Below are positions 1-64,000 of a stretch of DNA of 64,000 nucleotides, piece by piece. Source of the stretch: Deltaproteobacteria bacterium. GTDB taxonomy: Bacteria > SAR324 > NAC60-12. The DNA is taken from the NCBI GenBank assembly GCA_038133845.1, contig JAYPUA010000003.1, positions 58,444-122,443 of the forward strand, read 5' to 3'. Every line of letters starts with the position of its first letter. Positions within the stretch are counted from its first letter, which is position 1. A program made the position numbers and the translations under genes. The notes under the pieces were generated by a model, which ran no database searches, was not told the DNA's origin, and saw nothing but the letters and a program-made list of their open reading frames with translations.

Positions 1-22
1 AGTCAGCAGCCTGGAGCGAGCA

Positions 23-952
23 ATGCGCAAGGAGTATCAAGAGCTTCAACTCGGAGCCACCAAGGGGCGCCAAGAGGCCTTTGTCGAGAAGTACGCGAGG
101 TTCTCCTGGGCCTCCGAGGAGGTCCGCCAGGTCAAGCAGGCGCTGGCACAGCGCAACGCAAACTCCGGTAGCCAAGGTTCTTCAGAGTTTGACGAAGCGC
201 GCATGATGAGCGAGTACAGCAGGCTGAACTACCAGCCCAATGGACAAAAATACGAGGAGTTCATCAGCCGCTACGAAAAATTTCCGGAAGCCGAAAAGCA
301 AGTGGCCTACGTGCGCGATCGGCTGCAAGCTCTAAAGAAGGCAGAGATTCCGGATGATAAAAAACGTGACTTTGCCCGAAATCGCCGGTTCCGAGCACTG
401 TATGAGGCAGCAATGAAGGAAAGCCGGGAGACCGTCGGTTGCGGACTCTTTGGGTTTGGGTGCCCGGACCCGTTGGTCTTTCCGGAGTACCAGCAAGGCT
501 TTCACTTGAAGGACTACCGCCGGGTCAAGGTCAATGGGAACCGCGCCTCCTGGACCGAGACCGGCGTAAAGCTGGACGTCAACGATGTCGCGGTGGTGAT
601 GGCTTCCGGAGCGGTCAAGATCTGCAGCAGCTGCAGCAAGCGGGGCATGCTTTCTCTGGACGAGAGTTGGCTGCTATCCCTGCGAGTGGGGGAAGCCCAA
701 AAGCCCAAACAGATTTGGTGGGTCAAGCGTAACTCCATCCATACTGTGAGGTTCACCTCCAACGATCTGGGGGAGTTGAAGTTCCTCGTCCCGGAGCGAG
801 AAGTTTCCCACTACAAAGACAACGCCGGAAGCTTCTTGCTGGATGTCTTCGTGTTTGAGGGGCGATATGAGGAGGAGTTCAACACCTTTCGAGAGGCACT
901 CATGAGGGCGAATCCCGAGGACGAGCACATGCAGGCATACCTCGGGCGCTGA
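23..952 (+). CDS. Hypothetical protein with internal repeats of the form x-Y-x-x-F-[SP]-x-[AS]-E-E/K-V (two copies) and a beta-rich C-terminal domain. The frame is open upstream to the window edge, so the 5' end may be truncated by the window.
   Basis: 309-codon ORF with coding-like high GC3 and no recognisable family. There is no in-frame stop between position 2 and the first ATG. Confidence 0.45.
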   Translation: MRKEYQELQLGATKGRQEAFVEKYARFSWASEEVRQVKQALAQRNANSGSQGSSEFDEARMMSEYSRLNYQPNGQKYEEFISRYEKFPEAEKQVAYVRDRLQALKKAEIPDDKKRDFARNRRFRALYEAAMKESRETVGCGLFGFGCPDPLVFPEYQQGFHLKDYRRVKVNGNRASWTETGVKLDVNDVAVVMASGAVKICSSCSKRGMLSLDESWLLSLRVGEAQKPKQIWWVKRNSIHTVRFTSNDLGELKFLVPEREVSHYKDNAGSFLLDVFVFEGRYEEEFNTFREALMRANPEDEHMQAYLGR

Positions 953-955
953 GGG

Positions 956-1405
956 TCAGTTGAGCTTGAAGGCTCGGTTGAAGGCCCGTCGCAGATAGTC
1001 CGGCTCCTGAGGGCCAGTGAGGGTGGCAATGCGCTGGCCTTCCGGGCTGAAGAAGAGCAGAGTGACGTTGCTCACGTCGTGCAGTTGAGCAAAAGCCCGG
1101 CCCTCCGGGGTGTTGAGCCCGGCGATGATGAAGCGGACCTTCCCTTGATATTCTGGTTCGAGCGAGTGGACCACTCGCTTCAGCTCGCGGCAGAGGCTTC
1201 AGCCAGGGTCGTGAATCTGAACCACAATGTTCTGTCCCTGCCCAATCGCCTGCAGGTCCGTGTCTTCCGGAGTGAAGTCGTACCAAAGCCAGGCTCCTGC
1301 CAGGATCAAAAAGGCGCTCGTGGCTAGCGTCAGGAGGCGCACCTGCTGCTGGCGCTGCCGGGATTTAGAAGGTGCTTTGGAAGAGTTTGATGAAGATTTT
1401 GCCAT
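956..1405 (-). CDS. Membrane-anchored thioredoxin-fold protein. Two same-frame ORFs (1199..1405 and 956..1174) are separated only by TGA at 1199..1201, which sits at the active-site position and reads G-[TGA]-S-L-C against canonical W-C-G-P-C. This makes it a putative selenoprotein, or otherwise a pseudogene.
   Basis: The N-terminal piece has a TM helix (LLTLATSAFLILAGAWLW) followed by beta1 (NIVVQIHDPG). The C-terminal piece aligns to thioredoxin: YQGKVRFI, the cis-Pro motif TLLFFSP, and RIATLTG. Both pieces are in frame 1 mod 3, and the downstream piece has no Shine-Dalgarno of its own. Confidence 0.55.
1161..1179 (-). promoter_or_regulatory. Hairpin agcgagu-GGUCC-acucgcu lying +23..+41 downstream of the in-frame UGA; candidate bacterial SECIS-like element.
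   Basis: A 7-bp perfect stem with a 5-nt apical loop containing GGU. Its distance from the UGA is within the range described for bacterial SECIS elements. Confidence 0.3.
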
Positions 1406-1689
1406 ATTTCCAGAGAGTCAAACAGGTGATGCCTTGCCCAAAATCCTAGAAAACGAACCTCCGGAAGACCAGAAGAAAATGCGGAGGTTCCTACTTTTCC
1501 CTGCCTCAAAGGCCTCAGTGCACCGGAAGCTGGAAGCCTTGGGTCCTGGCGTCCGGTACAAATCCTCCACAAAGCAACGCCCCAATTTTCAAAATTTGTC
1601 AGCTACAGGCTTGTGATGACTTAAAAAATCTCATAGGGTAATCACCTCGTGCGGTTTACTCAACATCCTGTCTGTAGAGAACAATCCAG

Positions 1690-1980
1690 ATGAACAAGTC
1701 CCAACTGATAGAGACCCTCGCCGAAAAGAGTGGCTACAACATTCAACTCACCGATCAGGTGGTCCGGATCTTCTTCAATCAGGTCAAGGAAGCCTTGGCC
1801 AAGGGAGACAAGGTAGAGATTCGGGGGTTTGGTTCCTTCAGCGTCAAGCAGTACGAAGGCTACGAGGGGCGGAATCCACGGACCGGAGAGAAGGTTCGGG
1901 TGCAGCCGAAGCGCCTCCCGGTCTTTCGGCCTGGAAAGGACCTGAGAGAGCGGATCAACGGGGAGTACGAAGACGAGTAA
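1690..1980 (+). CDS. ihfB: Integration host factor beta-like DNA-binding protein (HU/IHF family)
   Basis: 96 aa containing IRGFGSFSV, RNPRTGEKV and FRPGKDLRERI, all characteristic of IHF-beta/HU. Confidence 0.85.
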   Translation: MNKSQLIETLAEKSGYNIQLTDQVVRIFFNQVKEALAKGDKVEIRGFGSFSVKQYEGYEGRNPRTGEKVRVQPKRLPVFRPGKDLRERINGEYEDE

Positions 1981-1983
1981 GGC

Positions 1984-2997
1984 TCAGTCCCTGTCGGCAC
2001 CATCCAGCACGTCCCGGTAGCGTTCGCGGGGAGCAACGACTTCGCCAATCCGGACTGCCGTTTTCCCGCGCAGTGCGCCCTGAGTTCCTCGAAACTTGAG
2101 GACCCCGTTGACCAGCACAGGGAGCGGAGCATCCACTCCCTGATCCAGACGGAGAACCTCTCCCGGCTTGAGATTGAGAAAGTGTCGCAGGCTGATGCGG
2201 GTCCTGCCCAGTTGAGCACAGACCTCCACGGAGGTGTGCCGCAGGCTCTCGGCCAGCCGCGCCGCACTCATTGGGTTCAGGTCCGAGTCCATGTTCTGAG
2301 AAGCCGCATCAAGCCTGGCCCGGATGGGGTCCAGCATCCCGTAAGGCAGGGCGACACGCATGGTCATCGGGTTGCGGTGCAGCTCCACGTCGAAGGTGGT
2401 CACCACCAGGATGTCCTCCGGCCCCGTCACCGACGCGAGCTTCGGGTTGGACTCGATGCGCTCAAAGGTGGGGCGCAGTTGAACAGCAGGCTTCCAGGCG
2501 GTCCCGAGGTCCTGCAAGGCGGCCTGAGCGATCTTGGCGACCATGCGCATCTCAATGCCGGTAAAGGTCCGCTTGACCGGGCCTCCGGGTTCAAACTGGC
2601 CGGTGCCGCCAAACATCAGGTCGATCAGGGCATGGACCAGCCGTTGTTCAAAGGAGAGGATCGCATGCCCCTGCAACGGAGCGAGCCCAAAGACGGTGAC
2701 TGCCGAGGGGGAGGGGGTGCCGTCCAGCAGATCCTTTTGGCTGATCAACTCGATCGCTCGCCGGTTGACCATGAAGTTCCGCCGTAACTGCTTCCCAAGC
2801 GATTGGGAGAAGGACTTGGCAAAGCGGTCGTGAACGGTCTCCAACCCGGGCATCCGTCCACGGATGATGCGCGTCTGGTGTCCCAGTTCGTAGGGTTTGA
2901 TCTCGTTGGGCTCTTGAGACAGTTGAGCTTCTCGGGCCTTCTGGACCGCATGCTCAAGCAAGGAAGTGACTTCTTGATTGGAAAATTTCGAATTCAC
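1984..2997 (-). CDS. fliM: Flagellar motor switch protein FliM. The ORF is open further, to 3204, but the likely start is the GTG at 2995..2997, just before the CheY-binding-like motif SNQEVTSLL.
   Basis: IKPYEL...HDRFAKSFSQSLGKQLRR and LIDLMFGGTG form the FliM middle domain, and the C-terminus has a SpoA/FliN fold (GEVLRLDQ...PVLVNGVLKFRG). The extended N-terminus would overlap the NUDIX gene start. Confidence 0.8.
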   Translation of the reverse strand: MNSKFSNQEVTSLLEHAVQKAREAQLSQEPNEIKPYELGHQTRIIRGRMPGLETVHDRFAKSFSQSLGKQLRRNFMVNRRAIELISQKDLLDGTPSPSAVTVFGLAPLQGHAILSFEQRLVHALIDLMFGGTGQFEPGGPVKRTFTGIEMRMVAKIAQAALQDLGTAWKPAVQLRPTFERIESNPKLASVTGPEDILVVTTFDVELHRNPMTMRVALPYGMLDPIRARLDAASQNMDSDLNPMSAARLAESLRHTSVEVCAQLGRTRISLRHFLNLKPGEVLRLDQGVDAPLPVLVNGVLKFRGTQGALRGKTAVRIGEVVAPRERYRDVLDGADRD

Positions 2998-3017
2998 AGC
3001 AATCGGATGACAGACAG

Positions 3018-3491
3018 ATGAAGTTGGGCACCCTGGTGTATCTTGAGCACCAGGAGCAGGTGCTGATGATCCGTCGCCAGAAGGCGGATGAGCATCAGGG
3101 CATGTATCTCGCTCCCGGAGGAAAGCTGGAGCCCAACGAGGCCCCACATTCCGGGGCGCTTCGGGAGTTCCATGAAGAAACCGGATTGCAGGTTTTGAAC
3201 CCACGCCTCAGCGCGGTCCTCAGTTTCCCCGATCTCGGTGACTCTCCCTTCGGAGACGAGTGGCAGGTGTTCGTGTTTCATGCTACGCAATTCTCAGGGA
3301 CGCTGACGAAGGAGTGTCCAGAAGGCCAACTGGAGTGGATCTCCCGGGAGGCCTTGAGCGCCTTGCCCATGTGGGAGGGAGACCGCCTGTTCACCCCGAA
3401 AGTCTTTGATCCTGGATGCTTCACCGCATCTTTCCTGTATCGTGGAAGCTACCTGCAGGAGTGGCAGTTCTGGGAACCAGAGAATCCATGA
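3018..3491 (+). CDS. NUDIX hydrolase
   Basis: Nudix box GGKLEPNEAPHSGALREFHEETG (GX5EX7REUXEEXGU). Confidence 0.85.
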   Translation: MKLGTLVYLEHQEQVLMIRRQKADEHQGMYLAPGGKLEPNEAPHSGALREFHEETGLQVLNPRLSAVLSFPDLGDSPFGDEWQVFVFHATQFSGTLTKECPEGQLEWISREALSALPMWEGDRLFTPKVFDPGCFTASFLYRGSYLQEWQFWEPENP

Positions 3492-3521
3492 TTTGTTCAT
3501 TTAACGCATTTTGAGTGGCGA

Positions 3522-3857
3522 ATGCAAGTGAAGTCCCCCATGAAATCCCGGTGGAAGGCAGGCTGGATCCTGCTGGTCGTGTTCAGCATCCTCGGAGGCT
3601 GTCAGCTTCGGATTCAGTATCCTTCCGAGTTGCCTTCAGAGGAGGTGATTGTGGAGGAGTTGGATTACTGGTACTGGGGCACGGAGGGAGACCCGTCGTT
3701 CGAGATCTACGACCGCTGTCCGCAAGGGCGGGTCTACGAGACCCGGATGGAGGCCAGCTTCACACAGGGATTGGTTTCAGTGGCCACCCTGGGCATCTAC
3801 ACCCCCCGGACCCTGACCATCACCTGCTCCCTGCGGGGAGCCCCGCCGCAGGAGTGA
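3522..3857 (+). CDS. Bor-family outer-membrane lipoprotein (phage-lambda Bor/Iss-like)
   Basis: Signal peptide with lipobox LGGC. The C-terminus RCPQGRVYETR...FTQGLVSVATLGIYTPRTLTITCS matches the Bor signature ...ICGG...FVNGLLGFITLGIYTP...YCS. Confidence 0.75.
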   Translation: MQVKSPMKSRWKAGWILLVVFSILGGCQLRIQYPSELPSEEVIVEELDYWYWGTEGDPSFEIYDRCPQGRVYETRMEASFTQGLVSVATLGIYTPRTLTITCSLRGAPPQE

Positions 3858-3866
3858 AGCCGGACC

Positions 3867-4754
3867 TCAGAGGCTGATCCGGGTGTAGCAGGAGTGAATC
3901 CACTGAGAGAAGAAGGTGTTGCGGTGGGAACGCCAGCGGTTGACCGGGTTGTTGAAGTCAAAGTTGGCCACCGGAGGGACCTCCGGGCTGTTCTGATCTC
4001 GCCGCGCCTCATAGGCCAGGCGCCCGGCGTTGTACTCCGGATGCCCGGTATGCATGAGCACCCGTTGGTCGGTTGTTTCGAAGATGGTGTATCCGGACTC
4101 CGGACCATAGGCCAGCAAGTTGAGCCTCCCTTCGTGCTCCGCCTGACGCATGGCGTCGTCCGGGAGCCCGGCGTTGCGGCTCTGCGGACACCAGAAGACA
4201 TCATCCAGCGCTCCCATCACCGGGTGCCCCTGGGCCTGGTTTTCCAACTCAAAGAGGCCAAACAGCTTCTGCGGAAGCGTGATCTTCTCAACGCCCTCCA
4301 GGTAGGCCAGGGCAAACCCTCCCCAACAGATTCCCAAGGTGCTCGGGCAACTCTCCCGGGAATCCCGGATCACTTCAGAGATCTCATCCCAATACTCGAC
4401 CTTCTCAAACGGAAGATGTTCCACCGGGGCACCCGTGACGATCAGTCCGTCCAGAGGCTGGTTTCGAGTGGCTTCCGAATATGTCATGTACAGGTCGTCC
4501 AGATGTCCTGCAGGCCAGGACTTGTAAACGTGTGACTCCAACCGAATCCAGATCGGCTCAATCTGCAGCACGGAGAGTCCCAGGGGATGAAGCAGGTTGA
4601 ACTCGTACTGCTCTCCCAACGGCATGATGTTGAGCAGCCCGATGCGCAGTGGACGAATGTCTTGGCGCTCCGCCTGTTCCGGAGGAATCCAGCGGATGCG
4701 GTTTTGCTCAATGGCCTGGAGCGCGTGATAGTTGGAGCGGATGATCAAGGTCAT
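3867..4754 (-). CDS. metA: Homoserine O-acyltransferase, MetA family. The ORF extends to 4826, but the start MTLIIRSNY at 4752..4754 matches MetA length.
   Basis: IRPLRIGLLNIMP, LIVTGAP, CWGGFALAYL and HTGHPEY; collinear with E. coli MetA. Confidence 0.85.
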   Translation of the reverse strand: MTLIIRSNYHALQAIEQNRIRWIPPEQAERQDIRPLRIGLLNIMPLGEQYEFNLLHPLGLSVLQIEPIWIRLESHVYKSWPAGHLDDLYMTYSEATRNQPLDGLIVTGAPVEHLPFEKVEYWDEISEVIRDSRESCPSTLGICWGGFALAYLEGVEKITLPQKLFGLFELENQAQGHPVMGALDDVFWCPQSRNAGLPDDAMRQAEHEGRLNLLAYGPESGYTIFETTDQRVLMHTGHPEYNAGRLAYEARRDQNSPEVPPVANFDFNNPVNRWRSHRNTFFSQWIHSCYTRISL

Positions 4755-4835
4755 GGTTGCGGTACTGCGTTCAAATTCTTTCTCCAAAAGTGGACGATCC
4801 CGGAGCTTGCGCAACCCCGGGACCATCCGAGAAGA

Positions 4836-6408
<1,573 letters not shown>

Positions 6409-6414
6409 CAAACC

Positions 6415-6443
6415 AAGGTAAGCGGCGGGCCTCCGAGTGTCAA
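6415..6443 (-). promoter_or_regulatory. Candidate sigma70 promoter for the riboswitch-metY-metA transcript (TTGACA-17-TACCTT)
   Basis: A perfect -35 TTGACA (fwd 6438..6443), a 17-nt spacer, and a weak -10 (fwd 6415..6420). It sits about 8 nt upstream of riboswitch P1. Confidence 0.4.
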
Positions 6444-6448
6444 GCCTG

Positions 6449-6478
6449 AAAATCATCACATCCGGATGTGATGATTTT
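6449..6478. promoter_or_regulatory. AT-rich perfect palindrome AAAATCATCACAT-CCGG-ATGTGATGATTTT, either a bidirectional terminator-like hairpin or a protein operator
   Basis: 13-bp perfect inverted repeat with a 4-nt centre, located between the DUF502 gene end and the metY promoter. It is conspicuously AT-rich for this genome. Confidence 0.4.
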
Positions 6479-6513
6479 CTCGACCGAAAGACGCCCCAAG
6501 GAGGGGTTTGAGT

Positions 6514-7176
6514 TCAGGGCGCAGCGGAGGAGGGGTGCGCAGGGTGGTCGTAGACGATCTGGGCCGGAGCCACAGAACCTCCGGAGATGATGAACTGCAT
6601 CGCCTCGTCTACCGTCCAGCCGGTGTTTACAAGCTGCTCCACGGGGACAATCTCCAGATAGCCCGAGGTTGGGTTCGGGGTCGTGGGGACATAGACTGCG
6701 GCCAGTTCACGCCCTGTGGCGTCTTCCTGAAAAGTCCGGGTGACTAGCCCCACCGTCTTCATTTCAGGCGTGGGGAAGGGAATCAAGACCACCCGCTGGT
6801 TTCCGGAGGGTCCGGTATTGAGCGACTCGAGGAACTGCTTGATCAGCCCGTAGACGGTCTTGACCAGAGGCAGGTAGGAGATTCCGGACTCCACCAGCCC
6901 CATCAGCCTGCGCCCGATGACCCGCTGCACGAGGAGCCCGATCAGGTAGAGCCCGGCAATTGAGATCAGGATCGCCAGGAGCCCCTGAATCCAGGGAAGT
7001 TGCAGGAGCCGCTCCAGCTGGGGGTAGTGCCGATGGATCAGCTCGGTCAGCGGCTGAAGCGCCGGGGAGAAGATGCTAGCCATCATTTCGAGCAGGAAGT
7101 CGATGGCCGCGACCGTCGCCACCACAGGGAGGACGGCTCCCGCGCCAGCGAGCACGGTCTTGCGAACGTTGGACAC
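6514..7176 (-). CDS. DUF502-family membrane protein
   Basis: N-terminal TM helices followed by the ...VVLIPFPTPEMKTVGLVT... region typical of DUF502/COG2928. The start is a GTG. Confidence 0.65.
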   Translation of the reverse strand: MSNVRKTVLAGAGAVLPVVATVAAIDFLLEMMASIFSPALQPLTELIHRHYPQLERLLQLPWIQGLLAILISIAGLYLIGLLVQRVIGRRLMGLVESGISYLPLVKTVYGLIKQFLESLNTGPSGNQRVVLIPFPTPEMKTVGLVTRTFQEDATGRELAAVYVPTTPNPTSGYLEIVPVEQLVNTGWTVDEAMQFIISGGSVAPAQIVYDHPAHPSSAAP

Positions 7177-7241
7177 TACGCAACTCCGGGAAGTGGCAGC
7201 GTGATGCCGCGCATCCGCTCTGCCGAATTGGGAAATCGCTC

Positions 7242-7268
7242 AGGCCCAGACCTTGGAGGCCCAGACCT
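7242..7268. repeat. Tandem direct repeat AGGCCCAGACCT x2 (3-bp spacer) upstream of the DUF502 gene
   Basis: 12-mer at 7242..7253 and again at 7257..7268. Confidence 0.3.
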
Positions 7269-7328
7269 GCGAGTGAGGTCATCAGCTAAAAAGCATTGTG
7301 AAAACGAGAGGGGAAATCGCAAGGAGCT

Positions 7329-8111
7329 TTACGGATGCAGGAGCTTCTCCAGCACAGGCAGGCCTGCGGTGATTGCGGCTGGTCCAGGCTGGAGGATGAT
7401 CGCCGGATCCATTTCGTGCAGTCGCTGGTTGCGAACCGCAGTCACGTTTTCAAATCCGGGACGCTCTCGCACCTGCTGCGGGTCAAACGGCTTTCCGCAC
7501 CAGCACCCGATGAGCACCTCCGGATCTCGGGCAACCACCTCGTCCAGGGAGACCTTGCGCTCCAGAGCGGCCTTTCCCGGAGCACGGTCGGCAAAGATGT
7601 TGACTCCCCCAGCAACTTCAATCAACTCGCTGACCCACTGGATCGCGGAAAGAGGCGGGTCGAACCATTCCTCGAAATACACCCGGGGACGGAGTTCTCG
7701 GCCCCCTGCGCGTTTCCGAGTGGTCTCCAGCAGCGAACGGTAGTGTTCCACCAGCGCTGTGGCACGCTCTCGCTGGTTCACCAGCAGCCCGATCATCATC
7801 ACCGTCTCCAGGATCTCTTCAAGGCTGCGCTGGTTGAGGATCAGGACCGGCAGATGAGCCCGGATCAGCCGAGCCGCCAGATCGGCCTGGACGTCGGAGA
7901 ACCCGATCACCAGGTCCGGATCAAGCGCCTGAATTTTAGAGACGCTCCCTCCGGTGAAGGCCGAGACGACCGGCTTGCGTTTCTCGATTCCGGGAGGACG
8001 AACCGTGTAAGCGCTGATCCCCACAATCCGGTCCTCTTCTCCAAGCGCGCAGAGAATTTCGGTGGGGTCTTCGGTGAGGCAGACGATGCGTTGAGGTCCG
8101 TGAGCAGTCAT
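7329..8111 (-). CDS. BtuF-like (class III, TroA fold) cobalamin/metal-chelate binding protein lacking a signal peptide
   Basis: RIVCLTEDPTEILCALG...DPDLVIGFS...LPVLILN...RVYFEEWFDPP...LIEVAGGVNIF is collinear with BtuF. There is no hydrophobic leader. Confidence 0.65.
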   Translation of the reverse strand: MTAHGPQRIVCLTEDPTEILCALGEEDRIVGISAYTVRPPGIEKRKPVVSAFTGGSVSKIQALDPDLVIGFSDVQADLAARLIRAHLPVLILNQRSLEEILETVMMIGLLVNQRERATALVEHYRSLLETTRKRAGGRELRPRVYFEEWFDPPLSAIQWVSELIEVAGGVNIFADRAPGKAALERKVSLDEVVARDPEVLIGCWCGKPFDPQQVRERPGFENVTAVRNQRLHEMDPAIILQPGPAAITAGLPVLEKLLHP

Positions 8112-8348
8112 TTGAGATTGAGCAAAATCATCAGCAAGGGTTGAAAAACGGAAGCTTGTCCGTCCTTGAAGAGTAAACCGGATTCATCCTCCGGTTTACG
8201 TCGGGAAGGGCAAGAAGGGGTCCTGCTCCTTGGCCTTGGCCTAAATTCAGGACCGATGCTTTCCTTCAAAGCGAAGAGTGTTGCCTCCACTCAAGCTGTC
8301 TTCCCGACGACCTGCTCTTCCGAGAAGTCGGTCCAGGCGTGTTGCTCT

Positions 8349-9179
8349 TCATGGGGTCTTGGCCTGCGCTTCGGGAAACAGCGAAACCGCCCCCAACCCG
8401 GGCCAGTACACCTCTCCCCGGAAGGGATGCAGACCGAACTCCATGGCAAGCCACTGAAACCGCAGGCCTTCATTCCAGCCTATCGAGACCCCGGCGAGTC
8501 CCCAAAGCGTCAGCTGCCAGCCGCTTCCTCCGGGAGTGGGCTGGAGCCAGAGTCCCGTTGGGAAATCTTTCCCGATGGCCGTTGCCGGCAGGGGCGTCTG
8601 CAGTTCCGGGAGGTGGCGCAGCACATGGGCAATGAAGGTGTTGCTGTTGGGACCGGGCCAGACGCGGTAGTGCCGAGCCGCCGGGTAGCTGGCAATCGCC
8701 TCGTTCAGGCGCGGGATCAGAGCAACAGCCTCCTGTCCCCGAACCTCACCCAGCAGCCGCGCCGGGTTGCCAAACCAGGACCGATTGGGAGTCCCAACCG
8801 ACTCCGAAACCACGGCCATGCCCCGGTAATGCCTCCAGCCGATCACCTCATGCAGACGGAAAAATGCCTCTCCCGGATTTCGGACCGCGATCCAGCAGTG
8901 GTCCGCAAAGGCACCTCGCCACCCGTAGGCACGTGCCGCGTACACCCGGATCACCACCTCGTCTTCATCAAGCCGTTCACCCTCCAACGCCCCCGGAGAG
9001 TCCATGGAGGCCCGACTCCAGTGAGTGTGCAGGTCCAGACCTCCGAACTTCAGCATCCAGAGCGGCCCGGACAGCAGGAGCGCCGTGAGGCCAAAAATGA
9101 GCAACACGGTGAGTTTGATCAAACGCCATCTCATTGAAACAAATTGCTTTTTACTGAGGGATCCACCTTTTTTGCACAA
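8349..9179 (-). CDS. Membrane-anchored hypothetical protein (DUF3750-like)
   Basis: TTG start preceded by GGAGG at -7. N-terminal TM, then HCWIAV...SVGTPNRSWFGNPARLL...WPGPNSNTF...AIGKDFP. Confidence 0.5.
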   Translation of the reverse strand: MCKKGGSLSKKQFVSMRWRLIKLTVLLIFGLTALLLSGPLWMLKFGGLDLHTHWSRASMDSPGALEGERLDEDEVVIRVYAARAYGWRGAFADHCWIAVRNPGEAFFRLHEVIGWRHYRGMAVVSESVGTPNRSWFGNPARLLGEVRGQEAVALIPRLNEAIASYPAARHYRVWPGPNSNTFIAHVLRHLPELQTPLPATAIGKDFPTGLWLQPTPGGSGWQLTLWGLAGVSIGWNEGLRFQWLAMEFGLHPFRGEVYWPGLGAVSLFPEAQAKTP

Positions 9180-9239
9180 GGTGCCCCTCCTCTGATCCAG
9201 AAGATTCCGGAGCGAATTTCACCTGTCCCTCCGCTTTGC

Positions 9240-9268
9240 TTGCCATGCTCTTGGGGACTCCCTAGAAT
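9240..9268 (+). promoter_or_regulatory. Candidate sigma70 promoter TTGCCA-17-TAGAAT upstream of tldD
   Basis: -35 at 9240..9245 and -10 at 9263..9268, about 40 nt before the tldD ATG. Confidence 0.4.
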
Positions 9269-9309
9269 GCTTTCTTCAAAGCTTACTTTCTTCCCTCTTT
9301 AGAGACATC

Positions 9310-10689
9310 ATGCTAGCAGAATCAACAGTTTCCAAGATATTAGAGCACGGTCTGAGCCAGGGTGCGGACTTTGCCGAGGTGTTTGCCGAGGATTCGGTCT
9401 CTTCCAACGTCAGCCTGCTCGACCGCAAGATCGACGAGATCAGCTCCACCAACTCCTTTGGCGTGGGGATCCGGCTGATCTACGGCGACGACGTGTATTA
9501 CGGCTACAGCAGCGACCCGGCCGAAGACAACCTTCTCCAACTGACATCCAACTTGGGACAAGCCCGGGGGGAAGGCCAGCCGGGGAGTTTCACTCCGTTG
9601 GAACGACACAACGTGGAGGACATCCACCACGTGGCCATCAACCCGGAGGCCGTGAGCAAGAGCGAGCGTGTGGAGTTGCTGCGGCATCTGGACCAATTGA
9701 CCCGGAAGCACGGGGAGGAGATCGTGCAGGTCAGCGCCGGGATGGTAGAAAAGCATCGCGCAGTGCTGATTGCCAACAGTGAAGGCGTCTGGGTTGAAGA
9801 CTCCCGCAACTACTCTCGGATGCGCCTCTCGGCAGTTGCCGAAAAGGGCGACGGGCCCCAATCAGGTGCAGAGAGTCCAGGGGTGTTGGGCGGATATGAG
9901 TTCTTCCGCGATCTCGACCTCTCGGGCCTGGCCAAGAGCGCCGCAACCTCAGCACTGCTGATGGCCGATGCCGGCTACATCAACGGAGGGACCATGCCTG
10001 TCGTCCTTGGGAACGGCTTCGGCGGAGTGATCTTCCATGAGGCCTGCGGGCATCCGCTGGAGACCGAGGCCATCCGGAAAAACGCCTCTCCGTTCTGCGG
10101 GAAGGTCGGGCAGCAAGTCGCCAGCTCGGTACTCACCGCCGTCGATGACGGCACACTGACGAACAAGTGGGGCTCGCTGAATGTTGATGACGAAGGCCGT
10201 CCAACACAGCGCACGGTGCTCATTGAGAACGGCATTCTCAAGGGCTACCTCTCGGACCGCATTGGGGCTCGGCAGGTCGGCGTCGCCCAGACGGGTTCGG
10301 CCCGACGGGAGTCTTACAAGTTTGCCCCGGTCTCCCGGATGCGCAATACCTTTATCGCTCCCGGACCCAACACCGTGGAGGAGATGATCGCCTCCATCGA
10401 CTTTGGGCTCTACGCCAAGAAGATGGGAGGCGGATCGGTGAATCCGGCAACCGGAGAGTTCAACTTTGCCGTGCAGGAAGGCTACGTGATCCGCAAGGGC
10501 AAGATCGCTGAGCCCGTCCGGGGAGCCACCCTGATCGGCAAGGGCCACGAGGTGCTCCCTCGCATCTCCATGATCGCCAACGACCTGGAACTTGCCGCCG
10601 GCATGTGCGGTGCCTCCAGCGGATGGGTTCCGACCACGGTTGGGCAGCCAACCTTGAAGATTGACTCCATCCTCGTTGGAGGGCGCTGA
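9310..10689 (+). CDS. tldD: Metalloprotease TldD
   Basis: 459 aa containing HEACGHPLE and a C-terminal GGSVNPATGEFNF...GKIAEPVRGATLIG. Confidence 0.9.
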   Translation: MLAESTVSKILEHGLSQGADFAEVFAEDSVSSNVSLLDRKIDEISSTNSFGVGIRLIYGDDVYYGYSSDPAEDNLLQLTSNLGQARGEGQPGSFTPLERHNVEDIHHVAINPEAVSKSERVELLRHLDQLTRKHGEEIVQVSAGMVEKHRAVLIANSEGVWVEDSRNYSRMRLSAVAEKGDGPQSGAESPGVLGGYEFFRDLDLSGLAKSAATSALLMADAGYINGGTMPVVLGNGFGGVIFHEACGHPLETEAIRKNASPFCGKVGQQVASSVLTAVDDGTLTNKWGSLNVDDEGRPTQRTVLIENGILKGYLSDRIGARQVGVAQTGSARRESYKFAPVSRMRNTFIAPGPNTVEEMIASIDFGLYAKKMGGGSVNPATGEFNFAVQEGYVIRKGKIAEPVRGATLIGKGHEVLPRISMIANDLELAAGMCGASSGWVPTTVGQPTLKIDSILVGGR

Positions 10690-12032
10690 TGCTGAGCATG
10701 GAACAAGCAGCCGAGCTGGTGTTGACCTTGGCCTCCCGCGAAGGGTTCCGCGAGGTCGATGCAATGCTGGAGCGCGACGAGTCGCTCGATGTGGAAATCC
10801 GCAACGGCAAGGCCGAGAAGATCGAGCAGTCGACCAGCCTGGGGCTGGGGATTCGGGTCATCCGGGAAGGACGCTCCGGGTTGGCCTCCACCGAGCGTCT
10901 GGATGAAGAGGCGATTGAGCGTGCCTTCCGAACGGCATGCGAGCACGCGCTGCTGCAAGATGCCACCGGCGTCTACCTCCCGGAGGTCTCTCCGTACACT
11001 CAGGATTCGCAAAGCCTTGGACTGTACCAGCCAGAATTGGACCGGTTGACCGCTGGCGATCTGACCGAATTCGGGCTGGAGGTGGAGGCCTCCGCACGCG
11101 GTGCCGACTCCCGTGTGACCACGCTCCCGTACCTGGGTGCGTCCCGGGGTCGGAGCGAGACGCTGCTGGTCAACACCCGGGGCGTGCGCTATCAGCACCG
11201 GAGCAACAGCGTGAGCGCCTACTGCGGCGCGTTGCTTCAGGAAGGCGAGCGTCGCAAGTCCGGGATGCACTTCTGGAGTCAGCGTGCCTGGGAACCTCAG
11301 GCTGCCCGGGAGACCGGCGAACAGGCCGTCCAGAAGGCGGCTGAACTGCTGCAGGCCCAGCCCATTTCGAGCCGGAAGCTCCCGGTGGTTTTGGACGAAT
11401 ATACCGCACCGCGACTGTTGGGAATGTATTTCGGTGCATTTTCTGCAGAGTCTGCACAGAAGGGCATGTCTCGGCTCAAGGGACGCCTGAACGAGCAGAT
11501 CGCGGTTCCGGAGTTGACCCTGCTAGACGACCCTCACCGAGTCAACGGCACCCGCTCCCGGTTTCTGGATGCCGAAGGAGTGGTCACTCAACCGCTTCCC
11601 CTGGTGGAGGATGGGGTCTTCCGGAGCTTCCTGTATCACGTGGAGTCCGGCCTCCAAGAAGATCACGCCTCAACCGGACACGCCGGCAGAGGTTACTCCG
11701 GAGGCATCTCCACCCGGATGCACAACCTGGTCTGGCCGACCGGAAGTTCCTCTCTGCAGGACCTGTGTGCCACTCCGGAAGAGTGCCTGCTGGTCACTCA
11801 GTTGGAAGGCGCCGCAGGATGCAACCCCGTCAGCGGAGACATCTCGATCGGCGTACAGGGATTCCTGATGCGTAACGGAGAGCGCGTCCAACCGGTGGAC
11901 AGTGTGACCATTGCCGGGAACTTCTTTGAGGTGCTGAAAAATATTCGGGGAACCGGTGCGGTGTATCAGCCGAATTTGTCTCACCTGTTCATTCCTGCAC
12001 TGCTGGTGGACGGGTTTGCCATTTCCGGCTAA
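10689..12032 (+). CDS. pmbA: Metalloprotease PmbA/TldE, the partner of TldD
   Basis: 447 aa of the TldD/PmbA family. Its start overlaps the tldD stop (TGATG). Confidence 0.9.
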   Translation: MLSMEQAAELVLTLASREGFREVDAMLERDESLDVEIRNGKAEKIEQSTSLGLGIRVIREGRSGLASTERLDEEAIERAFRTACEHALLQDATGVYLPEVSPYTQDSQSLGLYQPELDRLTAGDLTEFGLEVEASARGADSRVTTLPYLGASRGRSETLLVNTRGVRYQHRSNSVSAYCGALLQEGERRKSGMHFWSQRAWEPQAARETGEQAVQKAAELLQAQPISSRKLPVVLDEYTAPRLLGMYFGAFSAESAQKGMSRLKGRLNEQIAVPELTLLDDPHRVNGTRSRFLDAEGVVTQPLPLVEDGVFRSFLYHVESGLQEDHASTGHAGRGYSGGISTRMHNLVWPTGSSSLQDLCATPEECLLVTQLEGAAGCNPVSGDISIGVQGFLMRNGERVQPVDSVTIAGNFFEVLKNIRGTGAVYQPNLSHLFIPALLVDGFAISG

Positions 12033-12120
12033 CAGAAACTTCACATAGCGTCTGAGAGGTGATAGCATGACTTTTTTGAATCCTTGACCTCATCCAGATG
12101 GCTTTTTCTTTGTAGAGTCC

Positions 12121-12804
12121 GTGGCTTTTCAAAGTGCAATTCATCAGCTAAAAGTACCAGAAGTGGTACAGCTTCTCCGAGTGCCCGAGTCCACCATCAA
12201 GCGTTGGATTCGGCTCGGGGAGATCCCCTGCGCCTTGAAGAACGGCGAATACGTCTTCCGTCGGGACACCCTGTTGGCTTGGGCTCGCTCCAAGCACCTC
12301 TACATTGAAGAGAACCGGGAAGCCGTCCGCAGTGGAGAGGCCGACCTCATCCGCGCCTTGCGCCTTGGGGGAGTGCACACCGGGCTGAGTTCCGAAAGCC
12401 GGGAGGCCTTCTTCGAGTCTGTCGGGAGGCGTCTGCATCAGGAGCTTGGACTCCCGGAAGACCTGGCCCGGCATCTTGATGAGCGCGAGCGGCTCTCGAC
12501 GACAGGCATCGGCCGTGGGGTCGCGGTGCCCCACCCTCGCTTTCCCGGGTCGCTCCAACTCAGCGAGTCCCTGGTCGCCACCTGCTATCCGGAGGAACCT
12601 GTTGACTTCGGGGCTCCTGATGGCGAGGCCGTGTTTGTCGCCTTTGTCCTTCTCAGCGCAGATGCCGCCCACCATCTTCGTTTTCTCTCTCAGGTAGCTC
12701 ACCTGATCCGTGACGACAACCTCGCCCCTCTTCTGAAGCTACCTCCCTCTCAGGAACAACTCCTTGATCACTTCCAATCAGTCCTGGCAAAAAAGACTGG
12801 CTGA
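12121..12804 (+). CDS. Fusion of an excisionase/MerR-type HTH to a PTS EIIA(Ntr)-like (PtsN-type) domain
   Basis: N-terminus VVQLLRVPESTIKRWIRLGEIP (HTH). C-terminus GIGRGVAVPHPR, the EIIA-2 phosphorylation-site signature. Confidence 0.75.
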   Translation: MAFQSAIHQLKVPEVVQLLRVPESTIKRWIRLGEIPCALKNGEYVFRRDTLLAWARSKHLYIEENREAVRSGEADLIRALRLGGVHTGLSSESREAFFESVGRRLHQELGLPEDLARHLDERERLSTTGIGRGVAVPHPRFPGSLQLSESLVATCYPEEPVDFGAPDGEAVFVAFVLLSADAAHHLRFLSQVAHLIRDDNLAPLLKLPPSQEQLLDHFQSVLAKKTG

Positions 12805-12889
12805 CTTCATCCCTCGCGGAAAGAGCAGTTCAGAAGCGGAGGAAGGCTTTGCCCAACTGCAAAGCTTCTCTGCACAGGAGACCTTGGTC

Positions 12890-14536
12890 ATGATGCTCAG
12901 TGCTCTGGTGCTGGGTCTGGGAGGCGGCGCACTGGCTGTCGCCTTGAACTGGAGCGTCCACCTCTTCCGCAGCCTGGTAGAAGATCAGCACACGATGTGG
13001 TGGGGCGTACTCCTCCCTGCTGCCGGAATGGGAACCGCGGTCTACCTGATCCGCCGAGGCATTCGAGACTACTCCGGACACGGCGTCTCGGATGTGATCA
13101 AGGGCATGGCACTCGGTTCGGATGTGCTCCGGCGGCGGATGATCTTCTCCCGCTTTTTCGGGAGCCTGCTCACGGTGGGCAGCGGGGGGTCGACCGGACT
13201 GGAAGGACCGATCGTTTGCATCGGCGGGGCTTGGGGTGCGGTGATCGGGCGCTGGCTGGACCTGAACGAACGCCGCAAAAAGCTGCTCATCGGATACGGC
13301 GTTGCCGCGGCAGTGTCCGGAATCTTCAACGCGCCACTGACCGGTTTGATCTTCACCCTGGAGATCATCGTGGGGCAGTGGACCTACCTGACCATTCTCC
13401 CGACCATCATCGCCTCCATCAGCGCGACAGAGCTGTCGCGCTTGATGATGGGCAACAAGATCACCTTCCACCACGAGATCACGGGCTTCACCCCGGTGGA
13501 GTTGCTCGCCTGCGTGGGCTTGGGGATTGTGACCGGACTGATCTCGATCGCCTTCATCCGGAGCCTGCCTCTGTGGGAGAAGGCCTTTCAGCGTGTTTCG
13601 CCCAAAGGATGGGTCAGAGCCACCTTCGGAGGGCTGTTGGTGGGGCTGATGGGCTTCGCCTTCCCGGAGGTTCTCGGGGAGGGCTACCACATCACGCAGA
13701 TGTTCCTCAACGAGGCCGACACCCTGGCCCTGAGCTTTGTGCTGCTGTTCGTGTTTCTCAAGTTCGTCGCCTGCGGCGTGACGTTGGGGAGCGGAGGCAT
13801 CGGCGGAGTCTTTGCCCCAAGCCTTGTGATTGGCAGCGGCGTGGGGCTGGCCTTCGGGATTGCCATGAACAAGCTCTCGCTGGGAGTCGTGGAGCACGAA
13901 GCCGCCTTCTCTCTGGCCGGAATGGCCGGCATGGTCACCGCGGTCATGCATGGCCCGCTGACCGGGATCTTCCTGGTGATGGAGTCGACCCGAGGTTACT
14001 CGCTGATCCTGCCGCTCATGCTCACCGCAAGCAGCGCGATGCTCGTCAGTTCCTATTTCGAGGCCGGCTCCGTCTACACCCGAGAGTTGATTGCTCACGG
14101 ACATCTGATGCGCCGGGGGTCGGATCAGCACCTGCTCTACAACCTGGACACCCGAGACATTCTGGACAAGGACTTCATCCCGGTCCGGGATACGATGCTG
14201 CTCGGGGAGTTTGTCAACGTCTTCAAAGAGGCCCATCGCAACTACTTCCCGGTGCTCGAGGAGGGCACCGAGACCTGTGTGGGGGTGGTGTTTCTGGATG
14301 ACGTGCGTTCGTACCTCTTTGACCCGACTCTCTATGACTTGGTCACCATGGGCTCCATCATGCGGAGCCTCCCGGTGATCAACCTCTCCGAGCCCATCGG
14401 GCAGGCTCTGGACAAGTTCGAGTCCTCAAAGGCCTGGTCCCTGCCAGTTGCCGAGGATCGGCGCTTTCTGGGGATGCTCTCCAAATCCACCCTGTTCGAT
14501 CACTATCGACGGGAGCTGCAGATTCAGTCGGACTGA
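12890..14536 (+). CDS. ClC-family chloride channel / H+-Cl- antiporter with C-terminal CBS domains. The ORF is open from 12764; the likely start is 12890 (AGGAG at -9), past the low-GC3 overlap.
   Basis: GSGGSTGLEGP, GIFAPSL and multiple TM helices, with a CBS pair at the C-terminus. Confidence 0.8.
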   Translation: MMLSALVLGLGGGALAVALNWSVHLFRSLVEDQHTMWWGVLLPAAGMGTAVYLIRRGIRDYSGHGVSDVIKGMALGSDVLRRRMIFSRFFGSLLTVGSGGSTGLEGPIVCIGGAWGAVIGRWLDLNERRKKLLIGYGVAAAVSGIFNAPLTGLIFTLEIIVGQWTYLTILPTIIASISATELSRLMMGNKITFHHEITGFTPVELLACVGLGIVTGLISIAFIRSLPLWEKAFQRVSPKGWVRATFGGLLVGLMGFAFPEVLGEGYHITQMFLNEADTLALSFVLLFVFLKFVACGVTLGSGGIGGVFAPSLVIGSGVGLAFGIAMNKLSLGVVEHEAAFSLAGMAGMVTAVMHGPLTGIFLVMESTRGYSLILPLMLTASSAMLVSSYFEAGSVYTRELIAHGHLMRRGSDQHLLYNLDTRDILDKDFIPVRDTMLLGEFVNVFKEAHRNYFPVLEEGTETCVGVVFLDDVRSYLFDPTLYDLVTMGSIMRSLPVINLSEPIGQALDKFESSKAWSLPVAEDRRFLGMLSKSTLFDHYRRELQIQSD

Positions 14537-14551
14537 CTTCGGACGGAAGCC

Positions 14552-15058
14552 ATGGACGTGAGCGAATTGCTGAACCATCGGGACTTTGGGAATCACTTCC
14601 CGGAGGCGACCCATCCGGTTTTTGCCGAAGTCCTCGGCCCCTTGCTAGAGCAGTCTGGAGCCGTGTTCTCACTGGAACTGCAGGGAAACATGGTGCTCGG
14701 GCTGAGATCCGAGCTGCAGCAGGAGCACCGGTTTGACGTCCGGTTCGTCCCCTTCGCCCGGACCCATGCGATGGTCAGCCCGCATGCCGGAAAGATCACG
14801 ATCTACTTTGGCCGGGAGCTTCCGGATGGACGGTTTCTGCCCAAGGGCCGCCTGGCGCTCTCTCAAGAGCAAGCTCCCTCCGAAGCAGAGCTGGACGCCC
14901 TGAAGGCCTTTGCCCGCGAGCCGGAGCACTTCTGCAAGCAGCACCCCTATGATGCCATTGAGGAGAAGAGAGAGTTTCTCCAGTTCAAGCAGACCCACAA
15001 CCTTCCGCTGAACATCATGGAACGCAAGTTTCTGATGGATCACAGCGCCCCCGCCTGA
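14552..15058 (+). CDS. Hypothetical protein
   Basis: 168-aa ORF with coding-like composition and no recognisable motif. Confidence 0.45.
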   Translation: MDVSELLNHRDFGNHFPEATHPVFAEVLGPLLEQSGAVFSLELQGNMVLGLRSELQQEHRFDVRFVPFARTHAMVSPHAGKITIYFGRELPDGRFLPKGRLALSQEQAPSEAELDALKAFAREPEHFCKQHPYDAIEEKREFLQFKQTHNLPLNIMERKFLMDHSAPA

Positions 15059-15200
15059 GCACCTTTTCGGAACAGTCTCCGGACTTTTCGTCTGTGCCCG
15101 TATTTTTGCGGAATGTTAATATAACTCTAACAATCACCTTTTACTCTGAACAGACCACATCACGAGTGGTGATTCTCAACTACATCAAGGAGACGTTCAG

Positions 15201-16172
15201 ATGTTCCGCAAATTCGCTGCTGCAGCCGCAAGCGTGCTGCTCCTGGTCGGTGCCGCCCAAGCCCGTGATCAGATCAAGATCGTTGGATCTTCCACAGTGT
15301 ACCCCTTCACCACCATTGTTGCAGAGAAGCTCGGCAACTCGGGTTTCAAGACCCCAGTCGTTGAGAGCACCGGAACCGGTGGGGGCATGAAGCTGTTCTG
15401 CGCCGGCGTCGGTGTCGGACACCCGGACATGACCAACGCATCCCGTGCGATCAAGGGCTCCGAGAAAGAGCTGTGCGCCAAGAATGGGGTGACCGACATC
15501 ATTGAGCTGCAGGTCGGCAACGATGGAATCGCCTTCGCCAACAGCGTGAAGGGGGGCAAGCTGAACTTCACCCCGGCTCAACTGTGGATGGCCATGGCAG
15601 AAAAAGGCCCCAAGCCCAAGCGCTGGAACGAGATCGACCCGTCCCTGCCGAATGTGGCCATCAAGATCCTGGCTCCGCCCCCGACCTCTGGAACCCGGGA
15701 TGCCTGGGGAGAGTTGGTCATGGGCAAAGGCTGTGACGCCGCCGTGAAGAAAGCGAACAAGGACGACTGCCACCTCTTCCGTGAGGACGGAGCCGTGGAA
15801 GAGGCTGGGGAGAACGACACCTTGATCGTCAACCGCCTAGCCGCTGATCCGGAGGCTTTTGGAATCTTCGGATTCAGCTTCCTGGATCAGAATCAGGACC
15901 GCATCCAAGGTGCGACCATCAACGGAGTGGCCATCAGCCTGGAAACCATCCAGTCCTATGAGTATCCGATCGCTCGCCCGCTGTTCTTCTACATCAAGAA
16001 GGCTCACATCGGCGTGATTCCGGGGATGAAGGAGATGATGGACGAGTACGTCAGCGAAGCCGCAACCGGAGAGTACGGCTACCTCACCGATGCAGGCCTG
16101 GTTCCGCACTCGGCAAAGCTGGCCGCTGAAATGCGCAACCGCGTACGCAACCTCTCGGTTGTCAGCATGTAA
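15201..16172 (+). CDS. pstS: Phosphate ABC transporter substrate-binding protein PstS
   Basis: Signal peptide followed by KIVGSSTVYPF...TGTGGG. Confidence 0.9.
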   Translation: MFRKFAAAAASVLLLVGAAQARDQIKIVGSSTVYPFTTIVAEKLGNSGFKTPVVESTGTGGGMKLFCAGVGVGHPDMTNASRAIKGSEKELCAKNGVTDIIELQVGNDGIAFANSVKGGKLNFTPAQLWMAMAEKGPKPKRWNEIDPSLPNVAIKILAPPPTSGTRDAWGELVMGKGCDAAVKKANKDDCHLFREDGAVEEAGENDTLIVNRLAADPEAFGIFGFSFLDQNQDRIQGATINGVAISLETIQSYEYPIARPLFFYIKKAHIGVIPGMKEMMDEYVSEAATGEYGYLTDAGLVPHSAKLAAEMRNRVRNLSVVSM

Positions 16173-16261
16173 TTGAGCTGCTCACCTCTTCCCCGAGGTG
16201 AGTTCAGCCATTACTCTGGAGGCAGTTTCCACTCGCTGCCTCCTCCCACTCTACGGAAGTC

Positions 16262-17626
16262 ATGCCCCCCATCTTCTACCTCCTCTTTCTCCTGATCCTG
16301 TTCTCCAGCTTCCTCATCGGACAGTCCAAGGCCAAGGGCATCTCAGGGGTGGGGAAGTTGCATTCGCTGCCCAGCTATCACGGCTACTACGCTGCGATCT
16401 GGTGCGGGCTTCCGGCCCTGCTCGTGGTCTTCTTCTGGAGCCTCTCGGAGAACTGGTTCCTCAAGGACCTCGTCCTTGCAGGTCTGGACGAGGGGATGGC
16501 ACCAAACGAGCGGGACATGCTCTTCAACGAGATCCTGGTGCTGGCCGACGGGAACTTGGGATTTGGTGCACGTGATGAGGGCGTCGCGGAAGCCGCAGCG
16601 CGCTTCCGGGAGTTGCAGGGGCTGAGTACACAAAGCCTGCTGGTGGTCACGCTGGCCTTGATGATTGCCGGAGGGCTCTATGCACGGACCCGAATCTCTC
16701 TGGAGTTCCGGGCCCGCCATGTGGTCGAGCGGGTGCTCACCGGCTTCTTGATCCTCAGCTCGACCGTCGCCATCCTGACCACATTCGGCATCGTTGCCTC
16801 GCTTGTGATTGAGAGCTGGAGGTTCTTTGAGCTGATCTCTCCAGTGGAGTTTCTGTTCGGACTGAAGTGGTATCCACAGATCGCAATCCGTGCTGATCAA
16901 GCTGCAGGCGAGGGAGCGTTTGGTGCCATCCCGCTGTTTACCGGGACGCTGCTGATCTCTGCGATTGCGATGCTCGTTGCCGTACCAATTGGGCTCTTCT
17001 CCGCAATCTACTTCTCGGAGTATGCGAGCAAGCACACCCGAGCGCTGATCAAGCCGATGCTCGAAATTCTGGCCGGCATCCCCACAGTCGTTTACGGATT
17101 CTTTGCCGCCTTGACGGTTGCTCCGTGGATTCGGGAGACCGGAGTCGGCTTCGGGCTGGAGGTCTCGGCCCAGAGCGCTCTGGCAGCAGGGGCCGTGATG
17201 GGGATCATGATCATCCCGTTCATCTCCTCGCTCTCCGATGACGTGATCAACGCGGTCCCGCAGACGCTGCGAGATGGCTCCTACGCGATGGGCGCAACCA
17301 AATCCGAGACCATCAAGCAGGTCATCCTGCCCGCCGCGCTTCCGGGAGTGGTTGGTGCCGTGCTGCTGGCAGTCTCCCGGGCCATCGGCGAGACCATGAT
17401 CGTGGTCATGGCCGCAGGCCTGGCTGCAAACCTGACCGCCAATCCGCTGGAAAACGTCACCACTGTCACTGTGCAAATCGTGGTTGCCTTGATCGGAGAC
17501 CAGGAGTTTGACGACCCGAAGACGCTCTCGGCGTTCGCTTTGGGGCTGGTGCTGTTTCTGGTGACGCTGGCCCTCAACGTCGTGGCCCTGCAAATCGTGA
17601 AAAAGTATCGGGAGAAGTATGATTGA
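16262..17626 (+). CDS. pstC: Phosphate ABC transporter permease PstC (long form)
   Basis: 454 aa with the permease EAA-loop region and PstC-type TM topology. Confidence 0.9.
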   Translation: MPPIFYLLFLLILFSSFLIGQSKAKGISGVGKLHSLPSYHGYYAAIWCGLPALLVVFFWSLSENWFLKDLVLAGLDEGMAPNERDMLFNEILVLADGNLGFGARDEGVAEAAARFRELQGLSTQSLLVVTLALMIAGGLYARTRISLEFRARHVVERVLTGFLILSSTVAILTTFGIVASLVIESWRFFELISPVEFLFGLKWYPQIAIRADQAAGEGAFGAIPLFTGTLLISAIAMLVAVPIGLFSAIYFSEYASKHTRALIKPMLEILAGIPTVVYGFFAALTVAPWIRETGVGFGLEVSAQSALAAGAVMGIMIIPFISSLSDDVINAVPQTLRDGSYAMGATKSETIKQVILPAALPGVVGAVLLAVSRAIGETMIVVMAAGLAANLTANPLENVTTVTVQIVVALIGDQEFDDPKTLSAFALGLVLFLVTLALNVVALQIVKKYREKYD

Positions 17627-18908
17627 GCGCTCACAACGAGACCCCGCTGTGGCAGAGAGGCTGGTCCGCAAACGTTATGCTGCGGAGCGACGCTTCCGGT
17701 TTTACGGTCAGTTGGCCATGGCGCTGGGCGTGGGTGCGGTGGTGTTCCTGATCTACACCGTCTTCTCCAAAGGGTACACAGCGTTCATACGTGCCCAGGT
17801 CTCCCTGGAAGTGACACTTGATTCGGAACAGCTGGGAGTCACGGCTTCCAGCAGTGAAGCGGAGTTGATGCGTGCCGACTACACCACGCTAATTCGCCGA
17901 GGCTGGATCGAGTCCTTCCCGGAGGTCAAGAAGCGATCAGAGCGACGGGAGCTGCTGCTGTTGATGAGTGCGGATGCTGGGAATCAGGTGCGCGAGGCGA
18001 TCATCGACAACCCGTCTCTGCTGGGCACCACCCAGACCTTCTGGGTCCTGATGTCCTCCAACACCGACCAGATCCTCAAGGGGAACGCCCCTCGGGACAT
18101 TGAGGAATCCCGGAGGCTCCTGAGTGACAAGCAGCTGGAGTGGCTGGATCAGCTGGAACGTGACGAGCGTATCCGGACAGTGTTCAATTTCGGATTCTTC
18201 ACCAACGGAGACTCCCGAGCTGCAGAGATTGCCGGAATTGGCGGAGCGATCACCGGCTCGTTCTACTCGCTGCTGATCTGCTTCCTGCTCAGCTTCCCCA
18301 TGGGCGTGGCGGCGGCGATCTACCTGGAGGAGTTTGCTCCCAAGAACCGCTGGACGGAGCTCATTGAGGTCAACATCAACAACCTCGCAGCAGTGCCTTC
18401 AATCGTCTTCGGACTGCTCGGGCTGGCGGTGCTGCTCAACTTCTTCGGCGTTCCCCGGAGCACGCCTCTGGCAGGAGGAATGGTGCTCTCGCTGATGACG
18501 CTGCCGACCATCATCATCGCCTGCCGAGCCTCGCTCAAGGCCGTACCGCCGAGTATCCGGGAAGCCGCGCTGGGGATGGGAGCCTCTCCGGTGCAGGTGG
18601 TCCTGCATCATGTTCTGCCCTTGGCCATGCCAGGCACGCTGACCGGCACCATCATCGGACTGGCACAGGCGCTGGGAGAGACCGCCCCCCTGCTGATGAT
18701 CGGCATGTTCGCCTTTGTCGCGGACATCCCGGGCGGTCCTCTGGAGGCGGCCTCGGCGCTCCCCGTGCAGATCTACCTCTGGGCGGAAAGCTCGGAGCGA
18801 GGGTATGTTGAGTTGACGGCTGCGGGAATCATGGTCATTCTGGTCTTCCTGATTGCGATGAACTCCCTGGCCGTGTTGTTCCGAAAACGCTTCGAACGCC
18901 GCTGGTAA
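17619..18908 (+). CDS. pstA: Phosphate ABC transporter permease PstA (long form with a large periplasmic loop)
   Basis: 429 aa. Start overlaps the pstC end. Contains AIYLEEFAP... Confidence 0.9.
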   Translation: MIERSQRDPAVAERLVRKRYAAERRFRFYGQLAMALGVGAVVFLIYTVFSKGYTAFIRAQVSLEVTLDSEQLGVTASSSEAELMRADYTTLIRRGWIESFPEVKKRSERRELLLLMSADAGNQVREAIIDNPSLLGTTQTFWVLMSSNTDQILKGNAPRDIEESRRLLSDKQLEWLDQLERDERIRTVFNFGFFTNGDSRAAEIAGIGGAITGSFYSLLICFLLSFPMGVAAAIYLEEFAPKNRWTELIEVNINNLAAVPSIVFGLLGLAVLLNFFGVPRSTPLAGGMVLSLMTLPTIIIACRASLKAVPPSIREAALGMGASPVQVVLHHVLPLAMPGTLTGTIIGLAQALGETAPLLMIGMFAFVADIPGGPLEAASALPVQIYLWAESSERGYVELTAAGIMVILVFLIAMNSLAVLFRKRFERRW

Positions 18909-18914
18909 GGCCCC

Positions 18915-19739
18915 ATGTACGCAGACCGCAAAATGAACGAAACACAAACCTCCGACTCCAAGGACTCTTCAGGGCTGACTCCGCAGATCCGAATCTCTTC
19001 CAAAGACGTCCGCGTCTTCTATGGGGAAAAAGAGGCCTTGCATGGGATCGATCTCGACATCCCGGCCAACAGCGTCACCGCGCTCATCGGCCCCTCCGGA
19101 TGCGGCAAGTCCACCTTCCTGCGCTGCATCAATCGGATGAATGACGTCATCGACGGATGTCGCGTGACCGGGACCTTGATGCTGGACGGAAACGACATCT
19201 ACGACCCCAAGCTGGATGTGGTGCAACTCCGCGAACGAGTGGGGATGGTTTTTCAAAAGCCGAATCCCTTCCCCAAGTCCATCTACGACAACGTGGCGTA
19301 CGGCCCCCGGATTCACGGGCTGGCTCGCAACCGTCAGGAGTTGGATGAGATCGTGGAGACCAGCTTGCGCAAGGCCGGGCTGTTTGAGGAGGTCAAGGAC
19401 CGCCTCAGCGAGCCGGGAACCGGCCTCTCCGGAGGGCAGCAGCAGCGCTTGTGCATCGCCCGAGCAATCTCTGTGAATCCGGAGGTGATCTTGATGGATG
19501 AGCCCGCGTCGGCGCTGGACCCGATCGCCACAGCCAGGATCGAGGAGTTGATCGACGAACTCCGTACGAACTACACCATCGTGATCGTCACGCACTCCAT
19601 GCAGCAGGCCGCACGGGTTTCTCAGCAGACCGGTTTCTTCCACCTGGGAGATCTGGTGGAGTTCGGGGCCACAGATGACCTCTTTGTGCGCCCCCAGGAC
19701 AAACGCACCCAAGACTACATCACCGGACGTTTCGGATAA
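18915..19739 (+). CDS. pstB: Phosphate import ATP-binding protein PstB
   Basis: Walker [10 protein letters not shown], the LSGGQQQR signature, and Walker B. Confidence 0.9.
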
Positions 19740-19747
19740 CAGGCCCC

Positions 19748-20401
19748 ATGCCCTCGCACCTTGAAAAGCAAATCAACACGCTTAAGCACAACGCCCTGCG
19801 GCTCTCCACGATCGTCGAAGACAGCGTCCAGAAGTCGCTGACCGCTTTTGAGCAACGGGATGCCCAGCTTGCAGAGCGCGTCATCCAGGGAGATCGGCGG
19901 ATCGACGCAATGGAGATCGACCTGGAGGAGGAGTGCCTCAAGCTGCTGGCGCTCTATCAGCCAGTGGCCCTGGACCTGCGCTACATCATCTCCATCCTCA
20001 AGATTGATGCGGAGTTGGAGAACATCGGCGACCAGGCGAAAGACATTTCACGCCGGGTCATCACGCTCTGTGGGCTCCCGGAGCACGGGCTACAGTTCGA
20101 CTTCACCTCACTGATCACGAAGGTCGAGTGGATGCTCAAGAACAGCCTGGACGCCCTGATCACGCTCGATGCGGCTCTGGCCCGCAAGGTCTGTGTGGTG
20201 GATGACGAGGTTGACGACCTGTATGACGAATTGATCGAGCAAATCCACGAGGCCATGGCGCAGCACTCTCAGTACGTTCCAGCGCTGATTGAGGAACAGC
20301 GGATCTGTGTCTACCTGGAGCAGATCGCCGACTATGCAAAGAAGATTGCCGAGGATGTGGTCTACACCACCGAGGCGGTGGTGATCCGGCATCAGAAGTG
20401 A
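19748..20401 (+). CDS. phoU: Phosphate signalling complex protein PhoU
   Basis: 217 aa with duplicated PhoU helical repeats. Confidence 0.9.
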   Translation: MPSHLEKQINTLKHNALRLSTIVEDSVQKSLTAFEQRDAQLAERVIQGDRRIDAMEIDLEEECLKLLALYQPVALDLRYIISILKIDAELENIGDQAKDISRRVITLCGLPEHGLQFDFTSLITKVEWMLKNSLDALITLDAALARKVCVVDDEVDDLYDELIEQIHEAMAQHSQYVPALIEEQRICVYLEQIADYAKKIAEDVVYTTEAVVIRHQK

Positions 20402-20411
20402 TGCGGGCAGT

Positions 20412-21674
20412 TCAAGACCGGAGGGCCTTGAGCGCGATGTCGCTGCGGAATTGCTTCCCGGAGAACTGCACCTGTTCCAGCAGATGATAGGCTCGCTGAC
20501 GAGCCTGCGAGACGTCCGCGCCTTGGGCAGACACTCCAAACACCCGCCCACCGGCCGTCACCAGTTGCTCTTGCTGAAGCGCGGTTCCGGCGTGGAAGAG
20601 TTGGGACTGCTCCGGAATCTCCGAGGGAAGAGCGATCGGCAGCCCTTTGGTCGGCGGCCCCGGGTAGCCTGGTGCCGCAGCGATCACACACACGGAAGCA
20701 CCCGGACTCCACTCCAAGGCAATCTCGTCCAGTGCTCCCTCCAGCGTAGCCAGACAGATCTGCAGCAGGTCACTTTTCATCCGGGGAAGGATCACCTGGG
20801 CCTCCGGATCTCCCAAGCGGGCGTTGAACTCGATGACCTTCGGCCCGGCTTCCGTAATCATCAATCCCACGTAGAGCACTCCGCGGTACGGCTGCCCTTC
20901 GGCATGCAGTCCGGAGACAAGCGGCTGAAGAATCCGTTCCATGATCTCCGGGAGGTGATGTTCAAGGTGCGGCACCGGCGAGTAGGCTCCCATGCCGCCT
21001 GTGTTTGGGCCGCGGTCTCCGTCAAAGATCGGCTTGTGGTCTTGTGAAGGAACCATCGGACGCACCGTCGCGCCATCCACAAAGGCCAGCAGGGTCATCT
21101 CCTCGCCCCGCAGGCACTCCTCCACCACCACCCGAGCTCCGGCTTCCCCAAACAGGCGCCGCCCCAGCGCATCCTCCAGCGCCTGTTCGGCGTCCTCCAG
21201 CGTCTCGGCAACCGTTACCCCCTTGCCTGCAGCCAGTCCGTCGGCCTTGATCACGATCGGCGCCCCTTGCTCCCGGACGTAGCGCCGCGCGTCCTCCAGG
21301 TCGGTGAATTCGGCATAGGCCGCAGTGGGAATTCCAAAGCGCTCCATGGCCGCCTTCGCAAACGCCTTGCTCCCTTCCAACTGAGCCGACTGCCGGTTGG
21401 GCCCAAAGATCGGCAACCCGACCGCTTCAAACGCATCCACGATTCCCAAGGTCAGTGGCTCTTCCGGACCAACCACCGTGAGCCCGATCCGGTGCTCTCG
21501 GGCCCAGTCCCGCAGCTCCGTGACCTGGTTCACCCGGAGGGGAACGCACTCTGCGAGCTCAGCAATCCCGGGGTTGCCCGGAGCACAGTAGATCTTTCCG
21601 GCAAGAGAGCTTTGACGGAACTTCCAGACGAGGGCATGCTCTCGTCCGCCGCCGCCAATGACGAGTAGGTCCAT
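20412..21674 (-). CDS. purD: Phosphoribosylamine--glycine ligase
   Basis: MDLLVIGGGGREHAL plus the ATP-grasp domain. Confidence 0.9.
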   Translation of the reverse strand: MDLLVIGGGGREHALVWKFRQSSLAGKIYCAPGNPGIAELAECVPLRVNQVTELRDWAREHRIGLTVVGPEEPLTLGIVDAFEAVGLPIFGPNRQSAQLEGSKAFAKAAMERFGIPTAAYAEFTDLEDARRYVREQGAPIVIKADGLAAGKGVTVAETLEDAEQALEDALGRRLFGEAGARVVVEECLRGEEMTLLAFVDGATVRPMVPSQDHKPIFDGDRGPNTGGMGAYSPVPHLEHHLPEIMERILQPLVSGLHAEGQPYRGVLYVGLMITEAGPKVIEFNARLGDPEAQVILPRMKSDLLQICLATLEGALDEIALEWSPGASVCVIAAAPGYPGPPTKGLPIALPSEIPEQSQLFHAGTALQQEQLVTAGGRVFGVSAQGADVSQARQRAYHLLEQVQFSGKQFRSDIALKALRS

Positions 21675-21676
21675 GG

Positions 21677-22273
21677 TCAGGCCAAGCGCTGTGGGTTCGA
21701 AGAAGTGAGGGTGCGGAGGACCTCCGGGAGCAGCCGATGCTCCACCGAGTGGATCCGCTCCGCGAGCGTGGACTCCGTATCGTCGGCAAGGATCGGCACA
21801 CGCTCCTGAGCAATCACGGAGCCGGTGTCCATTCCGGAGTCCACAAAATGCACCGTCACTCCGGTTTCAGACACCTTGGCGCGCCAGGCCTGGCCAATCG
21901 CATCCTTCCCGGGAAAGGCCGGCAGCAGCGACGGATGCAAGTTGATCATCCGGCCCTCCCAGACCTCCAGAAGCGTTGGCCCAACCAGCCTCATGTAACC
22001 GGCCAGCACGACCCATTCCGCCTGGACCTGCTCGAGCTGCTGCAGGAGTTCATGCTCAAATTCGGCCTTGTCCCGAAAGTCCTTGGGTCGAAAGGCAAAC
22101 ACGGGGACTCCGGCATTTTCTGCGTGCTGCACCACCAGGGCTTCGGGGCGGTCACAAACCAACAGGACGACCTGATGCCCTGCCAAAGCTCCAGAGTCGA
22201 CGGCCTGTTGCAGAGCGAGGAAGTTGCTCCCCCGGCCAGAGGCAAACACCGCCACCCGGTGCATTACCTCCAC
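21677..22273 (-). CDS. purN: Phosphoribosylglycinamide formyltransferase
   Basis: VFASGRGSNF...MINLHPSLLPAFPG. Confidence 0.9.
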   Translation of the reverse strand: MEVMHRVAVFASGRGSNFLALQQAVDSGALAGHQVVLLVCDRPEALVVQHAENAGVPVFAFRPKDFRDKAEFEHELLQQLEQVQAEWVVLAGYMRLVGPTLLEVWEGRMINLHPSLLPAFPGKDAIGQAWRAKVSETGVTVHFVDSGMDTGSVIAQERVPILADDTESTLAERIHSVEHRLLPEVLRTLTSSNPQRLA

Positions 22274-23289
22274 ACCACGACTCCATTGCCGGAAACGACC
22301 CGCCCGATCCGGTAGGGCGTTTGCCCCAAGTCGGCCAGCTGCCGCATCGCTGAGTCCGCCTGTGCTTGAGGGACACAGAGGACAAACCCGATCCCGAGAT
22401 TGAAGACCGGCTCCAAATCTTCGAAGGACAGCTCTCCCTGGTCCTGAAGGAACTGGAAAATTGCCGGAACCGGCCAGCAGCCGTGTTCCAACTCAACGGA
22501 CACTCCGGGAGGCAGCATTCGGGGAATGTTCCCAGAAAGCCCCCCGCCGGTGATGTGCGCCATCCCCCGAATCTCGCAGGTTTTCATGACCGCCAGAATC
22601 GGTTTGACGTAAAGCCGGGTGGGCTCCAGCAAGACTTCTCCGAGGGAGAGGGAACTCCCCGGAAGTCTGATGTTCAAAGAAAGTTGCCGGTCCGCCAAAA
22701 TCTTGCGAACCAGGGAGAATCCGTTGCTGTGTACGCCGCTCGATGTCAGGCCAATCACAACGTCTCCGGGGGCAATTCGGGAGCCGTCGATCAGGTTCTC
22801 CCGACTGACCGCCCCGACAGCAAACCCTGCAAGGTCGTATTCTCCGGAGGCATACATCCCGGGCATCTCTGCGGTCTCGCCGCCAAGCAGAGCGCACCCG
22901 GACTCTTCGCAGCCCCGGCTGACCCCGCCCACAATCGCCTCCGCCTGATCCGGACGAAGCTCTCCACAGGCCAGATAGTCGAGGAAAAAAAGGGGCTCTG
23001 CCCCCTGAACCAGGATGTCATTGACGCACATGGCGACGAGGTCCAGGCCAATGGTGTCGTGCCGGTTCAGTTCAAAGGCAAGCTTGAGCTTGGTCCCCAC
23101 GCCATCGGTCCCGGAAACCAGCACCGGGTTCGGGAAGCGAGAGAGATCGAGTTGAAACAGGCCGCCAAAACCGCCCAGCCCAGCGAGCACTTCCGGACGC
23201 AGAGTCTTCTGGGCAAGCGGCTTGAAGCGCTCAACCACTTCATCTGCGGCTTGCAGGCTCACTCCTGCAGCACGGTACGCTTCGCTCAT
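22264..23289 (-). CDS. purM: Phosphoribosylformylglycinamidine cyclo-ligase (AIR synthetase)
   Basis: SGTDGVGTKL and the PurM N- and C-terminal domains. Confidence 0.9.
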   Translation of the reverse strand: MSEAYRAAGVSLQAADEVVERFKPLAQKTLRPEVLAGLGGFGGLFQLDLSRFPNPVLVSGTDGVGTKLKLAFELNRHDTIGLDLVAMCVNDILVQGAEPLFFLDYLACGELRPDQAEAIVGGVSRGCEESGCALLGGETAEMPGMYASGEYDLAGFAVGAVSRENLIDGSRIAPGDVVIGLTSSGVHSNGFSLVRKILADRQLSLNIRLPGSSLSLGEVLLEPTRLYVKPILAVMKTCEIRGMAHITGGGLSGNIPRMLPPGVSVELEHGCWPVPAIFQFLQDQGELSFEDLEPVFNLGIGFVLCVPQAQADSAMRQLADLGQTPYRIGRVVSGNGVVVWR

Positions 23290-24662
23290 GCCGGAGATGT
23301 CCTGGAGGGTTCGGAGAGCACAGGGGTCGGGTAATTTCCGTTGAAGCAGGCCAGGCAGTGGCCGCAGTTCGGAGACGAATCCTGCCGGCCAGTGGCCCGG
23401 ATCATGCCTTCGGGAGAGAGAAAGTGCAGGGAGTCCGCGCCGATGGTCTGGCAGATCTCCTCCGGACTCTGATGGGCGGCGATCAGCTCCGCCTGCCGTG
23501 CGGTGTCGATCCCATACACGCAGGAGTGCGTGATCGGCGGCGAGGTGATCCGCAGGTGCACCTCCTTCGCTCCGGCGTCCTTGAGCATCTGCACGATCCG
23601 GCCGCTGGTGGTTCCCCGAACCACCGAGTCGTCAACGAGCACCACACGTCTGCCTGCCACGGCACTCCTCACCGGGCTCAGCTTCATGCGCACCCCCTGC
23701 TGACGCAGCTCCTGGTTGGGCTGAATAAAGGTCCGGCCCACGTAGCGGTTCTTCATCATCCCCATCTCATAGGGGATGCCCGAGGCTTCGGCATAGCCAA
23801 TGGCGGCGGCAATTCCGGAATCCGGGACACCAAAGACCACATCCGCCTCCGTAGGCTCTTCCAGGAAGCTCTGACGGCCCAGGGACTTGCGGGCGGCATG
23901 CACGCTGATACGGTCGATTTCGCTGTCCGGGCGGGCAAAGTAGATGTACTCAAACGAGCAGATGGTCCGGGCGCTGGGCTCCAGAAAATTCTGCGAGTGC
24001 ACTCCGGAGGAGTCGATGACCAGCAACTCTCCGGGAGTCAGGTCTCGAACAAACTCCGCACCAACGATATCCAGCGCACAGGTTTCAGACGCCACCACCC
24101 AGCTGTCGCCCAGGCTTCCGAGGCAAAGCGGGCGAAAGCCACGCGGGTCCTGAGCGGCAATCAGCGCGTCCGGAGTGAGAAACACCAGCGCAAACGCGCC
24201 TTCAATCACCCGGAGTGCATCCTGAATCGCCTGCTGTACCGGAGGTCCGGAGCGGGCAATCAGATGAGAAATCACCTCGGTGTCACTGGTTGTCTGAAAA
24301 ATCGATCCCTGCCGTTCCAATTGCTGACGCAGGCGGTCGGCGTTGACCAGGTTTCCGTTGTGCGCCAGAGAGACCGCTCCTCCGCTATAACGAAACATCA
24401 GGGGCTGCGCATTGTTCAGCCCCGTGTCTCCGGCGGTCGTGTAGCGGACGTGCCCGATGGCATGCCTGCCGGGAAGCGCCTGGTGCTGACGCTGGGCAAA
24501 CGCTTCAGTGACCAGTCCCACCCCGCGGTGCACGTGCAGGCGTTCGCCATCCGCGCTGCAGATCCCGGCACTCTCCTGCCCCCGATGCTGAAGGGCGTGG
24601 ACCCCCAGATACGTCAACTCTGCGGCTTGAGGGTGGTCAAAGATTCCAAAGATTCCGCACAC
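23286..24662 (-). CDS. purF: Amidophosphoribosyltransferase. The GTG start at 24660..24662 gives N-terminal M-CGIFGIF.
   Basis: Ntn Cys in CGIFGIF, followed by a PRTase domain. The ORF extends to 24740, but that is unlikely to be the real N-terminus. Confidence 0.9.
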   Translation of the reverse strand: MCGIFGIFDHPQAAELTYLGVHALQHRGQESAGICSADGERLHVHRGVGLVTEAFAQRQHQALPGRHAIGHVRYTTAGDTGLNNAQPLMFRYSGGAVSLAHNGNLVNADRLRQQLERQGSIFQTTSDTEVISHLIARSGPPVQQAIQDALRVIEGAFALVFLTPDALIAAQDPRGFRPLCLGSLGDSWVVASETCALDIVGAEFVRDLTPGELLVIDSSGVHSQNFLEPSARTICSFEYIYFARPDSEIDRISVHAARKSLGRQSFLEEPTEADVVFGVPDSGIAAAIGYAEASGIPYEMGMMKNRYVGRTFIQPNQELRQQGVRMKLSPVRSAVAGRRVVLVDDSVVRGTTSGRIVQMLKDAGAKEVHLRITSPPITHSCVYGIDTARQAELIAAHQSPEEICQTIGADSLHFLSPEGMIRATGRQDSSPNCGHCLACFNGNYPTPVLSEPSRTSPA

Positions 24663-24891
24663 GGATTCAGTTCTCTGCTGAAGCAGGTGGGCCCGGAGTC
24701 TTCCGGGCTGATCCTGAGGACAATGGTGCCCGAATGGCAAAGTGAGAGTTCATGCGTCTGCCCTGGAAGGCGCTCCCGAAGGCAGGTCAACTCAAGTGGG
24801 TTCAAGCAAAGCGAGTATTGTATCTGGATCGATGTGATTTTCAATCCGGTGCTGTGCCTGTTTGTGTGGGAAGGGCTGACTTGCCAAGGCT

Positions 24892-26760
24892 TCAGCGACT
24901 CCAGCGATTGCTCCGGATCAGGTCATAGGCCAGCCGATCCCAGGCAAGAAGTTGGCGCTCCATCAGGTCGAAGTCCGGAGGAGCGCTTCCCTGGGTCAAG
25001 TCCACGGCCTCCAGGCGTTGCATCAGCGAGTGCCGCAGGTAGCCCTGCTCGTTGATGAGGCCCATCACGCTGCCTTCCCGGACCAGCACGAAGGGGCTTG
25101 CTTCCTGGAGAAGGCTCGTTCCCAGTGAGGAAAAATCGCCCTTCAGTCCCAAGGCATCCACAAAGGTCGCCGGGAGATCAAGGTGAGAGCCCAACCCGCT
25201 CACCTCACGGGGCTCCAGCGTTCCGGGGGCATAGAGAATCAGCGGGACACGAAAGCGTTCCGGAAGTTGGTTTCCTGACTGAAAGTGTGCGATGACGTGA
25301 TCGGCGGTAATGACAAACAGGGTCTCGGCAAACCAAGACTGCTTGGCCGCCTGCTGGAAAAACTCGCCGATGGCCCAATCCGAATAATGCAGCGCATTCA
25401 GGTAACCCCCTTCCTCGTTGGGGTGCGGGTCAAAACGCTCGAAGCGCTCCGGAAGCCTCGGGTAGGGCGTGTGAGCCGTGTTGGCGCTGATAAACGCAAG
25501 AAACGGAGGGGCCGGAGATTCCAATTTTTTCAGGGTGAACATCAGTGCCTCGTAGTCCCAGCCCAGTCGCCGGTTCTGCTCCGCGCTTGGGTAGTCGAGC
25601 AACAAAGGCATGTCTTCACGCCCATAGTACTCTTCAAAACCCACCGTTGCGGCAAAGGCGTCCGTGAGGAAGGCCTGGCGATCGGTGGTGTTCACAAAGA
25701 GGGTCTGGTAGCCGTTCTGACGAGCCAGCGACGCCAGGCGTGAATACCCGGAGTTGAGATCCATCACCCCAGGAGCCCCAAGCAGGGAGGGGAGCCCCGT
25801 GAGGATCGACTGGAACCCTTCTACACTACGCTGTCCGTGAGCGTAGAAGTTGGTGAACTTCCACCCAGACTCGGCCAGTTGGTCCAGATGCGGAGTCAGC
25901 CTCAGATTCTCGCCGTCAAAAGCATCCAGATACTTGGGCGTGAGGCTTTCGACCATCACGATGACCAGATTGCGGAACCGGAAGGGGAGTTCCTCTCTGG
26001 AAGAGCGTTCCAGCGGGTAGGCGGCTTCCAGGAAGTCTGGAGGGAGCTTCAAGGCCTGCTGGATCTCTTCTTTGGAGAGCGATTGCCGCTCGACCGGAGC
26101 GGTCACCAGGCTGGAGTGTGATGCGGAGAAGACCCCGTTGAGGGTCAGGTTTCCCTGCGCGGTGCTTCCTCCGGAGTAGGCGTTGACAATCGCCAGAGGC
26201 TTCATCCCAACTCCTCCACGCCCCAGGATTCCGATCGCCAGGAAGAGCGCCACCCAAGTTGCCCAAGGTCGCTTGGCAGGCAACACTCGAGCCTTGGCCT
26301 GCGCCCACCAGGTCTGGATTAGCGCTGAGATCAGGACTAGGCAGACCAGAGCCTCCTTCCAGTATCCCAAGGCTTCCCGGAACAGGTAGCTGATGTCCTC
26401 TTCCAAGAAAAGGAGCTCGTTTGTCAGGTGCCGCTTGACGTGGCCGAAGTAGAGCACATCTCCGGTGAGAACCAGCGCAAAGAGCGTGAGCAGCGCATAG
26501 AGCAACAGCAGGTGAAGGCCCACCCAGATACGGTTTTGCAACCAGCGAAAAGGGAGTGCCATGAGCAGCATCGGGACCCCACCAAAGACCATCAGCGAAG
26601 CCAAGTCAAACCGGACTCCGGACAGGAAGGCGAGCGCCAACTCAGGGTCCGAAAGCTCAGCAAACTGTTCTCGATGCAGGGCCCACAGGGCAAGCCGCGC
26701 TGCTGTGAACAGGAAGAGCCCGAGCCCGCACCAAATGTAAATTCGATGAAAGGTCGTCAT
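24892..26760 (-). CDS. LTA-synthase / phosphoglycerol-transferase family membrane sulfatase-fold protein
   Basis: Five N-terminal TM helices plus an alkaline-phosphatase-superfamily domain (VIVMVESL...ITADH). Confidence 0.75.
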   Translation of the reverse strand: MTTFHRIYIWCGLGLFLFTAARLALWALHREQFAELSDPELALAFLSGVRFDLASLMVFGGVPMLLMALPFRWLQNRIWVGLHLLLLYALLTLFALVLTGDVLYFGHVKRHLTNELLFLEEDISYLFREALGYWKEALVCLVLISALIQTWWAQAKARVLPAKRPWATWVALFLAIGILGRGGVGMKPLAIVNAYSGGSTAQGNLTLNGVFSASHSSLVTAPVERQSLSKEEIQQALKLPPDFLEAAYPLERSSREELPFRFRNLVIVMVESLTPKYLDAFDGENLRLTPHLDQLAESGWKFTNFYAHGQRSVEGFQSILTGLPSLLGAPGVMDLNSGYSRLASLARQNGYQTLFVNTTDRQAFLTDAFAATVGFEEYYGREDMPLLLDYPSAEQNRRLGWDYEALMFTLKKLESPAPPFLAFISANTAHTPYPRLPERFERFDPHPNEEGGYLNALHYSDWAIGEFFQQAAKQSWFAETLFVITADHVIAHFQSGNQLPERFRVPLILYAPGTLEPREVSGLGSHLDLPATFVDALGLKGDFSSLGTSLLQEASPFVLVREGSVMGLINEQGYLRHSLMQRLEAVDLTQGSAPPDFDLMERQLLAWDRLAYDLIRSNRWSR

Positions 26761-27060
26761 TGAGATTGAAAATTTTGTAGAATCTGCTAGCTTTGGGGGT
26801 ACCTTTTGTCAAGGAAAAAAGAATACTTAGCTCGGAGCCTGTAGTCCGCCACGGCTAATTCTGGTTTTCAACTCCTCCCTAAAAAAAGTTGAAAATTTCA
26901 TGTACCAGGAAAATCGATAAGGACTTGGTCTGTAAGATGTCTGACGCCCTTCGGGCTCCGTGCTTTTCCCATGCCACACGCGCTTCTTTTTGCGTGACTT
27001 TTCATCTGTGCGGGATACGGTGATGGGCTGTGCCAACCCTTAACTTCGGCAAGCCCCGTC

Positions 27061-27660
27061 ATGTTCCGATGTGTCTTTGATGTGGATGGAGTCCTCCTTG
27101 ACTTCGAATCCACTTATATCCGCGCCCTCACCGAATACTTTCAGCTCGAAATTCCCGACGACTACGAGCCTCAGAGTTGGTTTTTCTCCGAGTTGCTTAC
27201 CGAGGAACAGATGAAAGAGGGCTGGCAGTTTTTTCTGCAGAGCGATTACTTCGCTCAGATGCCTCCGCTGGTTGATCCAGAGGGTTTCAACCAGTTGGTA
27301 GGGGCATATCCCGTGCATTGCGTCACCAACATCCCCCCAGAGTGTCTGGACCGTCGTCGAGAGAATCTGCGCAACGTCGGATTTCGTGTCGACTCATCTC
27401 ACTGCGGGGGGTTCATTGAATATGCGGGGCATCCTCGGCAGACGAAGGCCGAGGTGGTTCAAGAGTTGATGGAGCCTGCAGAGTCCCTCGTGTTTATTGA
27501 TGATCACCCCGACAACTGCCTCAATATTCTTGAATACTTTCCGGACGCTGAAATCTGGCTCATGTCCCGACCGTTCAATCGGGAGTTTCACGATGAACGC
27601 ATTCTCCGCGCCAAGACCTGGGACGATGTCTTCATCAACTCTCGGTTGGCCCATTCCTAG
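27061..27660 (+). CDS. HAD-superfamily hydrolase
   Basis: Motif I FDVDGVLLDF. A downstream Asp-rich motif (FIDDHPDN) is present. Confidence 0.6.
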   Translation: MFRCVFDVDGVLLDFESTYIRALTEYFQLEIPDDYEPQSWFFSELLTEEQMKEGWQFFLQSDYFAQMPPLVDPEGFNQLVGAYPVHCVTNIPPECLDRRRENLRNVGFRVDSSHCGGFIEYAGHPRQTKAEVVQELMEPAESLVFIDDHPDNCLNILEYFPDAEIWLMSRPFNREFHDERILRAKTWDDVFINSRLAHS

Positions 27661-28552
27661 CCTTTTCGGACGGCTCTTCGCGGTCTTGCTTTTGTTGTTG
27701 AGCCCTGCTGGAGGCTGGGCTCAAGAGGCCGCACCGGCAGGTGGCGGTGGCGCACCGATCTGGAGGCTGGGATTCTTCGAGTTTACCCAGCAGACCTACA
27801 GCACCGAAGAGGCTCACCCCTTCTACCAAATGACCGGAAACTCCCGGTTCAAGGGAGGGCGGGGTCCGGTCGCGTTGAACACGCTGGACAACTGGAAGCT
27901 GCTGATCGACGACGATGGTCACAGCGAACTGGAAGGGCCAATCACCGGAATTCTGCACTCTCTGCCTCCGTTCTCGCTGGAATACATCGCGCCTACCGGG
28001 TTTCTGCCCAGCTACAGCCTGGGGTTCAACTACACCAACCTCTGGTTGACCGATCAACGGGCCAAGACTCTAACCACCGGAGCGGATCCAAGCTATTCGA
28101 CGCCGATGGTCCGGGTCCGATCACACTTTTACATGTTCACCGCGTCGCTCTATCCCCTAGGCCCTCCTCAACCTGGAGGAGTCGACTTCTTCATTGGGAC
28201 AGGCTTCGCCTTCGTGGACAGCACCATGCGGACAGGCTACTACGCAATGCCACCGGGGTACAATGGTGGTTCCGGAATCTATGTTTCCTCCAAGTCCCGA
28301 CTCGACGCCTCTTCCGGACAACTCGGCTACAGCCGCGTGGGGTTGGCGTCTTCCGGAGAAAACTTTGGCTTTATGCTGGAGTTTTTCTTCCTGAGCAAGG
28401 GCGAGGTGCTGGGCAATCCCTTTCAGAGCAGCAACCTGATGGACGCTGCAGACTTTAACACCGTTTACAACGACCGGGGCGGAAGCCTTCCCAGTCGAGC
28501 CAGCATGCAAGGGGCGCTGCTGCGCGCTTCCTGGACCTACACCTTCTACTGA
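27626..28552 (+). CDS. Secreted hypothetical protein, possibly an outer-membrane beta-barrel. Start chosen at the ATG at 27626; the ORF is open from 27497.
   Basis: Signal peptide LFGRLFAVLLLLLSPAGGWA-QE. Aromatic-rich, and the C-terminus ...SWTYTFY is beta-barrel-like. Confidence 0.5.
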   Translation: MSSSTLGWPIPSLFGRLFAVLLLLLSPAGGWAQEAAPAGGGGAPIWRLGFFEFTQQTYSTEEAHPFYQMTGNSRFKGGRGPVALNTLDNWKLLIDDDGHSELEGPITGILHSLPPFSLEYIAPTGFLPSYSLGFNYTNLWLTDQRAKTLTTGADPSYSTPMVRVRSHFYMFTASLYPLGPPQPGGVDFFIGTGFAFVDSTMRTGYYAMPPGYNGGSGIYVSSKSRLDASSGQLGYSRVGLASSGENFGFMLEFFFLSKGEVLGNPFQSSNLMDAADFNTVYNDRGGSLPSRASMQGALLRASWTYTFY

Positions 28553-29970
28553 AACACCCTCTTCAGCGCTTCCGGGTTCTTCTTCAGCACATCCGCGATC
28601 AGGTAAAACGATCCGGTAATCACGAGCCGCTTCAACCCAAGCTTGGCAGCCTGTCGCAGTGCCGTGTTCCAGAATTTAACCACTTTCGCACGGACGAGTT
28701 CATCCTCGGGATCCCCCTCTGTGTCCAGCAGATCATTCTCGACAAACGCCTTGAGCTCCTGACCGGTTGCTCCTCGAGGAGAGGGGAGATCGACCAACCA
28801 GGACGCGTCTGCAATATCGGTCAGCTCCAGCACCTGAGAGGCCAAGCCGTAGTTTGAGAGCTTGTCTTTTGCCATGGCCAGGATGACTCCGAACTCCTCG
28901 TACCACTCTTCATTGGTCTCCAACTCGTCCAGGACGGCGTCAAAGGCGCCCGGGTTGTGCCCGACATCCAGCAAGACCGTCTCCCACAAAAATCCTCCCA
29001 GGTTCACCTGCTGAAGGTACTGCATCCTTGCCGGAAGCCGGACCGCCTGTCCCTGCTCGATCCAGGTCTGCCTCACCACTGAGGATGCATCCGGAAAAAT
29101 CGTATCCATCAGACACAGCGCGGTGAGCAGGGCATGCTTGTTGACGGACCGCGGCTCAAAAAAGCCCAGATGAAAATTTCCCAGGGAGGAGCAGGATCCA
29201 TCTGCCCAGCAAACGAGCCCCTCCTCATCATTGTGTTTGCTAAGTCGCTCGAATGAGCGGATCAAGGGGACGTTCTCTCCTGCGAGGAGTTGTGAGATCA
29301 TGTACCACAAGTTGTCCGCACTAGCCCCCAGAACCAGCGGGGTCCCGGAACGGCAGATTCCGACCTTGGCCTTGGCAATGTTCCGAATGCTCTTCCCAAG
29401 CACGTCTCGGTGGTCGAAGCTGAGGGAGCTGATCGCACAGGCTTCCTTGCGCTCGGTGACATTGGTCGAGTCGGCGGTCCCGCCGATTCCGGTCTCCAGC
29501 ACCATCCACTCCACTCCGGCTTTTTGGAACACCAGAAACGCGATGGCGGTGAGCAGGTCAAAGTAGGTCAGGCGCTGGCGGACGAAGGTTTCCGCTACAT
29601 CAAGCACCTCCTCCGCCGCCTCCGTGAAGAGCTTGGCCGGCACAGGACGCCCGTCGACCACAATTCGTTCCCGGATGTCCACCAGATGAGGAGACAGGTA
29701 GCAGCCCACCCGAAATCCCTGAGCGCGCAACATCTCACCGATCGTGCAAGTGAGCAGGCCCTTGCCGTTGGTTCCTGCGACATGCACCACCTTGGCACAC
29801 TGCTCCGGATGCTCCAGATGTCCCAGCAGCTCACGGATTGCATCCAGTTTGCTGATGTCTCTTTTTTTGGCAGATCGCTCGTAGCTGGCGTGACTTTCGA
29901 GGCGCTGGAGCAGCGCCTCGGGTACTTTGGCGGTGTCGGCGGACACCGCCAGAGAGAAAGGGGGGATCAT
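28546..29970 (-). CDS. folC: Bifunctional folylpolyglutamate synthase / dihydrofolate synthase
   Basis: P-loop HVAGTNGKG and the Mur-ligase family fold. Confidence 0.85.
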   Translation of the reverse strand: MIPPFSLAVSADTAKVPEALLQRLESHASYERSAKKRDISKLDAIRELLGHLEHPEQCAKVVHVAGTNGKGLLTCTIGEMLRAQGFRVGCYLSPHLVDIRERIVVDGRPVPAKLFTEAAEEVLDVAETFVRQRLTYFDLLTAIAFLVFQKAGVEWMVLETGIGGTADSTNVTERKEACAISSLSFDHRDVLGKSIRNIAKAKVGICRSGTPLVLGASADNLWYMISQLLAGENVPLIRSFERLSKHNDEEGLVCWADGSCSSLGNFHLGFFEPRSVNKHALLTALCLMDTIFPDASSVVRQTWIEQGQAVRLPARMQYLQQVNLGGFLWETVLLDVGHNPGAFDAVLDELETNEEWYEEFGVILAMAKDKLSNYGLASQVLELTDIADASWLVDLPSPRGATGQELKAFVENDLLDTEGDPEDELVRAKVVKFWNTALRQAAKLGLKRLVITGSFYLIADVLKKNPEALKRVFQ

Positions 29971-30818
29971 TTCAGGAAGCGAAACAGATCACGTTCGGAG
30001 CTGAACAGGAGGGTGGTGTCTTGGCTGATGGCCTCTCGGTAGACGTCATGGGAGCGGAGAAACGCGAAGAACTCTGGATCCTTGCTGTAGGCATCCGCGT
30101 AGATCTTGGTGGCGTCAGCGTCAGCGCTTCCGCGAAGAATCTCGGCTTCGCGCTTGGCCTCGGAGATGATCTTGATGCGGTCCCGGTCGGCTTCGGAGCG
30201 GATCTCCAGGGCACGCTCTTCTCCTTCGGAACGGTAGCGCTTGGCCTCACGCTTTCGCTCGGCCTCCATCCGTCCAAAGACGGCGATGCTGTTGGACTCC
30301 GGGAGGTCGGCTCGCTTGACGCGCACGTCCGCCACTTCAATCCCGAAGGCCTTGGCGTTGTCCCGCGATTTGGCGGTGATCTGCTCTCGGATGTCCCTTC
30401 GGTTTCCGGAGACAATCTCGGTCAAGGTGTGCTGTCCGAGCACCTCACGGGTCTGGGAGTAGATGATGTCATCGAGGCGGGCCTGCGCGTTGCTGACCGT
30501 CTTCACCGTCTCGTAGAAGCGCAACGGATCGGAGATTTTCCACTTGGCATAGGTGTCGACGACCATCTCCTTCTTGTCCTTGGTGAACACCGACCCCGGA
30601 TCGGCGTCGTAGCTCAGGAGGCGGTTGTCGAGGTAGTTGACCTGGGAGACAAAGGGGAGCTTGAACTTGAGGCCCGGCTCAAGGTGCACCTCGTGGGGGT
30701 CTCCAAGCTGGATCTCAATGGCGTGCTGAGTCCGGTCCACCACGTAGGCACTCAGATACACAATCACCCCAACCAACGCCAATAGAGCGGCACCGCTGTT
30801 GCTAAGGAGGTTCTTCAT
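29967..30818 (-). CDS. hflC: HflC-like SPFH/band-7 membrane protein (protease modulator)
   Basis: N-terminal TM, then an SPFH domain and a coiled-coil. Stop overlaps the folC start. No hflK is adjacent. Confidence 0.75.
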   Translation of the reverse strand: MKNLLSNSGAALLALVGVIVYLSAYVVDRTQHAIEIQLGDPHEVHLEPGLKFKLPFVSQVNYLDNRLLSYDADPGSVFTKDKKEMVVDTYAKWKISDPLRFYETVKTVSNAQARLDDIIYSQTREVLGQHTLTEIVSGNRRDIREQITAKSRDNAKAFGIEVADVRVKRADLPESNSIAVFGRMEAERKREAKRYRSEGEERALEIRSEADRDRIKIISEAKREAEILRGSADADATKIYADAYSKDPEFFAFLRSHDVYREAISQDTTLLFSSERDLFRFLK

Positions 30819-30923
30819 GGCATGGATATCGTAAGGGTTGAAAAAACAGGATTTTGGATGCGAATCAATGCTAAAAAAGTTTGATCATGTCCCCTCTGAT
30901 GTCAAGATGATTCCCGGTGTCCC

Positions 30924-31172
30924 ATGTTCCGATCACGCTCTCCTCGCCAACAGGACCAGATCCTCGCCCTTGCTCTCAAGCAGATTGAAAAGATGCTCAA
31001 GGAAATGCAGGGTGACGGGAAAGATCTAACGCGCCTCAAGCTGAAGAAGTTCCAGAAGACGCACCACATGGACTGTCGTTGTGGACAGTGTGCCGAGGCC
31101 AAGAAGAAGAACGACCCTCGCCTCCGGGGGCTGCTGGAGGACGGGTTCAAGGTCTACGTTGAAGGCGACTGA
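30924..31172 (+). CDS. Small basic hypothetical protein with a C-x-C-x-x-C motif (HHMDCRCGQCAEAKKK)
   Basis: 82-aa ORF ending 6 nt before prmA. Low-complexity and basic; weakly supported. Confidence 0.3.
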   Translation: MFRSRSPRQQDQILALALKQIEKMLKEMQGDGKDLTRLKLKKFQKTHHMDCRCGQCAEAKKKNDPRLRGLLEDGFKVYVEGD

Positions 31173-31177
31173 ACTCC

Positions 31178-32050
31178 ATGTCCGCGTCCTACACCGAGAT
31201 GGAGTTCCGGGTGCCACCGGAGCTGACCGAACTCTGGAGTTGGCACTGCTTTGAGTCCGGAGCCTCTGGCATCGAGACGGTGTCGGAAAGTGAGTCTTCG
31301 GTTCAGATGCGCGTCTTCTTTCCCGGAAGATTCGAGTTGAATGTGGAGCAGCTGCTAGAAGGGTTTCACCGCGAATTTGCGAACTCTGGCCCCTTCATTC
31401 AGCAGGTAGGGCAAGCCCTGAAGCCTGTCCAAGACTGGCAGGCCGAGTGGAGGCAATACTTTCCTCCGGTCAACATCGGACGCTCTCTGCGTGTGGTTCC
31501 TCCGTGGCATCAGGAGCGCTCTTCGGAACGCCAATTTTTGGTCATTGACCCCGGACAGGGGTTTGGGACCGGTCATCACGAATCAACCGCGCTGGTGCTG
31601 ACGATGCTGGAGGAGCACCTGCGGACGCTCCCTGTTCCGCCGGAGCTGATGATTGACGTCGGGATCGGATCCGGAATCCTCTCAATCGCCGGGTGCCTCT
31701 TGGGAGTGCGTCGGGCGCTCGGGGTCGACCTGGCAGCAGAGGCCGTTGCAGAGGTGTCACGCAACGCCTCGCTGAACGGTGTCTCGGAGCGTATTGTGGC
31801 GTGGGTGGGCGCTCCGGAGCAGCTTGCACAGCCGGCCCCGCTGGTGGTCTCCAACATGCTCTGGCATGAGCTTCGCTCCGTCCGCGAGGACTTGGTTCGC
31901 CTGACCCTGCCCGGAGGATTTTTTATCTGCAGCGGGCTGCTTCACGAACAAGCGGTGGCCTTTGCCCGAGAGCTCGCTGATGCAGGAATGACCTTGCTTC
32001 ATCAGGAGTCCCGGAACGAGTGGAGCGGGTTGCTCCTGAGGAAGAGCTGA
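31178..32050 (+). CDS. prmA: Ribosomal protein L11 methyltransferase
   Basis: VIDPGQGFGTGHHESTALVL and DVGIGSGILSI. Confidence 0.85.
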   Translation: MSASYTEMEFRVPPELTELWSWHCFESGASGIETVSESESSVQMRVFFPGRFELNVEQLLEGFHREFANSGPFIQQVGQALKPVQDWQAEWRQYFPPVNIGRSLRVVPPWHQERSSERQFLVIDPGQGFGTGHHESTALVLTMLEEHLRTLPVPPELMIDVGIGSGILSIAGCLLGVRRALGVDLAAEAVAEVSRNASLNGVSERIVAWVGAPEQLAQPAPLVVSNMLWHELRSVREDLVRLTLPGGFFICSGLLHEQAVAFARELADAGMTLLHQESRNEWSGLLLRKS

Positions 32051-32113
32051 TCCGTCCCTTGGGCCTCCAAAACTCCAGCAAGCCTCCTTATCTGATTGTG
32101 ATGAGATCCCAAA

Positions 32114-33058
32114 ATGTCTGAGAATCCCTCCTCGCCTTCCCCGGAAGAGGCCTCCACCTCGACACAGCCTCCACGCCCTTCGGCCTTGCTCATCTGGATC
32201 GCTGCGCTGCGTCCCAAGACGTTGGGAGCCGCGATCGCGCCGGTCATGATCGGAAGTGCCATGGCGTTCTCGGAGGGGCTCGGACACCTGCCGACCGCGC
32301 TAGCCGCGCTGATCGCTGCTCTTCTCATTCAGATCGGGACCAACTTTGCCAACGACTACTTCGACTTTGTCAAAGGCACCGACACCGAAGAACGTCTGGG
32401 ACCACGGCGTGCCACAGCATCTGGATGGGTGGCCCCGGAGACGATGAAGCAGGCGTATCAGTGGACCTTCGGGGCCGCGATGCTGGTGGGCGTTTATCTG
32501 GTCTATCAAGGTGGGTTTCCGATCCTGCTCATCGGGCTGCTCTCGATTGCTGCCGGGATTGCCTACACGGGCGGTCCGTTTCCACTGGCCTACAACGGAC
32601 TGGGCGACGTGTTCGTGCTGATCTTCTTCGGCCCTGTGGCCGTTGGAGGAAGCTACTACGTCCAGACTCAGGAGATGAGCGTCTCTCTCCTGCTGGCCGG
32701 ATTGGGACCCGGTCTGATCGCGACCGCGCTCCTGGCGGTTAACAACCTCCGGGACGCCGATACCGATGCCCAGACCAACAAGCGCACCCTCGCAGTTCTT
32801 TTTGGAAAGGACTTTGCCCGGTTTGAATACGTCCTCTGCATCAGCTTTGCGTTCATGATGCCGTTGCTGCTGGTGATGGAGTCGGGCCGATACTGGTTGT
32901 CGCTGCTGGCTTTGCTGGCCTTGCTTCCGGCAAGGGCTCCTCTGAGTCAGATCATCCTCCGCCGCGAAGGCGTCGCCCTCAACGAGACTCTCGCATTGAC
33001 CGGGAAGTTGCTGCTGATCTACAGCCTGCTCTTTTCCGTGGGCCTGCTTTTGAGTTGA
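32114..33058 (+). CDS. menA: 1,4-dihydroxy-2-naphthoate octaprenyltransferase
   Basis: UbiA fold with NDYFDFVKGTD and eight or more TM helices. Confidence 0.9.
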   Translation: MSENPSSPSPEEASTSTQPPRPSALLIWIAALRPKTLGAAIAPVMIGSAMAFSEGLGHLPTALAALIAALLIQIGTNFANDYFDFVKGTDTEERLGPRRATASGWVAPETMKQAYQWTFGAAMLVGVYLVYQGGFPILLIGLLSIAAGIAYTGGPFPLAYNGLGDVFVLIFFGPVAVGGSYYVQTQEMSVSLLLAGLGPGLIATALLAVNNLRDADTDAQTNKRTLAVLFGKDFARFEYVLCISFAFMMPLLLVMESGRYWLSLLALLALLPARAPLSQIILRREGVALNETLALTGKLLLIYSLLFSVGLLLS

Positions 33059-33061
33059 ACC

Positions 33062-34153
33062 GTGCTCGCCTCGAACCCGGACCTCTCCGTTGCTCGCTGG
33101 GAGGTCTTCCGCTATCGTCTGCCGCTTCGTGCTCCGCTCACCATGCTGGGGATCACCTTTCACGAACGGAGCGGGCTCTTCCTGAAGCTGGAGGATGCAG
33201 GCGGACACTGCGGATGGGGAGAGATCGCTCCATTGCCCGGGATTCACCGAGAATCCGAATCCGACTGCCTGGCCGCGCTTCAGCAGCTTGCCCCTGACTT
33301 TTCAAGGCGCTCTCCCCTCTCATCCGTACGCTTTGGTGTTGCCCAGGCCCAACAGATGCTTTCGGGCATGGCGGAGGGAGCCTCGCCCAGATCCTGCGTT
33401 CCTCAGGCGCTGGAGTCCGTGCAGGTCAACGGGCTGATCCCGGACACGCCAAGCCCGCTCTCCGAGGCACTTGAGACACTCGCCCAGCACACACAGCGTT
33501 TGCGGAAAGACGGCTTCTCCACGGTCAAGATCAAAGTCGGACGACGTCCTGTTCTGGAAGATGCGGAGCGTGTGCGACAGGCCCATCGGGCTCTGGGAGC
33601 GAGAGTGGCTCTGCGGGCAGACGCCAACCGGGCCTGGACGTGGGACGAGGCCCTGGAGTTTGCCCGGGGCATCCAGGACCTCCCCTTGGCCTACTGCGAG
33701 GAGCCACTGCAGGATCCTGGTCGGCTTGAGGCCCTGCACAGCCGCTCCGGGTTGCCTCTGGCGCTGGACGAGTCGCTCTGGCCCACACACTCCAGGGACG
33801 CCCCTGTCCCTCTCCCCAACGGGGTGAAGGCCCTGATCCTCAAGCCCGGGGCTCTGGGGGATGGAGAGGACCTTCAGTTCTGGATCCAGCAGGCCCAAGA
33901 GCATGACGCCGAGGTCGTCTTCAGCAGCACCTTTGAGTCCGGGTTGGGGATGCACGGGTTGATTCTCTTGGCAGCCGCTCTGAGCCCACACCCCGCATGG
34001 GCACACGGCTTCGACACTCACCGCTTTCTGGCACAGGACTGCGTGTCTCCAGCCTTCTCCTTGAATGCGAACAAAGCCACTGTTTCCGAGACCTGGCCAG
34101 CGGTTCAGGAAGGACATCCTGCGGTCCAGCGCGTATGCGGCTCCCCACCCTGA
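33062..34153 (+). CDS. menC: o-Succinylbenzoate synthase (enolase superfamily)
   Basis: Enolase-superfamily barrel with a KIKVG motif. Synteny with menA. Confidence 0.8.
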   Translation: MLASNPDLSVARWEVFRYRLPLRAPLTMLGITFHERSGLFLKLEDAGGHCGWGEIAPLPGIHRESESDCLAALQQLAPDFSRRSPLSSVRFGVAQAQQMLSGMAEGASPRSCVPQALESVQVNGLIPDTPSPLSEALETLAQHTQRLRKDGFSTVKIKVGRRPVLEDAERVRQAHRALGARVALRADANRAWTWDEALEFARGIQDLPLAYCEEPLQDPGRLEALHSRSGLPLALDESLWPTHSRDAPVPLPNGVKALILKPGALGDGEDLQFWIQQAQEHDAEVVFSSTFESGLGMHGLILLAAALSPHPAWAHGFDTHRFLAQDCVSPAFSLNANKATVSETWPAVQEGHPAVQRVCGSPP

Positions 34154-34343
34154 AACGCCTCGGTCGTTCGGTTTGCATCCCTCACCGGAACGTGCTGGAA
34201 TACGGATCTTCCGGCGGGAAAGTCCGTGCTTGCCGCAGCCTCGCTTCCGCCGCAGGGATGACGGTGCACGGACCAGCGTAGCATTGGCCCGTCCGGAGCC
34301 GCTTCCCGCAAAGTCCACAACCCCAGGTTTCCAAGAAACTCCC

Positions 34344-35720
34344 GTGAAGATCATCGACTCGGTTGCCGCTGTTTTCTGTCATGAGCACCACCTGTTTGCC
34401 GTCCGGCGTCAGGCACACCTGGACGCCTTCCCGGGATACGACTCCTTTCCCGGAGGCAAGGTGGACCGCACCGATCCGGAGGAGCCAAGAACCGAGCCGA
34501 TGCTTCAGGGGCTCGACGGGAAACAGGCGCACGCGCTGATCCGGGAGATGCAGGAGGAGTTGCAGTTCGACCTCCCCACAGAGATCGCTTCCGGGAGAGT
34601 CACCCATGTGGTTCCGATGGCCAAAGCGCTGGCCCCTGCCTTGGTTCCGGTCCGTTTCCGGCTGCACTTCTTCCGCATCAACCTTCAGGAGCGTCCGCCG
34701 TTTGTTCCTGATTCCGGAGAGTTTGCGGAGACCTTCTGGAAAACACCGCAGGAGCTGCTGAACCAGTTCCGCTCCGGGAACTCCATGATGGTGCCTCCCA
34801 TGCGCTGGGTGCTGGAGGCGCTGGAACGGACTCCGGATGCGGAAGATCTGGGGGACCTCTCACCACAGTACGATGAGGAGTTGCATGTCCCCAAGCTGGA
34901 GACGATCAGCGAGGTCCGCATGCTGGCCGTTCCCTCCAACACTGTCCCGCCGGCCACACGTACCAACGCCTTCCTGCTGGGAGACGAAGACGCTCCCCGG
35001 GTGCTCCTGGACCCTTCTCCAGCGTCTTCGGAGGTTCTGGAGAAGCTGCTCCGCACCTTGGAGAATGAACGGGTCGACCGAATCTTTCTCACCCACCACC
35101 ACCCGGACCATCACGAGTTTGCGCCGGAGCTGGCCCTTCGGCTTCAGGTCCCAATCTCTCTGAGCGCGCAGACGCACCGATTCATTCTGGAAAAGCACGG
35201 CCCCGACTACTTCTCTCCGGAGGTTCCGGGGAGCCCCCCCCAGCCCTGCATTCCGCTGGAGTTTGTGGAGGAAGGCGATATCCTCACTCGCTGGAAGGGA
35301 GAGCCCGTCCGGGTGCATGCGGTTCCGGGGCATGACGCCGGGCAGCTGGCGCTGGCGCCGGATTCGCTGCGCTGGTTCATCGTCGGAGACCTGATTCAGG
35401 GCATCGGGACGGTGGTGATCGGAGAGCCCGAGGGAGACATGGCGACCTACTTCCAGACGCTGGAGAAGGTCATTGCGCTCGCTCCGGAGGTGATCATTCC
35501 CTCGCACGGCATGCCAATGCGGAGCACCTTCCGCCTGCAGGCCACGCTGCAGCACCGTCGGGAGCGTGAGGAGGCGATCTGCGAGCTCACCCGCTCCGGG
35601 AAGTCTGAGGAGGAGGTGCTGCATGTGCTGTATCAAGGCGTCGACTCCCGGCTCTTCCCCTTTGCCCTGAAAAACATCCGCTCTCACCTGAAGAAGTTGC
35701 GTGCCGAAGGCCGCCTCTGA
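34344..35720 (+). CDS. Fusion of a NUDIX hydrolase to a metallo-beta-lactamase-fold domain. A GTG start at 34344 was chosen; the ORF is open from 34065 and would overlap menC.
   Basis: N-terminus GGKVDRTDPEE...REMQEELQF (Nudix box). C-terminus THHHPDHH...HAVPGHDAG...PSHG, the MBL metal ligands. Confidence 0.65.
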   Translation: MKIIDSVAAVFCHEHHLFAVRRQAHLDAFPGYDSFPGGKVDRTDPEEPRTEPMLQGLDGKQAHALIREMQEELQFDLPTEIASGRVTHVVPMAKALAPALVPVRFRLHFFRINLQERPPFVPDSGEFAETFWKTPQELLNQFRSGNSMMVPPMRWVLEALERTPDAEDLGDLSPQYDEELHVPKLETISEVRMLAVPSNTVPPATRTNAFLLGDEDAPRVLLDPSPASSEVLEKLLRTLENERVDRIFLTHHHPDHHEFAPELALRLQVPISLSAQTHRFILEKHGPDYFSPEVPGSPPQPCIPLEFVEEGDILTRWKGEPVRVHAVPGHDAGQLALAPDSLRWFIVGDLIQGIGTVVIGEPEGDMATYFQTLEKVIALAPEVIIPSHGMPMRSTFRLQATLQHRREREEAICELTRSGKSEEEVLHVLYQGVDSRLFPFALKNIRSHLKKLRAEGRL

Positions 35721-35765
35721 ATCCGGAGTTCCGGAGCACAAACACAGACACTCCCGAGGAGATTC

Positions 35766-38012
35766 ATGAAGCTCAACAAGAAAGCGGTGCTGGCCCTGAT
35801 CGAACAGAACGGCAGCCTGCTCAGCGCCAAACAGCTGCGGGGTCTGCTTGGATTGAGCAAGGGGCACACGTCGAAGCTCAAGGCCTGGCTCCACAAGCAG
35901 GTCAAGCGAGGCTCGCTAGTGCAGCAGGGGAACCGCTTTGGCAGCGCCCGGATGCTGCTGAAGAGCGAGTTGGCTCCCTCACGCAAACCTCGCAACGAAG
36001 AGGAGCCACGGGGAAAGCCCCTCCGAGGGTTCGCACGCACCGGGATACCGACTCCCGGGAAGGGGCGCCTGAGCGGGACCTTTGTCCGCAACCCCCGAGG
36101 GTTTGGGTTCATCTCCACCGGAGACGGGCATGACGATGTGTTTGTCGGAGAAGGCGAACAGCTCAACGCAATGGATGGTGACCGGGTGGAGTTCGAACTC
36201 CTCCGGGCTCGGGGCGCACGCGGCAAGCGCAAGGGGCGGATCGTCCGAGTTTTGGAGCGCAGCAACTCCCGGATGCTGGCCACCTTGCATCGACGCAAGA
36301 GCACCGTGACAGCGTCGCCAATCAATGAGAACCTGAGCTTCGGGACGCTGCTGATTCGCCCGGAGCATGATGCACCGGAAGCCAAGCACGGCAGCCTGGT
36401 GGAAGTGGAGCTGATTCCGGAATCCGACGGCTTCCGTGGAGGGCAAATCGGCCGACCGCTGGCCCGCATCGTGCGGACACTTGAAGGCATCTCGCCCAAC
36501 GAGCTGGCCTTTCAGCGCATCCTGCAGGAGAACCAGATCCGCAGCATCTACCCGGAAGAGGCCCTCCGGCATGCCGACGCATTCCCCACACGCATCCTCC
36601 ATGACGCCCGGTCCGGACGGGTGGATCAGCGGCAGCTTGGCTACGTGACCATCGATGGCAAGACGGCTCGTGACTTCGACGACGCCGTTCACGCGGAGCA
36701 CCATCCGGACGGGACCTGGACGCTCTATGTGGCGATTGCCGATGTGGCCCACTACGTTCAGCCCGGAGACCCGGTGGACCAGGAAGCCCACGCCCGGGCC
36801 ACCAGCGTCTACTTCCCCACACATGCGATTCCGATGCTTCCGGAGGCGCTCTCGAACAACCTCTGCAGCCTGCGTCCGGAGGTCAACCGGCTGGCGCTCA
36901 CCTGCGAGATGCACCTCAACGCCGAGGGGCAACGCACCGGATACCGCATCTACGAGAGCGTGATTCGCAGTGCCGGGCGGCTAACGTATGAGGATGTGGA
37001 GGAGGTGCTTCAAGGGCGACCTTCGACCATCCGGAGTCCACAGATTCAGGAACGCCTGCGCCAGATGAATGGGTTGGCCCGGATCCTTGCAAAACGCCGC
37101 GAAGACCGGGGAGCCCTGCAGTTCACCTTTGCCGAAGAGACGGTCGAGCTTGATGCCGAGAACCGGATGACCGGCATGGGGTTGCGGATGCAGAACGACG
37201 CGATGAAGCTCATCGAACAGTTCATGCTGGAGGCCAACGAGACCGTGGCGCAACACTGTGTGGAGCACAAGCTCCCTGCGCTTTACCGGGTTCACGAGCA
37301 GCCGGACTTTGCCAAGCTCTCTCGCCTGCAGCGCACCTTCTGGCGCTTTGGCATCGAGGTGCCGATGTCCCGATTGCGCGAGCCACAAGGCTTCAACGAA
37401 CTGTTCACCCAGCTCCGCGAATTGCCCAACCAGGAGCAGCTTCAGGTGCTCTTGTTGCGCTGCATGGCGTTGGCGATCTACCAGCCTTCCAACCTCGGAC
37501 ACTTCGGGCTCGCGGCCGAGTATTACTGCCACTTCACCTCGCCGATTCGGCGCTACCCCGACCTGACCGTGCACCGAGCGCTCAAACAGTGGATCGCCTC
37601 CACGCGCGATGGGTCCTCCGGGAAGCGCTCGCCGCGGTGGCATGTGGATGAGGGACTGGGCGAGCACTGCTCGATTCAGGAACGCCGCGCCGAGAAGGCA
37701 GAGCAGCAGTCCGTCGACATGATGAAGGTCGCCTTTCTGGAACCACATGCAGGAGAAGGGTTCAGGGCAACGGTCAAGATGGTGGACAAGGGCGGGATGC
37801 GCATCCTGCTGGAACCGCACCGGATCGACTGGTTCATCCCCGTCGACGAGCTGCGGGACGACTGGTACGCATTCAACGAGGAGGCCCTGGTGCTTCAGGG
37901 CAAGCGGCGCAAGCGGATCATTGAGGCCGGGAAGCAGCTGGAGGTGCGGCTGCTGAGGACCAATGTGCTTGAGCGCACCATGGAGTTTGAAATCGTCCGC
38001 TGGCACTCCTGA
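35766..38012 (+). CDS. rnr: Ribonuclease R
   Basis: N-terminal HTH and cold-shock domains, RNB catalytic domain (DFDDAVH), and C-terminal S1. Confidence 0.9.
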
Positions 38013-38026
38013 TTGCGGCAACAGCC

Positions 38027-38962
38027 ATGAAGCGTGTTCACGTCATCGACTCCCACACCGGCGGAGAGCCCACCCGGGTCGTGGTCTCCGGAGGCCCGGA
38101 CCTGGGACGCGGCTCCCTCGCCGAACGCCTCGCACGCTTTCGCCATGAGCACGACCACTGGCGCTCGGCACTGGTCAATGAACCCCGCGGTTCGGACGTC
38201 CTCGTCGGAGCGCTCCTGCTCCCTCCGGAAGATCCGGAGTGTGTCACCGGAGTGATCTTCTTCAACAACGTCGGCTACCTCGGGATGTGCGGTCACGGAA
38301 CGATTGGGCTGATGACCACGCTGGCTCACCTGGGACGCATTGAGCCGGGAACGCACCGGCTGGAGACTCCGGTGGGAGTCGTTGAAGCGACGCTGCATCC
38401 GGAGGGCTCGGTGTCGCTGGAGAACGTCCCCAGCTTCCGCAAGCAGGCTCAACTCACGCTTGAGGTTCCCGGGGTCGGAGCAATCTCTGGAGATGTGGCC
38501 TGGGGCGGGAACTGGTTCTTCCTCACAGAAGAGCACGGGCAGGACCTGCGGCTGGAGAACGTGGAGGCGCTGACGGAGGCGGCGTGGCGTGTGCGGCAGG
38601 CCGTGAATTCCCAAGGATTCCCGGAGGTGGATCACATCGAATTTTTCGGTCCGCCGAGGCATCCGAAGGCCCAGTCTCGGAGCTTTGTGCTCTGTCCCGG
38701 GAAGGCTTATGACCGCTCTCCCTGCGGCACCGGGACCAGCGCGAAGCTCGCCTGCCTCGCGGCAGACGGCAAGCTCCCGGAAGGCCAGGTCTGGATTCAG
38801 GAGAGTCTGGTCGGCAGCACCTTTCAGGCCAGCTATCGCTGGGGCCCGGATCGCCTTCAGATCCTGCCCAGAATCACCGGCCGCGCGTACCTGACCACCG
38901 ATGCGACGTTGCTGCTGGAAGACGCCGATCCGTTTCTGTGGGGAATTCGTTCGGAGGGATAG
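38027..38962 (+). CDS. Proline racemase / 4-hydroxyproline epimerase family enzyme (both catalytic Cys present)
   Basis: MCGHGTIG and [10 protein letters not shown]. Confidence 0.85.
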
Positions 38963-39039
38963 GCTCCGGTGGGGAGCCTGAAGCTTGAACCGGAGGAGGC
39001 GAGGCCCCTCCGGGATCGAATGGGCGAGCCAGGCTCGCC
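38962..39039. terminator. Convergent terminator region: hairpins GGCTCC-ggtgg-GGAGCC (38962..38978) and GGGCGAGC-cag-GCTCGCCC (39021..39039)
   Basis: Located between the convergent ends of the proline-racemase-like gene (+) and livK (-). GC-rich stems without strong U-tracts. Confidence 0.3.
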
Positions 39040-39061
39040 CGAAGCTTTCGCGTGAAGCGAA

Positions 39062-40159
<1,098 letters not shown>

Positions 40160-40261
40160 TGATCATCTCCTCATTGAGTTTTGGCCCAAAGGCCCGATTG
40201 TGCTGCAGTTGCAGCAGGGGGGATGTGAACCGAGTTGGCCCGGCTCTCAGCCAAATGAACG

Positions 40262-40597
40262 TCAGGACGTTCCCTTCTCCTTCCACCCCAGCATCCCGGA
40301 GCGCTCATAGCGCCACGGATACTGCTGGACCAGCTTTTGCGCCATTGTCCCCCGGAAGGAGATCAGGGCAATGGCGATCAGGACCACCGTGTCCACCAGG
40401 TAGGCGGTCAAAGACAGCAACTCCCCCTCAAAGAGGGAGAAGACCATGAACCGCTCCGCCGCGCCAAGCAGCAGGCCATAGACGACGCACTGCCAGACAG
40501 GGCGCCAGGTCGAGGCGATCGCCTGTCCCATCAGCCATGAGGCTCCACCGGCGATCAAGACGGTGAAGATCAGAAAGACCCAGATTCCGGCATCCAT
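40262..40597 (-). CDS. Small three-TM membrane protein embedded in the liv operon
   Basis: 111 aa. Start overlaps the livF stop (TGATG). Confidence 0.5.
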   Translation of the reverse strand: MDAGIWVFLIFTVLIAGGASWLMGQAIASTWRPVWQCVVYGLLLGAAERFMVFSLFEGELLSLTAYLVDTVVLIAIALISFRGTMAQKLVQQYPWRYERSGMLGWKEKGTS

Positions 40598-41316
40598 CAG
40601 TGCCCTCCTTCAAGGTACGCGGCGCGCACTTCCGGACGTGCCAGCAGTTCTTCTCCGGTTCCGGTCATGGAGATGCTCCCGTTGACCATCACGTAGCCGC
40701 GGTGGGCCAGCTTGAGCGCATGATAGGCGTTTTGCTCGACCAGGAAGATCGTCACGTCCTCCTCGCGGCTGATGCGCTGAATCGCCTGAAAGATCTGGCG
40801 GACCAGGATCGGGGCGATCCCGAGCGAAGGCTCATCCAGCAGCAGGAGCTTGGGCCGGCTCATCAGAGCTCGCCCGATGGCCAGCATCTGCTGTTCTCCT
40901 CCGGAGAGAGTTCCTCCACGCTGGTTCCGGCGTTCCTGCAAGCGCGGGAAAAGTTCGAACACTCGGTGAACGTCTTGCTCGAAGAACTCCATCTGATTGG
41001 GTGTTGCCCCCAGTTGCAGATTCTCCAGTACGGTCATCCGAGGGAAGATCCGCCGCCCTTCCGGAGACTGGGCCACCCCTTTGCGAATGATCTCGTGGGT
41101 CAGTGTGCTGGTGATGTTCTCCCCTTCGAGCGAGATCTGTCCGGACGCGGCACGCACGCCACCACAGATGCTCATCAAGAGCGTCGACTTCCCGGCACCG
41201 TTTGCCCCGATGAGGGTCACGATCTCTCCCCTGTTGATGTGCAGGTCGACCCCGCGCAGAGCCTGGATCTTCCCGTAGAAGGTCTCCAGAGCAGAAACCC
41301 GAAGCATCTCAGCCAT
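40597..41316 (-). CDS. livF: Branched-chain amino acid ABC transporter ATP-binding protein LivF
   Basis: GANGAGKSTLL and ABC signature. The ORF is open to 41373; the likely start MAEMLRV at 41316 overlaps livG. Confidence 0.9.
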   Translation of the reverse strand: MAEMLRVSALETFYGKIQALRGVDLHINRGEIVTLIGANGAGKSTLLMSICGGVRAASGQISLEGENITSTLTHEIIRKGVAQSPEGRRIFPRMTVLENLQLGATPNQMEFFEQDVHRVFELFPRLQERRNQRGGTLSGGEQQMLAIGRALMSRPKLLLLDEPSLGIAPILVRQIFQAIQRISREEDVTIFLVEQNAYHALKLAHRGYVMVNGSISMTGTGEELLARPEVRAAYLEGGH

Positions 41317-42157
41317 GAGGGACCTCCTCCTGCAGATCCTGCTGCACCTCCGGGGGCAACTCCTCGTCGTCATCCTCGCCCAGGTAGGCCCGGATCACTG
41401 CCGGATCGTTGCGGACCTCTTCCGGGGTGCCGTCCGAGATCTTCCGTCCGTAGTCGAGCACAATGATGTGATCGGAGATCTCCATCACCACACTCATGTC
41501 GTGCTCAATGAGGAGGATCCCGATGTGGTGCTGATCCCGGATGAACTTCAGGAGCGCATTCAGCTCTGCAGACTCTCGGGGGTTCATGCCGGCCGCAGGC
41601 TCATCGAGGCAAAGCAGTTTGGGCTCGGTGCACATGGCCCGGGCGATCTCCAGGCGGCGTTGTGCCCCGTAGGGCAGGTCGCTGGCATTGTCGTTGGCAC
41701 GATCCAGCAGGTCGGCACGATCCAGCCAGTAGCGCGCCATTTCGATGGCCTGCTCTTCGGCATCACGGTACGATGCCAGCCCAAGCAACCCCTTGATCGT
41801 CCACCCGGAGGCGCGCATGAGTTTGTTGTGCTGTGCGACAATCAGGTTTTCCAAAACCGACATTGCCGGGAAAAGACGAATGTTCTGGAAGGTCCGGGCG
41901 ACCTTGGCCTTCTGTGCAGCCAGATAGTCGTCGAGACGCTCCAAGCGGTGCTCGTGTGTCCCGTCATGCAGCAGAAGTTCTCCAACGGTGGGCTTGTAGA
42001 ACCCGGTCAAGCAGTTGAAGACGGTCGTTTTTCCCGCTCCATTGGGTCCGATGATTGCGGTGATCTCTCGGTTGCGCGCAAAGAACGAGACGTCGTCAAT
42101 CGCCGTCAACCCCCCAAAACGCATGGTCAGGTGATTGACCGTGAGCAGTTCCGTCAT
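41309..42157 (-). CDS. livG: Branched-chain amino acid ABC transporter ATP-binding protein LivG
   Basis: GPNGAGKTT plus the LivG-type C-terminal extension. Confidence 0.9.
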   Translation of the reverse strand: MTELLTVNHLTMRFGGLTAIDDVSFFARNREITAIIGPNGAGKTTVFNCLTGFYKPTVGELLLHDGTHEHRLERLDDYLAAQKAKVARTFQNIRLFPAMSVLENLIVAQHNKLMRASGWTIKGLLGLASYRDAEEQAIEMARYWLDRADLLDRANDNASDLPYGAQRRLEIARAMCTEPKLLCLDEPAAGMNPRESAELNALLKFIRDQHHIGILLIEHDMSVVMEISDHIIVLDYGRKISDGTPEEVRNDPAVIRAYLGEDDDEELPPEVQQDLQEEVPHG

Positions 42158-43425
42158 GGCCCCCCTCCGAGTTTCAGGCGGATGGTCGGCTCCCGGTGCG
42201 CCAGCAGCCCTCGAGGCTTCCAGACCATGATGGCCACCATCAGGGCGCCAAAGGCCAGCATACGGAACTCCTCCAACTCCCGGAACAACTCCGTCCCGCC
42301 GATCAGCACAACCGAGGCCAGGACGACTCCCACCTGGCTGCCCATGCCTCCCAGGACCACGATTGCCAGAATGACTGCCGATTCAATGAAGGTGAAGCTC
42401 TCCGGGCTGATGAAGCCCTGCCGTGTCGCGAAGAACGAACCGGCAAAGCCTCCGAACATTGCCCCGATGGCGAAGGCGGTGAGCTTCGTGTTCGTCGGGT
42501 TGATGCCCAGAGAGCGGCAGGCAATCTCGTCTTCTCGCAACGCCTCCCATGCTCGACCTACCGGCAACCGCCGGAGTCGCAGGGTGACGAAGTTGGTCAG
42601 CAGCGCCAGCGCCAGGATGAGGTAGTAGAGGAAGATGATCCGGTGGATCGAGCTGTACTCAAGCCCAAAGAAGGCCGCAAAGGTCTCGTCTCCGCTGCGC
42701 TTGAAGTCCAGTCCGAAGAAACTCGGACGCGGGACCCCGGAGAGACCGTCAGGGCCACCAGTGAAGTCATACCAGTTGAGCAGCACGACCCGGATGATCT
42801 CGCCAAATCCGAGGGTGACGATGGCCAGGTAGTCTCCACGCAGGCGCAGGACCGGGAATCCCAGGAGCACTCCGAACAGCGCGGCAAACACTCCGGCCAG
42901 CGGCAGGCAAAGCCAGAAGGAAAAATCGAAATACTCGGCGAGCAGCGCGTAGGAGTACGCTCCGATTGCGTAGAAGGCAACATACCCCAGATCAAGCAAC
43001 CCGGCCAGTCCCACCACAATGTTCAGCCCCCAGCCCAGCATGATGTAGGTGATCACCAGAATGGCCACATCCATGACATAGCGTGAGGCGAAAGGCATGG
43101 TCGGAAGAATGAGGGCAAAAAGGACCCCAACTGGAGCAATGAATCGGAGCAGGCTCTGGAGCTTCACCACAATGGAGGAGGTGTCCGAGGGCGAGGAAGA
43201 CCGAGAGGGGTTGGACCACCAGAAATTCAGGAGCACTCGCCCCACAAAGACAATCCCGACAGCCCAGGCCACGGCGCCCCAGCGTGGTTCAACAGCCAGT
43301 CCCTCGCTGGAGGTTACCGTTGGGAGACCGATGATTGGGACGGCCAGAGCGAGGGCGACCAGCGCGGTCAGCAGGCTGTCTCGCAGCCAGCCTCCGGAGA
43401 GGGAGGGGGTGGTGTTCTCTGCCAT
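42154..43425 (-). CDS. livM: Branched-chain amino acid ABC transporter permease LivM
   Basis: 423 aa, multi-TM, LivM family. Confidence 0.9.
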   Translation of the reverse strand: MAENTTPSLSGGWLRDSLLTALVALALAVPIIGLPTVTSSEGLAVEPRWGAVAWAVGIVFVGRVLLNFWWSNPSRSSSPSDTSSIVVKLQSLLRFIAPVGVLFALILPTMPFASRYVMDVAILVITYIMLGWGLNIVVGLAGLLDLGYVAFYAIGAYSYALLAEYFDFSFWLCLPLAGVFAALFGVLLGFPVLRLRGDYLAIVTLGFGEIIRVVLLNWYDFTGGPDGLSGVPRPSFFGLDFKRSGDETFAAFFGLEYSSIHRIIFLYYLILALALLTNFVTLRLRRLPVGRAWEALREDEIACRSLGINPTNTKLTAFAIGAMFGGFAGSFFATRQGFISPESFTFIESAVILAIVVLGGMGSQVGVVLASVVLIGGTELFRELEEFRMLAFGALMVAIMVWKPRGLLAHREPTIRLKLGGGP

Positions 43426-44339
43426 CAGACCTTCTCCACTTCAGGTTGCCCCAGCAGTCCGGTAGGCCTGAAGATCAGGACCAGCACCAGAATGGAGAAC
43501 GCCGCGACGTCCTTGTACTCGATCGTAAAATACGCCGACCAGAAGGTCTCAATCAGACCAATCAGCAGCCCGCCCAGCATCGCTCCAGGAAGGGACCCGA
43601 TGCCTCCAAGCACCGCAGCCGTGAAGGCCTTGACTCCGGCGAGGAAGCCAATGAAGAAGTCAATGACTCCATAATACAGCAGGAACATCAACCCAGCTAC
43701 GGAGGCGAGTGCCGCCCCAATCACAAAGGTCAGGGAGATGGTGCGGTCCACGTTGATGCCCACCAGGGCTGCCATGGTGCGATCTTGCTCACATGCCCGC
43801 TGCTCACGCCCCAGCGCGGTTTTGGAAATCAGGAGCGAGAATCCGGCCATCAGCACCAGCGTGACCAGGACGATGATGATCTGCAGGTAGCTGAGCGAAA
43901 CCGTAAAGTCCCCGCGGTCCATCAGCGTGAACCCGCCGCTGAACACCGGAGGGAGCGGCTTGACTCGGGCTCCTTGAGCAATCTGCACGAAGTTCTGCAG
44001 GAACAGGGACATCCCGATGGCCGAAATCAGTGGAGCCAGCCGGAACGATCCGCGCAGAGGACGGTAGGCGATGCGCTCCACAGCCCACCCATAGGCCGCC
44101 GTAAGCAGCATGGAGAACAGCAACACCAGCAAGAGCACCAGAGGCAGCCAGGTGATGCCCGCTGCAAAGAGCATCAGCAACCCGATCAACGCGATGAAGG
44201 AGCCAATCATGAAGATGTCTCCGTGGGCGAAGTTGATCATGCCAATGATTCCGTACACCATGGTGTAGCCAATGGCAATCAGACCATAGATCGCGCCCAG
44301 GGTGACCCCATTGATGAGCTGCTGAAGAAAATATTCCAT
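43425..44339 (-). CDS. livH: Branched-chain amino acid ABC transporter permease LivH
   Basis: 304 aa, LivH family. Confidence 0.9.
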   Translation of the reverse strand: MEYFLQQLINGVTLGAIYGLIAIGYTMVYGIIGMINFAHGDIFMIGSFIALIGLLMLFAAGITWLPLVLLLVLLFSMLLTAAYGWAVERIAYRPLRGSFRLAPLISAIGMSLFLQNFVQIAQGARVKPLPPVFSGGFTLMDRGDFTVSLSYLQIIIVLVTLVLMAGFSLLISKTALGREQRACEQDRTMAALVGINVDRTISLTFVIGAALASVAGLMFLLYYGVIDFFIGFLAGVKAFTAAVLGGIGSLPGAMLGGLLIGLIETFWSAYFTIEYKDVAAFSILVLVLIFRPTGLLGQPEVEKV

Positions 44340-44506
44340 ATAATGGATCTGGGGTGGAGTGAGTCATTTGAACAGACGGGTTCAAGTTTTTTATTAGAGG
44401 TTCGCAAGATTGTCAATCTGCAATTCCGTTTTCTTCATGGCGATAAATCCCTCCTCACCCTGACATCTCACCCAGGTTTCTCCCTTCAGAATCATTTCCG
44501 CGGTGG

Positions 44507-44516
44507 TTTTTTTTTT
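44507..44516. repeat. Homopolymeric T10 tract in the divergent livH / SBP intergenic region
   Basis: ccgcggtgg-TTTTTTTTTT-cacaaacc; unusual in a ~62% GC genome. Confidence 0.9.
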
Positions 44517-44629
44517 CACAAACCATTAGGCTAGCGAAGTCTTTTCTGCTGCAGGGGGAAGCTCCGGGGAGATCCTCGACTCATCAAGCCTCCGCTTGCA
44601 CCACAAACCACCTAGACAAAGAAGGTCTC

Positions 44630-45829
44630 ATGAAAAAAAGCATGCTCACACATACCTTCGGGCTCGCCGTTGCTGCATCCTTGCTGTGGACGGCTCCCGT
44701 CACCGCACAGACCAAGGTTGGAATTCTGCTCGGATTCACCGGACCGATTGAGTCCTTGACCCCGGAGATGGCCAACTCTGCGGAGTTGGCCATGCGTGAG
44801 GCGTCCGATTCGGGGGCGTTTCTCGGAGGGCAGAAGCTTGAGGCCGTTCGAGCCGACTCGACCTGCGTAGACGCAGCAGCAGCAACCGCAGCAGCCGAGC
44901 GTCTGGTCACCTCGGAAAAGGTCGTCGGCATCATGGGAGCCGACTGTTCCGGAGTAACGATTGCCGTGGTCAACAACGTCGGAGTTCCAAATGGAGTGAC
45001 CATGATCTCCCCGTCCGCGACCTCCCCGGCGCTCAGCACCATCGATGACAAGGGGTACTTCTTCCGGACCGCCCCCTCCGATGCGCGACAGGGGCAGGTT
45101 CTGGCCCAAGTCGCTTACGAGCGTGGCGTGCGCAATGTAGCGATCACCTACACGAACAACGACTACGGCAAGGGGCTTTCCAGCTCCTTCGGGGCAGCAT
45201 TCCAAGCTCTTGGAGGGAGGATCGCCGCTGAGGTTCCTCATGAGGACGGCAAGGCCGATTACTCTGCAGAGGTCGCCTCGCTGGATGCTGCCGGAGCAGA
45301 CATTCTCGCCGTGTTCGGCTACGTAGACCAAGGCGGCATCCGGATGATGCAGGCGTCTCTGGATGCCGGCGCATTCGAGACCTTCATCTTCGCGGATGGA
45401 ATGGTGGGCGACTCGCTGCTCGCCAACATTGACGGAGACCTCTCCGGTTCTTTTGGAACAGCACCAGGTTCCGAGTCTGCCAGTGCCAAAGGCTTCATCA
45501 GCCTTGCTCAATCCAAAGGTCTGGACCCGAACGGTCCGTTCCGTGGCGAGTCCTACGACGCCGCTGCGCTGATGATCCTCGCCATGCAGGCGGCTGGCTC
45601 AACCGATCGCGCCGCGCTGGCCAGCAAGGTCATGAGCGTGGCCAACGCTCCGGGAGAGAAGATCCAGGTGGGCGAGTTGGCCAAGGGGCTGAAGGCTTTG
45701 GCTTCGGGGCGAGACATCGACTATGTTGGGGCCACCGATGTGGAGTTCACCAGCGCTGGAGAAGCCGCAGGCTCCTACAAGGAGCTGGAAATCGGCAACG
45801 GCGCTTTCAACACCGTCCGGATCCGCTAA
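44630..45829 (+). CDS. Second Leu/Ile/Val (amide)-type ABC transporter substrate-binding protein
   Basis: Signal peptide followed by a type-I PBP fold of the LivJ family. Confidence 0.85.
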   Translation: MKKSMLTHTFGLAVAASLLWTAPVTAQTKVGILLGFTGPIESLTPEMANSAELAMREASDSGAFLGGQKLEAVRADSTCVDAAAATAAAERLVTSEKVVGIMGADCSGVTIAVVNNVGVPNGVTMISPSATSPALSTIDDKGYFFRTAPSDARQGQVLAQVAYERGVRNVAITYTNNDYGKGLSSSFGAAFQALGGRIAAEVPHEDGKADYSAEVASLDAAGADILAVFGYVDQGGIRMMQASLDAGAFETFIFADGMVGDSLLANIDGDLSGSFGTAPGSESASAKGFISLAQSKGLDPNGPFRGESYDAAALMILAMQAAGSTDRAALASKVMSVANAPGEKIQVGELAKGLKALASGRDIDYVGATDVEFTSAGEAAGSYKELEIGNGAFNTVRIR

Positions 45830-45845
45830 TCCCTCTGAAAATCAG

Positions 45846-45886
45846 GCAAAGCCTGTCCGGGCAACCCGCCTTGGGACAGGCTTTGC
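45846..45886 (+). terminator. Hairpin GCAAAGCCTGTCC-(15 nt)-GGACAGGCTTTGC directly after the stop of the second binding-protein gene
   Basis: 13-bp perfect stem with a weak U-tract. Confidence 0.45.
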
Positions 45887-46086
45887 TCACCTCAGTTTCG
45901 CTTGGAACCCTTCTTGCTAGCAAGGGTATAGGGCATAGTTGCCCCCAAGGATTTAGGGCTTTTCAGGTGTCCACATTTATGATATTCCTGTCCCACTAGA
46001 ACAATGGAAACATGGATGTTGCAAATTGGACCAGAGAGTTTCTGTTAATCGTACCTTTCAATCATTATCCGCTGGATTGAAGAATT

Positions 46087-47694
46087 ATGGCTGACCAGGC
46101 CAACATCCTCCAAGACGTCAGGCTGCAGTTTCAGGACTTTTTCGGGTCCCTCAGTCTGGGCAAGCGCATCACCATCCTTGGAGCGTTGGGCATCATCCTG
46201 ATCGGCATGGTCGGTCTGATCATTGTCGCCAATCGCCCCACTTGGGCTCCGCTGTATTCCGAACTGGATCCAGCCGATGCCGCCAAGATCGTCAACAAAC
46301 TTCAGGAAAACCAGATCCCCTACCTCTTGGCTCCCGGGGGGGGGACGGTCATGGTCGACCCGCAGATGGTTGATCAGGCTCGACTGACGCTTGCTCGAGA
46401 AAAAGTTGTCCCAGGCAGTGGCGTGGGCTTCATGGATCTGTTTGCGACTCCCAGCTTGGGAGAGACGGAATTTCAGCAACAGGTGAAATTCCGTGTCGCT
46501 CAGGAAGGAGAGCTGGCCCGGTTGATTGGGCAGTTGGACGCCGTCCGGAACGCCAAGGTCTCCTTGGCCATCCCTCAGAAAAGCCTCTTCTCCGAAGCTC
46601 AAGAAAAGCCGACCGCTGCGGTTGCCTTGAGCATCAACAACAACATCACCCGCGAACAGGTAGAGACCATTGTGCATTTGGTCGCCGGTGCGGTAGAAGG
46701 CATGAGCATCACCGATGTCCGGGTCTCGGATCAGAGCGGGAAACTGCTCAGCCGTGGCGTCTCCAACGACAGCATGGGGGGGAACATTGGGGACAACTAC
46801 ATCTACCAGCGCCGCTACGAGCAGGAAGTGGAGAGCAAGATCCGCAACCAGCTGGAGGAGATCGTCGGAGATGGTCGGGTCAAGGTGATCGTCTCAGCAA
46901 CCATGCGTTTTGACCGAGAAACCATCAAAGAGCAACTGATCGACCCGGATCAGACCAGTGTGGTCAGCGAACAACTGGTCGATGAGGCCTCCACAGGATC
47001 CCGCTCGATCCCCGTCGGTCCCTCCGGTGTGACGACCAACCTTCCGGAAGCCACTGGGCGTGAAGCCGCAACCGTCTCCGAATTCACCAAGAAGAACTCC
47101 ACACGAAATTTTGAGACCAGCCGCCGGGAAGTCCTCAAGGAGGCGGCGATTGGCGAAGTGTTGCGTCTGAGCGTTTCCGTCCTGCTGGACAACAAGCGTC
47201 CGCAGATTCTTGACGATAGCGGGAACTTCATCGGTCGAGACAACATCCGTTGGACCGAAGCCGAGAAGGAAGTCATCGTCGGGCTGGTCAAGGCCGCCAT
47301 CGGCTACAATGAAGGTCGGGGCGACGAGGTCTTCGTGGGCAACATGCCCTTCGGAAAAGCGGTTGAGGAAGACAAGGCTGCAGAGATCGAACGGACTCGG
47401 GTTCGCAACCAGTTCATCCTCGATATCGTCCGCTACGTGGCTCTCGGCATCGCCGTGGTGGCCCTCATCACCCTGGTCATTCGCCCGATGGTTCAACGCC
47501 TCAGCGCCAAGCCTGCCGACCTGGACATGCTCATGGGCCTGCCTGCGACCATTGGCGAACTCGAGGGCGAGGAACTCGAGATCCCGACCGAGCGCGAATC
47601 CGGAATTCCTCCACGCGACAAGATCATCGAGATCGCCAAGCAAGACGCACTCAAGACCGCATCCCTGGTGCGCTCTTGGCTGCGTGAGAAGTAA
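46087..47694 (+). CDS. fliF: Flagellar M-ring protein FliF
   Basis: 535 aa with N- and C-terminal TM helices and a large periplasmic RBM region. The C-terminal cytoplasmic tail is present. Confidence 0.9.
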   Translation: MADQANILQDVRLQFQDFFGSLSLGKRITILGALGIILIGMVGLIIVANRPTWAPLYSELDPADAAKIVNKLQENQIPYLLAPGGGTVMVDPQMVDQARLTLAREKVVPGSGVGFMDLFATPSLGETEFQQQVKFRVAQEGELARLIGQLDAVRNAKVSLAIPQKSLFSEAQEKPTAAVALSINNNITREQVETIVHLVAGAVEGMSITDVRVSDQSGKLLSRGVSNDSMGGNIGDNYIYQRRYEQEVESKIRNQLEEIVGDGRVKVIVSATMRFDRETIKEQLIDPDQTSVVSEQLVDEASTGSRSIPVGPSGVTTNLPEATGREAATVSEFTKKNSTRNFETSRREVLKEAAIGEVLRLSVSVLLDNKRPQILDDSGNFIGRDNIRWTEAEKEVIVGLVKAAIGYNEGRGDEVFVGNMPFGKAVEEDKAAEIERTRVRNQFILDIVRYVALGIAVVALITLVIRPMVQRLSAKPADLDMLMGLPATIGELEGEELEIPTERESGIPPRDKIIEIAKQDALKTASLVRSWLREK

Positions 47695-47741
47695 CCAGGT
47701 CGACACCGTCGGCCAAGGCCTGTTCCTCGTGACCCCAGCCT

Positions 47742-48767
47742 TTGCGCCTTCCCATGCCTGAAGATTCTGAGTTTCAATCCTTTGACCTGAAAGACTTCAG
47801 CCACCTCAGCGAACAGCCCGAGGAGGAACGTCCGGAGGTGACCCCAGGAGTGGATGCCGAGGGATTCAGCCCGATTGACCTCTCCGGACGACGCCTGACA
47901 GAAGCCGAACTGGAACCTCAGGAGGACTCCCTCTCCGAGGAGGAGAAGGTTGCCTTTGCCCAGAATTTTCACAACGACAGCTTCATCCGGGAAGACAGCC
48001 TCCTCACCAGCGCGGAAGCCTATGCCTCGACGGTGCGGGAGGGGGCCGACCTGTATCGTCAGCAACTGCTGTCCGGTGCAGAGACGGAGCGCAATGAAGC
48101 CCGACGTCTGAGGCAAGAGGCAGACCAGATCCGGATTCAAGCGGAGGAGCAGCGGGCCCGGATGATTGAAGAGGCCGAGCAATCAGTCAACAGCATCCGG
48201 GAGAGTGCACGACAACAGGGCTACGAGGAAGGCTACGCAAGCGGATTGCAGCAACGCTACGAAGAGGCTGCACCCGTGGCACAGAGAGCGGAGGAGGTCC
48301 TGCAGCAGCTCATGGGGTTGCGCCAACTGGTTCGCTTTCAATCGGAGCAGGAGTTGGTTCAGCTTGCAGTGGTGATCGCCCGGAAGTTGGTCATCGAAGA
48401 GCTAAGCGTCAACTCTCAGGTCATTCAAAATATTGTCCAGGCTGGGCTGAAGGAGATCGAGGGGAAAGGCAAGATCACCGCGATCCTCCACCCCGAAGAT
48501 TACGATTTTTTAGCGAACAGTGGAGTCAATTTTGATCCTTACCTCGGCGAGGAGCAGTCGCTGTCCGTTCGCTCTTCCATGGATGTAGAACCCGGCTCCA
48601 TATCCATCGAGTCGGATGAAGAGGCTGTCAACTTCTCGTTCCAGCAAAAGTTTGAGGAGTTGGAGGAGTTGCTCAGCCAAAAGCTGGTGGAGCGCTACGC
48701 CCGGATGAATGAGATCGACATGGATTCCGAAGAGTTTCAGACTCCTGCAAAAGAAGAGATGTCATGA
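47742..48767 (+). CDS. fliH: Flagellar assembly protein FliH (regulator of the FliI ATPase)
   Basis: Charged coiled-coil middle region, and C-terminal ELVQLAVVIARKLV...ILHPEDY typical of FliH/SctL. Confidence 0.7.
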   Translation: MRLPMPEDSEFQSFDLKDFSHLSEQPEEERPEVTPGVDAEGFSPIDLSGRRLTEAELEPQEDSLSEEEKVAFAQNFHNDSFIREDSLLTSAEAYASTVREGADLYRQQLLSGAETERNEARRLRQEADQIRIQAEEQRARMIEEAEQSVNSIRESARQQGYEEGYASGLQQRYEEAAPVAQRAEEVLQQLMGLRQLVRFQSEQELVQLAVVIARKLVIEELSVNSQVIQNIVQAGLKEIEGKGKITAILHPEDYDFLANSGVNFDPYLGEEQSLSVRSSMDVEPGSISIESDEEAVNFSFQQKFEELEELLSQKLVERYARMNEIDMDSEEFQTPAKEEMS

Positions 48768-50113
48768 GCCTGCCACATCCAGAGGCTCACTCGAACTCCG
48801 CGCTCCAGCCTTACCTCCAGACCATTCTCCACCAGCCCAGCATCCGCAGGGAGGGCCGCGTCACGCAGGTGATCGGTCACATGATTGAGGCCACCAATCC
48901 CGGATGTTCAATCGGTTCGCTCTGCCGGATTCTGAATCCACGAGATCACTCTCATGTGCCTGCAGAGGTGGTCGGCTTGCGGAACGAGAAGATCCTCGTG
49001 ATGCCCTTGAGCCATGCCTACGGGATCGGGCCACACTGCCGGATTATTGCAGAGGATCGTCCCGCAATGGTTCCCGTGGGCGACAGCCTGCTGGGGCGAG
49101 TCTTCGACCCCTTGATGCGCCCCATCGACGACCTGGGGGATTTGGCGACCAACCAGGAGATTCCGCTCCATCCGGAAGTGATCAATCCGTTGAAGCGCGA
49201 GCGCATCAAGGAGCCTCTGGATGTCGGAGTTCGCTCCATCAACGGCACCCTGACCTGTGGACGGGGACAGCGTGTGGGGATCATGGCGGGCTCGGGAGTG
49301 GGGAAATCGGTGCTCCTGGGCATGATGGCCCGCTACACGGATGCCGACGTGAACGTGATCTCGCTGATTGGCGAGCGGGGAAAGGAGGTCCGAGAGTTTA
49401 TTGAGGACAACCTGGGAGAAGAGGGGCTGCGACGCTCAGTAGTGGTGGTCGCGACCTCGGATCAGCCTCCACTGCTCCGGATGCGAGGTGCCTACGTCGC
49501 GACGGCCATCGCGGAGTACTTCCGAAATCAAGGCCTGGATGTGCTGCTCTCCATGGACTCGCTGACTCGATTTGCCATGGCCCAACGAGAGATCGGCCTT
49601 GCTGCCGGGGAACCTCCCACGACCAAAGGCTATCCGCCATCGGTGTTTGCCATGCTTCCCCTGCTCTTGGAGCGGGCTGGAACCCATCAGGGTGAAGGCT
49701 CCATCACCGGGTTCTACACCGTGCTGGTCGAAGGGGACGACACCAACGACCCGATCGGGGATGCCGTGCGCTCGATTGTTGATGGACACATCGTCCTCAG
49801 TCGAGACCTCGCCTCCAAAGGCGTCTACCCGGCTATTGACGTCCTGCTCTCCTCCAGCCGGGTGATGGTGGACGTCGTGCCCAAGCACTTCCGCCAACTC
49901 TCACAGATCTTCCGCAGAACTTTGGCCACCTACAGCGAAGCTGAAGACCTGATCAACATTGGCGCCTACGTTCAGGGGAGCAACCCAGAGATCGATTACT
50001 CCCTCTCCAAACACTCCGCGATCATGGAGTTCCTCACTCAGGACATGGAAGACCACACCTCCCTGACCGAGTGCGAAGCTCGCATGCAGCACATGTTCGG
50101 CGACCGGATGTGA
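48764..50113 (+). CDS. fliI: Flagellum-specific ATP synthase FliI
   Basis: Walker A GSGVGKSVLLGMM and an F1/T3SS ATPase fold. Start overlaps the fliH stop. Confidence 0.9.
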   Translation: MSLPHPEAHSNSALQPYLQTILHQPSIRREGRVTQVIGHMIEATNPGCSIGSLCRILNPRDHSHVPAEVVGLRNEKILVMPLSHAYGIGPHCRIIAEDRPAMVPVGDSLLGRVFDPLMRPIDDLGDLATNQEIPLHPEVINPLKRERIKEPLDVGVRSINGTLTCGRGQRVGIMAGSGVGKSVLLGMMARYTDADVNVISLIGERGKEVREFIEDNLGEEGLRRSVVVVATSDQPPLLRMRGAYVATAIAEYFRNQGLDVLLSMDSLTRFAMAQREIGLAAGEPPTTKGYPPSVFAMLPLLLERAGTHQGEGSITGFYTVLVEGDDTNDPIGDAVRSIVDGHIVLSRDLASKGVYPAIDVLLSSSRVMVDVVPKHFRQLSQIFRRTLATYSEAEDLINIGAYVQGSNPEIDYSLSKHSAIMEFLTQDMEDHTSLTECEARMQHMFGDRM

Positions 50114-50134
50114 TTTTTTACCTGCGAAACAGTC

Positions 50135-50785
50135 TTATTGCCCCCCTCCTGAAGGGAACCGGTAGCCGAAGCCGAGGTATCCTACACTGAACTTGGCGTC
50201 ATACTCCTTGACGTCCGTGGTGTCTGAAGTATTGGTCGCTTTCAGCGCAATGTCCCAAGTTCTCTGCCCCAGCAGAAGCTCCCAGTTTTCTCCCAGAGCA
50301 AAGCCAATATTCACAAAGTAGGAATTACTCCTCTTCGTGGTGGTATCATACAGTCCGGAGTACTCGACGCCGTCTTCCTTCAGGCTGGTAAGGGTCGCGC
50401 TTCCGACAATCCCGACTCCCAACGTCAGGTTGATGTCCTCCCCCAGCGTGTAGGAGAGGTCGAGTGTACTTCCCCCAATGGCTGTCTCGTCCAGATTGGA
50501 TTCAAGTACGGCCTCGTTGCTGTACGTCACCGAACCCGTCGCAAAGCCAATCCCCAAGCCATTGTCAAAGACATAGTACAGGTCAAGCCCAGAAGCGGAC
50601 ACGGTGTTGGTGAGGCTGCTGGTGAAGTCGGTTTTGGTTCCGTTATCTGTCCGGTTGTACTCGGCCACTGTTCCGGACAAGCCAAACGAGAAGCGAATCC
50701 TTGAGTTTTCCACTGCAAAGGTTGTCCCGGCGAACATCAGCAGCAGGCTGAGGGTCGCTAGAAACCGAAGCCATTTGGGATTCAT
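50135..50785 (-). CDS. Outer-membrane beta-barrel protein (OmpW/OmpA-like small porin family)
   Basis: Signal peptide, alternating amphipathic strands, and C-terminal GFGYRF. Confidence 0.6.
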   Translation of the reverse strand: MNPKWLRFLATLSLLLMFAGTTFAVENSRIRFSFGLSGTVAEYNRTDNGTKTDFTSSLTNTVSASGLDLYYVFDNGLGIGFATGSVTYSNEAVLESNLDETAIGGSTLDLSYTLGEDINLTLGVGIVGSATLTSLKEDGVEYSGLYDTTTKRSNSYFVNIGFALGENWELLLGQRTWDIALKATNTSDTTDVKEYDAKFSVGYLGFGYRFPSGGGQ

Positions 50786-50969
50786 GAGGTCTCCTTGATT
50801 GAAGGATGAATGAGCCTGAAAGGATCAGGCATTGCCACGAGCCTGAAGCTCAAAAGTGCATCCATGCTCTTCTCTCATCGGCATTTGCGACGAAAAACTT
50901 GAGCGAAATCGAGAGGAGTTGGGAAGTTTCCGGCCCGTTGGTGGCGAGCCGGAGAGGAGTCGGTGGAGC

Positions 50970-51989
50970 TTACTCGCCGCGTTCGGCACGTATGCGGGCA
51001 GAGCGCTCGTCGATGTAGCGCTGAAACTCGGGCTGCTGCTCATAGTCCCTCTGGAGGACGTACTCCAGCGCTGCCTGGACGTGAAAGCCGCGCAGGTAGC
51101 TGTCCATCCGGAAGGTCTCTGTGCGCTCTCCGGCAGCATAGAGGAGGATGGTCGGAAAGTAGTTGAGTTTCAGCCCAGACACCCAGTCTCGAACAGACGT
51201 CCTCGTTCCATCCGGAAGGGTGAGCGCTTCCGAGGACAGCGCGTCGTAGCGAGTCACACGGTACTTTTTCAGCAGCTCATAGCTCCCCTTCTGGCTGAAA
51301 GCTCCTTGCTGCATGCGCAGGCAGTCGTCGCAGCTTCGGGTCTCGAGAAAGACCGCGAGCGGCTGCTCTCCGACCCACTGATCCAGCCGGGTGGTCTGTT
51401 CAAAGAAGGGCTGGGGGTAAAGCTCCCCCTGGGGCAGGCGGTAGGCCTGTAGTGCGTCCTCTTCCACTCCGGCCACCTGTCCCAGTAGCCGCAGAAACGG
51501 CTTCGGAGGGCGGTAGCCGTTGAGTCGGGCCTTCGGATTCTCCAGATCTGGCGAGTCCAGCACAATCAGGGTCGGGGTGTACTGGACCTTCAGATGGATG
51601 GCAAACTCCTTCTCGCTCATCGTGCTCCCGTCTGGAAGCGTCACTTCACGGTCTCCACGGAGGTTGAAGGAGACCACATCAAAATGTTCCTGTACAAACC
51701 CTCGGATGTCCGGAGCCGAGAGGTTCTTCTGAGCCATCGCCATGCAGTACGGACACCCCTCTTGCCAAAAGTAGAGGATGAGTTGCTTGCCGGCCTCCTG
51801 AGCCTCCACGACGTCTTCATCGACAATCAGGAAGCTGTCCTTGAACCAGTACGGGTTCTCAAAGGCCGAACCGACCTGCCCCTGGATGAACTCATCCGAT
51901 CCGGAAGAGCCCTGGGCAAAGACGTGCGAGACCGGACCGAAGATCCACAGGCAAAGGAAACCGGCCATCCACCAATTTTTGAAATTCAT
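50970..51989 (-). CDS. Periplasmic protein with two thioredoxin-like domains and two CXXC motifs (GCPYC and SCDDC)
   Basis: Signal peptide MNFKNWWMAGFLCLWIFGPVSHVFA-Q and the Trx-fold consensus around each CXXC. The ORF is open to 52007. Confidence 0.6.
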   Translation of the reverse strand: MNFKNWWMAGFLCLWIFGPVSHVFAQGSSGSDEFIQGQVGSAFENPYWFKDSFLIVDEDVVEAQEAGKQLILYFWQEGCPYCMAMAQKNLSAPDIRGFVQEHFDVVSFNLRGDREVTLPDGSTMSEKEFAIHLKVQYTPTLIVLDSPDLENPKARLNGYRPPKPFLRLLGQVAGVEEDALQAYRLPQGELYPQPFFEQTTRLDQWVGEQPLAVFLETRSCDDCLRMQQGAFSQKGSYELLKKYRVTRYDALSSEALTLPDGTRTSVRDWVSGLKLNYFPTILLYAAGERTETFRMDSYLRGFHVQAALEYVLQRDYEQQPEFQRYIDERSARIRAERGE

Positions 51990-52158
51990 ACCATTGCACC
52001 AGATCAAGACGTTTTACAAGCCACCTGCGAGACGCAGGGTGCTTCAAATTGGTCTGTTTTGCCCGGAGGGGCAATGCAAAAATGAGGAGAGTTCCGGGGA
52101 GAGTGGAAGCCCGGAGGAAGAAGGCTGAATCGGCTCCTCCGGGGAGACGAGATCACCC

Positions 52159-52309
52159 TCAGCTGTGGGTGCGTCGGTGCGGGCGCTTCTTCCAGGCATA
52201 GAAGGCAGCCTCGGCATCTGCCGGATCACGGTACTCTGTGCGGAAGTAGTTTTTCATGGTCAGGTCAGCGCTGCTGCTGGCCCCAAACCAATCCCAGATT
52301 TTGCTCATG
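52159..52309 (-). CDS. Very small ORF (49 aa; MSKIWDWFGASSSADLTMKNYFRTEYRDPADAEAAFYAWKKRPHRRTHS), not in the supplied track
   Basis: Found by manual translation. There is no convincing ribosome-binding site. It lies next to an AT-rich island. Confidence 0.2.
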
Positions 52310-52422
52310 TCAGCTCTTTGGTCTAAAGGAGAAAAGTGAGCGGAGGCCTTGCGGAGAAGGCTCTCTTGCTCGTGATTACTAAATCAATTTAGCATCCTGA
52401 ATCTAGGCGATCAAGCATAAAA

Positions 52423-52447
52423 TTGTAAATAAAATTGTTATTTACAA
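52423..52447. promoter_or_regulatory. Inverted repeat TTGTAAATAA-aattg-TTATTTACAA inside a ~110-bp AT-rich island upstream of the dapF-like gene
   Basis: 10-bp perfect arms. The region 52380..52490 is below ~25% GC in a ~62% GC genome. Confidence 0.35.
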
Positions 52448-52566
52448 ATTTTAACATATATATTTCATTTTCAACGAAATCATGTTGGAATGCTCCTCGG
52501 TTGCGCGCACGCCTGAAAGTCTCCGGAGAGGCGTGCCCCGATTGAGTTCGTTTCCACGGTTGGAGC

Positions 52567-53403
52567 ATGAGATTTCTGAAGTACCACGCGCTGGGCAACG
52601 ATTACCTGGTGATCGACCCACGCACGGCGGAAGGTCCCCTGAGCCCCCATCAAATTCAGCAGATCTGCCATCCGCACTTCGGGGTCGGCTCGGATGGAAT
52701 CCTCTGGGGCAGCCCGGAGGCAGAGGCCGGGACATTCTCGCTGCGGATTCTCAACCCGGATGGAAGCGAGGCCGAGAAGAGCGGAAACGGCCTGAGAATC
52801 TTTTCTCGCTTCCTCTGGGACGAGGGCGCTGTCGCCGAGGCTCCCTTCTACATTCAGACTCCGGGAGGACGAGTGGAGGCGGTGGTCCGTCCGGACGGGC
52901 GGGAGGTGACTGTGGAGATGGGGCAGGTGAGTTTTTCCAGCGAGCGCATTCCGGTCTCCGGGCCAGCCCGGGAGGTCCTGGAGGAGACGATTGAGGTCGC
53001 GGAGGAGACGCTACGCTACTGTGCAGCAACGATCGGGAACCCTCACTGTGTCGTGCTGCAAAAGGCTTCCGAGGCCGACGCCCGGCGTTGGGGCCCGCTT
53101 CTGGAGCGAGCGGAGCGCTTCCCGAACCGGACCAACGTGCAGTTCCTGGAGGTGCTGAGTCGAGACCGGATCCGGATCCAGATCTGGGAGCGGGGAGCCG
53201 GTTACACGCTGGCCTCCGGAAGCAGTAGCAGCGCCGCCGCCGCAGTGGCTCACCGGATGGGATGGTGCGATTCGGAGATTATGGTAGAGATGCCTGGTGG
53301 CGTGCTGTTCATTTCGATTCTCCCGGATTTCTATATTCGCATGCGAGGTCCAGTGACTCGGATTGCCGAGGGAAAACTTTCCTCGGAAATCTGGAAATCC
53401 TGA
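52567..53403 (+). CDS. Diaminopimelate-epimerase-family protein in which both catalytic cysteines are replaced by serine (S72 and S217)
   Basis: Collinear with DapF: LGNDYLVID, NPDGSEAEK-S-GNG versus E. coli ...AQ-C-GNG, IGNPHCVV, and WERGAGYTLA-S-GSSSSAA versus ...QA-C-GSGACAA. Confidence 0.8.
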   Translation: MRFLKYHALGNDYLVIDPRTAEGPLSPHQIQQICHPHFGVGSDGILWGSPEAEAGTFSLRILNPDGSEAEKSGNGLRIFSRFLWDEGAVAEAPFYIQTPGGRVEAVVRPDGREVTVEMGQVSFSSERIPVSGPAREVLEETIEVAEETLRYCAATIGNPHCVVLQKASEADARRWGPLLERAERFPNRTNVQFLEVLSRDRIRIQIWERGAGYTLASGSSSSAAAAVAHRMGWCDSEIMVEMPGGVLFISILPDFYIRMRGPVTRIAEGKLSSEIWKS

Positions 53404-53687
53404 AATTTCAAGAAACTAGCAACATTTCTCAGAGGGAGGCCTCCGGAGAGGGTAGGTCAGTGGCATGAAATTGGAAAGTATGGGATCAATGACTTCGTCC
53501 TCGTCGAGCCGTTCGATTCAGGAAGAAACTGCGGTTCACCCGGCAGGCGAAGGAGCTTTTGGGAGGTTTATATTCCGCTTCGTTCTTGGAAGAGCGCGGG
53601 CACACTCAAACCATCACTGTTTCAATGGTTCCCCTTATGCACACCCAGAGTCGGCATGTCGATCTGCTCAGCAGCCGCAACAAAGAG

Positions 53688-53867
53688 ATGGAGTTCGAAA
53701 AGGAAGAAAACTACATGATCCTCTGGAGCTACATTCGCCGCCGCTACCCGGGAATGGACCTGGAGTCCAAATCCTTCACCGACCTCGTTCAACTCAAGGT
53801 CAGCCTGGAAGGTCCTCGCAACTTGAGAGAGTGGACCGGAGACATCGCCTCTGTCCGCAAGCACTGA
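53688..53867 (+). CDS. Small hypothetical protein (59 aa), chosen as the high-GC3 3' part of ORF 53559..53867
   Basis: GC3 rises sharply after this ATG. AAAGAG lies upstream as a weak ribosome-binding site. Confidence 0.25.
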   Translation: MEFEKEENYMILWSYIRRRYPGMDLESKSFTDLVQLKVSLEGPRNLREWTGDIASVRKH

Positions 53868-53889
53868 CGCCACCGGCCTTTGAGCAGCG

Positions 53890-55713
53890 ATGAAGGCCGA
53901 CGCGCTCACAGCAGAACTGGAGCAGCGTCTCCGACAGCGCACCATCGGTGCCCAGCACCTCGCTGCTCATGACCAGTCCCGCTCCGGAACCCCTCGGGCG
54001 CTGCATCGCCTGACCTGCTCTCCGGACCTGCCCTCTCCGCTATCCCAACTGCTCCTGCACATGATCCCGGAATTGCTGGGACATGCCGAGGAGCAGGGAT
54101 TCACCCTCCGACACCTCTACTACTCGGTCACCTTTCACACGGCAGAGTCGTTTTTCCACACACAGGGACGCGCCGTTCCGGAGAAACTCAAGTTGCCCAC
54201 CGTGATGTTTCGCCCGGCAACCGACCGTCCGGGGTCGGTCAATGTCCTGCTCCCTGCAGTACTGAAGAGCACCGAGTCGCTGCTGGAGTCCGTCCGCCGC
54301 ATCCTGACCCGCCTGGTCGCCCAGCAGTTTCTGGAAGAGTCCGTGCTGCCTCTGGAGTTCTACCGCACCTCGGTGGTGTCGTCCAGGGATCAGGTGACCA
54401 CCGGTCCGGAGGAGATTCTGGGCCTGATCGCGGCGCTGGAGTTTCCCTCTCCCACGCTGGAGTCCTTGCCTCCGGAGACCTCCGGGAGCCCTTTTCCCGG
54501 GCTGCGGATGAGCCCCCGTCAACAGCAGGCTCAGGCGTGGCGCAAGCGACTGAACTCCGAGCCGGAACCGAACGAGACGCTCTTGGAGTCCCTGGAACTC
54601 ATCTGGGGAGAGTTTCTGGCCGAGTTCGAGCTGCAGCCGGAGAAGTGGAAGCAGTCCCTGGTGGAAGAGGCCTGGAAGCTGGATGCGCAGAACCACCTCC
54701 TGTGGCCTCAGGAACGTCTGGACTTTCAACGCCTTGCCGAACAGCGTCCGGAGCACTTTCTGCGCTCCTTGGGGGTTCGCCTGACAGAGCTGGGAGCACT
54801 GGCGGAGTTTCTGCTGGAGGTCCATGAGAGCGCCGAGAGCCTGGAGGCTCCGGAGCTGCAGTCGGCACTGACCGAGCAGGTACTGGGCAAGATGCACGAG
54901 CTGCAGCGCTCGGAGAAGGCCTGGCCCCACCTGATCCCGGGGGTGCTGGAAGAGAGCGCTCAACGCCGTGCCGAGCAGCGCTTCAAGCTGTGGCTGGTCA
55001 AGCTGGCCCAAGCTCGGAATGTCCCCGGAAAGGAGTGGCAAAAATGGACCCGTCGTGCTCAAAAGACCTGTGAGCAGGCATTTTCCCAGAAGATCTACGA
55101 GGGGCTGTTACGCTTGCGGCGCTTCCTTCAGCAGAAGCAGGAGCAGCCGGAGACACCGCTGCCCCAGGAATTGAGCAAGCTGCAGCACGCGCTCCGGTTT
55201 CGCCTGTCACGCCTGCAGGAGTGGCAGGCCGCGCTGGGTGTAATGGCCGACCTGAGCGAGGCCGACACCTCCCGGACACGGCAGCACTTCCCACTCGAGG
55301 CCTTCCTGCGAGCTTGGACCCACACCCTCTCTGCGTCTCTGATTCTGAGCTACTTTGAGGCTCACCCGGAGGAGCAGACCTTCCTCAATCAACGCTTTCA
55401 GCCACAACGCTACCGCACCTGGCTGGGGCAGGATGCCCTGCGCCGTGTGGAGTCGGGACAGTTGGTGTTCCTGCTCGTCTTGCTGTTTCTCAAGGTGGAG
55501 GAGCGCCTGGAACCCGGTGAACTGCCCGGCTTTCTGCGTGAACTGGCTCTGGAGCCTCGCAACAGCCTGAGGTTCACCCTGCACCAGGTGATCCAGCCTT
55601 TTCCGGAAGACCCGAAGTACGGGCTGGAATATCGCCTCAAAAAGTTGGACAATTATGCCGATGCCTTGGTTCAGGCCCATCTCAAACGGCTTCAGGAGAA
55701 AATTCCGGAATGA
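53890..55713 (+). CDS. Large (607 aa) predicted all-alpha hypothetical protein, Leu/Glu/Arg/Gln-rich, with no recognisable domain
   Basis: Long ORF with coding-like composition, translationally coupled (ATGA) to the downstream lipoprotein gene. Confidence 0.55.
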   Translation: MKADALTAELEQRLRQRTIGAQHLAAHDQSRSGTPRALHRLTCSPDLPSPLSQLLLHMIPELLGHAEEQGFTLRHLYYSVTFHTAESFFHTQGRAVPEKLKLPTVMFRPATDRPGSVNVLLPAVLKSTESLLESVRRILTRLVAQQFLEESVLPLEFYRTSVVSSRDQVTTGPEEILGLIAALEFPSPTLESLPPETSGSPFPGLRMSPRQQQAQAWRKRLNSEPEPNETLLESLELIWGEFLAEFELQPEKWKQSLVEEAWKLDAQNHLLWPQERLDFQRLAEQRPEHFLRSLGVRLTELGALAEFLLEVHESAESLEAPELQSALTEQVLGKMHELQRSEKAWPHLIPGVLEESAQRRAEQRFKLWLVKLAQARNVPGKEWQKWTRRAQKTCEQAFSQKIYEGLLRLRRFLQQKQEQPETPLPQELSKLQHALRFRLSRLQEWQAALGVMADLSEADTSRTRQHFPLEAFLRAWTHTLSASLILSYFEAHPEEQTFLNQRFQPQRYRTWLGQDALRRVESGQLVFLLVLLFLKVEERLEPGELPGFLRELALEPRNSLRFTLHQVIQPFPEDPKYGLEYRLKKLDNYADALVQAHLKRLQEKIPE

Positions 55714-56123
55714 GCGTAGCAACACGCCACCTCATCATTGCGACCTGTGGATTGGGAATGCTCTTGCTCGGCGGGTGTGCCGGCAAGCCCGTCGCCCCTC
55801 CCAAAGTGCCCCTCTACGAGCGCTTGGGTGGGGAGGAGACGCTGGTGGCGCTCTCCCTACAGGTCAGTCGTGACGACCGCTTGGCCGAGATGGTCAACCG
55901 TCGCGGAGAACGGTTCTTCCGGATGCGGCTTCACGATCACCTGTGCATCGCCGCTTCCGGGCCATGCGAACCGGTCGGCACAGAGACCTTCCAGCGTGAG
56001 TTTGCTCTTGGAGAGACAGAGGCACGGACCCTGCGTCGGGTCATGGCAGAGGAGTTGGAGCGCTTGGAGGTGCAGAGTCCGGAGGCACAGGAACTTCTGC
56101 GCGTCTCCGGACTGCCAAACTGA
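55710..56123 (+). CDS. Lipoprotein with a truncated-haemoglobin-like (group-1 trHb) signature but no obvious proximal His
   Basis: Lipobox LLLGGC. LYERLGGEETLVAL... resembles the trHb IYDKIGG motif, and IAASGPCEPVGT resembles the trHb AAALGGPEPYTG motif. Confidence 0.45.
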   Translation: MSVATRHLIIATCGLGMLLLGGCAGKPVAPPKVPLYERLGGEETLVALSLQVSRDDRLAEMVNRRGERFFRMRLHDHLCIAASGPCEPVGTETFQREFALGETEARTLRRVMAEELERLEVQSPEAQELLRVSGLPN

Positions 56124-56313
56124 ACCCGACCCCGTTGCCTGAGCAGCTCAGGAGCAGCGGGGAGGTTGCTTTCCGTCTTGGGAGGATGGCGTCGAACCTC
56201 GACGCGGATCAGGGACCATTCAGGTCGGGACCCCCATCTTGGGCAAGATCCAGCGCTGAAGCAGAAACCAGAGGATGTAGAATCCGATAAAGAGTCCGAG
56301 TTCCCAAGTCATC

Positions 56314-56760
56314 TTATGCCGGTGCCGTACGGAAGATCAGGGACTTCACATGGTCTGCGGCATACATTCCCACCGACATCATCACCAGAAAGACCAGCAC
56401 GTTGGGACTGAGCGTGGTCAGCGAAGTCAACGCAGGGCCCGGACAAAACCCTCCGAGTCCCCAGCCAATGCCAAACAGCGCCGACCCAACGATCAGGGGA
56501 GAGTCCATGTCCCGACGAGTAGGCACGGTAAATTTCACCGCAAAGAGCGGTCCGGGACGCTGCATGATCAGCTTGAACAGCAGACCATAGGTGACAACGC
56601 CCCCGCCCATGACAAAGATCAGGCTGGGATCCCAGTTCCCAAACAGGTCCAGAAATCCAACAACCTTAGCCGGCTGGGTCATGCCGCTGATTACCAGGCC
56701 GACCCCAAAGAGCAGTCCGGAGAGGAAGCTGGCGATGTTGAAGTTTTGCTGCTGATTCAT
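56314..56760 (-). CDS. YeeE/YedE-family (DUF395) sulfur-compound transporter half-protein with the GGFCPG motif
   Basis: MNQQQNF... with four TM helices and GWGLGGFCPGPA. The ORF is open to 56880; this start overlaps the upstream gene's stop. Confidence 0.75.
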   Translation of the reverse strand: MNQQQNFNIASFLSGLLFGVGLVISGMTQPAKVVGFLDLFGNWDPSLIFVMGGGVVTYGLLFKLIMQRPGPLFAVKFTVPTRRDMDSPLIVGSALFGIGWGLGGFCPGPALTSLTTLSPNVLVFLVMMSVGMYAADHVKSLIFRTAPA

Positions 56761-57179
56761 TGCGCCACGCCTCCTACGAGCCAGACGGTGAGAATGCCGG
56801 TTGCCATGAAGGTTCCGGTGGCGACCAGGGAGCGAGGGGCCATCCGGCTTACGCCGCAGACTCCGTGTCCGCTGGTGCACCCACTGCCAATGCGAGTTCC
56901 GATCCCTACCAACAGCCCGGCCAACCCGGCCAGGTAGACTGGACGCCCGGAGACGTCCGCGAAGGACTCTGGAGTCATGAAGAGCATGAGCAACCCGCCT
57001 CCAACGATCCCGCCAACGAAGGCCGCTCGCCAGACGAAGTCACCACTTGCGGGCTTGATGACCCCTTCAAAGATTCCGGAAATTCCGGCGATTCGGCCAT
57101 TGAAATACATCATCATGGCCGATGCGATTCCGATGAGCACCCCTCCTACGAGAGGCCCCACCACGCTAAATTCCTGCAT
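56757..57179 (-). CDS. YeeE/YedE-family (DUF395) transporter half-protein with the GSGCTSGHGVCG motif
   Basis: ATG at 57177..57179 preceded by AAGGAAG. Contains IGTRIGSGCTSGHGVCG. Confidence 0.75.
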   Translation of the reverse strand: MQEFSVVGPLVGGVLIGIASAMMMYFNGRIAGISGIFEGVIKPASGDFVWRAAFVGGIVGGGLLMLFMTPESFADVSGRPVYLAGLAGLLVGIGTRIGSGCTSGHGVCGVSRMAPRSLVATGTFMATGILTVWLVGGVAQ

Positions 57180-57232
57180 TTGCTTCCTTTGAGCATTTTG
57201 GATTGAGGAAAGAGAAACCGGAGTCCAAACGC

Positions 57233-57583
57233 CTACTGGCCGGGACCACAATAAATGTCCTTGACCAGCTCAAACAGTTCAACCATCCGCTCATCTGCAA
57301 AGCGGTAGATGGAGTAGTTGGCCTCACGCCGGCAATCAACGATGCCGCGGTTGCGCAACTGTCCAAGGTGCTGCGAGAGGGTGGTTTGCAACAGCCCTGT
57401 ATAGAACTCAAGGTTCTGCACCGTCTGCTCTCCCATCCGCAGGGCGCACAGGATCTTCAAACGGGCCGGGTGAGCCATCACTTTCAGGCTCTGAGCCGCT
57501 CGGTTGAGGTTGGCTTCCTGCGAGCCAAACATCTGGCTCAGCTCTTCCTGGAGCGCGTCACAGCGCGGTACGGGTGCGTTCAT
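57233..57583 (-). CDS. ArsR/SmtB-family metalloregulatory transcriptional repressor
   Basis: HTH AHPARLKILCAL...QTVQNLEFYTGLLQTTLSQHL. Confidence 0.85.
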   Translation of the reverse strand: MNAPVPRCDALQEELSQMFGSQEANLNRAAQSLKVMAHPARLKILCALRMGEQTVQNLEFYTGLLQTTLSQHLGQLRNRGIVDCRREANYSIYRFADERMVELFELVKDIYCGPGQ

Positions 57584-57603
57584 AAGAGACTCCTCCTTTT
57601 TGT

Positions 57604-57634
57604 ATATTTGAATAGTTAAATATTATTTAGTCAA
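57604..57634 (-). promoter_or_regulatory. Candidate promoter and operator of the ArsR-YeeE/YedE operon: TTGACT-17-TCAAAT, with the AT-rich imperfect inverted repeat ATATTTgaatagttAAATAT overlapping the -10
   Basis: The -35 TTGACT is the reverse complement of 57629..57634. The inverted repeat is at 57604..57623. Confidence 0.35.
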
Positions 57635-57782
57635 GCCCGAACATTTTGCCGGGGTCGTTCTGGAGTTTCCGACCGATTTCCTGCAACATGGAAAGCCGTG
57701 ATCCACAAAAAGCCGAACTCCGTACTCGGGGAGGCACTCGTTTGTGGGCCTGTTCTGGTGATGTCTGTAGCGGAGATGACAC

Positions 57783-58721
57783 ATGATCCTTTCTTGTGGG
57801 GAAGCCCTGATCGACTTTGTTCCCCGACACCTGTCGGACGGAGCCACGGCATTTCGTCCCTGTCCGGGAGGTTCTCCCATGAACACAGCCGTGGCGCTGG
57901 GACGGCTGGAGGTTTCGGTGGGGTTTTTGACCCAGGTCTCCCGGGACTTCTTTGGCGACCTGCTGATCGAGCACATGCGCGAAAGCAAGGTGGAGGTCGG
58001 CCTGATCTCTCGCACGGACCTGCCGACGACTCTGGCCTTTGTCAGCGCGCCTCAGGGAGAAGACGTCCGTTATGCGTTCTACAACCAGACCACTGCAGAT
58101 TTTTCATTTGCCCCGGAAAGCCTCCCCGACAGCCTCCCAGAGTCCGTCACCGCCTTGCAGTTTGGCTCGATCTCCCTGACCGGAGAGCCCTGCGCCACCG
58201 CATGGGAGACCTTGATTTTCCGTGAATCGTCGAGGCGCTGCCTCTCGCTGGATCCAAACATCCGCCCCAGCCTGATTCCGGACCGCTCCCGCTACTTGGA
58301 GCGCCTGGAGCGTTGGATCACGCAATGCCACCTAATCAAGGCCAGCAGCGAGGATCTCGAGTGGCTGTATCCGGGACACTCGCTGGAACAGGTCGCTCGG
58401 CATTGGCGCTCTCTGGGGGCTCACCTGGTGTTGATCACCGATGGCGGCAAAGCCTCCCACGCCTTTGGCGACTGCGGCGCCGTGGAGGTCGCGGTACAGC
58501 CGACGCAGGTGGTCGATGCTGTCGGAGCCGGAGACACGTTTCATGCCGCAGTTCTGGCTTGGTTGGAGGAGCGTGGCCAGCTCTCTTCTCAGGGGCTGAA
58601 GCGGTTGACCGTGGAGGAATTGCGGAGTTGCCTCGGATTTGCCAACCGAGTGGCCCGTGTGGTATGCCAGCGCGAAGGAGCCAACCCGCCTTGGCGACAT
58701 GAACTCGAAGAGCCAGCCTGA
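57783..58721 (+). CDS. PfkB-family carbohydrate kinase (fructokinase-like)
   Basis: N-terminal GEALIDF and the C-terminal anion hole DAVGAGDTF. Confidence 0.85.
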   Translation: MILSCGEALIDFVPRHLSDGATAFRPCPGGSPMNTAVALGRLEVSVGFLTQVSRDFFGDLLIEHMRESKVEVGLISRTDLPTTLAFVSAPQGEDVRYAFYNQTTADFSFAPESLPDSLPESVTALQFGSISLTGEPCATAWETLIFRESSRRCLSLDPNIRPSLIPDRSRYLERLERWITQCHLIKASSEDLEWLYPGHSLEQVARHWRSLGAHLVLITDGGKASHAFGDCGAVEVAVQPTQVVDAVGAGDTFHAAVLAWLEERGQLSSQGLKRLTVEELRSCLGFANRVARVVCQREGANPPWRHELEEPA

Positions 58722-58730
58722 CTCAGGCCC

Positions 58731-59612
58731 ATGACGGCTTTTTGCCTGAGCACGCACAGGAACGGGAAGCCTCGGAGGCTGGATCTGGGGACACCCCGCG
58801 TGATGGCGGTGCTGAACGTGACTCCGGACTCCTTCTCTGACGGCGGGCGCTTCCCGGAGGCTCGCCCGGCATGGGAAGAGGCGTTGCGCATGGAAACCTC
58901 CGGGGCCGAAGTGATCGACATTGGCGGAGAATCCAGCGGCCCGGGGAGCCTTGGAGTGACTTTGCAGGAAGAGCTGGATCGCGTGATCCCCGTGGTTCAG
59001 GAGCTGCGAGCCCGCAGCGAGGTCTGGATCTCGGTGGACACGTGGCGAGCCGAGGTCGCCCGGACCGCACTGGAAGCCGGAGCCGACATGGTCAATGACG
59101 TGACGGCGTTGCGCGGAGATCCGCACATGGGTGCCCTGCTGGCCCAATCCTCCTGCCCCGCTGTCTTGATGTACTCAAAAGACCCCTCGGCTCGAACCAC
59201 CCGAGAGAGTCCGGACTATCCGGACGTGGTTGCGCAGGTGCGGACGTTTTTCCAAGAGCGCCTTCAGCTTGCGGCAGAGTTGGGAATTCGCCAAGAGAAC
59301 CTGATGCTGGATCCGGGGCTCGGTTTCTTTGTCAGCGGGAATCCCAGCTTCAGCTTCGAGCTGCTCCGCAGGCTCCCGGAGTTGGCAACCCTGGGGTGCT
59401 CTTTGCTCGTTGGAACCTCCCGGAAGTCCTTTCTTGCAGGAGTGCTTCCGGGACACCACCTTGCCCCCTCCGAACGGCTGGTTCCCAGCCTGACTGCCGC
59501 CCTCTGGGCCTGGCTCCACGGTGCTCAGGTCGTCCGGGTTCATGATGTGGATGAGACCATCCTGATGCGAGCGACCCTCCAAGCCCTCCAAGGCAAAGCC
59601 CCAGCCTTCTGA
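58731..59612 (+). CDS. folP: Dihydropteroate synthase
   Basis: VMAVLNVTPDSFSDGG, DIGGESS and MVNDV. Confidence 0.85.
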   Translation: MTAFCLSTHRNGKPRRLDLGTPRVMAVLNVTPDSFSDGGRFPEARPAWEEALRMETSGAEVIDIGGESSGPGSLGVTLQEELDRVIPVVQELRARSEVWISVDTWRAEVARTALEAGADMVNDVTALRGDPHMGALLAQSSCPAVLMYSKDPSARTTRESPDYPDVVAQVRTFFQERLQLAAELGIRQENLMLDPGLGFFVSGNPSFSFELLRRLPELATLGCSLLVGTSRKSFLAGVLPGHHLAPSERLVPSLTAALWAWLHGAQVVRVHDVDETILMRATLQALQGKAPAF

Positions 59613-59771
59613 AAACTCCACTCAAAACTGCTCGGCCACGTTGGTTTTGAGCAGACCTGAACTCTTCGGCCTCCTCCGCGCAAAGGCCCTGCGCGCGCTC
59701 CAGCATACGCTACAAGCGGACCGCCTCTGCTCGTAGGTCCTCTCTCACTTCACATGACCTCGATTTTTTAT

Positions 59772-59800
59772 TTGACAATCTCCGCGGCCTCCTCTTTAAT
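59772..59800 (+). promoter_or_regulatory. Sigma70-type promoter TTGACA-17-TTTAAT for the LacI-family gene
   Basis: -35 at 59772..59777 and -10 at 59795..59800. The predicted transcription start site falls inside the first operator copy. Confidence 0.5.
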
Positions 59801-59801
59801 C

Positions 59802-59829
59802 TGACACCGGTGTCATGACACCGGTGTCA
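59802..59829. promoter_or_regulatory. Tandem duplicated perfect 14-bp palindrome TGACACCGGTGTCA x2 (LacI-family-type operator) ending 8 nt before the regulator's ATG
   Basis: Two abutting identical copies at 59802..59815 and 59816..59829. TG...CA arms flanking a central CCGG are typical of LacI/GalR operators. Confidence 0.6.
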
Positions 59830-59837
59830 TTTAGTCG

Positions 59838-60920
59838 ATGGAGATTCAGGAGGAAAGGGTCGTGGCGACCATCTATGACGTAGCCCAGGCGGCACGCGTT
59901 TCTGTAAAGACCGTCTCTCGGGTACTCAACGAAGAGGCCGCGGTTCGTCCCTCCACGAGAGAGCGGGTGCTGCAGTCCATGCAGCAGCTCAATTACACCC
60001 CTTCCACGGCAGCCCGGACGATGCGCACTCAAAAGACCGGGTTGATCGGGGTGCTCACGACGGCAATTACCTCGGCCCCCACGACTCCGGATGCTGCCGG
60101 CCTGCCTTCGGTGAACCTGCTCAAGGGCATTCAGTCGGTGATGGACCGCTCCGGCATGCTGATGATGGTGGCAGATACGGGAGAGAGCCCGGAACGTCTG
60201 GAGCAGCTGGCCCGCACCTTCCGAGAGCACCGGGTCGAGGGCATCCTGTACGTGGCCGACTATCACCAGTCCGTCAGCCCCCCGGCTTCGCTCTTTGAGC
60301 TTCCGACCGTGCTGGTGAATTGTTTTGACGAGCACCAGCGTCTCCCGGCGGTGGTTCCGGACGACGTAGCCGGAGGGTACCGGGCGGCAGAGGCGGCGCT
60401 CTCTCGAGGACACCGACGCATCGGCTTCCTGACACTTCCGGAAACGATGGTGGCCACGCAGTTGAGAAACCAGGGTTTCCTGGAAGCCCATGAGGCCTGG
60501 GAAGTTCAAGTGGATCCGGGGCTGGTTCTCAGCGTGGGGAAGTTTCTTGATCCACCTCAGGAGGAGGCCCGAGCGCTTCGGCACGCGCTGGAGCAGTTGC
60601 TCAACCTCCGAGAGCCTCCGACTGCGATCTGCTGTGGAAACGACAAGATGGCCATGAGCCTCTACATGCAGTTGCAGCAGTGGGGGGTTTCCATTCCGGA
60701 GCAACTCTCAGTGGTCGGGTTTGACGACTACACCCTGATCACGGAGTTGCTGAACCCGCGCCTGACCACCGTGGCTTTGCCGTATGTGGAGATGGGGCAG
60801 CGGGCAGCTTCCCGTTTGATCCAGGAGATCCAGGGAGTTGCAGAAGACCGGTCCGACAGGATTGTCGAGGCCCTCGCCGGACCGGTCATTTGGCGTCATT
60901 CCGTGAAGGACCTTCGCTGA
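59838..60920 (+). CDS. LacI-family transcriptional regulator
   Basis: N-terminal HTH ATIYDVAQAARVSVKTVSRVLN plus a periplasmic-binding-like effector domain. Confidence 0.9.
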   Translation: MEIQEERVVATIYDVAQAARVSVKTVSRVLNEEAAVRPSTRERVLQSMQQLNYTPSTAARTMRTQKTGLIGVLTTAITSAPTTPDAAGLPSVNLLKGIQSVMDRSGMLMMVADTGESPERLEQLARTFREHRVEGILYVADYHQSVSPPASLFELPTVLVNCFDEHQRLPAVVPDDVAGGYRAAEAALSRGHRRIGFLTLPETMVATQLRNQGFLEAHEAWEVQVDPGLVLSVGKFLDPPQEEARALRHALEQLLNLREPPTAICCGNDKMAMSLYMQLQQWGVSIPEQLSVVGFDDYTLITELLNPRLTTVALPYVEMGQRAASRLIQEIQGVAEDRSDRIVEALAGPVIWRHSVKDLR

Positions 60921-61069
60921 AGGAGTCCCTTCCGGCTGAATCCGTTCACCAGAATCACAAGGAGAAGCATATCAACCCAACCAAAACTTTCCCGTTTATT
61001 TGACTCCGGCCCGACCCGTTGCGTCGAGCAGGCCGGTCTGCTTTCAAGATTTTCAATCACGAGGAACAG

Positions 61070-62326
61070 ATGCTGAAACCTTTCTTCAAAGCCCTGCTGG
61101 GAGCAAGCGTGCTCCTGAGCGCCTCAACCGCTTTTGCTGCCACAGAATTGAGCATGTGGTATCACGGAGCGGGCAATGAGGTGGAGAGCAAGATCATCAA
61201 CCAGATCATTCAGGACTTCAACACCTCACAGTCCAGCTGGGTCGTGAAGCTCGAGTCCTTCCCTCAGGAGTCCTACAACTCCTCCATCGTTGCCGCAGCG
61301 CTGGCGGGCAACCTTCCGGACATCATTGACGTGGACGGGCCGATCATGCCGAACTGGGCTTGGTCCGGATACATGGCGCCGCTTCAGCTCAAGCCGGGTT
61401 CGCTGGACAAATTTCTCCCGGGAGCCATCGGTCGCTGGAATGGCCAGCTCTATGCTGTCGGGCTGTGGGACGCTGCCTGTGCGCTGGTGACCCGGAAGTC
61501 GACGCTGCAGAAGTACGGCATCCGGGTTCCCACCCTGGACAAGCCTTGGACACGGAGCGAGTTTGACGCGGCCCTGGTCAAGCTCAAGAACTCCGGAGAC
61601 TTTGAGTACCCGCTGGATCTGGGAATGGCCTGGACTGGAGAGTGGTACCCTTACGCCTTCGGTCCCTTCCTGCAGAGCTTCGGTGGCGACATCATTGACG
61701 TCCAGCGAAACACAGCGGAAGGAGCGCTCAATGGGGATGCCGGAATGGCGTTTGGCCAGTGGTGGAAGTCGTTGTTCGATCGCAAGCTGACTCCGGGGAC
61801 CAGTCAGGATGGTGCGGACCGGGATACCGGATTTCTGGATGGGAAGTATGCCATTCAGCTCAACGGGAACTGGGCGGCGCTGGGTGCTGTGGAAAAACTG
61901 GGAGATGATGTCCTCTTCCTGCCTTCTGTGGATTTCGGCAAGGGTCCTCGGATTGGCGCGGCCTCTTGGCAGTTTGGTGTTTCTGCCAACTCGAAGCACA
62001 AGGACGGCGCCACCGAGTTCATCCAGTTTGCGATCCAGGACAAGTACTTGACCGCCTTTTCGGACGGGATCGGGCTGATCCCTCCGACTCCGGCGTCAGC
62101 AGCTGTGTCCAAGCACTACTCCAAAGGCGGAGCCATGGAGGTCTTCTTTGAGCTTTCCGCAAAGCAGGCCACCCTTCGGTCGGTCACTCCGGCCTACATC
62201 GTTGCCTCTCCAATCTTTGAGAAGGCGCTCGCAGACATTGCTAACGGAGCGGATGTCGCAGACACTCTGGATGCCGCAGCTGATGAGATCAATGCGGACA
62301 TTGCGAAGAACAACGGCTACAAGTAG
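61070..62326 (+). CDS. Sugar ABC transporter substrate-binding protein (family 1)
   Basis: GAGGA ribosome-binding site at -7. Signal peptide MLKPFFKALLGASVLLSASTAFA. The ORF is open from 61019. Confidence 0.85.
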   Translation: MLKPFFKALLGASVLLSASTAFAATELSMWYHGAGNEVESKIINQIIQDFNTSQSSWVVKLESFPQESYNSSIVAAALAGNLPDIIDVDGPIMPNWAWSGYMAPLQLKPGSLDKFLPGAIGRWNGQLYAVGLWDAACALVTRKSTLQKYGIRVPTLDKPWTRSEFDAALVKLKNSGDFEYPLDLGMAWTGEWYPYAFGPFLQSFGGDIIDVQRNTAEGALNGDAGMAFGQWWKSLFDRKLTPGTSQDGADRDTGFLDGKYAIQLNGNWAALGAVEKLGDDVLFLPSVDFGKGPRIGAASWQFGVSANSKHKDGATEFIQFAIQDKYLTAFSDGIGLIPPTPASAAVSKHYSKGGAMEVFFELSAKQATLRSVTPAYIVASPIFEKALADIANGADVADTLDAAADEINADIAKNNGYK

Positions 62327-62388
62327 TCGTTTGCTCTTCTCTCCCGGCCCCCACGCTCGCAAGAGGTGGGGGTTCGCACACTACGCTC

Positions 62389-63480
62389 ATGGCCACTTCA
62401 TCCTCTTCGAGAAAGCACAACCTGATCGGCTGGCTCATGGCCGGACCGGCGGTGGGGCTCATTGTGCTCTTCCTGATCGTTCCCTTCTTCATGGCATTCG
62501 GGCTCTCGTTCACCAACCAGCGGCTGATCTCTCCCAACCCCACCGAGTTTGTGGGGCTGCGGAATTTTGAGCACTTGCTGGGGTTGGGCTGGCTGGTGGT
62601 TGAGCCCAACCGAACCGCGCAGGGTGAGATTGAGCGCGACGAAGCCGGACAGCCCACGTATCCCCGGTTGCGCAAGTTTACCCGCAACAACCCGGAATAT
62701 CCCCAGCTGAACCGGATGCGTGAGTGGATGAGCTGGAGCTGGCTCGACGACACCCGGCTCTATCTCCTCGCGTCGGATGTGGTGTTCATGAAGGCTTTGC
62801 AGAACACGCTGACCTTTGTGATCGTGACCTGTCCGCTGCAGGCCGGATTGGCGCTGCTGCTGGCGCTGCTGATCAATCAGCCCCTGCGTGGCATCAACGT
62901 TTTCCGGACGGTCTACTTCGCTCCGGTGGTCATCTCGATGGTCGTTGTCGCCTTTCTCTGGCGCTTCATCTACGACGGACAGAACGGGCTGCTGAACAAC
63001 CTGCTGGGTGCCTTGACTCTGGGCCTGTTCTCTCCAGTGGACTGGTTGGGAAATCCGGAAACGGCGCTGGGAGCCATCATCGCGATGTCGGTCTGGCAGG
63101 GGGTGGGCTTTCACATGGTGATCTGGCTCTCCGGGCTGCAGACCATCCCGGAGACCCTCTATGAAGCCGCCTCCATTGAAGGCGCCACGCGCTGGCAGAG
63201 GTTTCGCTATGTCACCTGGCCTGGACTCCGGAACACGGCCATCCTGGTGATGGTCATCATCACCATGCAGGCGTTCACGCTCTATCCCCAGGTTCAGGTC
63301 ATGACACGCGGAGGGCCTCTGGACAGCACCCAAAGCCTGGTCTTTCAGATGGTGCAGCGCGGTTATGAAAAGCAGGACATTGCCGGAGGCTCGGCCATCT
63401 CGGTGTTCCTGTTTCTTTTCGTCCTGAGCATCTCCCTGTTTCAGCGCTACCTCACCCGCGATCAGGAGCCCTCCCGGTGA
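62389..63480 (+). CDS. Sugar ABC transporter permease (MalF/UgpA-like)
   Basis: Six TM helices and an EAA loop. Confidence 0.85.
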   Translation: MATSSSSRKHNLIGWLMAGPAVGLIVLFLIVPFFMAFGLSFTNQRLISPNPTEFVGLRNFEHLLGLGWLVVEPNRTAQGEIERDEAGQPTYPRLRKFTRNNPEYPQLNRMREWMSWSWLDDTRLYLLASDVVFMKALQNTLTFVIVTCPLQAGLALLLALLINQPLRGINVFRTVYFAPVVISMVVVAFLWRFIYDGQNGLLNNLLGALTLGLFSPVDWLGNPETALGAIIAMSVWQGVGFHMVIWLSGLQTIPETLYEAASIEGATRWQRFRYVTWPGLRNTAILVMVIITMQAFTLYPQVQVMTRGGPLDSTQSLVFQMVQRGYEKQDIAGGSAISVFLFLFVLSISLFQRYLTRDQEPSR

Positions 63481-64000
63481 ACCCCAAGCTGCACTGGACC
63501 CAACAGGTTCTGCGCTACCTGCTGCTGAGCTGGATCGCGCTCCTCTTTGTGTTCCCCGTGGTCTTCATGGTCGTCTCCTCGCTCAAGCCCGACCTGCAAC
63601 TGCTCCGCGACAGCGCCTCCTTCCGGGCCTTCCTTCCTGTTGGAGAGATCAGCCTGGAAAACTACGAGTCGGCCCTGGAACGCGTTCCCATCGCCCGGTT
63701 TGTGATCAACTCGGTGATGGTGACCGCAGTGACCCTGGGACTGAGCCTGTTCTTTTGTTCCATGGCCGCTTTCGCCTTTGTCTTTCTCGAGTGGGCCGGA
63801 CGCAGCGTGGTGATGGCGGTTGTGCTGGCCACCTTTATCGTGCCTTTCGAGTCCATTGCCGTCCCCTTGCTCTTGCTGGTCAACCACCTTCCCTGGATTG
63901 GGGTGGAGGGGATCAAGATCGGGTGGCTCAACAGCTACCACGTCCAAGTCATCCCCTTCATCGCGGATGCGCTGACCATCTTCCTCTTCGTGCAGTATTT
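63477..64000 (+). CDS. Sugar ABC transporter permease (MalG/UgpE-like), truncated at the 3' window edge
   Basis: GTG start overlapping the previous stop (GTGA). TM helices. The frame is open to the end of the window. Confidence 0.8.
   Translation, partial: MNPKLHWTQQVLRYLLLSWIALLFVFPVVFMVVSSLKPDLQLLRDSASFRAFLPVGEISLENYESALERVPIARFVINSVMVTAVTLGLSLFFCSMAAFAFVFLEWAGRSVVMAVVLATFIVPFESIAVPLLLLVNHLPWIGVEGIKIGWLNSYHVQVIPFIADALTIFLFVQY

What the first reader, a model, noticed from the sequence alone, without database searches (positions are those of the whole stretch)
956..1405. In-frame TGA at the catalytic-Cys position of a membrane-anchored thioredoxin: candidate selenocysteine (U-S-L-C) with a SECIS-like hairpin
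Minus-strand ORFs 1199..1405 and 956..1174 are in the same frame (both 1 mod 3). They are separated only by TGA at 1199..1201. The joined product is a complete, collinear thioredoxin. It has an N-terminal TM anchor, beta1 NIVVQIHDPG, then G-[TGA]-SLC-RELKR where thioredoxin has W-C-G-P-C-K. After that come YQGKVRFI, the cis-Pro motif TLLFFSP, RIATLTG and a C-terminal helix. The stop codon falls exactly on the nucleophilic cysteine, and the resolving Cys three residues later is retained. That is the classic Sec/Cys pattern (UxxC) rather than a random nonsense mutation. The downstream piece starts at a GTG with no Shine-Dalgarno of its own, so it is unlikely to be a separate gene. At +23..+41 from the UGA the mRNA can form agcgagu-GGUCC-acucgcu (fwd 1161..1179), a 7-bp stem with a G/U-containing apical loop. 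That distance is within the window described for bacterial SECIS elements. The selenoprotein interpretation depends on what the rest of the genome encodes.
Basis: partly seen in the sequence, partly recalled or inferred. Interest (0 to 1): 0.8.

Follow-up and report, generated by a model that had tools for sequence, protein, structure and literature searches.

The report
Membrane-anchored thioredoxin-like selenoprotein gene
Two small "hypothetical" ORFs are really one gene for a membrane-tethered thioredoxin-like protein whose catalytic cysteine is replaced by selenocysteine, encoded by a UGA that a conserved downstream RNA hairpin marks for recoding; this is a genuine but fairly ordinary kind of bacterial selenoprotein that public annotation has missed.

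Summary
On the minus strand, 1405..956 is a single 149-codon frame interrupted only by TGA at 1201..1199.

- **Not an error or pseudogene.** The TGA is present in at least 10 independent assemblies of the same species. It is at the same codon in 10 further lineages (about 45-75% amino-acid identity, genomic GC 40-62%).
- **Selection.** Both halves are under purifying selection.
- **Sec/Cys pairing.** Family members without TGA carry TGT or TGC (Cys) at that codon.
- **SECIS.** A hairpin at 1179..1161 sits at a fixed distance in all 11 TGA forms. It has an invariant G-U in its loop and compensatory base changes. It meets all four published bacterial SECIS criteria and is absent from the two same-family Cys forms I could examine.
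- **TGA is still a stop.** It ends 32 of 44 Pfam-supported ORFs in the window, including this gene.
- **Protein.** An N-terminal membrane anchor is followed by a classical thioredoxin fold with a U-x-x-C centre, probably facing the periplasm.
- **Not tested.** The Sec machinery (selA/B/C/D) is not in the window and could not be checked in the rest of the genome.

Verdict: a real selenoprotein gene, a new member of a well-known kind (UxxC Trx-like selenoproteins), and currently annotated only as a truncated hypothetical protein.

The parts
956..1405 (-). Complete selenoprotein coding sequence: 149 codons, ATG at 1405..1403, Sec-UGA as codon 69, true stop TGA at 958..956.
   Evidence: Searches show a single frame. 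Orthologues are collinear over the whole length with the same internal TGA. Synonymous changes outnumber replacements in both halves.
1199..1201 (-). In-frame TGA, read as selenocysteine (U69), at the position of the nucleophilic Cys of the thioredoxin CxxC motif.
   Evidence: TGA is at this codon in all 11 lineages examined. Cys forms of the family have TGT or TGC here. hhalign places it on Cys32 of E. coli TrxA.
1190..1192 (-). TGC codon for Cys72, the resolving cysteine of the U-S-L-C motif.
   Evidence: This codon is invariant in all 11 Sec forms and in the Cys forms. It aligns with Cys35 of E. coli TrxA.
1161..1179 (-). Bacterial SECIS hairpin, nt +23..+41 counted from the U of UGA. The arms are AGCGAGUG (1179..1172) and CACUCGCU (1168..1161). 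The loop is GUC (1171..1169), with G31 and U32 invariant across the family.
   Evidence: 92% of cells are paired across 11 sequences, against 24-46% when the 3' partner is slid. Compensatory changes occur at pairs 24-40, 27-37 and 30-34. No shuffle out of 500 reaches the observed covariation score. RNAalifold finds the same helix. The hairpin alone folds at -11.6 kcal/mol. None of its 7 codons varies at synonymous sites, against 50 of 80 elsewhere (Fisher p = 0.0018). It is absent in the Cys forms L030 and L032.
1280..1336 (-). Membrane anchor or signal-anchor (L24-Y42, LLTLATSAFLILAGAWLWY). It follows a basic N-terminus (K3, K10, K14, R16, R18, R23) and precedes an acidic stretch (DFTPEDTD).
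   Evidence: Read directly from the sequence. The equivalent segment of homologue P0004 is modelled as one long helix, residues 13-35. One family member carries a lipoprotein-type signal instead. The N-in/C-out topology is inferred from the positive-inside rule.
959..1237 (-). Thioredoxin-fold domain (residues 57-149): beta1 NIVVQIH, U-S-L-C at the start of alpha1, beta2 VRFIIAG, alpha2, beta3 TLLFF, beta4 RIATLTG, C-terminal helix.
   Evidence: Pfam PF00085 matches residues 57-140. The AlphaFold2 model of the Cys homologue P0004 has pLDDT 92.6 and the order beta-alpha-beta-alpha-beta-beta-alpha. The best Foldseek PDB matches are classical thioredoxins, with target-normalised TM about 0.75-0.8.

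Best explanation
This is one gene for a small (149 aa) membrane-tethered thioredoxin-fold selenoprotein.

**Decoding.** During translation, the UGA at codon 69 is recoded as selenocysteine. The coding-region hairpin that starts 19 nt after the UGA (its apical loop 27 nt after it), with a G-GUC-C apical loop, acts as a bacterial SECIS. It is bound by SelB-GTP-Sec-tRNA(Sec) and delivers Sec to the A site. The ribosome then melts the hairpin and reads on to the real stop at 958..956, which has no such hairpin after it.

**Protein.** The product is inserted with its basic N-terminus in the cytoplasm and its thioredoxin domain outside, in the periplasm. There a U-S-L-C centre carries out thiol/selenol-disulfide exchange. 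The selenolate of U69 attacks the substrate, and Cys72 resolves the mixed selenenylsulfide.

**Status of each step.** Shown by comparative sequence analysis: the single frame, conservation of the TGA, the Sec/Cys pairing, selection on both halves, the covarying hairpin and the thioredoxin fold. Inferred: SelB dependence, topology, direction of electron flow and the physiological substrate.
For: - **Reproducibility.** TGA is read identically in at least 10 independent assemblies from NCBI, Logan, ENA and JGI samples. The few population SNPs are mostly synonymous and none touches the TGA or the hairpin.
- **Conservation.** Two orthologues at 73-74% identity (L013, L014) and eight more distant members (L022-L029) all have TGA at the same codon. 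The motifs are U-SL/SA/GF/GS/GD/AV/TH/PP/PK-C.
- **Sec/Cys pairing.** Family members with Cys at that position include CPHC, CRIC, CSLC, CPSC, CSAC and CQLC, encoded by TGT or TGC. More distant CcdA-linked homologues have CQYC or CPPC.
- **Selection.** Both halves show many synonymous and few replacement changes. Synonymous variation is suppressed in codons +1..+13: 2 of 13 vary, against 50 of 80 elsewhere (p = 0.002).
- **Hairpin.** It keeps the same register in all 11 Sec forms, has an invariant loop GU, and shows compensatory changes that include a replacement (Ser to Ala or Thr) matched by a synonymous Arg-codon change.
- **bSECIS criteria (PMC13188914, Fig. 2 legend), all met.** Loop 3-9 nt, stem 4-16 bp, G in the first two loop positions, 16-37 nt spacing (27 nt here), and MFE at or below -7.5 (-11.6 here).
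- **Control.** The same-family Cys forms lack the hairpin (2-3 of 8 pairs).
- **TGA is otherwise a stop.** It terminates 32 of 44 Pfam-supported ORFs in the window.
- **Fold.** Thioredoxin fold by Pfam, AlphaFold2 and Foldseek.
Against: - No selA, selB, selD or tRNA-Sec lies in the 64-kb window or in any fetched locus. The rest of the genome could not be searched.
- No other selenoprotein candidate is visible in the window.
- The hairpin is short, and its MFE in an 81-nt context is not better than shuffles (z = +0.6). Only the isolated hairpin is significant.
- Covariation rests on 11 sequences.
- The family lacks the thioredoxin cis-Pro, and a whole clade of the family has no redox residues at all. 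The family's core function may therefore not be classical disulfide exchange.
- There are no conserved gene neighbours to indicate a partner or a substrate.
Confidence: 0.87

Rival explanations
1. A thioredoxin-like gene recently inactivated by a nonsense mutation (pseudogene), or a sequencing or assembly error.
For: Gene callers split it into two hypothetical ORFs, and only the 72-aa piece is deposited. No Sec machinery is seen in the window.
Against: The same TGA appears in at least 10 independent assemblies. It is at the same codon in 10 other lineages down to about 45% identity. Purifying selection acts on both sides of the stop and there are no other lesions. A conserved, covarying hairpin sits at a fixed distance downstream.
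Confidence: 0.01
2. Genome-wide reassignment of TGA (for example to Trp or Gly), so the residue is an ordinary amino acid. Some pipelines translated it this way (W in P0001 and P0165).
For: Two database entries show Trp at the position.
Against: Those entries translate a TGA under genetic code 4. In this window TGA ends 32 of 44 Pfam-supported ORFs, including this gene itself. Genomic GC is 60%, unlike known TGA-recoding lineages (my own knowledge). Homologues have Cys, not Trp or Gly, at this site.
Confidence: 0.01
3. The UGA is a genuine regulated stop. The gene yields a 68-aa membrane peptide, with low-level SECIS-independent read-through (near-cognate Trp or Cys) or reinitiation at the GTG. 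The hairpin would act as a pause or read-through stimulator rather than a SelB site.
For: SelB and tRNA-Sec were not found in the sequence available. Downstream hairpins can stimulate read-through in other systems (my own knowledge).
Against: The stop falls exactly on the catalytic Cys, with the resolving Cys retained, in every lineage. The loop carries the invariant G-U and the spacing typical of SelB-type SECIS elements (PMC13188914). No Shine-Dalgarno precedes the GTG, and that codon is simply a conserved Val (R-V-V) in family members. Splitting the protein there would separate beta1 from the rest of the fold.
Confidence: 0.06
4. It is a selenoprotein, but not a disulfide oxidoreductase in the classical sense. 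The missing cis-Pro and the redox-less sister clade suggest a binding or assembly role in the envelope (for example handling a metal, metalloid or selenium species), with Sec/Cys as a ligand.
For: The family lacks cis-Pro76. Thirteen cluster representatives have neither Sec nor Cys yet keep the other conserved motifs. The x-x dipeptide is highly variable. No CcdA/DsbD partner is adjacent in any Sec-form locus.
Against: The U/C-x-x-C spacing and its position at the start of helix alpha1 are exactly those of redox-active thioredoxins. More distant Cys homologues sit next to a CcdA/DsbD-like gene. Use of Sec is typical of catalytic redox sites (PMC9312934, PMC2398784).
Confidence: 0.2

Closest known systems
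Sec-containing thioredoxin and 'Trx-like' UxxC selenoproteins of bacteria. These are catalogued from genomes and metagenomes (PMC1088965, PMC2398784, PMC9312934). The Treponema denticola Trx is the experimentally studied case (cited as ref. 59 in PMC9312934).
   Same: Thioredoxin fold. U-x-x-C with Sec at the nucleophilic position. Cys-containing homologues. An in-frame UGA followed by a coding-region SECIS hairpin. A weak but above-threshold PF00085 match.
   Different: It has an N-terminal membrane anchor and is probably extracytoplasmic. The motif is G-U-S-L-C rather than W-C/U-G-P-C. It has no cis-Pro. No dedicated Pfam or NCBIfam model scores above threshold. I could not determine whether it falls in one of the published 'Trx-like 1/2/3' bins, because no matching sequences are in the held supplements.
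E. coli fdhF-type bacterial SECIS and the consensus bSECIS model (PMC13188914, section 5).
   Same: A stem-loop in the coding region just 3' of the UGA. A small apical loop with G then U: G-GUC-C here, against the GGUC loop of fdhF (the latter from my own knowledge). Spacing lies within the 16-37 nt window.
   Different: By my own recollection of the fdhF numbering, the loop G-U is about 9 nt further from the UGA than in fdhF. No bulged U is evident. The helix is only 7-8 bp. No Rfam family matches it.
Membrane-anchored periplasmic thioredoxin-like reductases fed by CcdA/DsbD (ResA, TlpA, CcmG/DsbE).
   Same: An N-terminal anchor followed by an extracytoplasmic thioredoxin domain with a C-x-x-C-type centre. 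The more distant Cys homologues (L015, L017-L021) are followed by a CcdA/DsbD-like gene.
   Different: No ccdA/dsbD or cytochrome-maturation gene is adjacent in the window or in any Sec-form locus. The best structural matches are classical thioredoxins, not TlpA/ResA/CcmG. There is no cis-Pro.
'UGSC-containing protein' selenoprotein family (PMC2398784).
   Same: A small protein with a UxxC motif and no recognisable domain, said to have a likely Trx-like fold. Sec forms are at least as common as Cys forms.
   Different: Only one of the 11 members here has U-G-S-C (L024). The window has U-S-L-C and the dipeptide is variable. No reference sequence was available for a direct comparison.

Membership tests
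Bacterial selenoprotein gene (Sec-UGA plus bSECIS) | In-frame UGA that aligns with Cys in homologues (Sec/Cys pair) | tested here: met
   The TGA aligns with the first Cys of CxxC in P0002, P0004, P0044, P0045, P0062 and P0073, and in L015 and L017-L021. The Cys codons are TGT or TGC.
Bacterial selenoprotein gene (Sec-UGA plus bSECIS) | UGA conserved in orthologues, with coding conservation on both sides | tested here: met
   Eleven lineages carry TGA at the same codon. Synonymous changes outnumber replacements both upstream and downstream of it.
Bacterial selenoprotein gene (Sec-UGA plus bSECIS) | bSECIS: 3-9 nt loop, 4-16 bp stem, G in the first two loop positions, 16-37 nt from the UGA, MFE at or below -7.5 kcal/mol (PMC13188914) | tested here: met
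   Loop GUC or GGUCC, 7-8 bp stem, loop begins 27 nt after the UGA, MFE -11.6 kcal/mol. Covariation supports the helix.
Bacterial selenoprotein gene (Sec-UGA plus bSECIS) | Genome encodes selA, selB, selC (tRNA-Sec) and selD | not testable with these tools
   None is in the window or the fetched loci. The AIRS-domain ORF at 22264-23289 sits between purN-like and purF-like genes and is PurM-like, not SelD.
Bacterial selenoprotein gene (Sec-UGA plus bSECIS) | Selenium physically incorporated at the UGA position | not testable with these tools
   This needs 75Se labelling or mass spectrometry.
Thioredoxin family (Pfam PF00085 / thioredoxin fold) | Profile match above the curated threshold | tested here: met
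   26.1 bits against a cut-off of 23.5, with U replaced by C. All NCBIfam thioredoxin equivalogs score far below their cut-offs.
Thioredoxin family (Pfam PF00085 / thioredoxin fold) | beta-alpha-beta-alpha-beta-beta-alpha fold with the redox motif at the N-terminus of helix alpha1 | tested here: met
   Tested on the AlphaFold2 model of the 55%-identical Cys homologue P0004, pLDDT 92.6. Foldseek PDB top hits are thioredoxins, rmsd 1.6-2 A. hhalign aligns U/C-x-x-C with Cys32/Cys35. The window protein itself could not be submitted for modelling.
Thioredoxin family (Pfam PF00085 / thioredoxin fold) | Conserved cis-proline loop (Pro76 of E. coli TrxA) facing the active site | tested here: not met
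   The family has V/T/A-T-L-L-F-F with no Pro. hhalign places a gap at Pro76.
CcdA/DsbD-dependent periplasmic thioredoxin-like reductases (ResA/TlpA/CcmG) | Membrane anchor or signal with an extracytoplasmic thioredoxin domain | tested here: inconclusive
   The basic N-terminus, hydrophobic helix and acidic flank fit N-in/C-out. One member has a lipoprotein-type signal. No topology predictor or experiment was available.
CcdA/DsbD-dependent periplasmic thioredoxin-like reductases (ResA/TlpA/CcmG) | Genetic linkage to ccdA/dsbD or cytochrome c maturation genes | tested here: not met
   Neighbours differ in every Sec-form locus and none is CcdA/DsbD. Only the roughly 30%-identical Cys homologues are followed by a CcdA-like ORF.
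UGSC-containing selenoprotein family | Conserved U-G-S-C motif | tested here: not met
   The window has U-S-L-C. Only L024 of the 11 members has U-G-S-C.

The most novel reading that the evidence does not exclude
This may be a selenoprotein family that is not yet catalogued. Its members would be small, envelope-tethered thioredoxin-fold proteins without the cis-Pro loop. In this reading Sec, with one and the same SECIS hairpin, is ancestral: it occurs in two separated branches of a rough NJ tree. It would then have been replaced by Cys, or lost together with Cys, in sister clades. That would point to an extracytoplasmic selenium-dependent function that differs from classical disulfide reduction.
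Probability: 0.3. Interest if true: 0.5.

Novelty: new member of a known kind. Interest (0 to 1): 0.4.

Why it matters
- **Annotation.** Public records hold only the 3' fragment, as "hypothetical protein", or translate the UGA as Trp. Recognising the gene corrects these entries.
- **Organism.** It flags this organism and its relatives as selenocysteine users. That is a concrete prediction: selA, selB, selC and selD should be found in the full genome.
- **Family.** It defines a coherent family with Sec, Cys and redox-less forms. Such a family could serve for studying Sec/Cys exchange, and for asking what an exported thioredoxin fold does without its cis-proline.
- **Scope.** It does not change what is known about selenocysteine decoding. 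UxxC thioredoxin-like proteins are the commonest class of predicted bacterial selenoproteins (PMC9312934, PMC2398784).

Tried and rejected
- **Word-indexed protein search** with the joined protein found nothing.
- **Spurious phmmer hits.** Most high-scoring phmmer hits were long multi-stretch proteins. They are WD40-repeat proteins matching SNVTLLFFSPEGQRIATLT by chance and were discarded.
- **Rfam** has no family matching the hairpin, at gathering or at permissive thresholds.
- **Searches for other selenoprotein genes.** A generic scan for other TGA-split ORFs in the window was too noisy. A stricter scan using codon-position GC left only this gene as a candidate. The same idea applied to related loci found nothing convincing.
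- **Sec machinery.** Motif scans for SelA, SelB and SelD, and ARAGORN for tRNA-Sec, were negative in the window and all loci. This says nothing about the rest of the genome.
- **Folding context.** Folding an 81-nt context gave no better energy than shuffles. Only the isolated hairpin and the comparative analysis are informative.
- **Synteny** between the window and the 74%-identical orthologue loci is absent, so gene neighbourhood gave no functional clue.
- **AFDB Foldseek** was unavailable.
- **Supplements of the GOS selenoproteome paper** contain no sequence strings from this family, so membership in its 'Trx-like 1-3' bins could not be decided.
- **An imperfect control.** The distant CcdA-linked Cys homologues show 6-7 of 8 weak A-U/G-U pairs in the SECIS register. 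They have no loop GU and the pairing is not in their MFE fold. I treat this as coincidence.
Full report
**1. Checking the observation**

The minus strand from 1405 to 956 translates as MAKSSSNSSKAPSKSRQRQQQVRLLTLATSAFLILAGAWLWYDFTPEDTDLQAIGQGQNIVVQIHDPG*SLCRELKRVVHSLEPEYQGKVRFIIAGLNTPEGRAFAQLHDVSNVTLLFFSPEGQRIATLTGPQEPDYLRRAFNRAFKLN*. There is a single internal stop, TGA at 1201..1199, and the terminal stop is also TGA.

The GTG at 1174 is preceded by gagctgaagcga, which has no Shine-Dalgarno-like sequence. The inverted repeat at 1161-1179 is real, perfect and unique in the window. With U replaced by C, the joined protein passes the Pfam Thioredoxin threshold at 26.1 bits against a cut-off of 23.5.

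**2. Not an error and not a pseudogene**

The 72-aa piece is on record on more than 20 contigs. The gene region I could retrieve from nine of them is 99.6-100% identical to the window and has the TGA. These came from an NCBI MAG (GCA_049459615.1), several Logan runs and a JGI sample. A tenth metagenome contig, L016, shows the same. The few SNPs are mostly synonymous and none touches the TGA or the hairpin.

A scan of species-representative genomes found two orthologues at 73-74% amino-acid identity: L013, and L014, which is titled 'Deltaproteobacteria bacterium' MAG. Both read HDPG-TGA-SLCRELKRVVHSL.

An exhaustive phmmer search with the C-terminal 80 residues recovered a family of small proteins of about 140-150 aa. 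Eight of its cluster representatives were either C-terminal fragments that begin just after the motif, or carried 'W' at the position. I retrieved the DNA for all eight. Every one has an in-frame TGA at exactly the same codon, followed three codons later by Cys. The motifs are U-SA-C, U-GF-C, U-GS-C, U-GD-C, U-AV-C, U-TH-C, U-PP-C and U-PK-C. The 'W' entries are TGA translated under genetic code 4.

Across the window, L013 and L014, synonymous differences are frequent and replacements few on both sides of the TGA. The downstream half is therefore translated.

**3. The Sec/Cys pair**

Six other cluster representatives of the same family have Cys in place of the TGA: CPHC, CRIC, CSLC, CPSC, CSAC and CQLC. 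In the two whose DNA I retrieved, the codon is TGT or TGC.

More distant homologues (about 30% identity) come from Syntrophomonas and fermentation metagenomes. They have CQYC, CPPC or CLPC and are followed by a CcdA/DsbD-like ORF. A profile alignment to E. coli TrxA puts the U/C on Cys32 and the second Cys on Cys35.

**4. The RNA element**

In all 11 TGA-containing sequences, a hairpin occupies nt +23 to +41 counted from the U of UGA, with no indels. That corresponds to window 1179..1161.

- **Loop.** G31 and U32 are invariant.
- **Pairing.** 92% of cells form standard pairs. When the 3' partner is slid by 1-3 columns, only 24-46% do.
- **Covariation.** Three pairs show double changes: 24-40 GC to AU; 27-37 AU to CG, UA or GU; 30-34 GC to CG. 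No shuffle out of 500 reaches the observed covariation score. RNAalifold independently predicts the same 7-bp helix.
- **Mixed compensation.** Some compensations couple a replacement (Ser to Ala or Thr at codon +12) with a synonymous change in the Arg codon opposite it. A purely protein-level constraint would not produce this pattern.
- **Synonymous suppression.** Among the three closest species, only 2 of 13 amino-acid-conserved codons vary in +1..+13, and 0 of 7 in the hairpin. Elsewhere 50 of 80 vary (Fisher p = 0.002 and 0.0018).
- **Stability.** The isolated hairpin folds at -11.6 kcal/mol (z = -3.1).

Measured against the consensus bSECIS model quoted in PMC13188914 (Fig. 2 legend), all four constraints are met:

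| Constraint | Required | Observed |
|---|---|---|
| Apical loop | 3-9 nt | GUC (3 nt), or GGUCC (5 nt) where pair 30-34 does not form |
| Upper stem | 4-16 bp | 7-8 bp |
| G in the first two loop positions | yes | yes |
| Spacing from UGA to loop | 16-37 nt | 27 nt |
| MFE | at or below -7.5 kcal/mol | -11.6 kcal/mol |

The two same-family Cys forms lack the hairpin, with only 3 of 8 and 2 of 8 pairs in register.

From my own knowledge, the G-GUC-C loop resembles the GGUC loop of the E. coli fdhF SECIS that SelB contacts. The G-U here lies about 9 nt further from the UGA.

**5. TGA is otherwise a stop**

Of 44 ORFs in the window with Pfam support, 32 end in TGA, 9 in TAA and 3 in TAG. This gene's own terminator is TGA. 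Global reassignment of TGA is therefore excluded.

**6. The protein**

An AlphaFold2 model of the Cys homologue P0004 was built with the family alignment. P0004 is 54% identical to the window's C-terminal 80 residues. The model has mean pLDDT 92.6. It shows one long N-terminal helix followed by beta-alpha-beta-alpha-beta-beta-alpha. The best PDB matches are classical thioredoxins, with rmsd 1.6-2 A and target-normalised TM about 0.75-0.8.

The window protein has a basic N-terminus, a 19-residue hydrophobic segment (L24-Y42) and then an acidic stretch. By the positive-inside rule this places the thioredoxin domain outside the cytoplasm. One family member has a lipoprotein-type signal (LVFFASAC) instead of the anchor, which fits that reading. 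Topology remains an inference.

The family has no proline at the thioredoxin cis-Pro position.

A sister clade of 13 cluster representatives has neither Sec nor Cys, yet keeps the other conserved motifs. In a rough NJ tree, Sec forms occupy a main clade next to the Cys forms, plus a separate basal pair (L027, L028) that carries the same hairpin. This hints that Sec may be ancestral in the family, but the tree is crude.

**7. Context**

The gene stands alone between a divergently transcribed HU-like gene (1690-1980, +) and a convergent caspase-like peptidase gene (23-952, +). That peptidase gene is full length in L001. Neighbours differ in every family locus, and there is no synteny even with the 74%-identical orthologues.

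Pfam annotation of about 50 ORFs found no selA, selB, selD or ccdA/dsbD. The AIRS-domain ORF at 22264-23289 lies between purN-like and purF-like genes and is PurM-like. ARAGORN found no tRNA in the window. The remainder of the genome could not be examined, so the Sec machinery remains the one untested prediction.

**8. Comparison with what is known**

More than 80 prokaryotic selenoprotein families are catalogued, most with a Trx-like fold and a UxxC or CxxU motif. They include thioredoxin itself (pfam00085, UxxC, experimentally studied) and several 'Trx-like', DsbA-like and thiol:disulfide-interchange families. Deltaproteobacteria are among the richest users (PMC9312934, PMC2398784, PMC1088965). 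The present gene fits this class in every tested respect.

It has no dedicated Pfam or NCBIfam model. In GenBank it is annotated only as a truncated 'hypothetical protein'. I could not establish whether it corresponds to one of the published Trx-like bins. It is not the 'UGSC-containing' family by motif.

**9. Verdict**

This is a genuine selenocysteine-encoding gene with a bona fide bacterial SECIS.

- **Confidence.** About 0.87 that Sec is inserted at codon 69. Lower, about 0.6, for the specific role as a periplasmic selenol-disulfide oxidoreductase.
- **Novelty.** A new member, and perhaps a new subfamily, of a well-known kind.
- **Interest.** Moderate (0.4). It is valuable for annotation and as a Sec/Cys/none family lacking the cis-Pro loop, but it would not surprise a selenoprotein specialist.

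Noticed in passing
window 6296-6406 (-): A SAM (S-box) riboswitch, Rfam RF00162 at 53.4 bits. It lies directly upstream of the minus-strand methionine genes 4836-6161 (Cys_Met_Meta_PP) and 3867-4826 (homoserine O-acyltransferase, HTS).
   Followed up: partly
window 1455-1463 / 1482-1490: A perfect 9-bp inverted repeat (GAACCTCCG...CGGAGGTTC) followed on the minus strand by a T-run. It sits about 50 nt upstream of the selenoprotein ATG, in the divergent intergenic region. It looks like a terminator or a leader hairpin.
   Followed up: no
window 50970-52007 (-): A second, larger exported thioredoxin-like protein (Pfam Thioredoxin_2 and Thioredoxin_7). It has an ordinary C-P-Y-C motif and a normal cis-Pro (Y-T-P-T-L-I-V), so this genome also has conventional Cys-based envelope thioredoxins.
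   Followed up: partly
window 1013-1072 (-), residues 112-131 of the protein: The segment SNVTLLFFSPEGQRIATLT mimics the WD40 repeat consensus (SSVTGVAFSPDGQTIAS). It draws hundreds of spurious multi-stretch hits to long repeat proteins in phmmer searches.
   Followed up: yes
family members P0029, P0053, P0074, P0075, P0091, P0092, P0115, P0119, P0122, P0125, P0135, P0138, P0142: A clade of the same membrane-anchored family has neither Sec nor Cys at the active site (for example HDHNLVGSIDLME). It keeps the other conserved motifs (DLSxIGxG, FxVADLxTxEGxAFA, TLxFF).
   Followed up: partly
L022 77-517; P0001, P0165: Some public pipelines translated the Sec-TGA as Trp (genetic code 4). This gives full-length but wrong protein entries. 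Others deposit only the 3' fragment as 'hypothetical protein' (MGA1598235.1, MDH5560200.1).
   Followed up: yes
L029 about 2830-3318 (GCA_029881655.1, JAOUME010000034.1): This Sec-form family member has a lipoprotein-type signal (MIKYRIIASLLFLLVFFASAC) instead of the transmembrane anchor, plus a long low-complexity C-terminal tail.
   Followed up: no
L018-L021 (CcdA-linked Cys homologues): In the register of the SECIS hairpin, these Cys-encoding genes can form 6-7 of 8 weak A-U/G-U pairs. They have no G-U in the loop, and the pairing is not part of their MFE fold. This is probably coincidence but was not resolved.
   Followed up: partly
window 46087-50113 (+) and 1984-3204 (-): fliF, a fliH-like ORF and fliI are adjacent, with no fliG Pfam hit between fliF and fliH. 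fliM sits alone 43 kb away, next to the HU-like gene.
   Followed up: no
window 23-952 (+); L001 7446-9479: The ORF convergent with the selenoprotein gene is the 3' part of a 677-aa caspase-like Peptidase_C14 protein. The window's start cuts it, and the part inside the window has no Pfam hit.
   Followed up: no

What the first reader, a model, noticed from the sequence alone, without database searches (positions are those of the whole stretch)
52567..53403. DapF-family protein with both catalytic cysteines replaced by serine
The protein is collinear with diaminopimelate epimerase. LGNDYLVID, IGNPHCVV and WERGAGYT are all conserved. The two active-site thiols that act as the acid/base pair in DapF are both Ser. 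The first is ...AEK-S72-GNG, codon AGC at 52780..52782, against E. coli ...AQ-C73-GNG. The second is TLA-S217-GSSSS, codon TCC at 53215..53217, against QA-C217-GSGAC. A Cys,Cys to Ser,Ser pair cannot run the two-base epimerisation as described for DapF. In the unrelated proline-racemase family, the analogous Cys to Thr swap converts epimerases into dehydratases. This could therefore be a DapF-fold enzyme with a different chemistry (elimination or hydration), or an inactive paralogue. Either way, lysine biosynthesis would need a canonical DapF elsewhere.
Basis: partly seen in the sequence, partly recalled or inferred. Interest (0 to 1): 0.6.

Follow-up and report, generated by a model that had tools for sequence, protein, structure and literature searches.

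The report
Cysteine-free (Ser/Ser) diaminopimelate epimerase subfamily
This gene belongs to a large, ancient and apparently undescribed branch of diaminopimelate epimerase in which both catalytic cysteines are always serines, yet the company it keeps in other genomes suggests it still makes the meso-diaminopimelate needed for lysine and cell wall.

Summary
ORF 52567..53403 (+) is a full-length DapF homologue (TIGR00652 230 bits against a cut-off of 114.65). It has Ser72 (AGC) and Ser217 (TCC) where all solved DapFs have the catalytic Cys pair.

It is not an error. The identical protein is on 10 contigs from several runs, and every close homologue checked has Ser/Ser:
- 120 of 120 nearest homologues
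- 77 of 80 loci from named genomes, about ten phyla
- 126 of the best 150 representatives of 50%-identity clusters

The Ser/Ser proteins form one clade. All DAP-binding residues are kept, and a co-varying second shell is found: F13Y, K71, C79I, Q192, G220S.

Elsewhere, Ser/Ser genes lie next to LL-DAP aminotransferase genes of two different classes and near lysA. They are also fused to LysA, MurE and alanine racemase.

My best reading (about 0.55) is a working, thiol-free DAP epimerase. I could not test activity, or whether a canonical DapF sits in the same genomes. I found no paper or solved structure describing a natural Ser/Ser DapF.

Verdict: new variant of a known kind. Interest 0.65.

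The parts
52567..53403 (+). Complete CDS (278 aa plus stop) of a Ser/Ser-type DapF homologue
   Evidence: ORF. (PF01678 7e-51; TIGR00652 230 bits against 114.65). (AlphaFold2 model, pLDDT 96.6). (Foldseek TM 0.91 to closed Anabaena DapF 9mro).
52780..52782 (+). Ser72 codon AGC, at the position of catalytic Cys73 of E. coli and H. influenzae DapF. It sits at the N-terminus of helix 73-85.
   Evidence: Invariant in 118 of 118 aligned clade members. Across loci the codon is AGY in 66 and TCN in 10.
53215..53217 (+). Ser217 codon TCC, at the position of catalytic Cys217. It sits at the N-terminus of helix 218-230.
   Evidence: Invariant in alignment A1. Across loci the codon is TCN in 75 and AGC in 3.
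52777..52779 (+). Lys71 (AAG), a clade-specific residue immediately before Ser72. Canonical DapFs have Met or Gln here.
   Evidence: 88% Lys in 160 Ser/Ser sequences against 0 of 7 canonical ones. It lies in the loop that curves round the substrate (Pro-Glu-Met in Anabaena DapF, PMC12039745). A catalytic role is inferred only.
52603..52605 (+). Tyr13 (TAC), a clade-specific replacement of the Phe that lines the active site in canonical DapF
   Evidence: 97% Tyr in the Ser/Ser clade against Phe in 7 of 7 canonical sequences. The equivalent Phe (F22 in C. trachomatis DapF) is listed among active-site residues in PMC5885031.
53224..53226 (+). Ser220 (AGT), a clade-specific replacement of Gly220. 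In Anabaena DapF the backbone NH of this residue H-bonds the sulfur of the second catalytic Cys.
   Evidence: 97% Ser against Gly in 7 of 7 canonical sequences. Site-wise coupling holds in the hybrids: C217 or T217 goes with G220, S217 with S220. Gly227/Cys224 contact from PMC12039745.
53140..53142 (+). Gln192 (CAG), a clade-specific residue two positions after the DAP-binding Asn190
   Evidence: 98% Gln in the Ser/Ser clade against Gly or Glu in canonical sequences.
52798..52800 (+). Ile78 (ATC), which replaces the third conserved Cys of canonical DapF (the Cys of GNGxRC)
   Evidence: 98% Ile against Cys in 6 of 7 canonical sequences.
53188..53193 (+). Glu208-Arg209 (GAG CGG), the retained DAP-binding and catalytic-support pair
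   Evidence: 99% conserved in the clade and shared with all canonical sequences. Roles from PMC12039745 and PMC5885031. The other retained binding residues are N11 (52597-52599), N63 (52753-52755), N74 (52786-52788), N158 and H160 (53038-53046) and N190 (53134-53136).
52435..52464 (+). Sigma-70-like promoter match in the AT-rich spacer about 100 nt upstream of the ATG
   Evidence: TTGTTA-18-TATATT, 9 of 12. This is a consensus match only.

Best explanation
The gene encodes a member of a large, ancient Ser/Ser subfamily of DapF. Most likely it is still a cofactor-independent LL-/meso-diaminopimelate epimerase. Shown: the fold, the two helix N-termini that carry the catalytic pair, and every residue that binds DAP are retained. 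Shown: both catalytic positions are fixed as Ser and are accompanied by a clade-specific second shell (Tyr13, Lys71, Ile78, Gln192, Ser220). Shown: in other genomes the Ser/Ser gene is adjacent to, or fused with, the enzymes directly upstream (DapL) and downstream (LysA, MurE) of the epimerase step. Inferred: Ser72 and Ser217 act as the base/acid pair on opposite faces of the alpha-carbon. Their hydroxyls would be activated by the helix dipoles and by the new polar neighbours, possibly as a Lys71-Ser72 dyad on one side and Ser220 or Tyr13 with His160/Glu208 on the other. Deprotonating a very weak carbon acid has a Bronsted coefficient near 1, so a rarely formed but much stronger alkoxide base is not excluded on thermodynamic grounds. 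Inferred consequence: the enzyme cannot be shut off by the Cys-Cys disulfide that inactivates canonical DapF, nor alkylated at Cys by aziridino-DAP-type inhibitors.
For: Family and fold: TIGR00652 at 230 bits against 114.65. AF2 model pLDDT 96.6, with S72 and S217 capping helices 73-85 and 218-230. TM 0.91 to closed Anabaena DapF.

Substrate site intact: N11, N64, N75, N157, H159, N190, E208, R209 and T214 are all shared with canonical DapFs. Their roles are described.

Selection on the serines: S72 is 100% and S217 is 99-100% conserved across sequences down to about 35-40% identity. Both Ser codon families occur at both sites.

Clade size and spread: 120 of 120, 77 of 80, 126 of 150 and 120 of 120 are Ser/Ser. 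The clade is monophyletic in an NJ tree with phylum-level subclades.

Pathway association:
- dapL-dapF(SS) operons in Opitutales (NF004937 634.6 against 585).
- dapF(SS)-dapL-lysA-like in Polyangiaceae (TIGR03542 545.6 against 364.7).
- lysA nearby in an alphaproteobacterial MAG and a Treponema MAG.
- Fusions with LysA (P0128, P0133, P0148), MurE (P0144, seen in two metagenomes) and alanine racemase in both domain orders (P0196, P0200).

Housekeeping contexts: next to aminoacyl-tRNA synthetase genes, rpoN and hemB. It is the protein annotated as DapF in cultured Cerasicoccus species.

Precedent: hydroxyl residues replace one Cys in natural cofactor-independent Asp/Glu racemases.
Against: There are no biochemical data for any natural Ser/Ser member, and no solved structure. 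Engineered Cys-to-Ser changes slow or hinder catalysis in DapF-fold racemases (HisR C67S and C209S). Cys-to-Ala kills chlamydial DapF function. From my own knowledge, single Ser mutants of H. influenzae and M. tuberculosis DapF are reported as severely impaired.

In this window the gene has no DAP or lysine pathway neighbour and no lysine riboswitch. Most Ser/Ser loci have no conserved neighbour.

The clade also occurs patchily in Marinomonas, Paraglaciecola and Nostoc, in non-lysine contexts. Those lineages are expected to have a canonical DapF. Anabaena does, but this was not tested for the genomes concerned. In those genomes the Ser/Ser copy is probably an extra.

E. coli lacking dapF still grows, so pathway context does not prove high activity. 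Co-occurrence with a Cys/Cys DapF, DapF2 or Ddh in the same genomes could not be examined.
Confidence: 0.55

Rival explanations
1. Neofunctionalised DapF-fold enzyme. It still binds DAP or a close analogue, but the Ser/Ser pair supports a different or one-way reaction, such as elimination, hydration, or epimerisation of a modified DAP or of a DAP-containing murein peptide.
For: In other cofactor-independent racemase families, replacing Cys by a hydroxyl residue changes the outcome: one-way Asp racemisation, or dehydration of 3-hydroxyproline. The clade has a fixed, distinctive second shell. Two contexts look like murein-peptide salvage rather than de novo synthesis. One is Opp transporters plus NlpC/P60 plus an amidohydrolase around the LysA-DapF(SS) fusion. 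The other is LD-carboxypeptidase-like plus M20 amidohydrolase plus lysA in Treponema. There are accessory-looking copies in Marinomonas, Paraglaciecola and Nostoc.
Against: Every residue that recognises both ends of DAP is unchanged. No partner gene points to a hydroxylated or otherwise modified substrate. The neighbours and fusion partners are exactly the enzymes flanking the epimerase step. The wide, largely vertical, housekeeping-type distribution fits a core step better than a specialised one.
Confidence: 0.2
2. Oxidant- or electrophile-proof back-up isozyme. It is a genuine DAP epimerase but coexists with a canonical Cys/Cys DapF, and matters when thiols are oxidised or alkylated.
For: Canonical DapF loses activity with H2O2 through a disulfide between the two catalytic cysteines (PMC5296763). 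A Ser/Ser enzyme cannot form that disulfide. Patchy occurrence in Marinomonas, Paraglaciecola and Nostoc suggests an added copy.
Against: The clade is common in strict anaerobes and gut lineages: Desulfobacterota-type MAGs, Sedimentisphaerales, Opitutales and Treponema. dapL-dapF(SS) operons look like the primary pathway. No second DapF gene lies within 10 kb in any locus. None is plasmid-borne in PLSDB. A Cys/Cys proline-racemase-family enzyme sits in the same window, so this organism does not generally avoid catalytic thiol pairs.
Confidence: 0.15
3. Catalytically dead pseudoenzyme. It would be retained as a DAP-binding sensor or partner subunit, for example for the fused or neighbouring LysA, MurE or Alr-type enzymes. 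The real epimerisation would be done by another enzyme, such as the PLP-dependent, Alr-like DapF2.
For: Cys-to-Ser mutants are used as near-inactive forms for crystallography. A non-homologous Alr-like DAP epimerase, DapF2, exists. Alr-like genes are fused to or flank Ser/Ser genes in some lineages. E. coli DapF is known to moonlight as an RppH partner (PDB 6d13).
Against: Former catalytic positions normally drift in pseudoenzymes. Here they are invariant Ser, with co-evolved neighbours. His160 and Glu208, which support catalysis, are also kept. The Alr-like neighbour is closest to genuine alanine racemases (4y2w, 4.5e-64). Most Ser/Ser loci have no Alr-like partner.
Confidence: 0.08
4. Sequencing, assembly or alignment artefact. 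The gene would really encode Cys at both sites.
For: Each Ser codon is one substitution from TGC.
Against: The identical protein is on 10 contigs from independent runs. Hundreds of homologues from independent projects are Ser/Ser. The alignment to solved structures is gap-free around both sites.
Confidence: 0.005

Closest known systems
Canonical diaminopimelate epimerase DapF (EC 5.1.1.7), plant/cyanobacterial type (Arabidopsis 3EJX, Anabaena 9MRO)
   Same: Same two-domain fold: TM 0.91 to 9mro, and 3ejx and 9mro are the best profile hits. Same DAP-binding residues, same Gly44, and the same x-Glu-x loop before the first catalytic residue. Same pathway partners at clade level (DapL, LysA, MurE).
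   Different: Both catalytic cysteines are Ser, and the third conserved Cys (Cys79) is Ile. A fixed second shell is added: F13Y, M/Q72K, G/E192Q and G220S in E. coli numbering. The thiol/thiolate mechanism, the redox switch and covalent capture by aziDAP at Cys cannot apply.
Engineered Cys-to-Ser mutants of DapF-fold racemases (H. influenzae DapF C73S and C217S, PDB 2Q9H and 2Q9J; F. nucleatum HisR C67S and C209S)
   Same: Serine at a catalytic position in the same fold.
   Different: These are single laboratory substitutions in an otherwise canonical active site, and catalysis is hindered. The natural clade has both positions as Ser, plus compensating changes under long-term selection.
Natural hydroxyl-for-thiol variants in other cofactor-independent racemase families: E. 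coli Asp/Glu racemase EcL-DER (Thr/Cys), M. maripaludis MMP0739, and trans-3-hydroxy-L-proline dehydratase (Cys/Thr)
   Same: Nature replaces one member of the Cys pair with Thr or Ser at the same structural position.
   Different: They belong to different superfamilies or subfamilies. Only one of the two residues is replaced. The result is one-way racemisation or dehydration. No double hydroxyl pair in DapF proper is mentioned in the review or in the papers searched.
DapF2, the PLP-dependent alanine-racemase-like DAP epimerase of Staphylococcus
   Same: An alternative, thiol-pair-independent solution to the same metabolic step, found by genome context and confirmed by complementation.
   Different: It is not homologous (fold-type III PLP enzyme). 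The window protein has the DapF fold, and no evidence of PLP use was found.
Chlamydial bifunctional DapF / glutamate racemase (NF038284)
   Same: A DapF-family protein from DapL-pathway, PVC-type lineages with a remodelled pocket.
   Different: The chlamydial enzyme keeps both cysteines and needs them. The window protein scores only 54.6 bits against a cut-off of 350 on that model.

Membership tests
DapF sequence family (Pfam PF01678 x2; NCBIfam TIGR00652 equivalog) | Full-length match above the curated score cut-offs | tested here: met
   PF01678 171.8 bits against 34.7, two domains. TIGR00652 230 bits against 114.65, covering residues 1-272.
DapF sequence family (Pfam PF01678 x2; NCBIfam TIGR00652 equivalog) | Two pseudo-symmetric alpha/beta domains, with two helices pointing their N-termini into the active site | tested here: met
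   AF2 model pLDDT 96.6, helices 73-85 and 218-230. Foldseek TM 0.91 and rmsd 2.3 A to 9mro.
Canonical DAP epimerase (EC 5.1.1.7) as biochemically defined | Residues that bind both ends of DAP (N11, N64, N75, N157, N190, E208, R209) and the supporting His159 | tested here: met
   All are present in the window protein and at least 98% conserved in the clade.
Canonical DAP epimerase (EC 5.1.1.7) as biochemically defined | Catalytic thiol/thiolate pair Cys73/Cys217. This includes the PROSITE-type signature N-x-D-G-S-x(4)-C-G-N-[GA]-x-R, which I recall from memory. | tested here: not met
   Ser72 and Ser217. The motif reads NPDGSEAEKSGNGLR, with Ser in place of Cys. For this reason I do not file the protein as a canonical DapF, but as a distinct Ser/Ser subfamily of the DapF family.
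Canonical DAP epimerase (EC 5.1.1.7) as biochemically defined | Interconversion of LL-DAP and meso-DAP | not testable with these tools
No paper or structure on a natural Ser/Ser member was found.
Canonical DAP epimerase (EC 5.1.1.7) as biochemically defined | Genomic association with the DAP/lysine and peptidoglycan-precursor pathway | tested here: inconclusive
   Met at clade level: adjacency to DapL of two classes, lysA nearby, and fusions with LysA, MurE and Alr. Not met in this window: no DapL, LysA, MurE or Alr homologue and no lysine riboswitch.
Bifunctional DapF / glutamate racemase (NF038284) | Score above the model's cut-off | tested here: not met
   54.6 bits against a cut-off of 350.
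   These proteins appear only as distant fold matches (E about 1e-15, 12-16% identity). The window protein has no catalytic Cys at all. A genuine proline-racemase-family gene with Cys/Cys lies elsewhere in the window.
DapF2 (Alr-like PLP-dependent DAP epimerase) | Alanine racemase fold and PLP-binding domain | tested here: not met
   The only Pfam match is DAP_epimerase.

The most novel reading that the evidence does not exclude
The Ser/Ser clade would be the first natural cofactor-independent amino-acid epimerases that work without any thiol. Two serine hydroxyls, tuned by a co-evolved shell (Lys71, Tyr13, Ser220, Gln192), would abstract and return the alpha-proton. In whole phyla (Opitutales and other Verrucomicrobiota, Planctomycetota, Latescibacterota, Gemmatimonadota, many Desulfobacterota-type lineages) this would be the only DapF. 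meso-DAP supply there would then be intrinsically insensitive to oxidation and to Cys-directed DapF inhibitors.
Probability: 0.4. Interest if true: 0.8.

Novelty: new variant of a known kind. Interest (0 to 1): 0.65.

Why it matters
DapF is the textbook case of the two-cysteine, cofactor-independent racemase mechanism. It is also an antibacterial target, and its best inhibitors alkylate those cysteines. A large natural clade has both cysteines replaced by serine and is still wired into the LL-DAP to meso-DAP to lysine/peptidoglycan steps.

If the clade is active, the thiol pair is not obligatory. [quoted passage not shown] It would also define lineages whose DapF cannot be redox-switched or hit by Cys-directed inhibitors.

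If the clade is inactive or does something else, thousands of genome annotations are wrong, because the TIGR00652 equivalog passes these proteins comfortably. Lysine and peptidoglycan pathway reconstructions for several phyla would then contain a hidden gap.

Tried and rejected
- **Sequencing error.** Rejected. The identical protein is on 10 contigs and the clade is uniformly Ser/Ser.
- **A displaced catalytic Cys nearby.** Rejected. The four cysteines (34, 152, 161, 234) are at positions that are non-catalytic and either shared with canonical DapFs or variable.
- **A universally conserved neighbour.** None found. I clustered 1,255 neighbour ORFs from 81 loci, and no family beyond the DapF-like gene itself was present in more than 14 loci.
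- **A second DapF in the window or within 10 kb in any locus.** None.
- **DapL, LysA, MurE or Alr in the window.** None.
- **A lysine riboswitch upstream.** Rfam finds only a SAM riboswitch, elsewhere in the window.
- **Plasmid-borne accessory copy.** PLSDB holds only canonical DapFs, at under 40% identity to the query.
- **The Alr-like partners are DapF2-type.** Not resolved in favour. The Treponema neighbour is closest to genuine alanine racemases. No DapF2 sequence was available for a direct comparison.
- **Literature.** Six full-text searches found no description of a natural Ser/Ser DapF.
- **Co-occurrence with a canonical DapF in the same genomes.** Not testable.
- **AlphaFold DB search for named relatives.** The library was unavailable.
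- **Active-site distances (Lys71, Tyr13 and Ser220 to the serines).** Not measurable, because the tool returns no model coordinates.
Full report
**1. Observation**

The ORF at 52567..53403 (+) starts with ATG, ends with TGA and encodes 278 residues. It is a full-length DapF-family protein:
- two Pfam DAP_epimerase domains, 7e-51
- NCBIfam TIGR00652 'DapF' equivalog, 230 bits against a cut-off of 114.65 over residues 1-272
- best solved relatives are all diaminopimelate epimerases, 8e-53 to Anabaena DapF 9mro

Codon 72 is AGC (52780..52782) and codon 217 is TCC (53215..53217). In gap-free HMMER alignments these serines sit opposite the catalytic cysteines of the solved enzymes. An AlphaFold2 model built on 118 clade sequences is very confident (pLDDT 96.6). 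It places Ser72 and Ser217 at the N-termini of helices 73-85 and 218-230, as for the cysteines in DapF. Its best structural match is the closed, ligand-bound Anabaena enzyme, TM 0.91.

**2. Not an error, and not a one-off**

The identical protein is encoded on 10 contigs from several independent sequencing runs. Homologues are Ser/Ser wherever I looked:
- all 120 nearest homologues, 63-99% identity
- 77 of 80 loci recovered from a scan of one genome per species
- 126 of the best 150 representatives of 50%-identity clusters, when HMMER read every protein of a 1.8-billion-protein library; most of the remaining 24 are fragments covering one site, or hybrids
- all 120 best hits of a second search seeded with an Opitutales member, including proteins annotated as DapF in cultured Cerasicoccus arenae, C. 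frondis and C. maritimus

The named loci span Desulfobacterota-type 'Deltaproteobacteria' MAGs (the window's closest relatives, 74-75%), Opitutales and other Verrucomicrobiota, Kiritimatiellia, Planctomycetota, Chloroflexota, Nitrospira, Latescibacterota, Gemmatimonadaceae, Rokubacteria, Polyangiaceae and Treponema/Rectinema. There are scattered Beta- and Gammaproteobacteria (two Marinomonas species, Paraglaciecola) and Nostoc minutum.

In a neighbour-joining tree the Ser/Ser proteins form one clade, apart from seven canonical DapFs. Subclades largely follow phyla, and a few placements look like horizontal transfer. This is a quick distance tree, not a rigorous phylogeny.

**3. What is conserved and what changed**

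I compared 160 Ser/Ser sequences with seven canonical ones.

Retained: every residue reported to bind DAP or to support catalysis, namely N11, N64, N75, N157, H159, N190, E208, R209 and T214 in E. coli numbering. Their roles are described in PMC12039745 and PMC5885031.

Clade-specific, near-invariant differences:

| Change (E. coli numbering) | Frequency in the Ser/Ser clade |
|---|---|
| C73S | 100% |
| C217S | 99% |
| F13Y | 97% |
| residue 72 to Lys | 88% |
| C79I | 98% |
| residue 192 to Gln | 98% |
| G220S | 97% |
| V206I, L242M | near-invariant |

- Phe13 is listed among the residues lining the canonical active site (F22 in the chlamydial enzyme).
- Gly220 is the residue whose backbone NH hydrogen-bonds the sulfur of the second catalytic Cys in Anabaena DapF (Gly227/Cys224).
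- The residue before the first Cys lies in the loop that wraps the substrate. The canonical active site is noted to have no basic residue near the thiols.

Rare natural hybrids obey site-wise coupling. Cys or Thr at 217 goes with Gly220, Ser217 goes with Ser220, and Cys72 is never preceded by Lys. A few Ser/Ser proteins keep a canonical second shell, for example one from Ca. Solincola (Actinomycetota). This suggests either an intermediate stage or an independent origin.

Both serine codon families occur at both sites: AGY 66 and TCN 10 at site 72, TCN 75 and AGC 3 at site 217. That fits long purifying selection for serine as such.

**4. Genomic company**

In this window the gene stands alone. 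It lies behind a roughly 560-bp spacer with a promoter-like match. On one side are a divergent thioredoxin-like gene and flagellar export genes. On the other are unannotated ORFs. The window holds no DapL, LysA, MurE or Alr homologue, no second DapF and no lysine riboswitch.

Across 81 loci there is no universal neighbour. The recurrent partners are specific, however.

- **Opitutales (seven loci):** the Ser/Ser gene directly follows, or in three of them directly precedes, an LL-diaminopimelate aminotransferase gene (NF004937, 634.6 bits against 585).
- **A Polyangiaceae MAG:** the order is dapF(SS), then a DapL of the other class (TIGR03542, 545.6 against 364.7), then a LysA-like decarboxylase that is sub-threshold at 256 against 297.9.
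- **An alphaproteobacterial MAG:** a DapL-like aminotransferase is adjacent, and a bona fide lysA (386 bits) lies 3 kb away.
- **A Treponema MAG:** the gene sits in the cluster alr / dapF(SS) / alr-like / M20 amidohydrolase / LD-carboxypeptidase-like / lysA (443.6 bits).

Gene fusions say the same thing:
- LysA-DapF(SS) in three separate 50%-identity clusters (P0128: TIGR01048 360 bits against 297.9)
- DapF(SS)-MurE (TIGR01085 451 against 257), seen in two independent metagenomes
- DapF(SS) with alanine racemase in both domain orders
- occasional GNAT, methyltransferase and GGACT fusions

Other members lie among housekeeping genes such as thrS, cysS, hemB, rpoN, tsaD and purB. DapL produces LL-DAP, and LysA and MurE consume meso-DAP. 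The only step between them is the DapF reaction.

**5. Interpretation**

The most economical reading is that the Ser/Ser clade are working DAP epimerases, and that the window gene is one of them.

What is shown is homology, fold, an intact substrate site, selection on the two serines, a co-evolved second shell, and pathway association at clade level.

What is inferred is the chemistry. Ser72 and Ser217 would act as base and acid on opposite faces of the alpha-carbon. They would be assisted by the helix dipoles and by the new polar residues, perhaps as a Lys71-Ser72 dyad on one side and Ser220 or Tyr13 with His160/Glu208 on the other. For a carbon acid this weak the Bronsted coefficient approaches 1. 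A scarcer but much stronger alkoxide base is therefore not excluded in principle. This is my own reasoning and was not computed.

There is precedent for hydroxyl residues in this role. Natural Thr/Cys Asp/Glu racemases exist, though they are one-way, and Cys/Thr proline-racemase relatives are dehydratases.

An expected by-product is insensitivity to the catalytic-Cys disulfide switch that inactivates C. glutamicum DapF under H2O2. The same applies to aziridino-DAP, which alkylates the cysteines.

**6. Why confidence is only moderate**

- No natural Ser/Ser member has been assayed or crystallised, as far as the PDB copy and six full-text searches show.
- Laboratory Cys-to-Ser changes hinder catalysis in this fold, and Cys-to-Ala abolishes function.
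- E. coli grows without dapF, so a pathway position does not prove an efficient enzyme.
- A non-homologous PLP-dependent DAP epimerase, DapF2, exists. The Alr-like partners in spirochaetes and in two fusions could in principle be of that kind, although the one tested is closest to genuine alanine racemases.
- Two contexts look more like murein-peptide salvage than de novo synthesis: the LysA-DapF(SS) fusion flanked by Opp transporters, an NlpC/P60 peptidase and an amidohydrolase, and the Treponema cluster.
- In Marinomonas, Paraglaciecola and Nostoc the gene sits in unrelated contexts. It is probably additional to a canonical DapF. That is inferred, not tested.
- The key census could not be run with the tools available. 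It would ask whether Ser/Ser genomes lack any Cys/Cys DapF, DapF2 or Ddh.

**7. Comparison with what is known, and novelty**

By sequence and fold the protein is a DapF-family member. It fails the one mechanistic feature that defines canonical DapF, the Cys73/Cys217 pair. I therefore classify it as a distinct Ser/Ser subfamily rather than as a canonical DapF.

It works most like plant/cyanobacterial-type DapF. It has Gly44 and the x-Glu-x loop, and 3ejx and 9mro are its closest profile hits. It is not the chlamydial bifunctional type, at 54.6 bits against 350. It is not a proline-racemase-type dehydratase, and it is not DapF2.

Curated models pass it as an ordinary DapF, which is probably why the clade has gone unremarked.

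I rate it a new variant of a known kind, with interest 0.65. The finding is real, large in scale and mechanistically provocative. The decisive experiments are simple ones: complementation, a coupled assay, and a handful of point mutants.

Noticed in passing
window 38027..38962 (+): A proline-racemase-family gene (311 aa) scores just under the 4-hydroxyproline epimerase cut-offs (429 against 450, and 426.8 against 442). It keeps the canonical Cys/Cys pair (GMCGHG and SPCGTG). So the same genome retains a thiol pair in a DapF-fold relative.
   Followed up: partly
window 6296..6406 (-): SAM (S-box) riboswitch, 53.4 bits against a gathering score of 44.4. It is the only Rfam match in the window.
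   Followed up: no
window 53890..55713 (+), with 53465..53893 and 55710..56123: A 607-aa ORF with no Pfam or NCBIfam match lies just downstream of the Ser/Ser gene. A homologue lies just downstream in the two closest relatives as well (L002, L056; cluster 26). Its small flanking ORFs are also unannotated. Function is unknown.
   Followed up: no
window 46087..50113 (+): Flagellar export genes fliF, fliH and fliI lie upstream. They are followed on the minus strand by an outer-membrane beta-barrel gene (50135..50785) and a thioredoxin-like gene (50970..52007) that is divergent from the Ser/Ser gene.
   Followed up: no
L070 1..6735 (Treponema MAG); L079 8804..12320 (Rectinema MAG): In these spirochaete MAGs the Ser/Ser gene is sandwiched between a genuine alr and a second, longer alr-like gene. 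In Treponema an M20 amidohydrolase, an LD-carboxypeptidase-like gene and lysA follow. The layout recalls both the staphylococcal dapF2 operon and murein-peptide recycling.
   Followed up: partly
L088 8001..10211 and flanks: The LysA-DapF(SS) fusion P0128 lies between two sets of oligopeptide ABC transporter genes, an SH3-NlpC/P60 peptidase and an amidohydrolase. This looks like a murein-peptide uptake and breakdown locus.
   Followed up: no
L038 6048..6854 and L073 1..591: Two different Ser/Ser genes (53% and 47% identical to the query) occur on two contigs of the same Sedimentisphaerales MAG (Zod_Metabat.96). This is either paralogy within the clade or a mixed bin.
   Followed up: no
P0238/P0394/P0395 (Ca. 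Solincola, Actinomycetota); P0267: These are Ser/Ser DapF homologues that keep the canonical second shell (Phe13, Glu192, Gly220). They may be an intermediate stage or an independent Cys-to-Ser switch.
   Followed up: partly
P0167, P0168, P0139, P0258: Natural hybrids carry Ser/Cys, Thr/Cys, Ser/Thr or Cys/Ser at the two catalytic positions. P0167 is on a 1.6-Mb contig, and at the 19.5-kb place I read its neighbours are housekeeping genes.
   Followed up: partly
L029 and L032 5400..12400 (Marinomonas aquiplantarum, M. posidonica): The Ser/Ser gene lies between a GDSL/SGNH-like hydrolase and an AraC-type regulator plus a LysE-type exporter. Genes that look like aminodeoxychorismate or anthranilate synthase components I and II lie 2-4 kb upstream. 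I judged this from the sequences only and did not scan them. F. nucleatum HisR homologues also co-occur with such genes.
   Followed up: no
window 58731..59612 (+) and 57783..58721 (+): Dihydropteroate synthase (TIGR01496, 272 bits) lies directly after a PfkB-family kinase gene.
   Followed up: no
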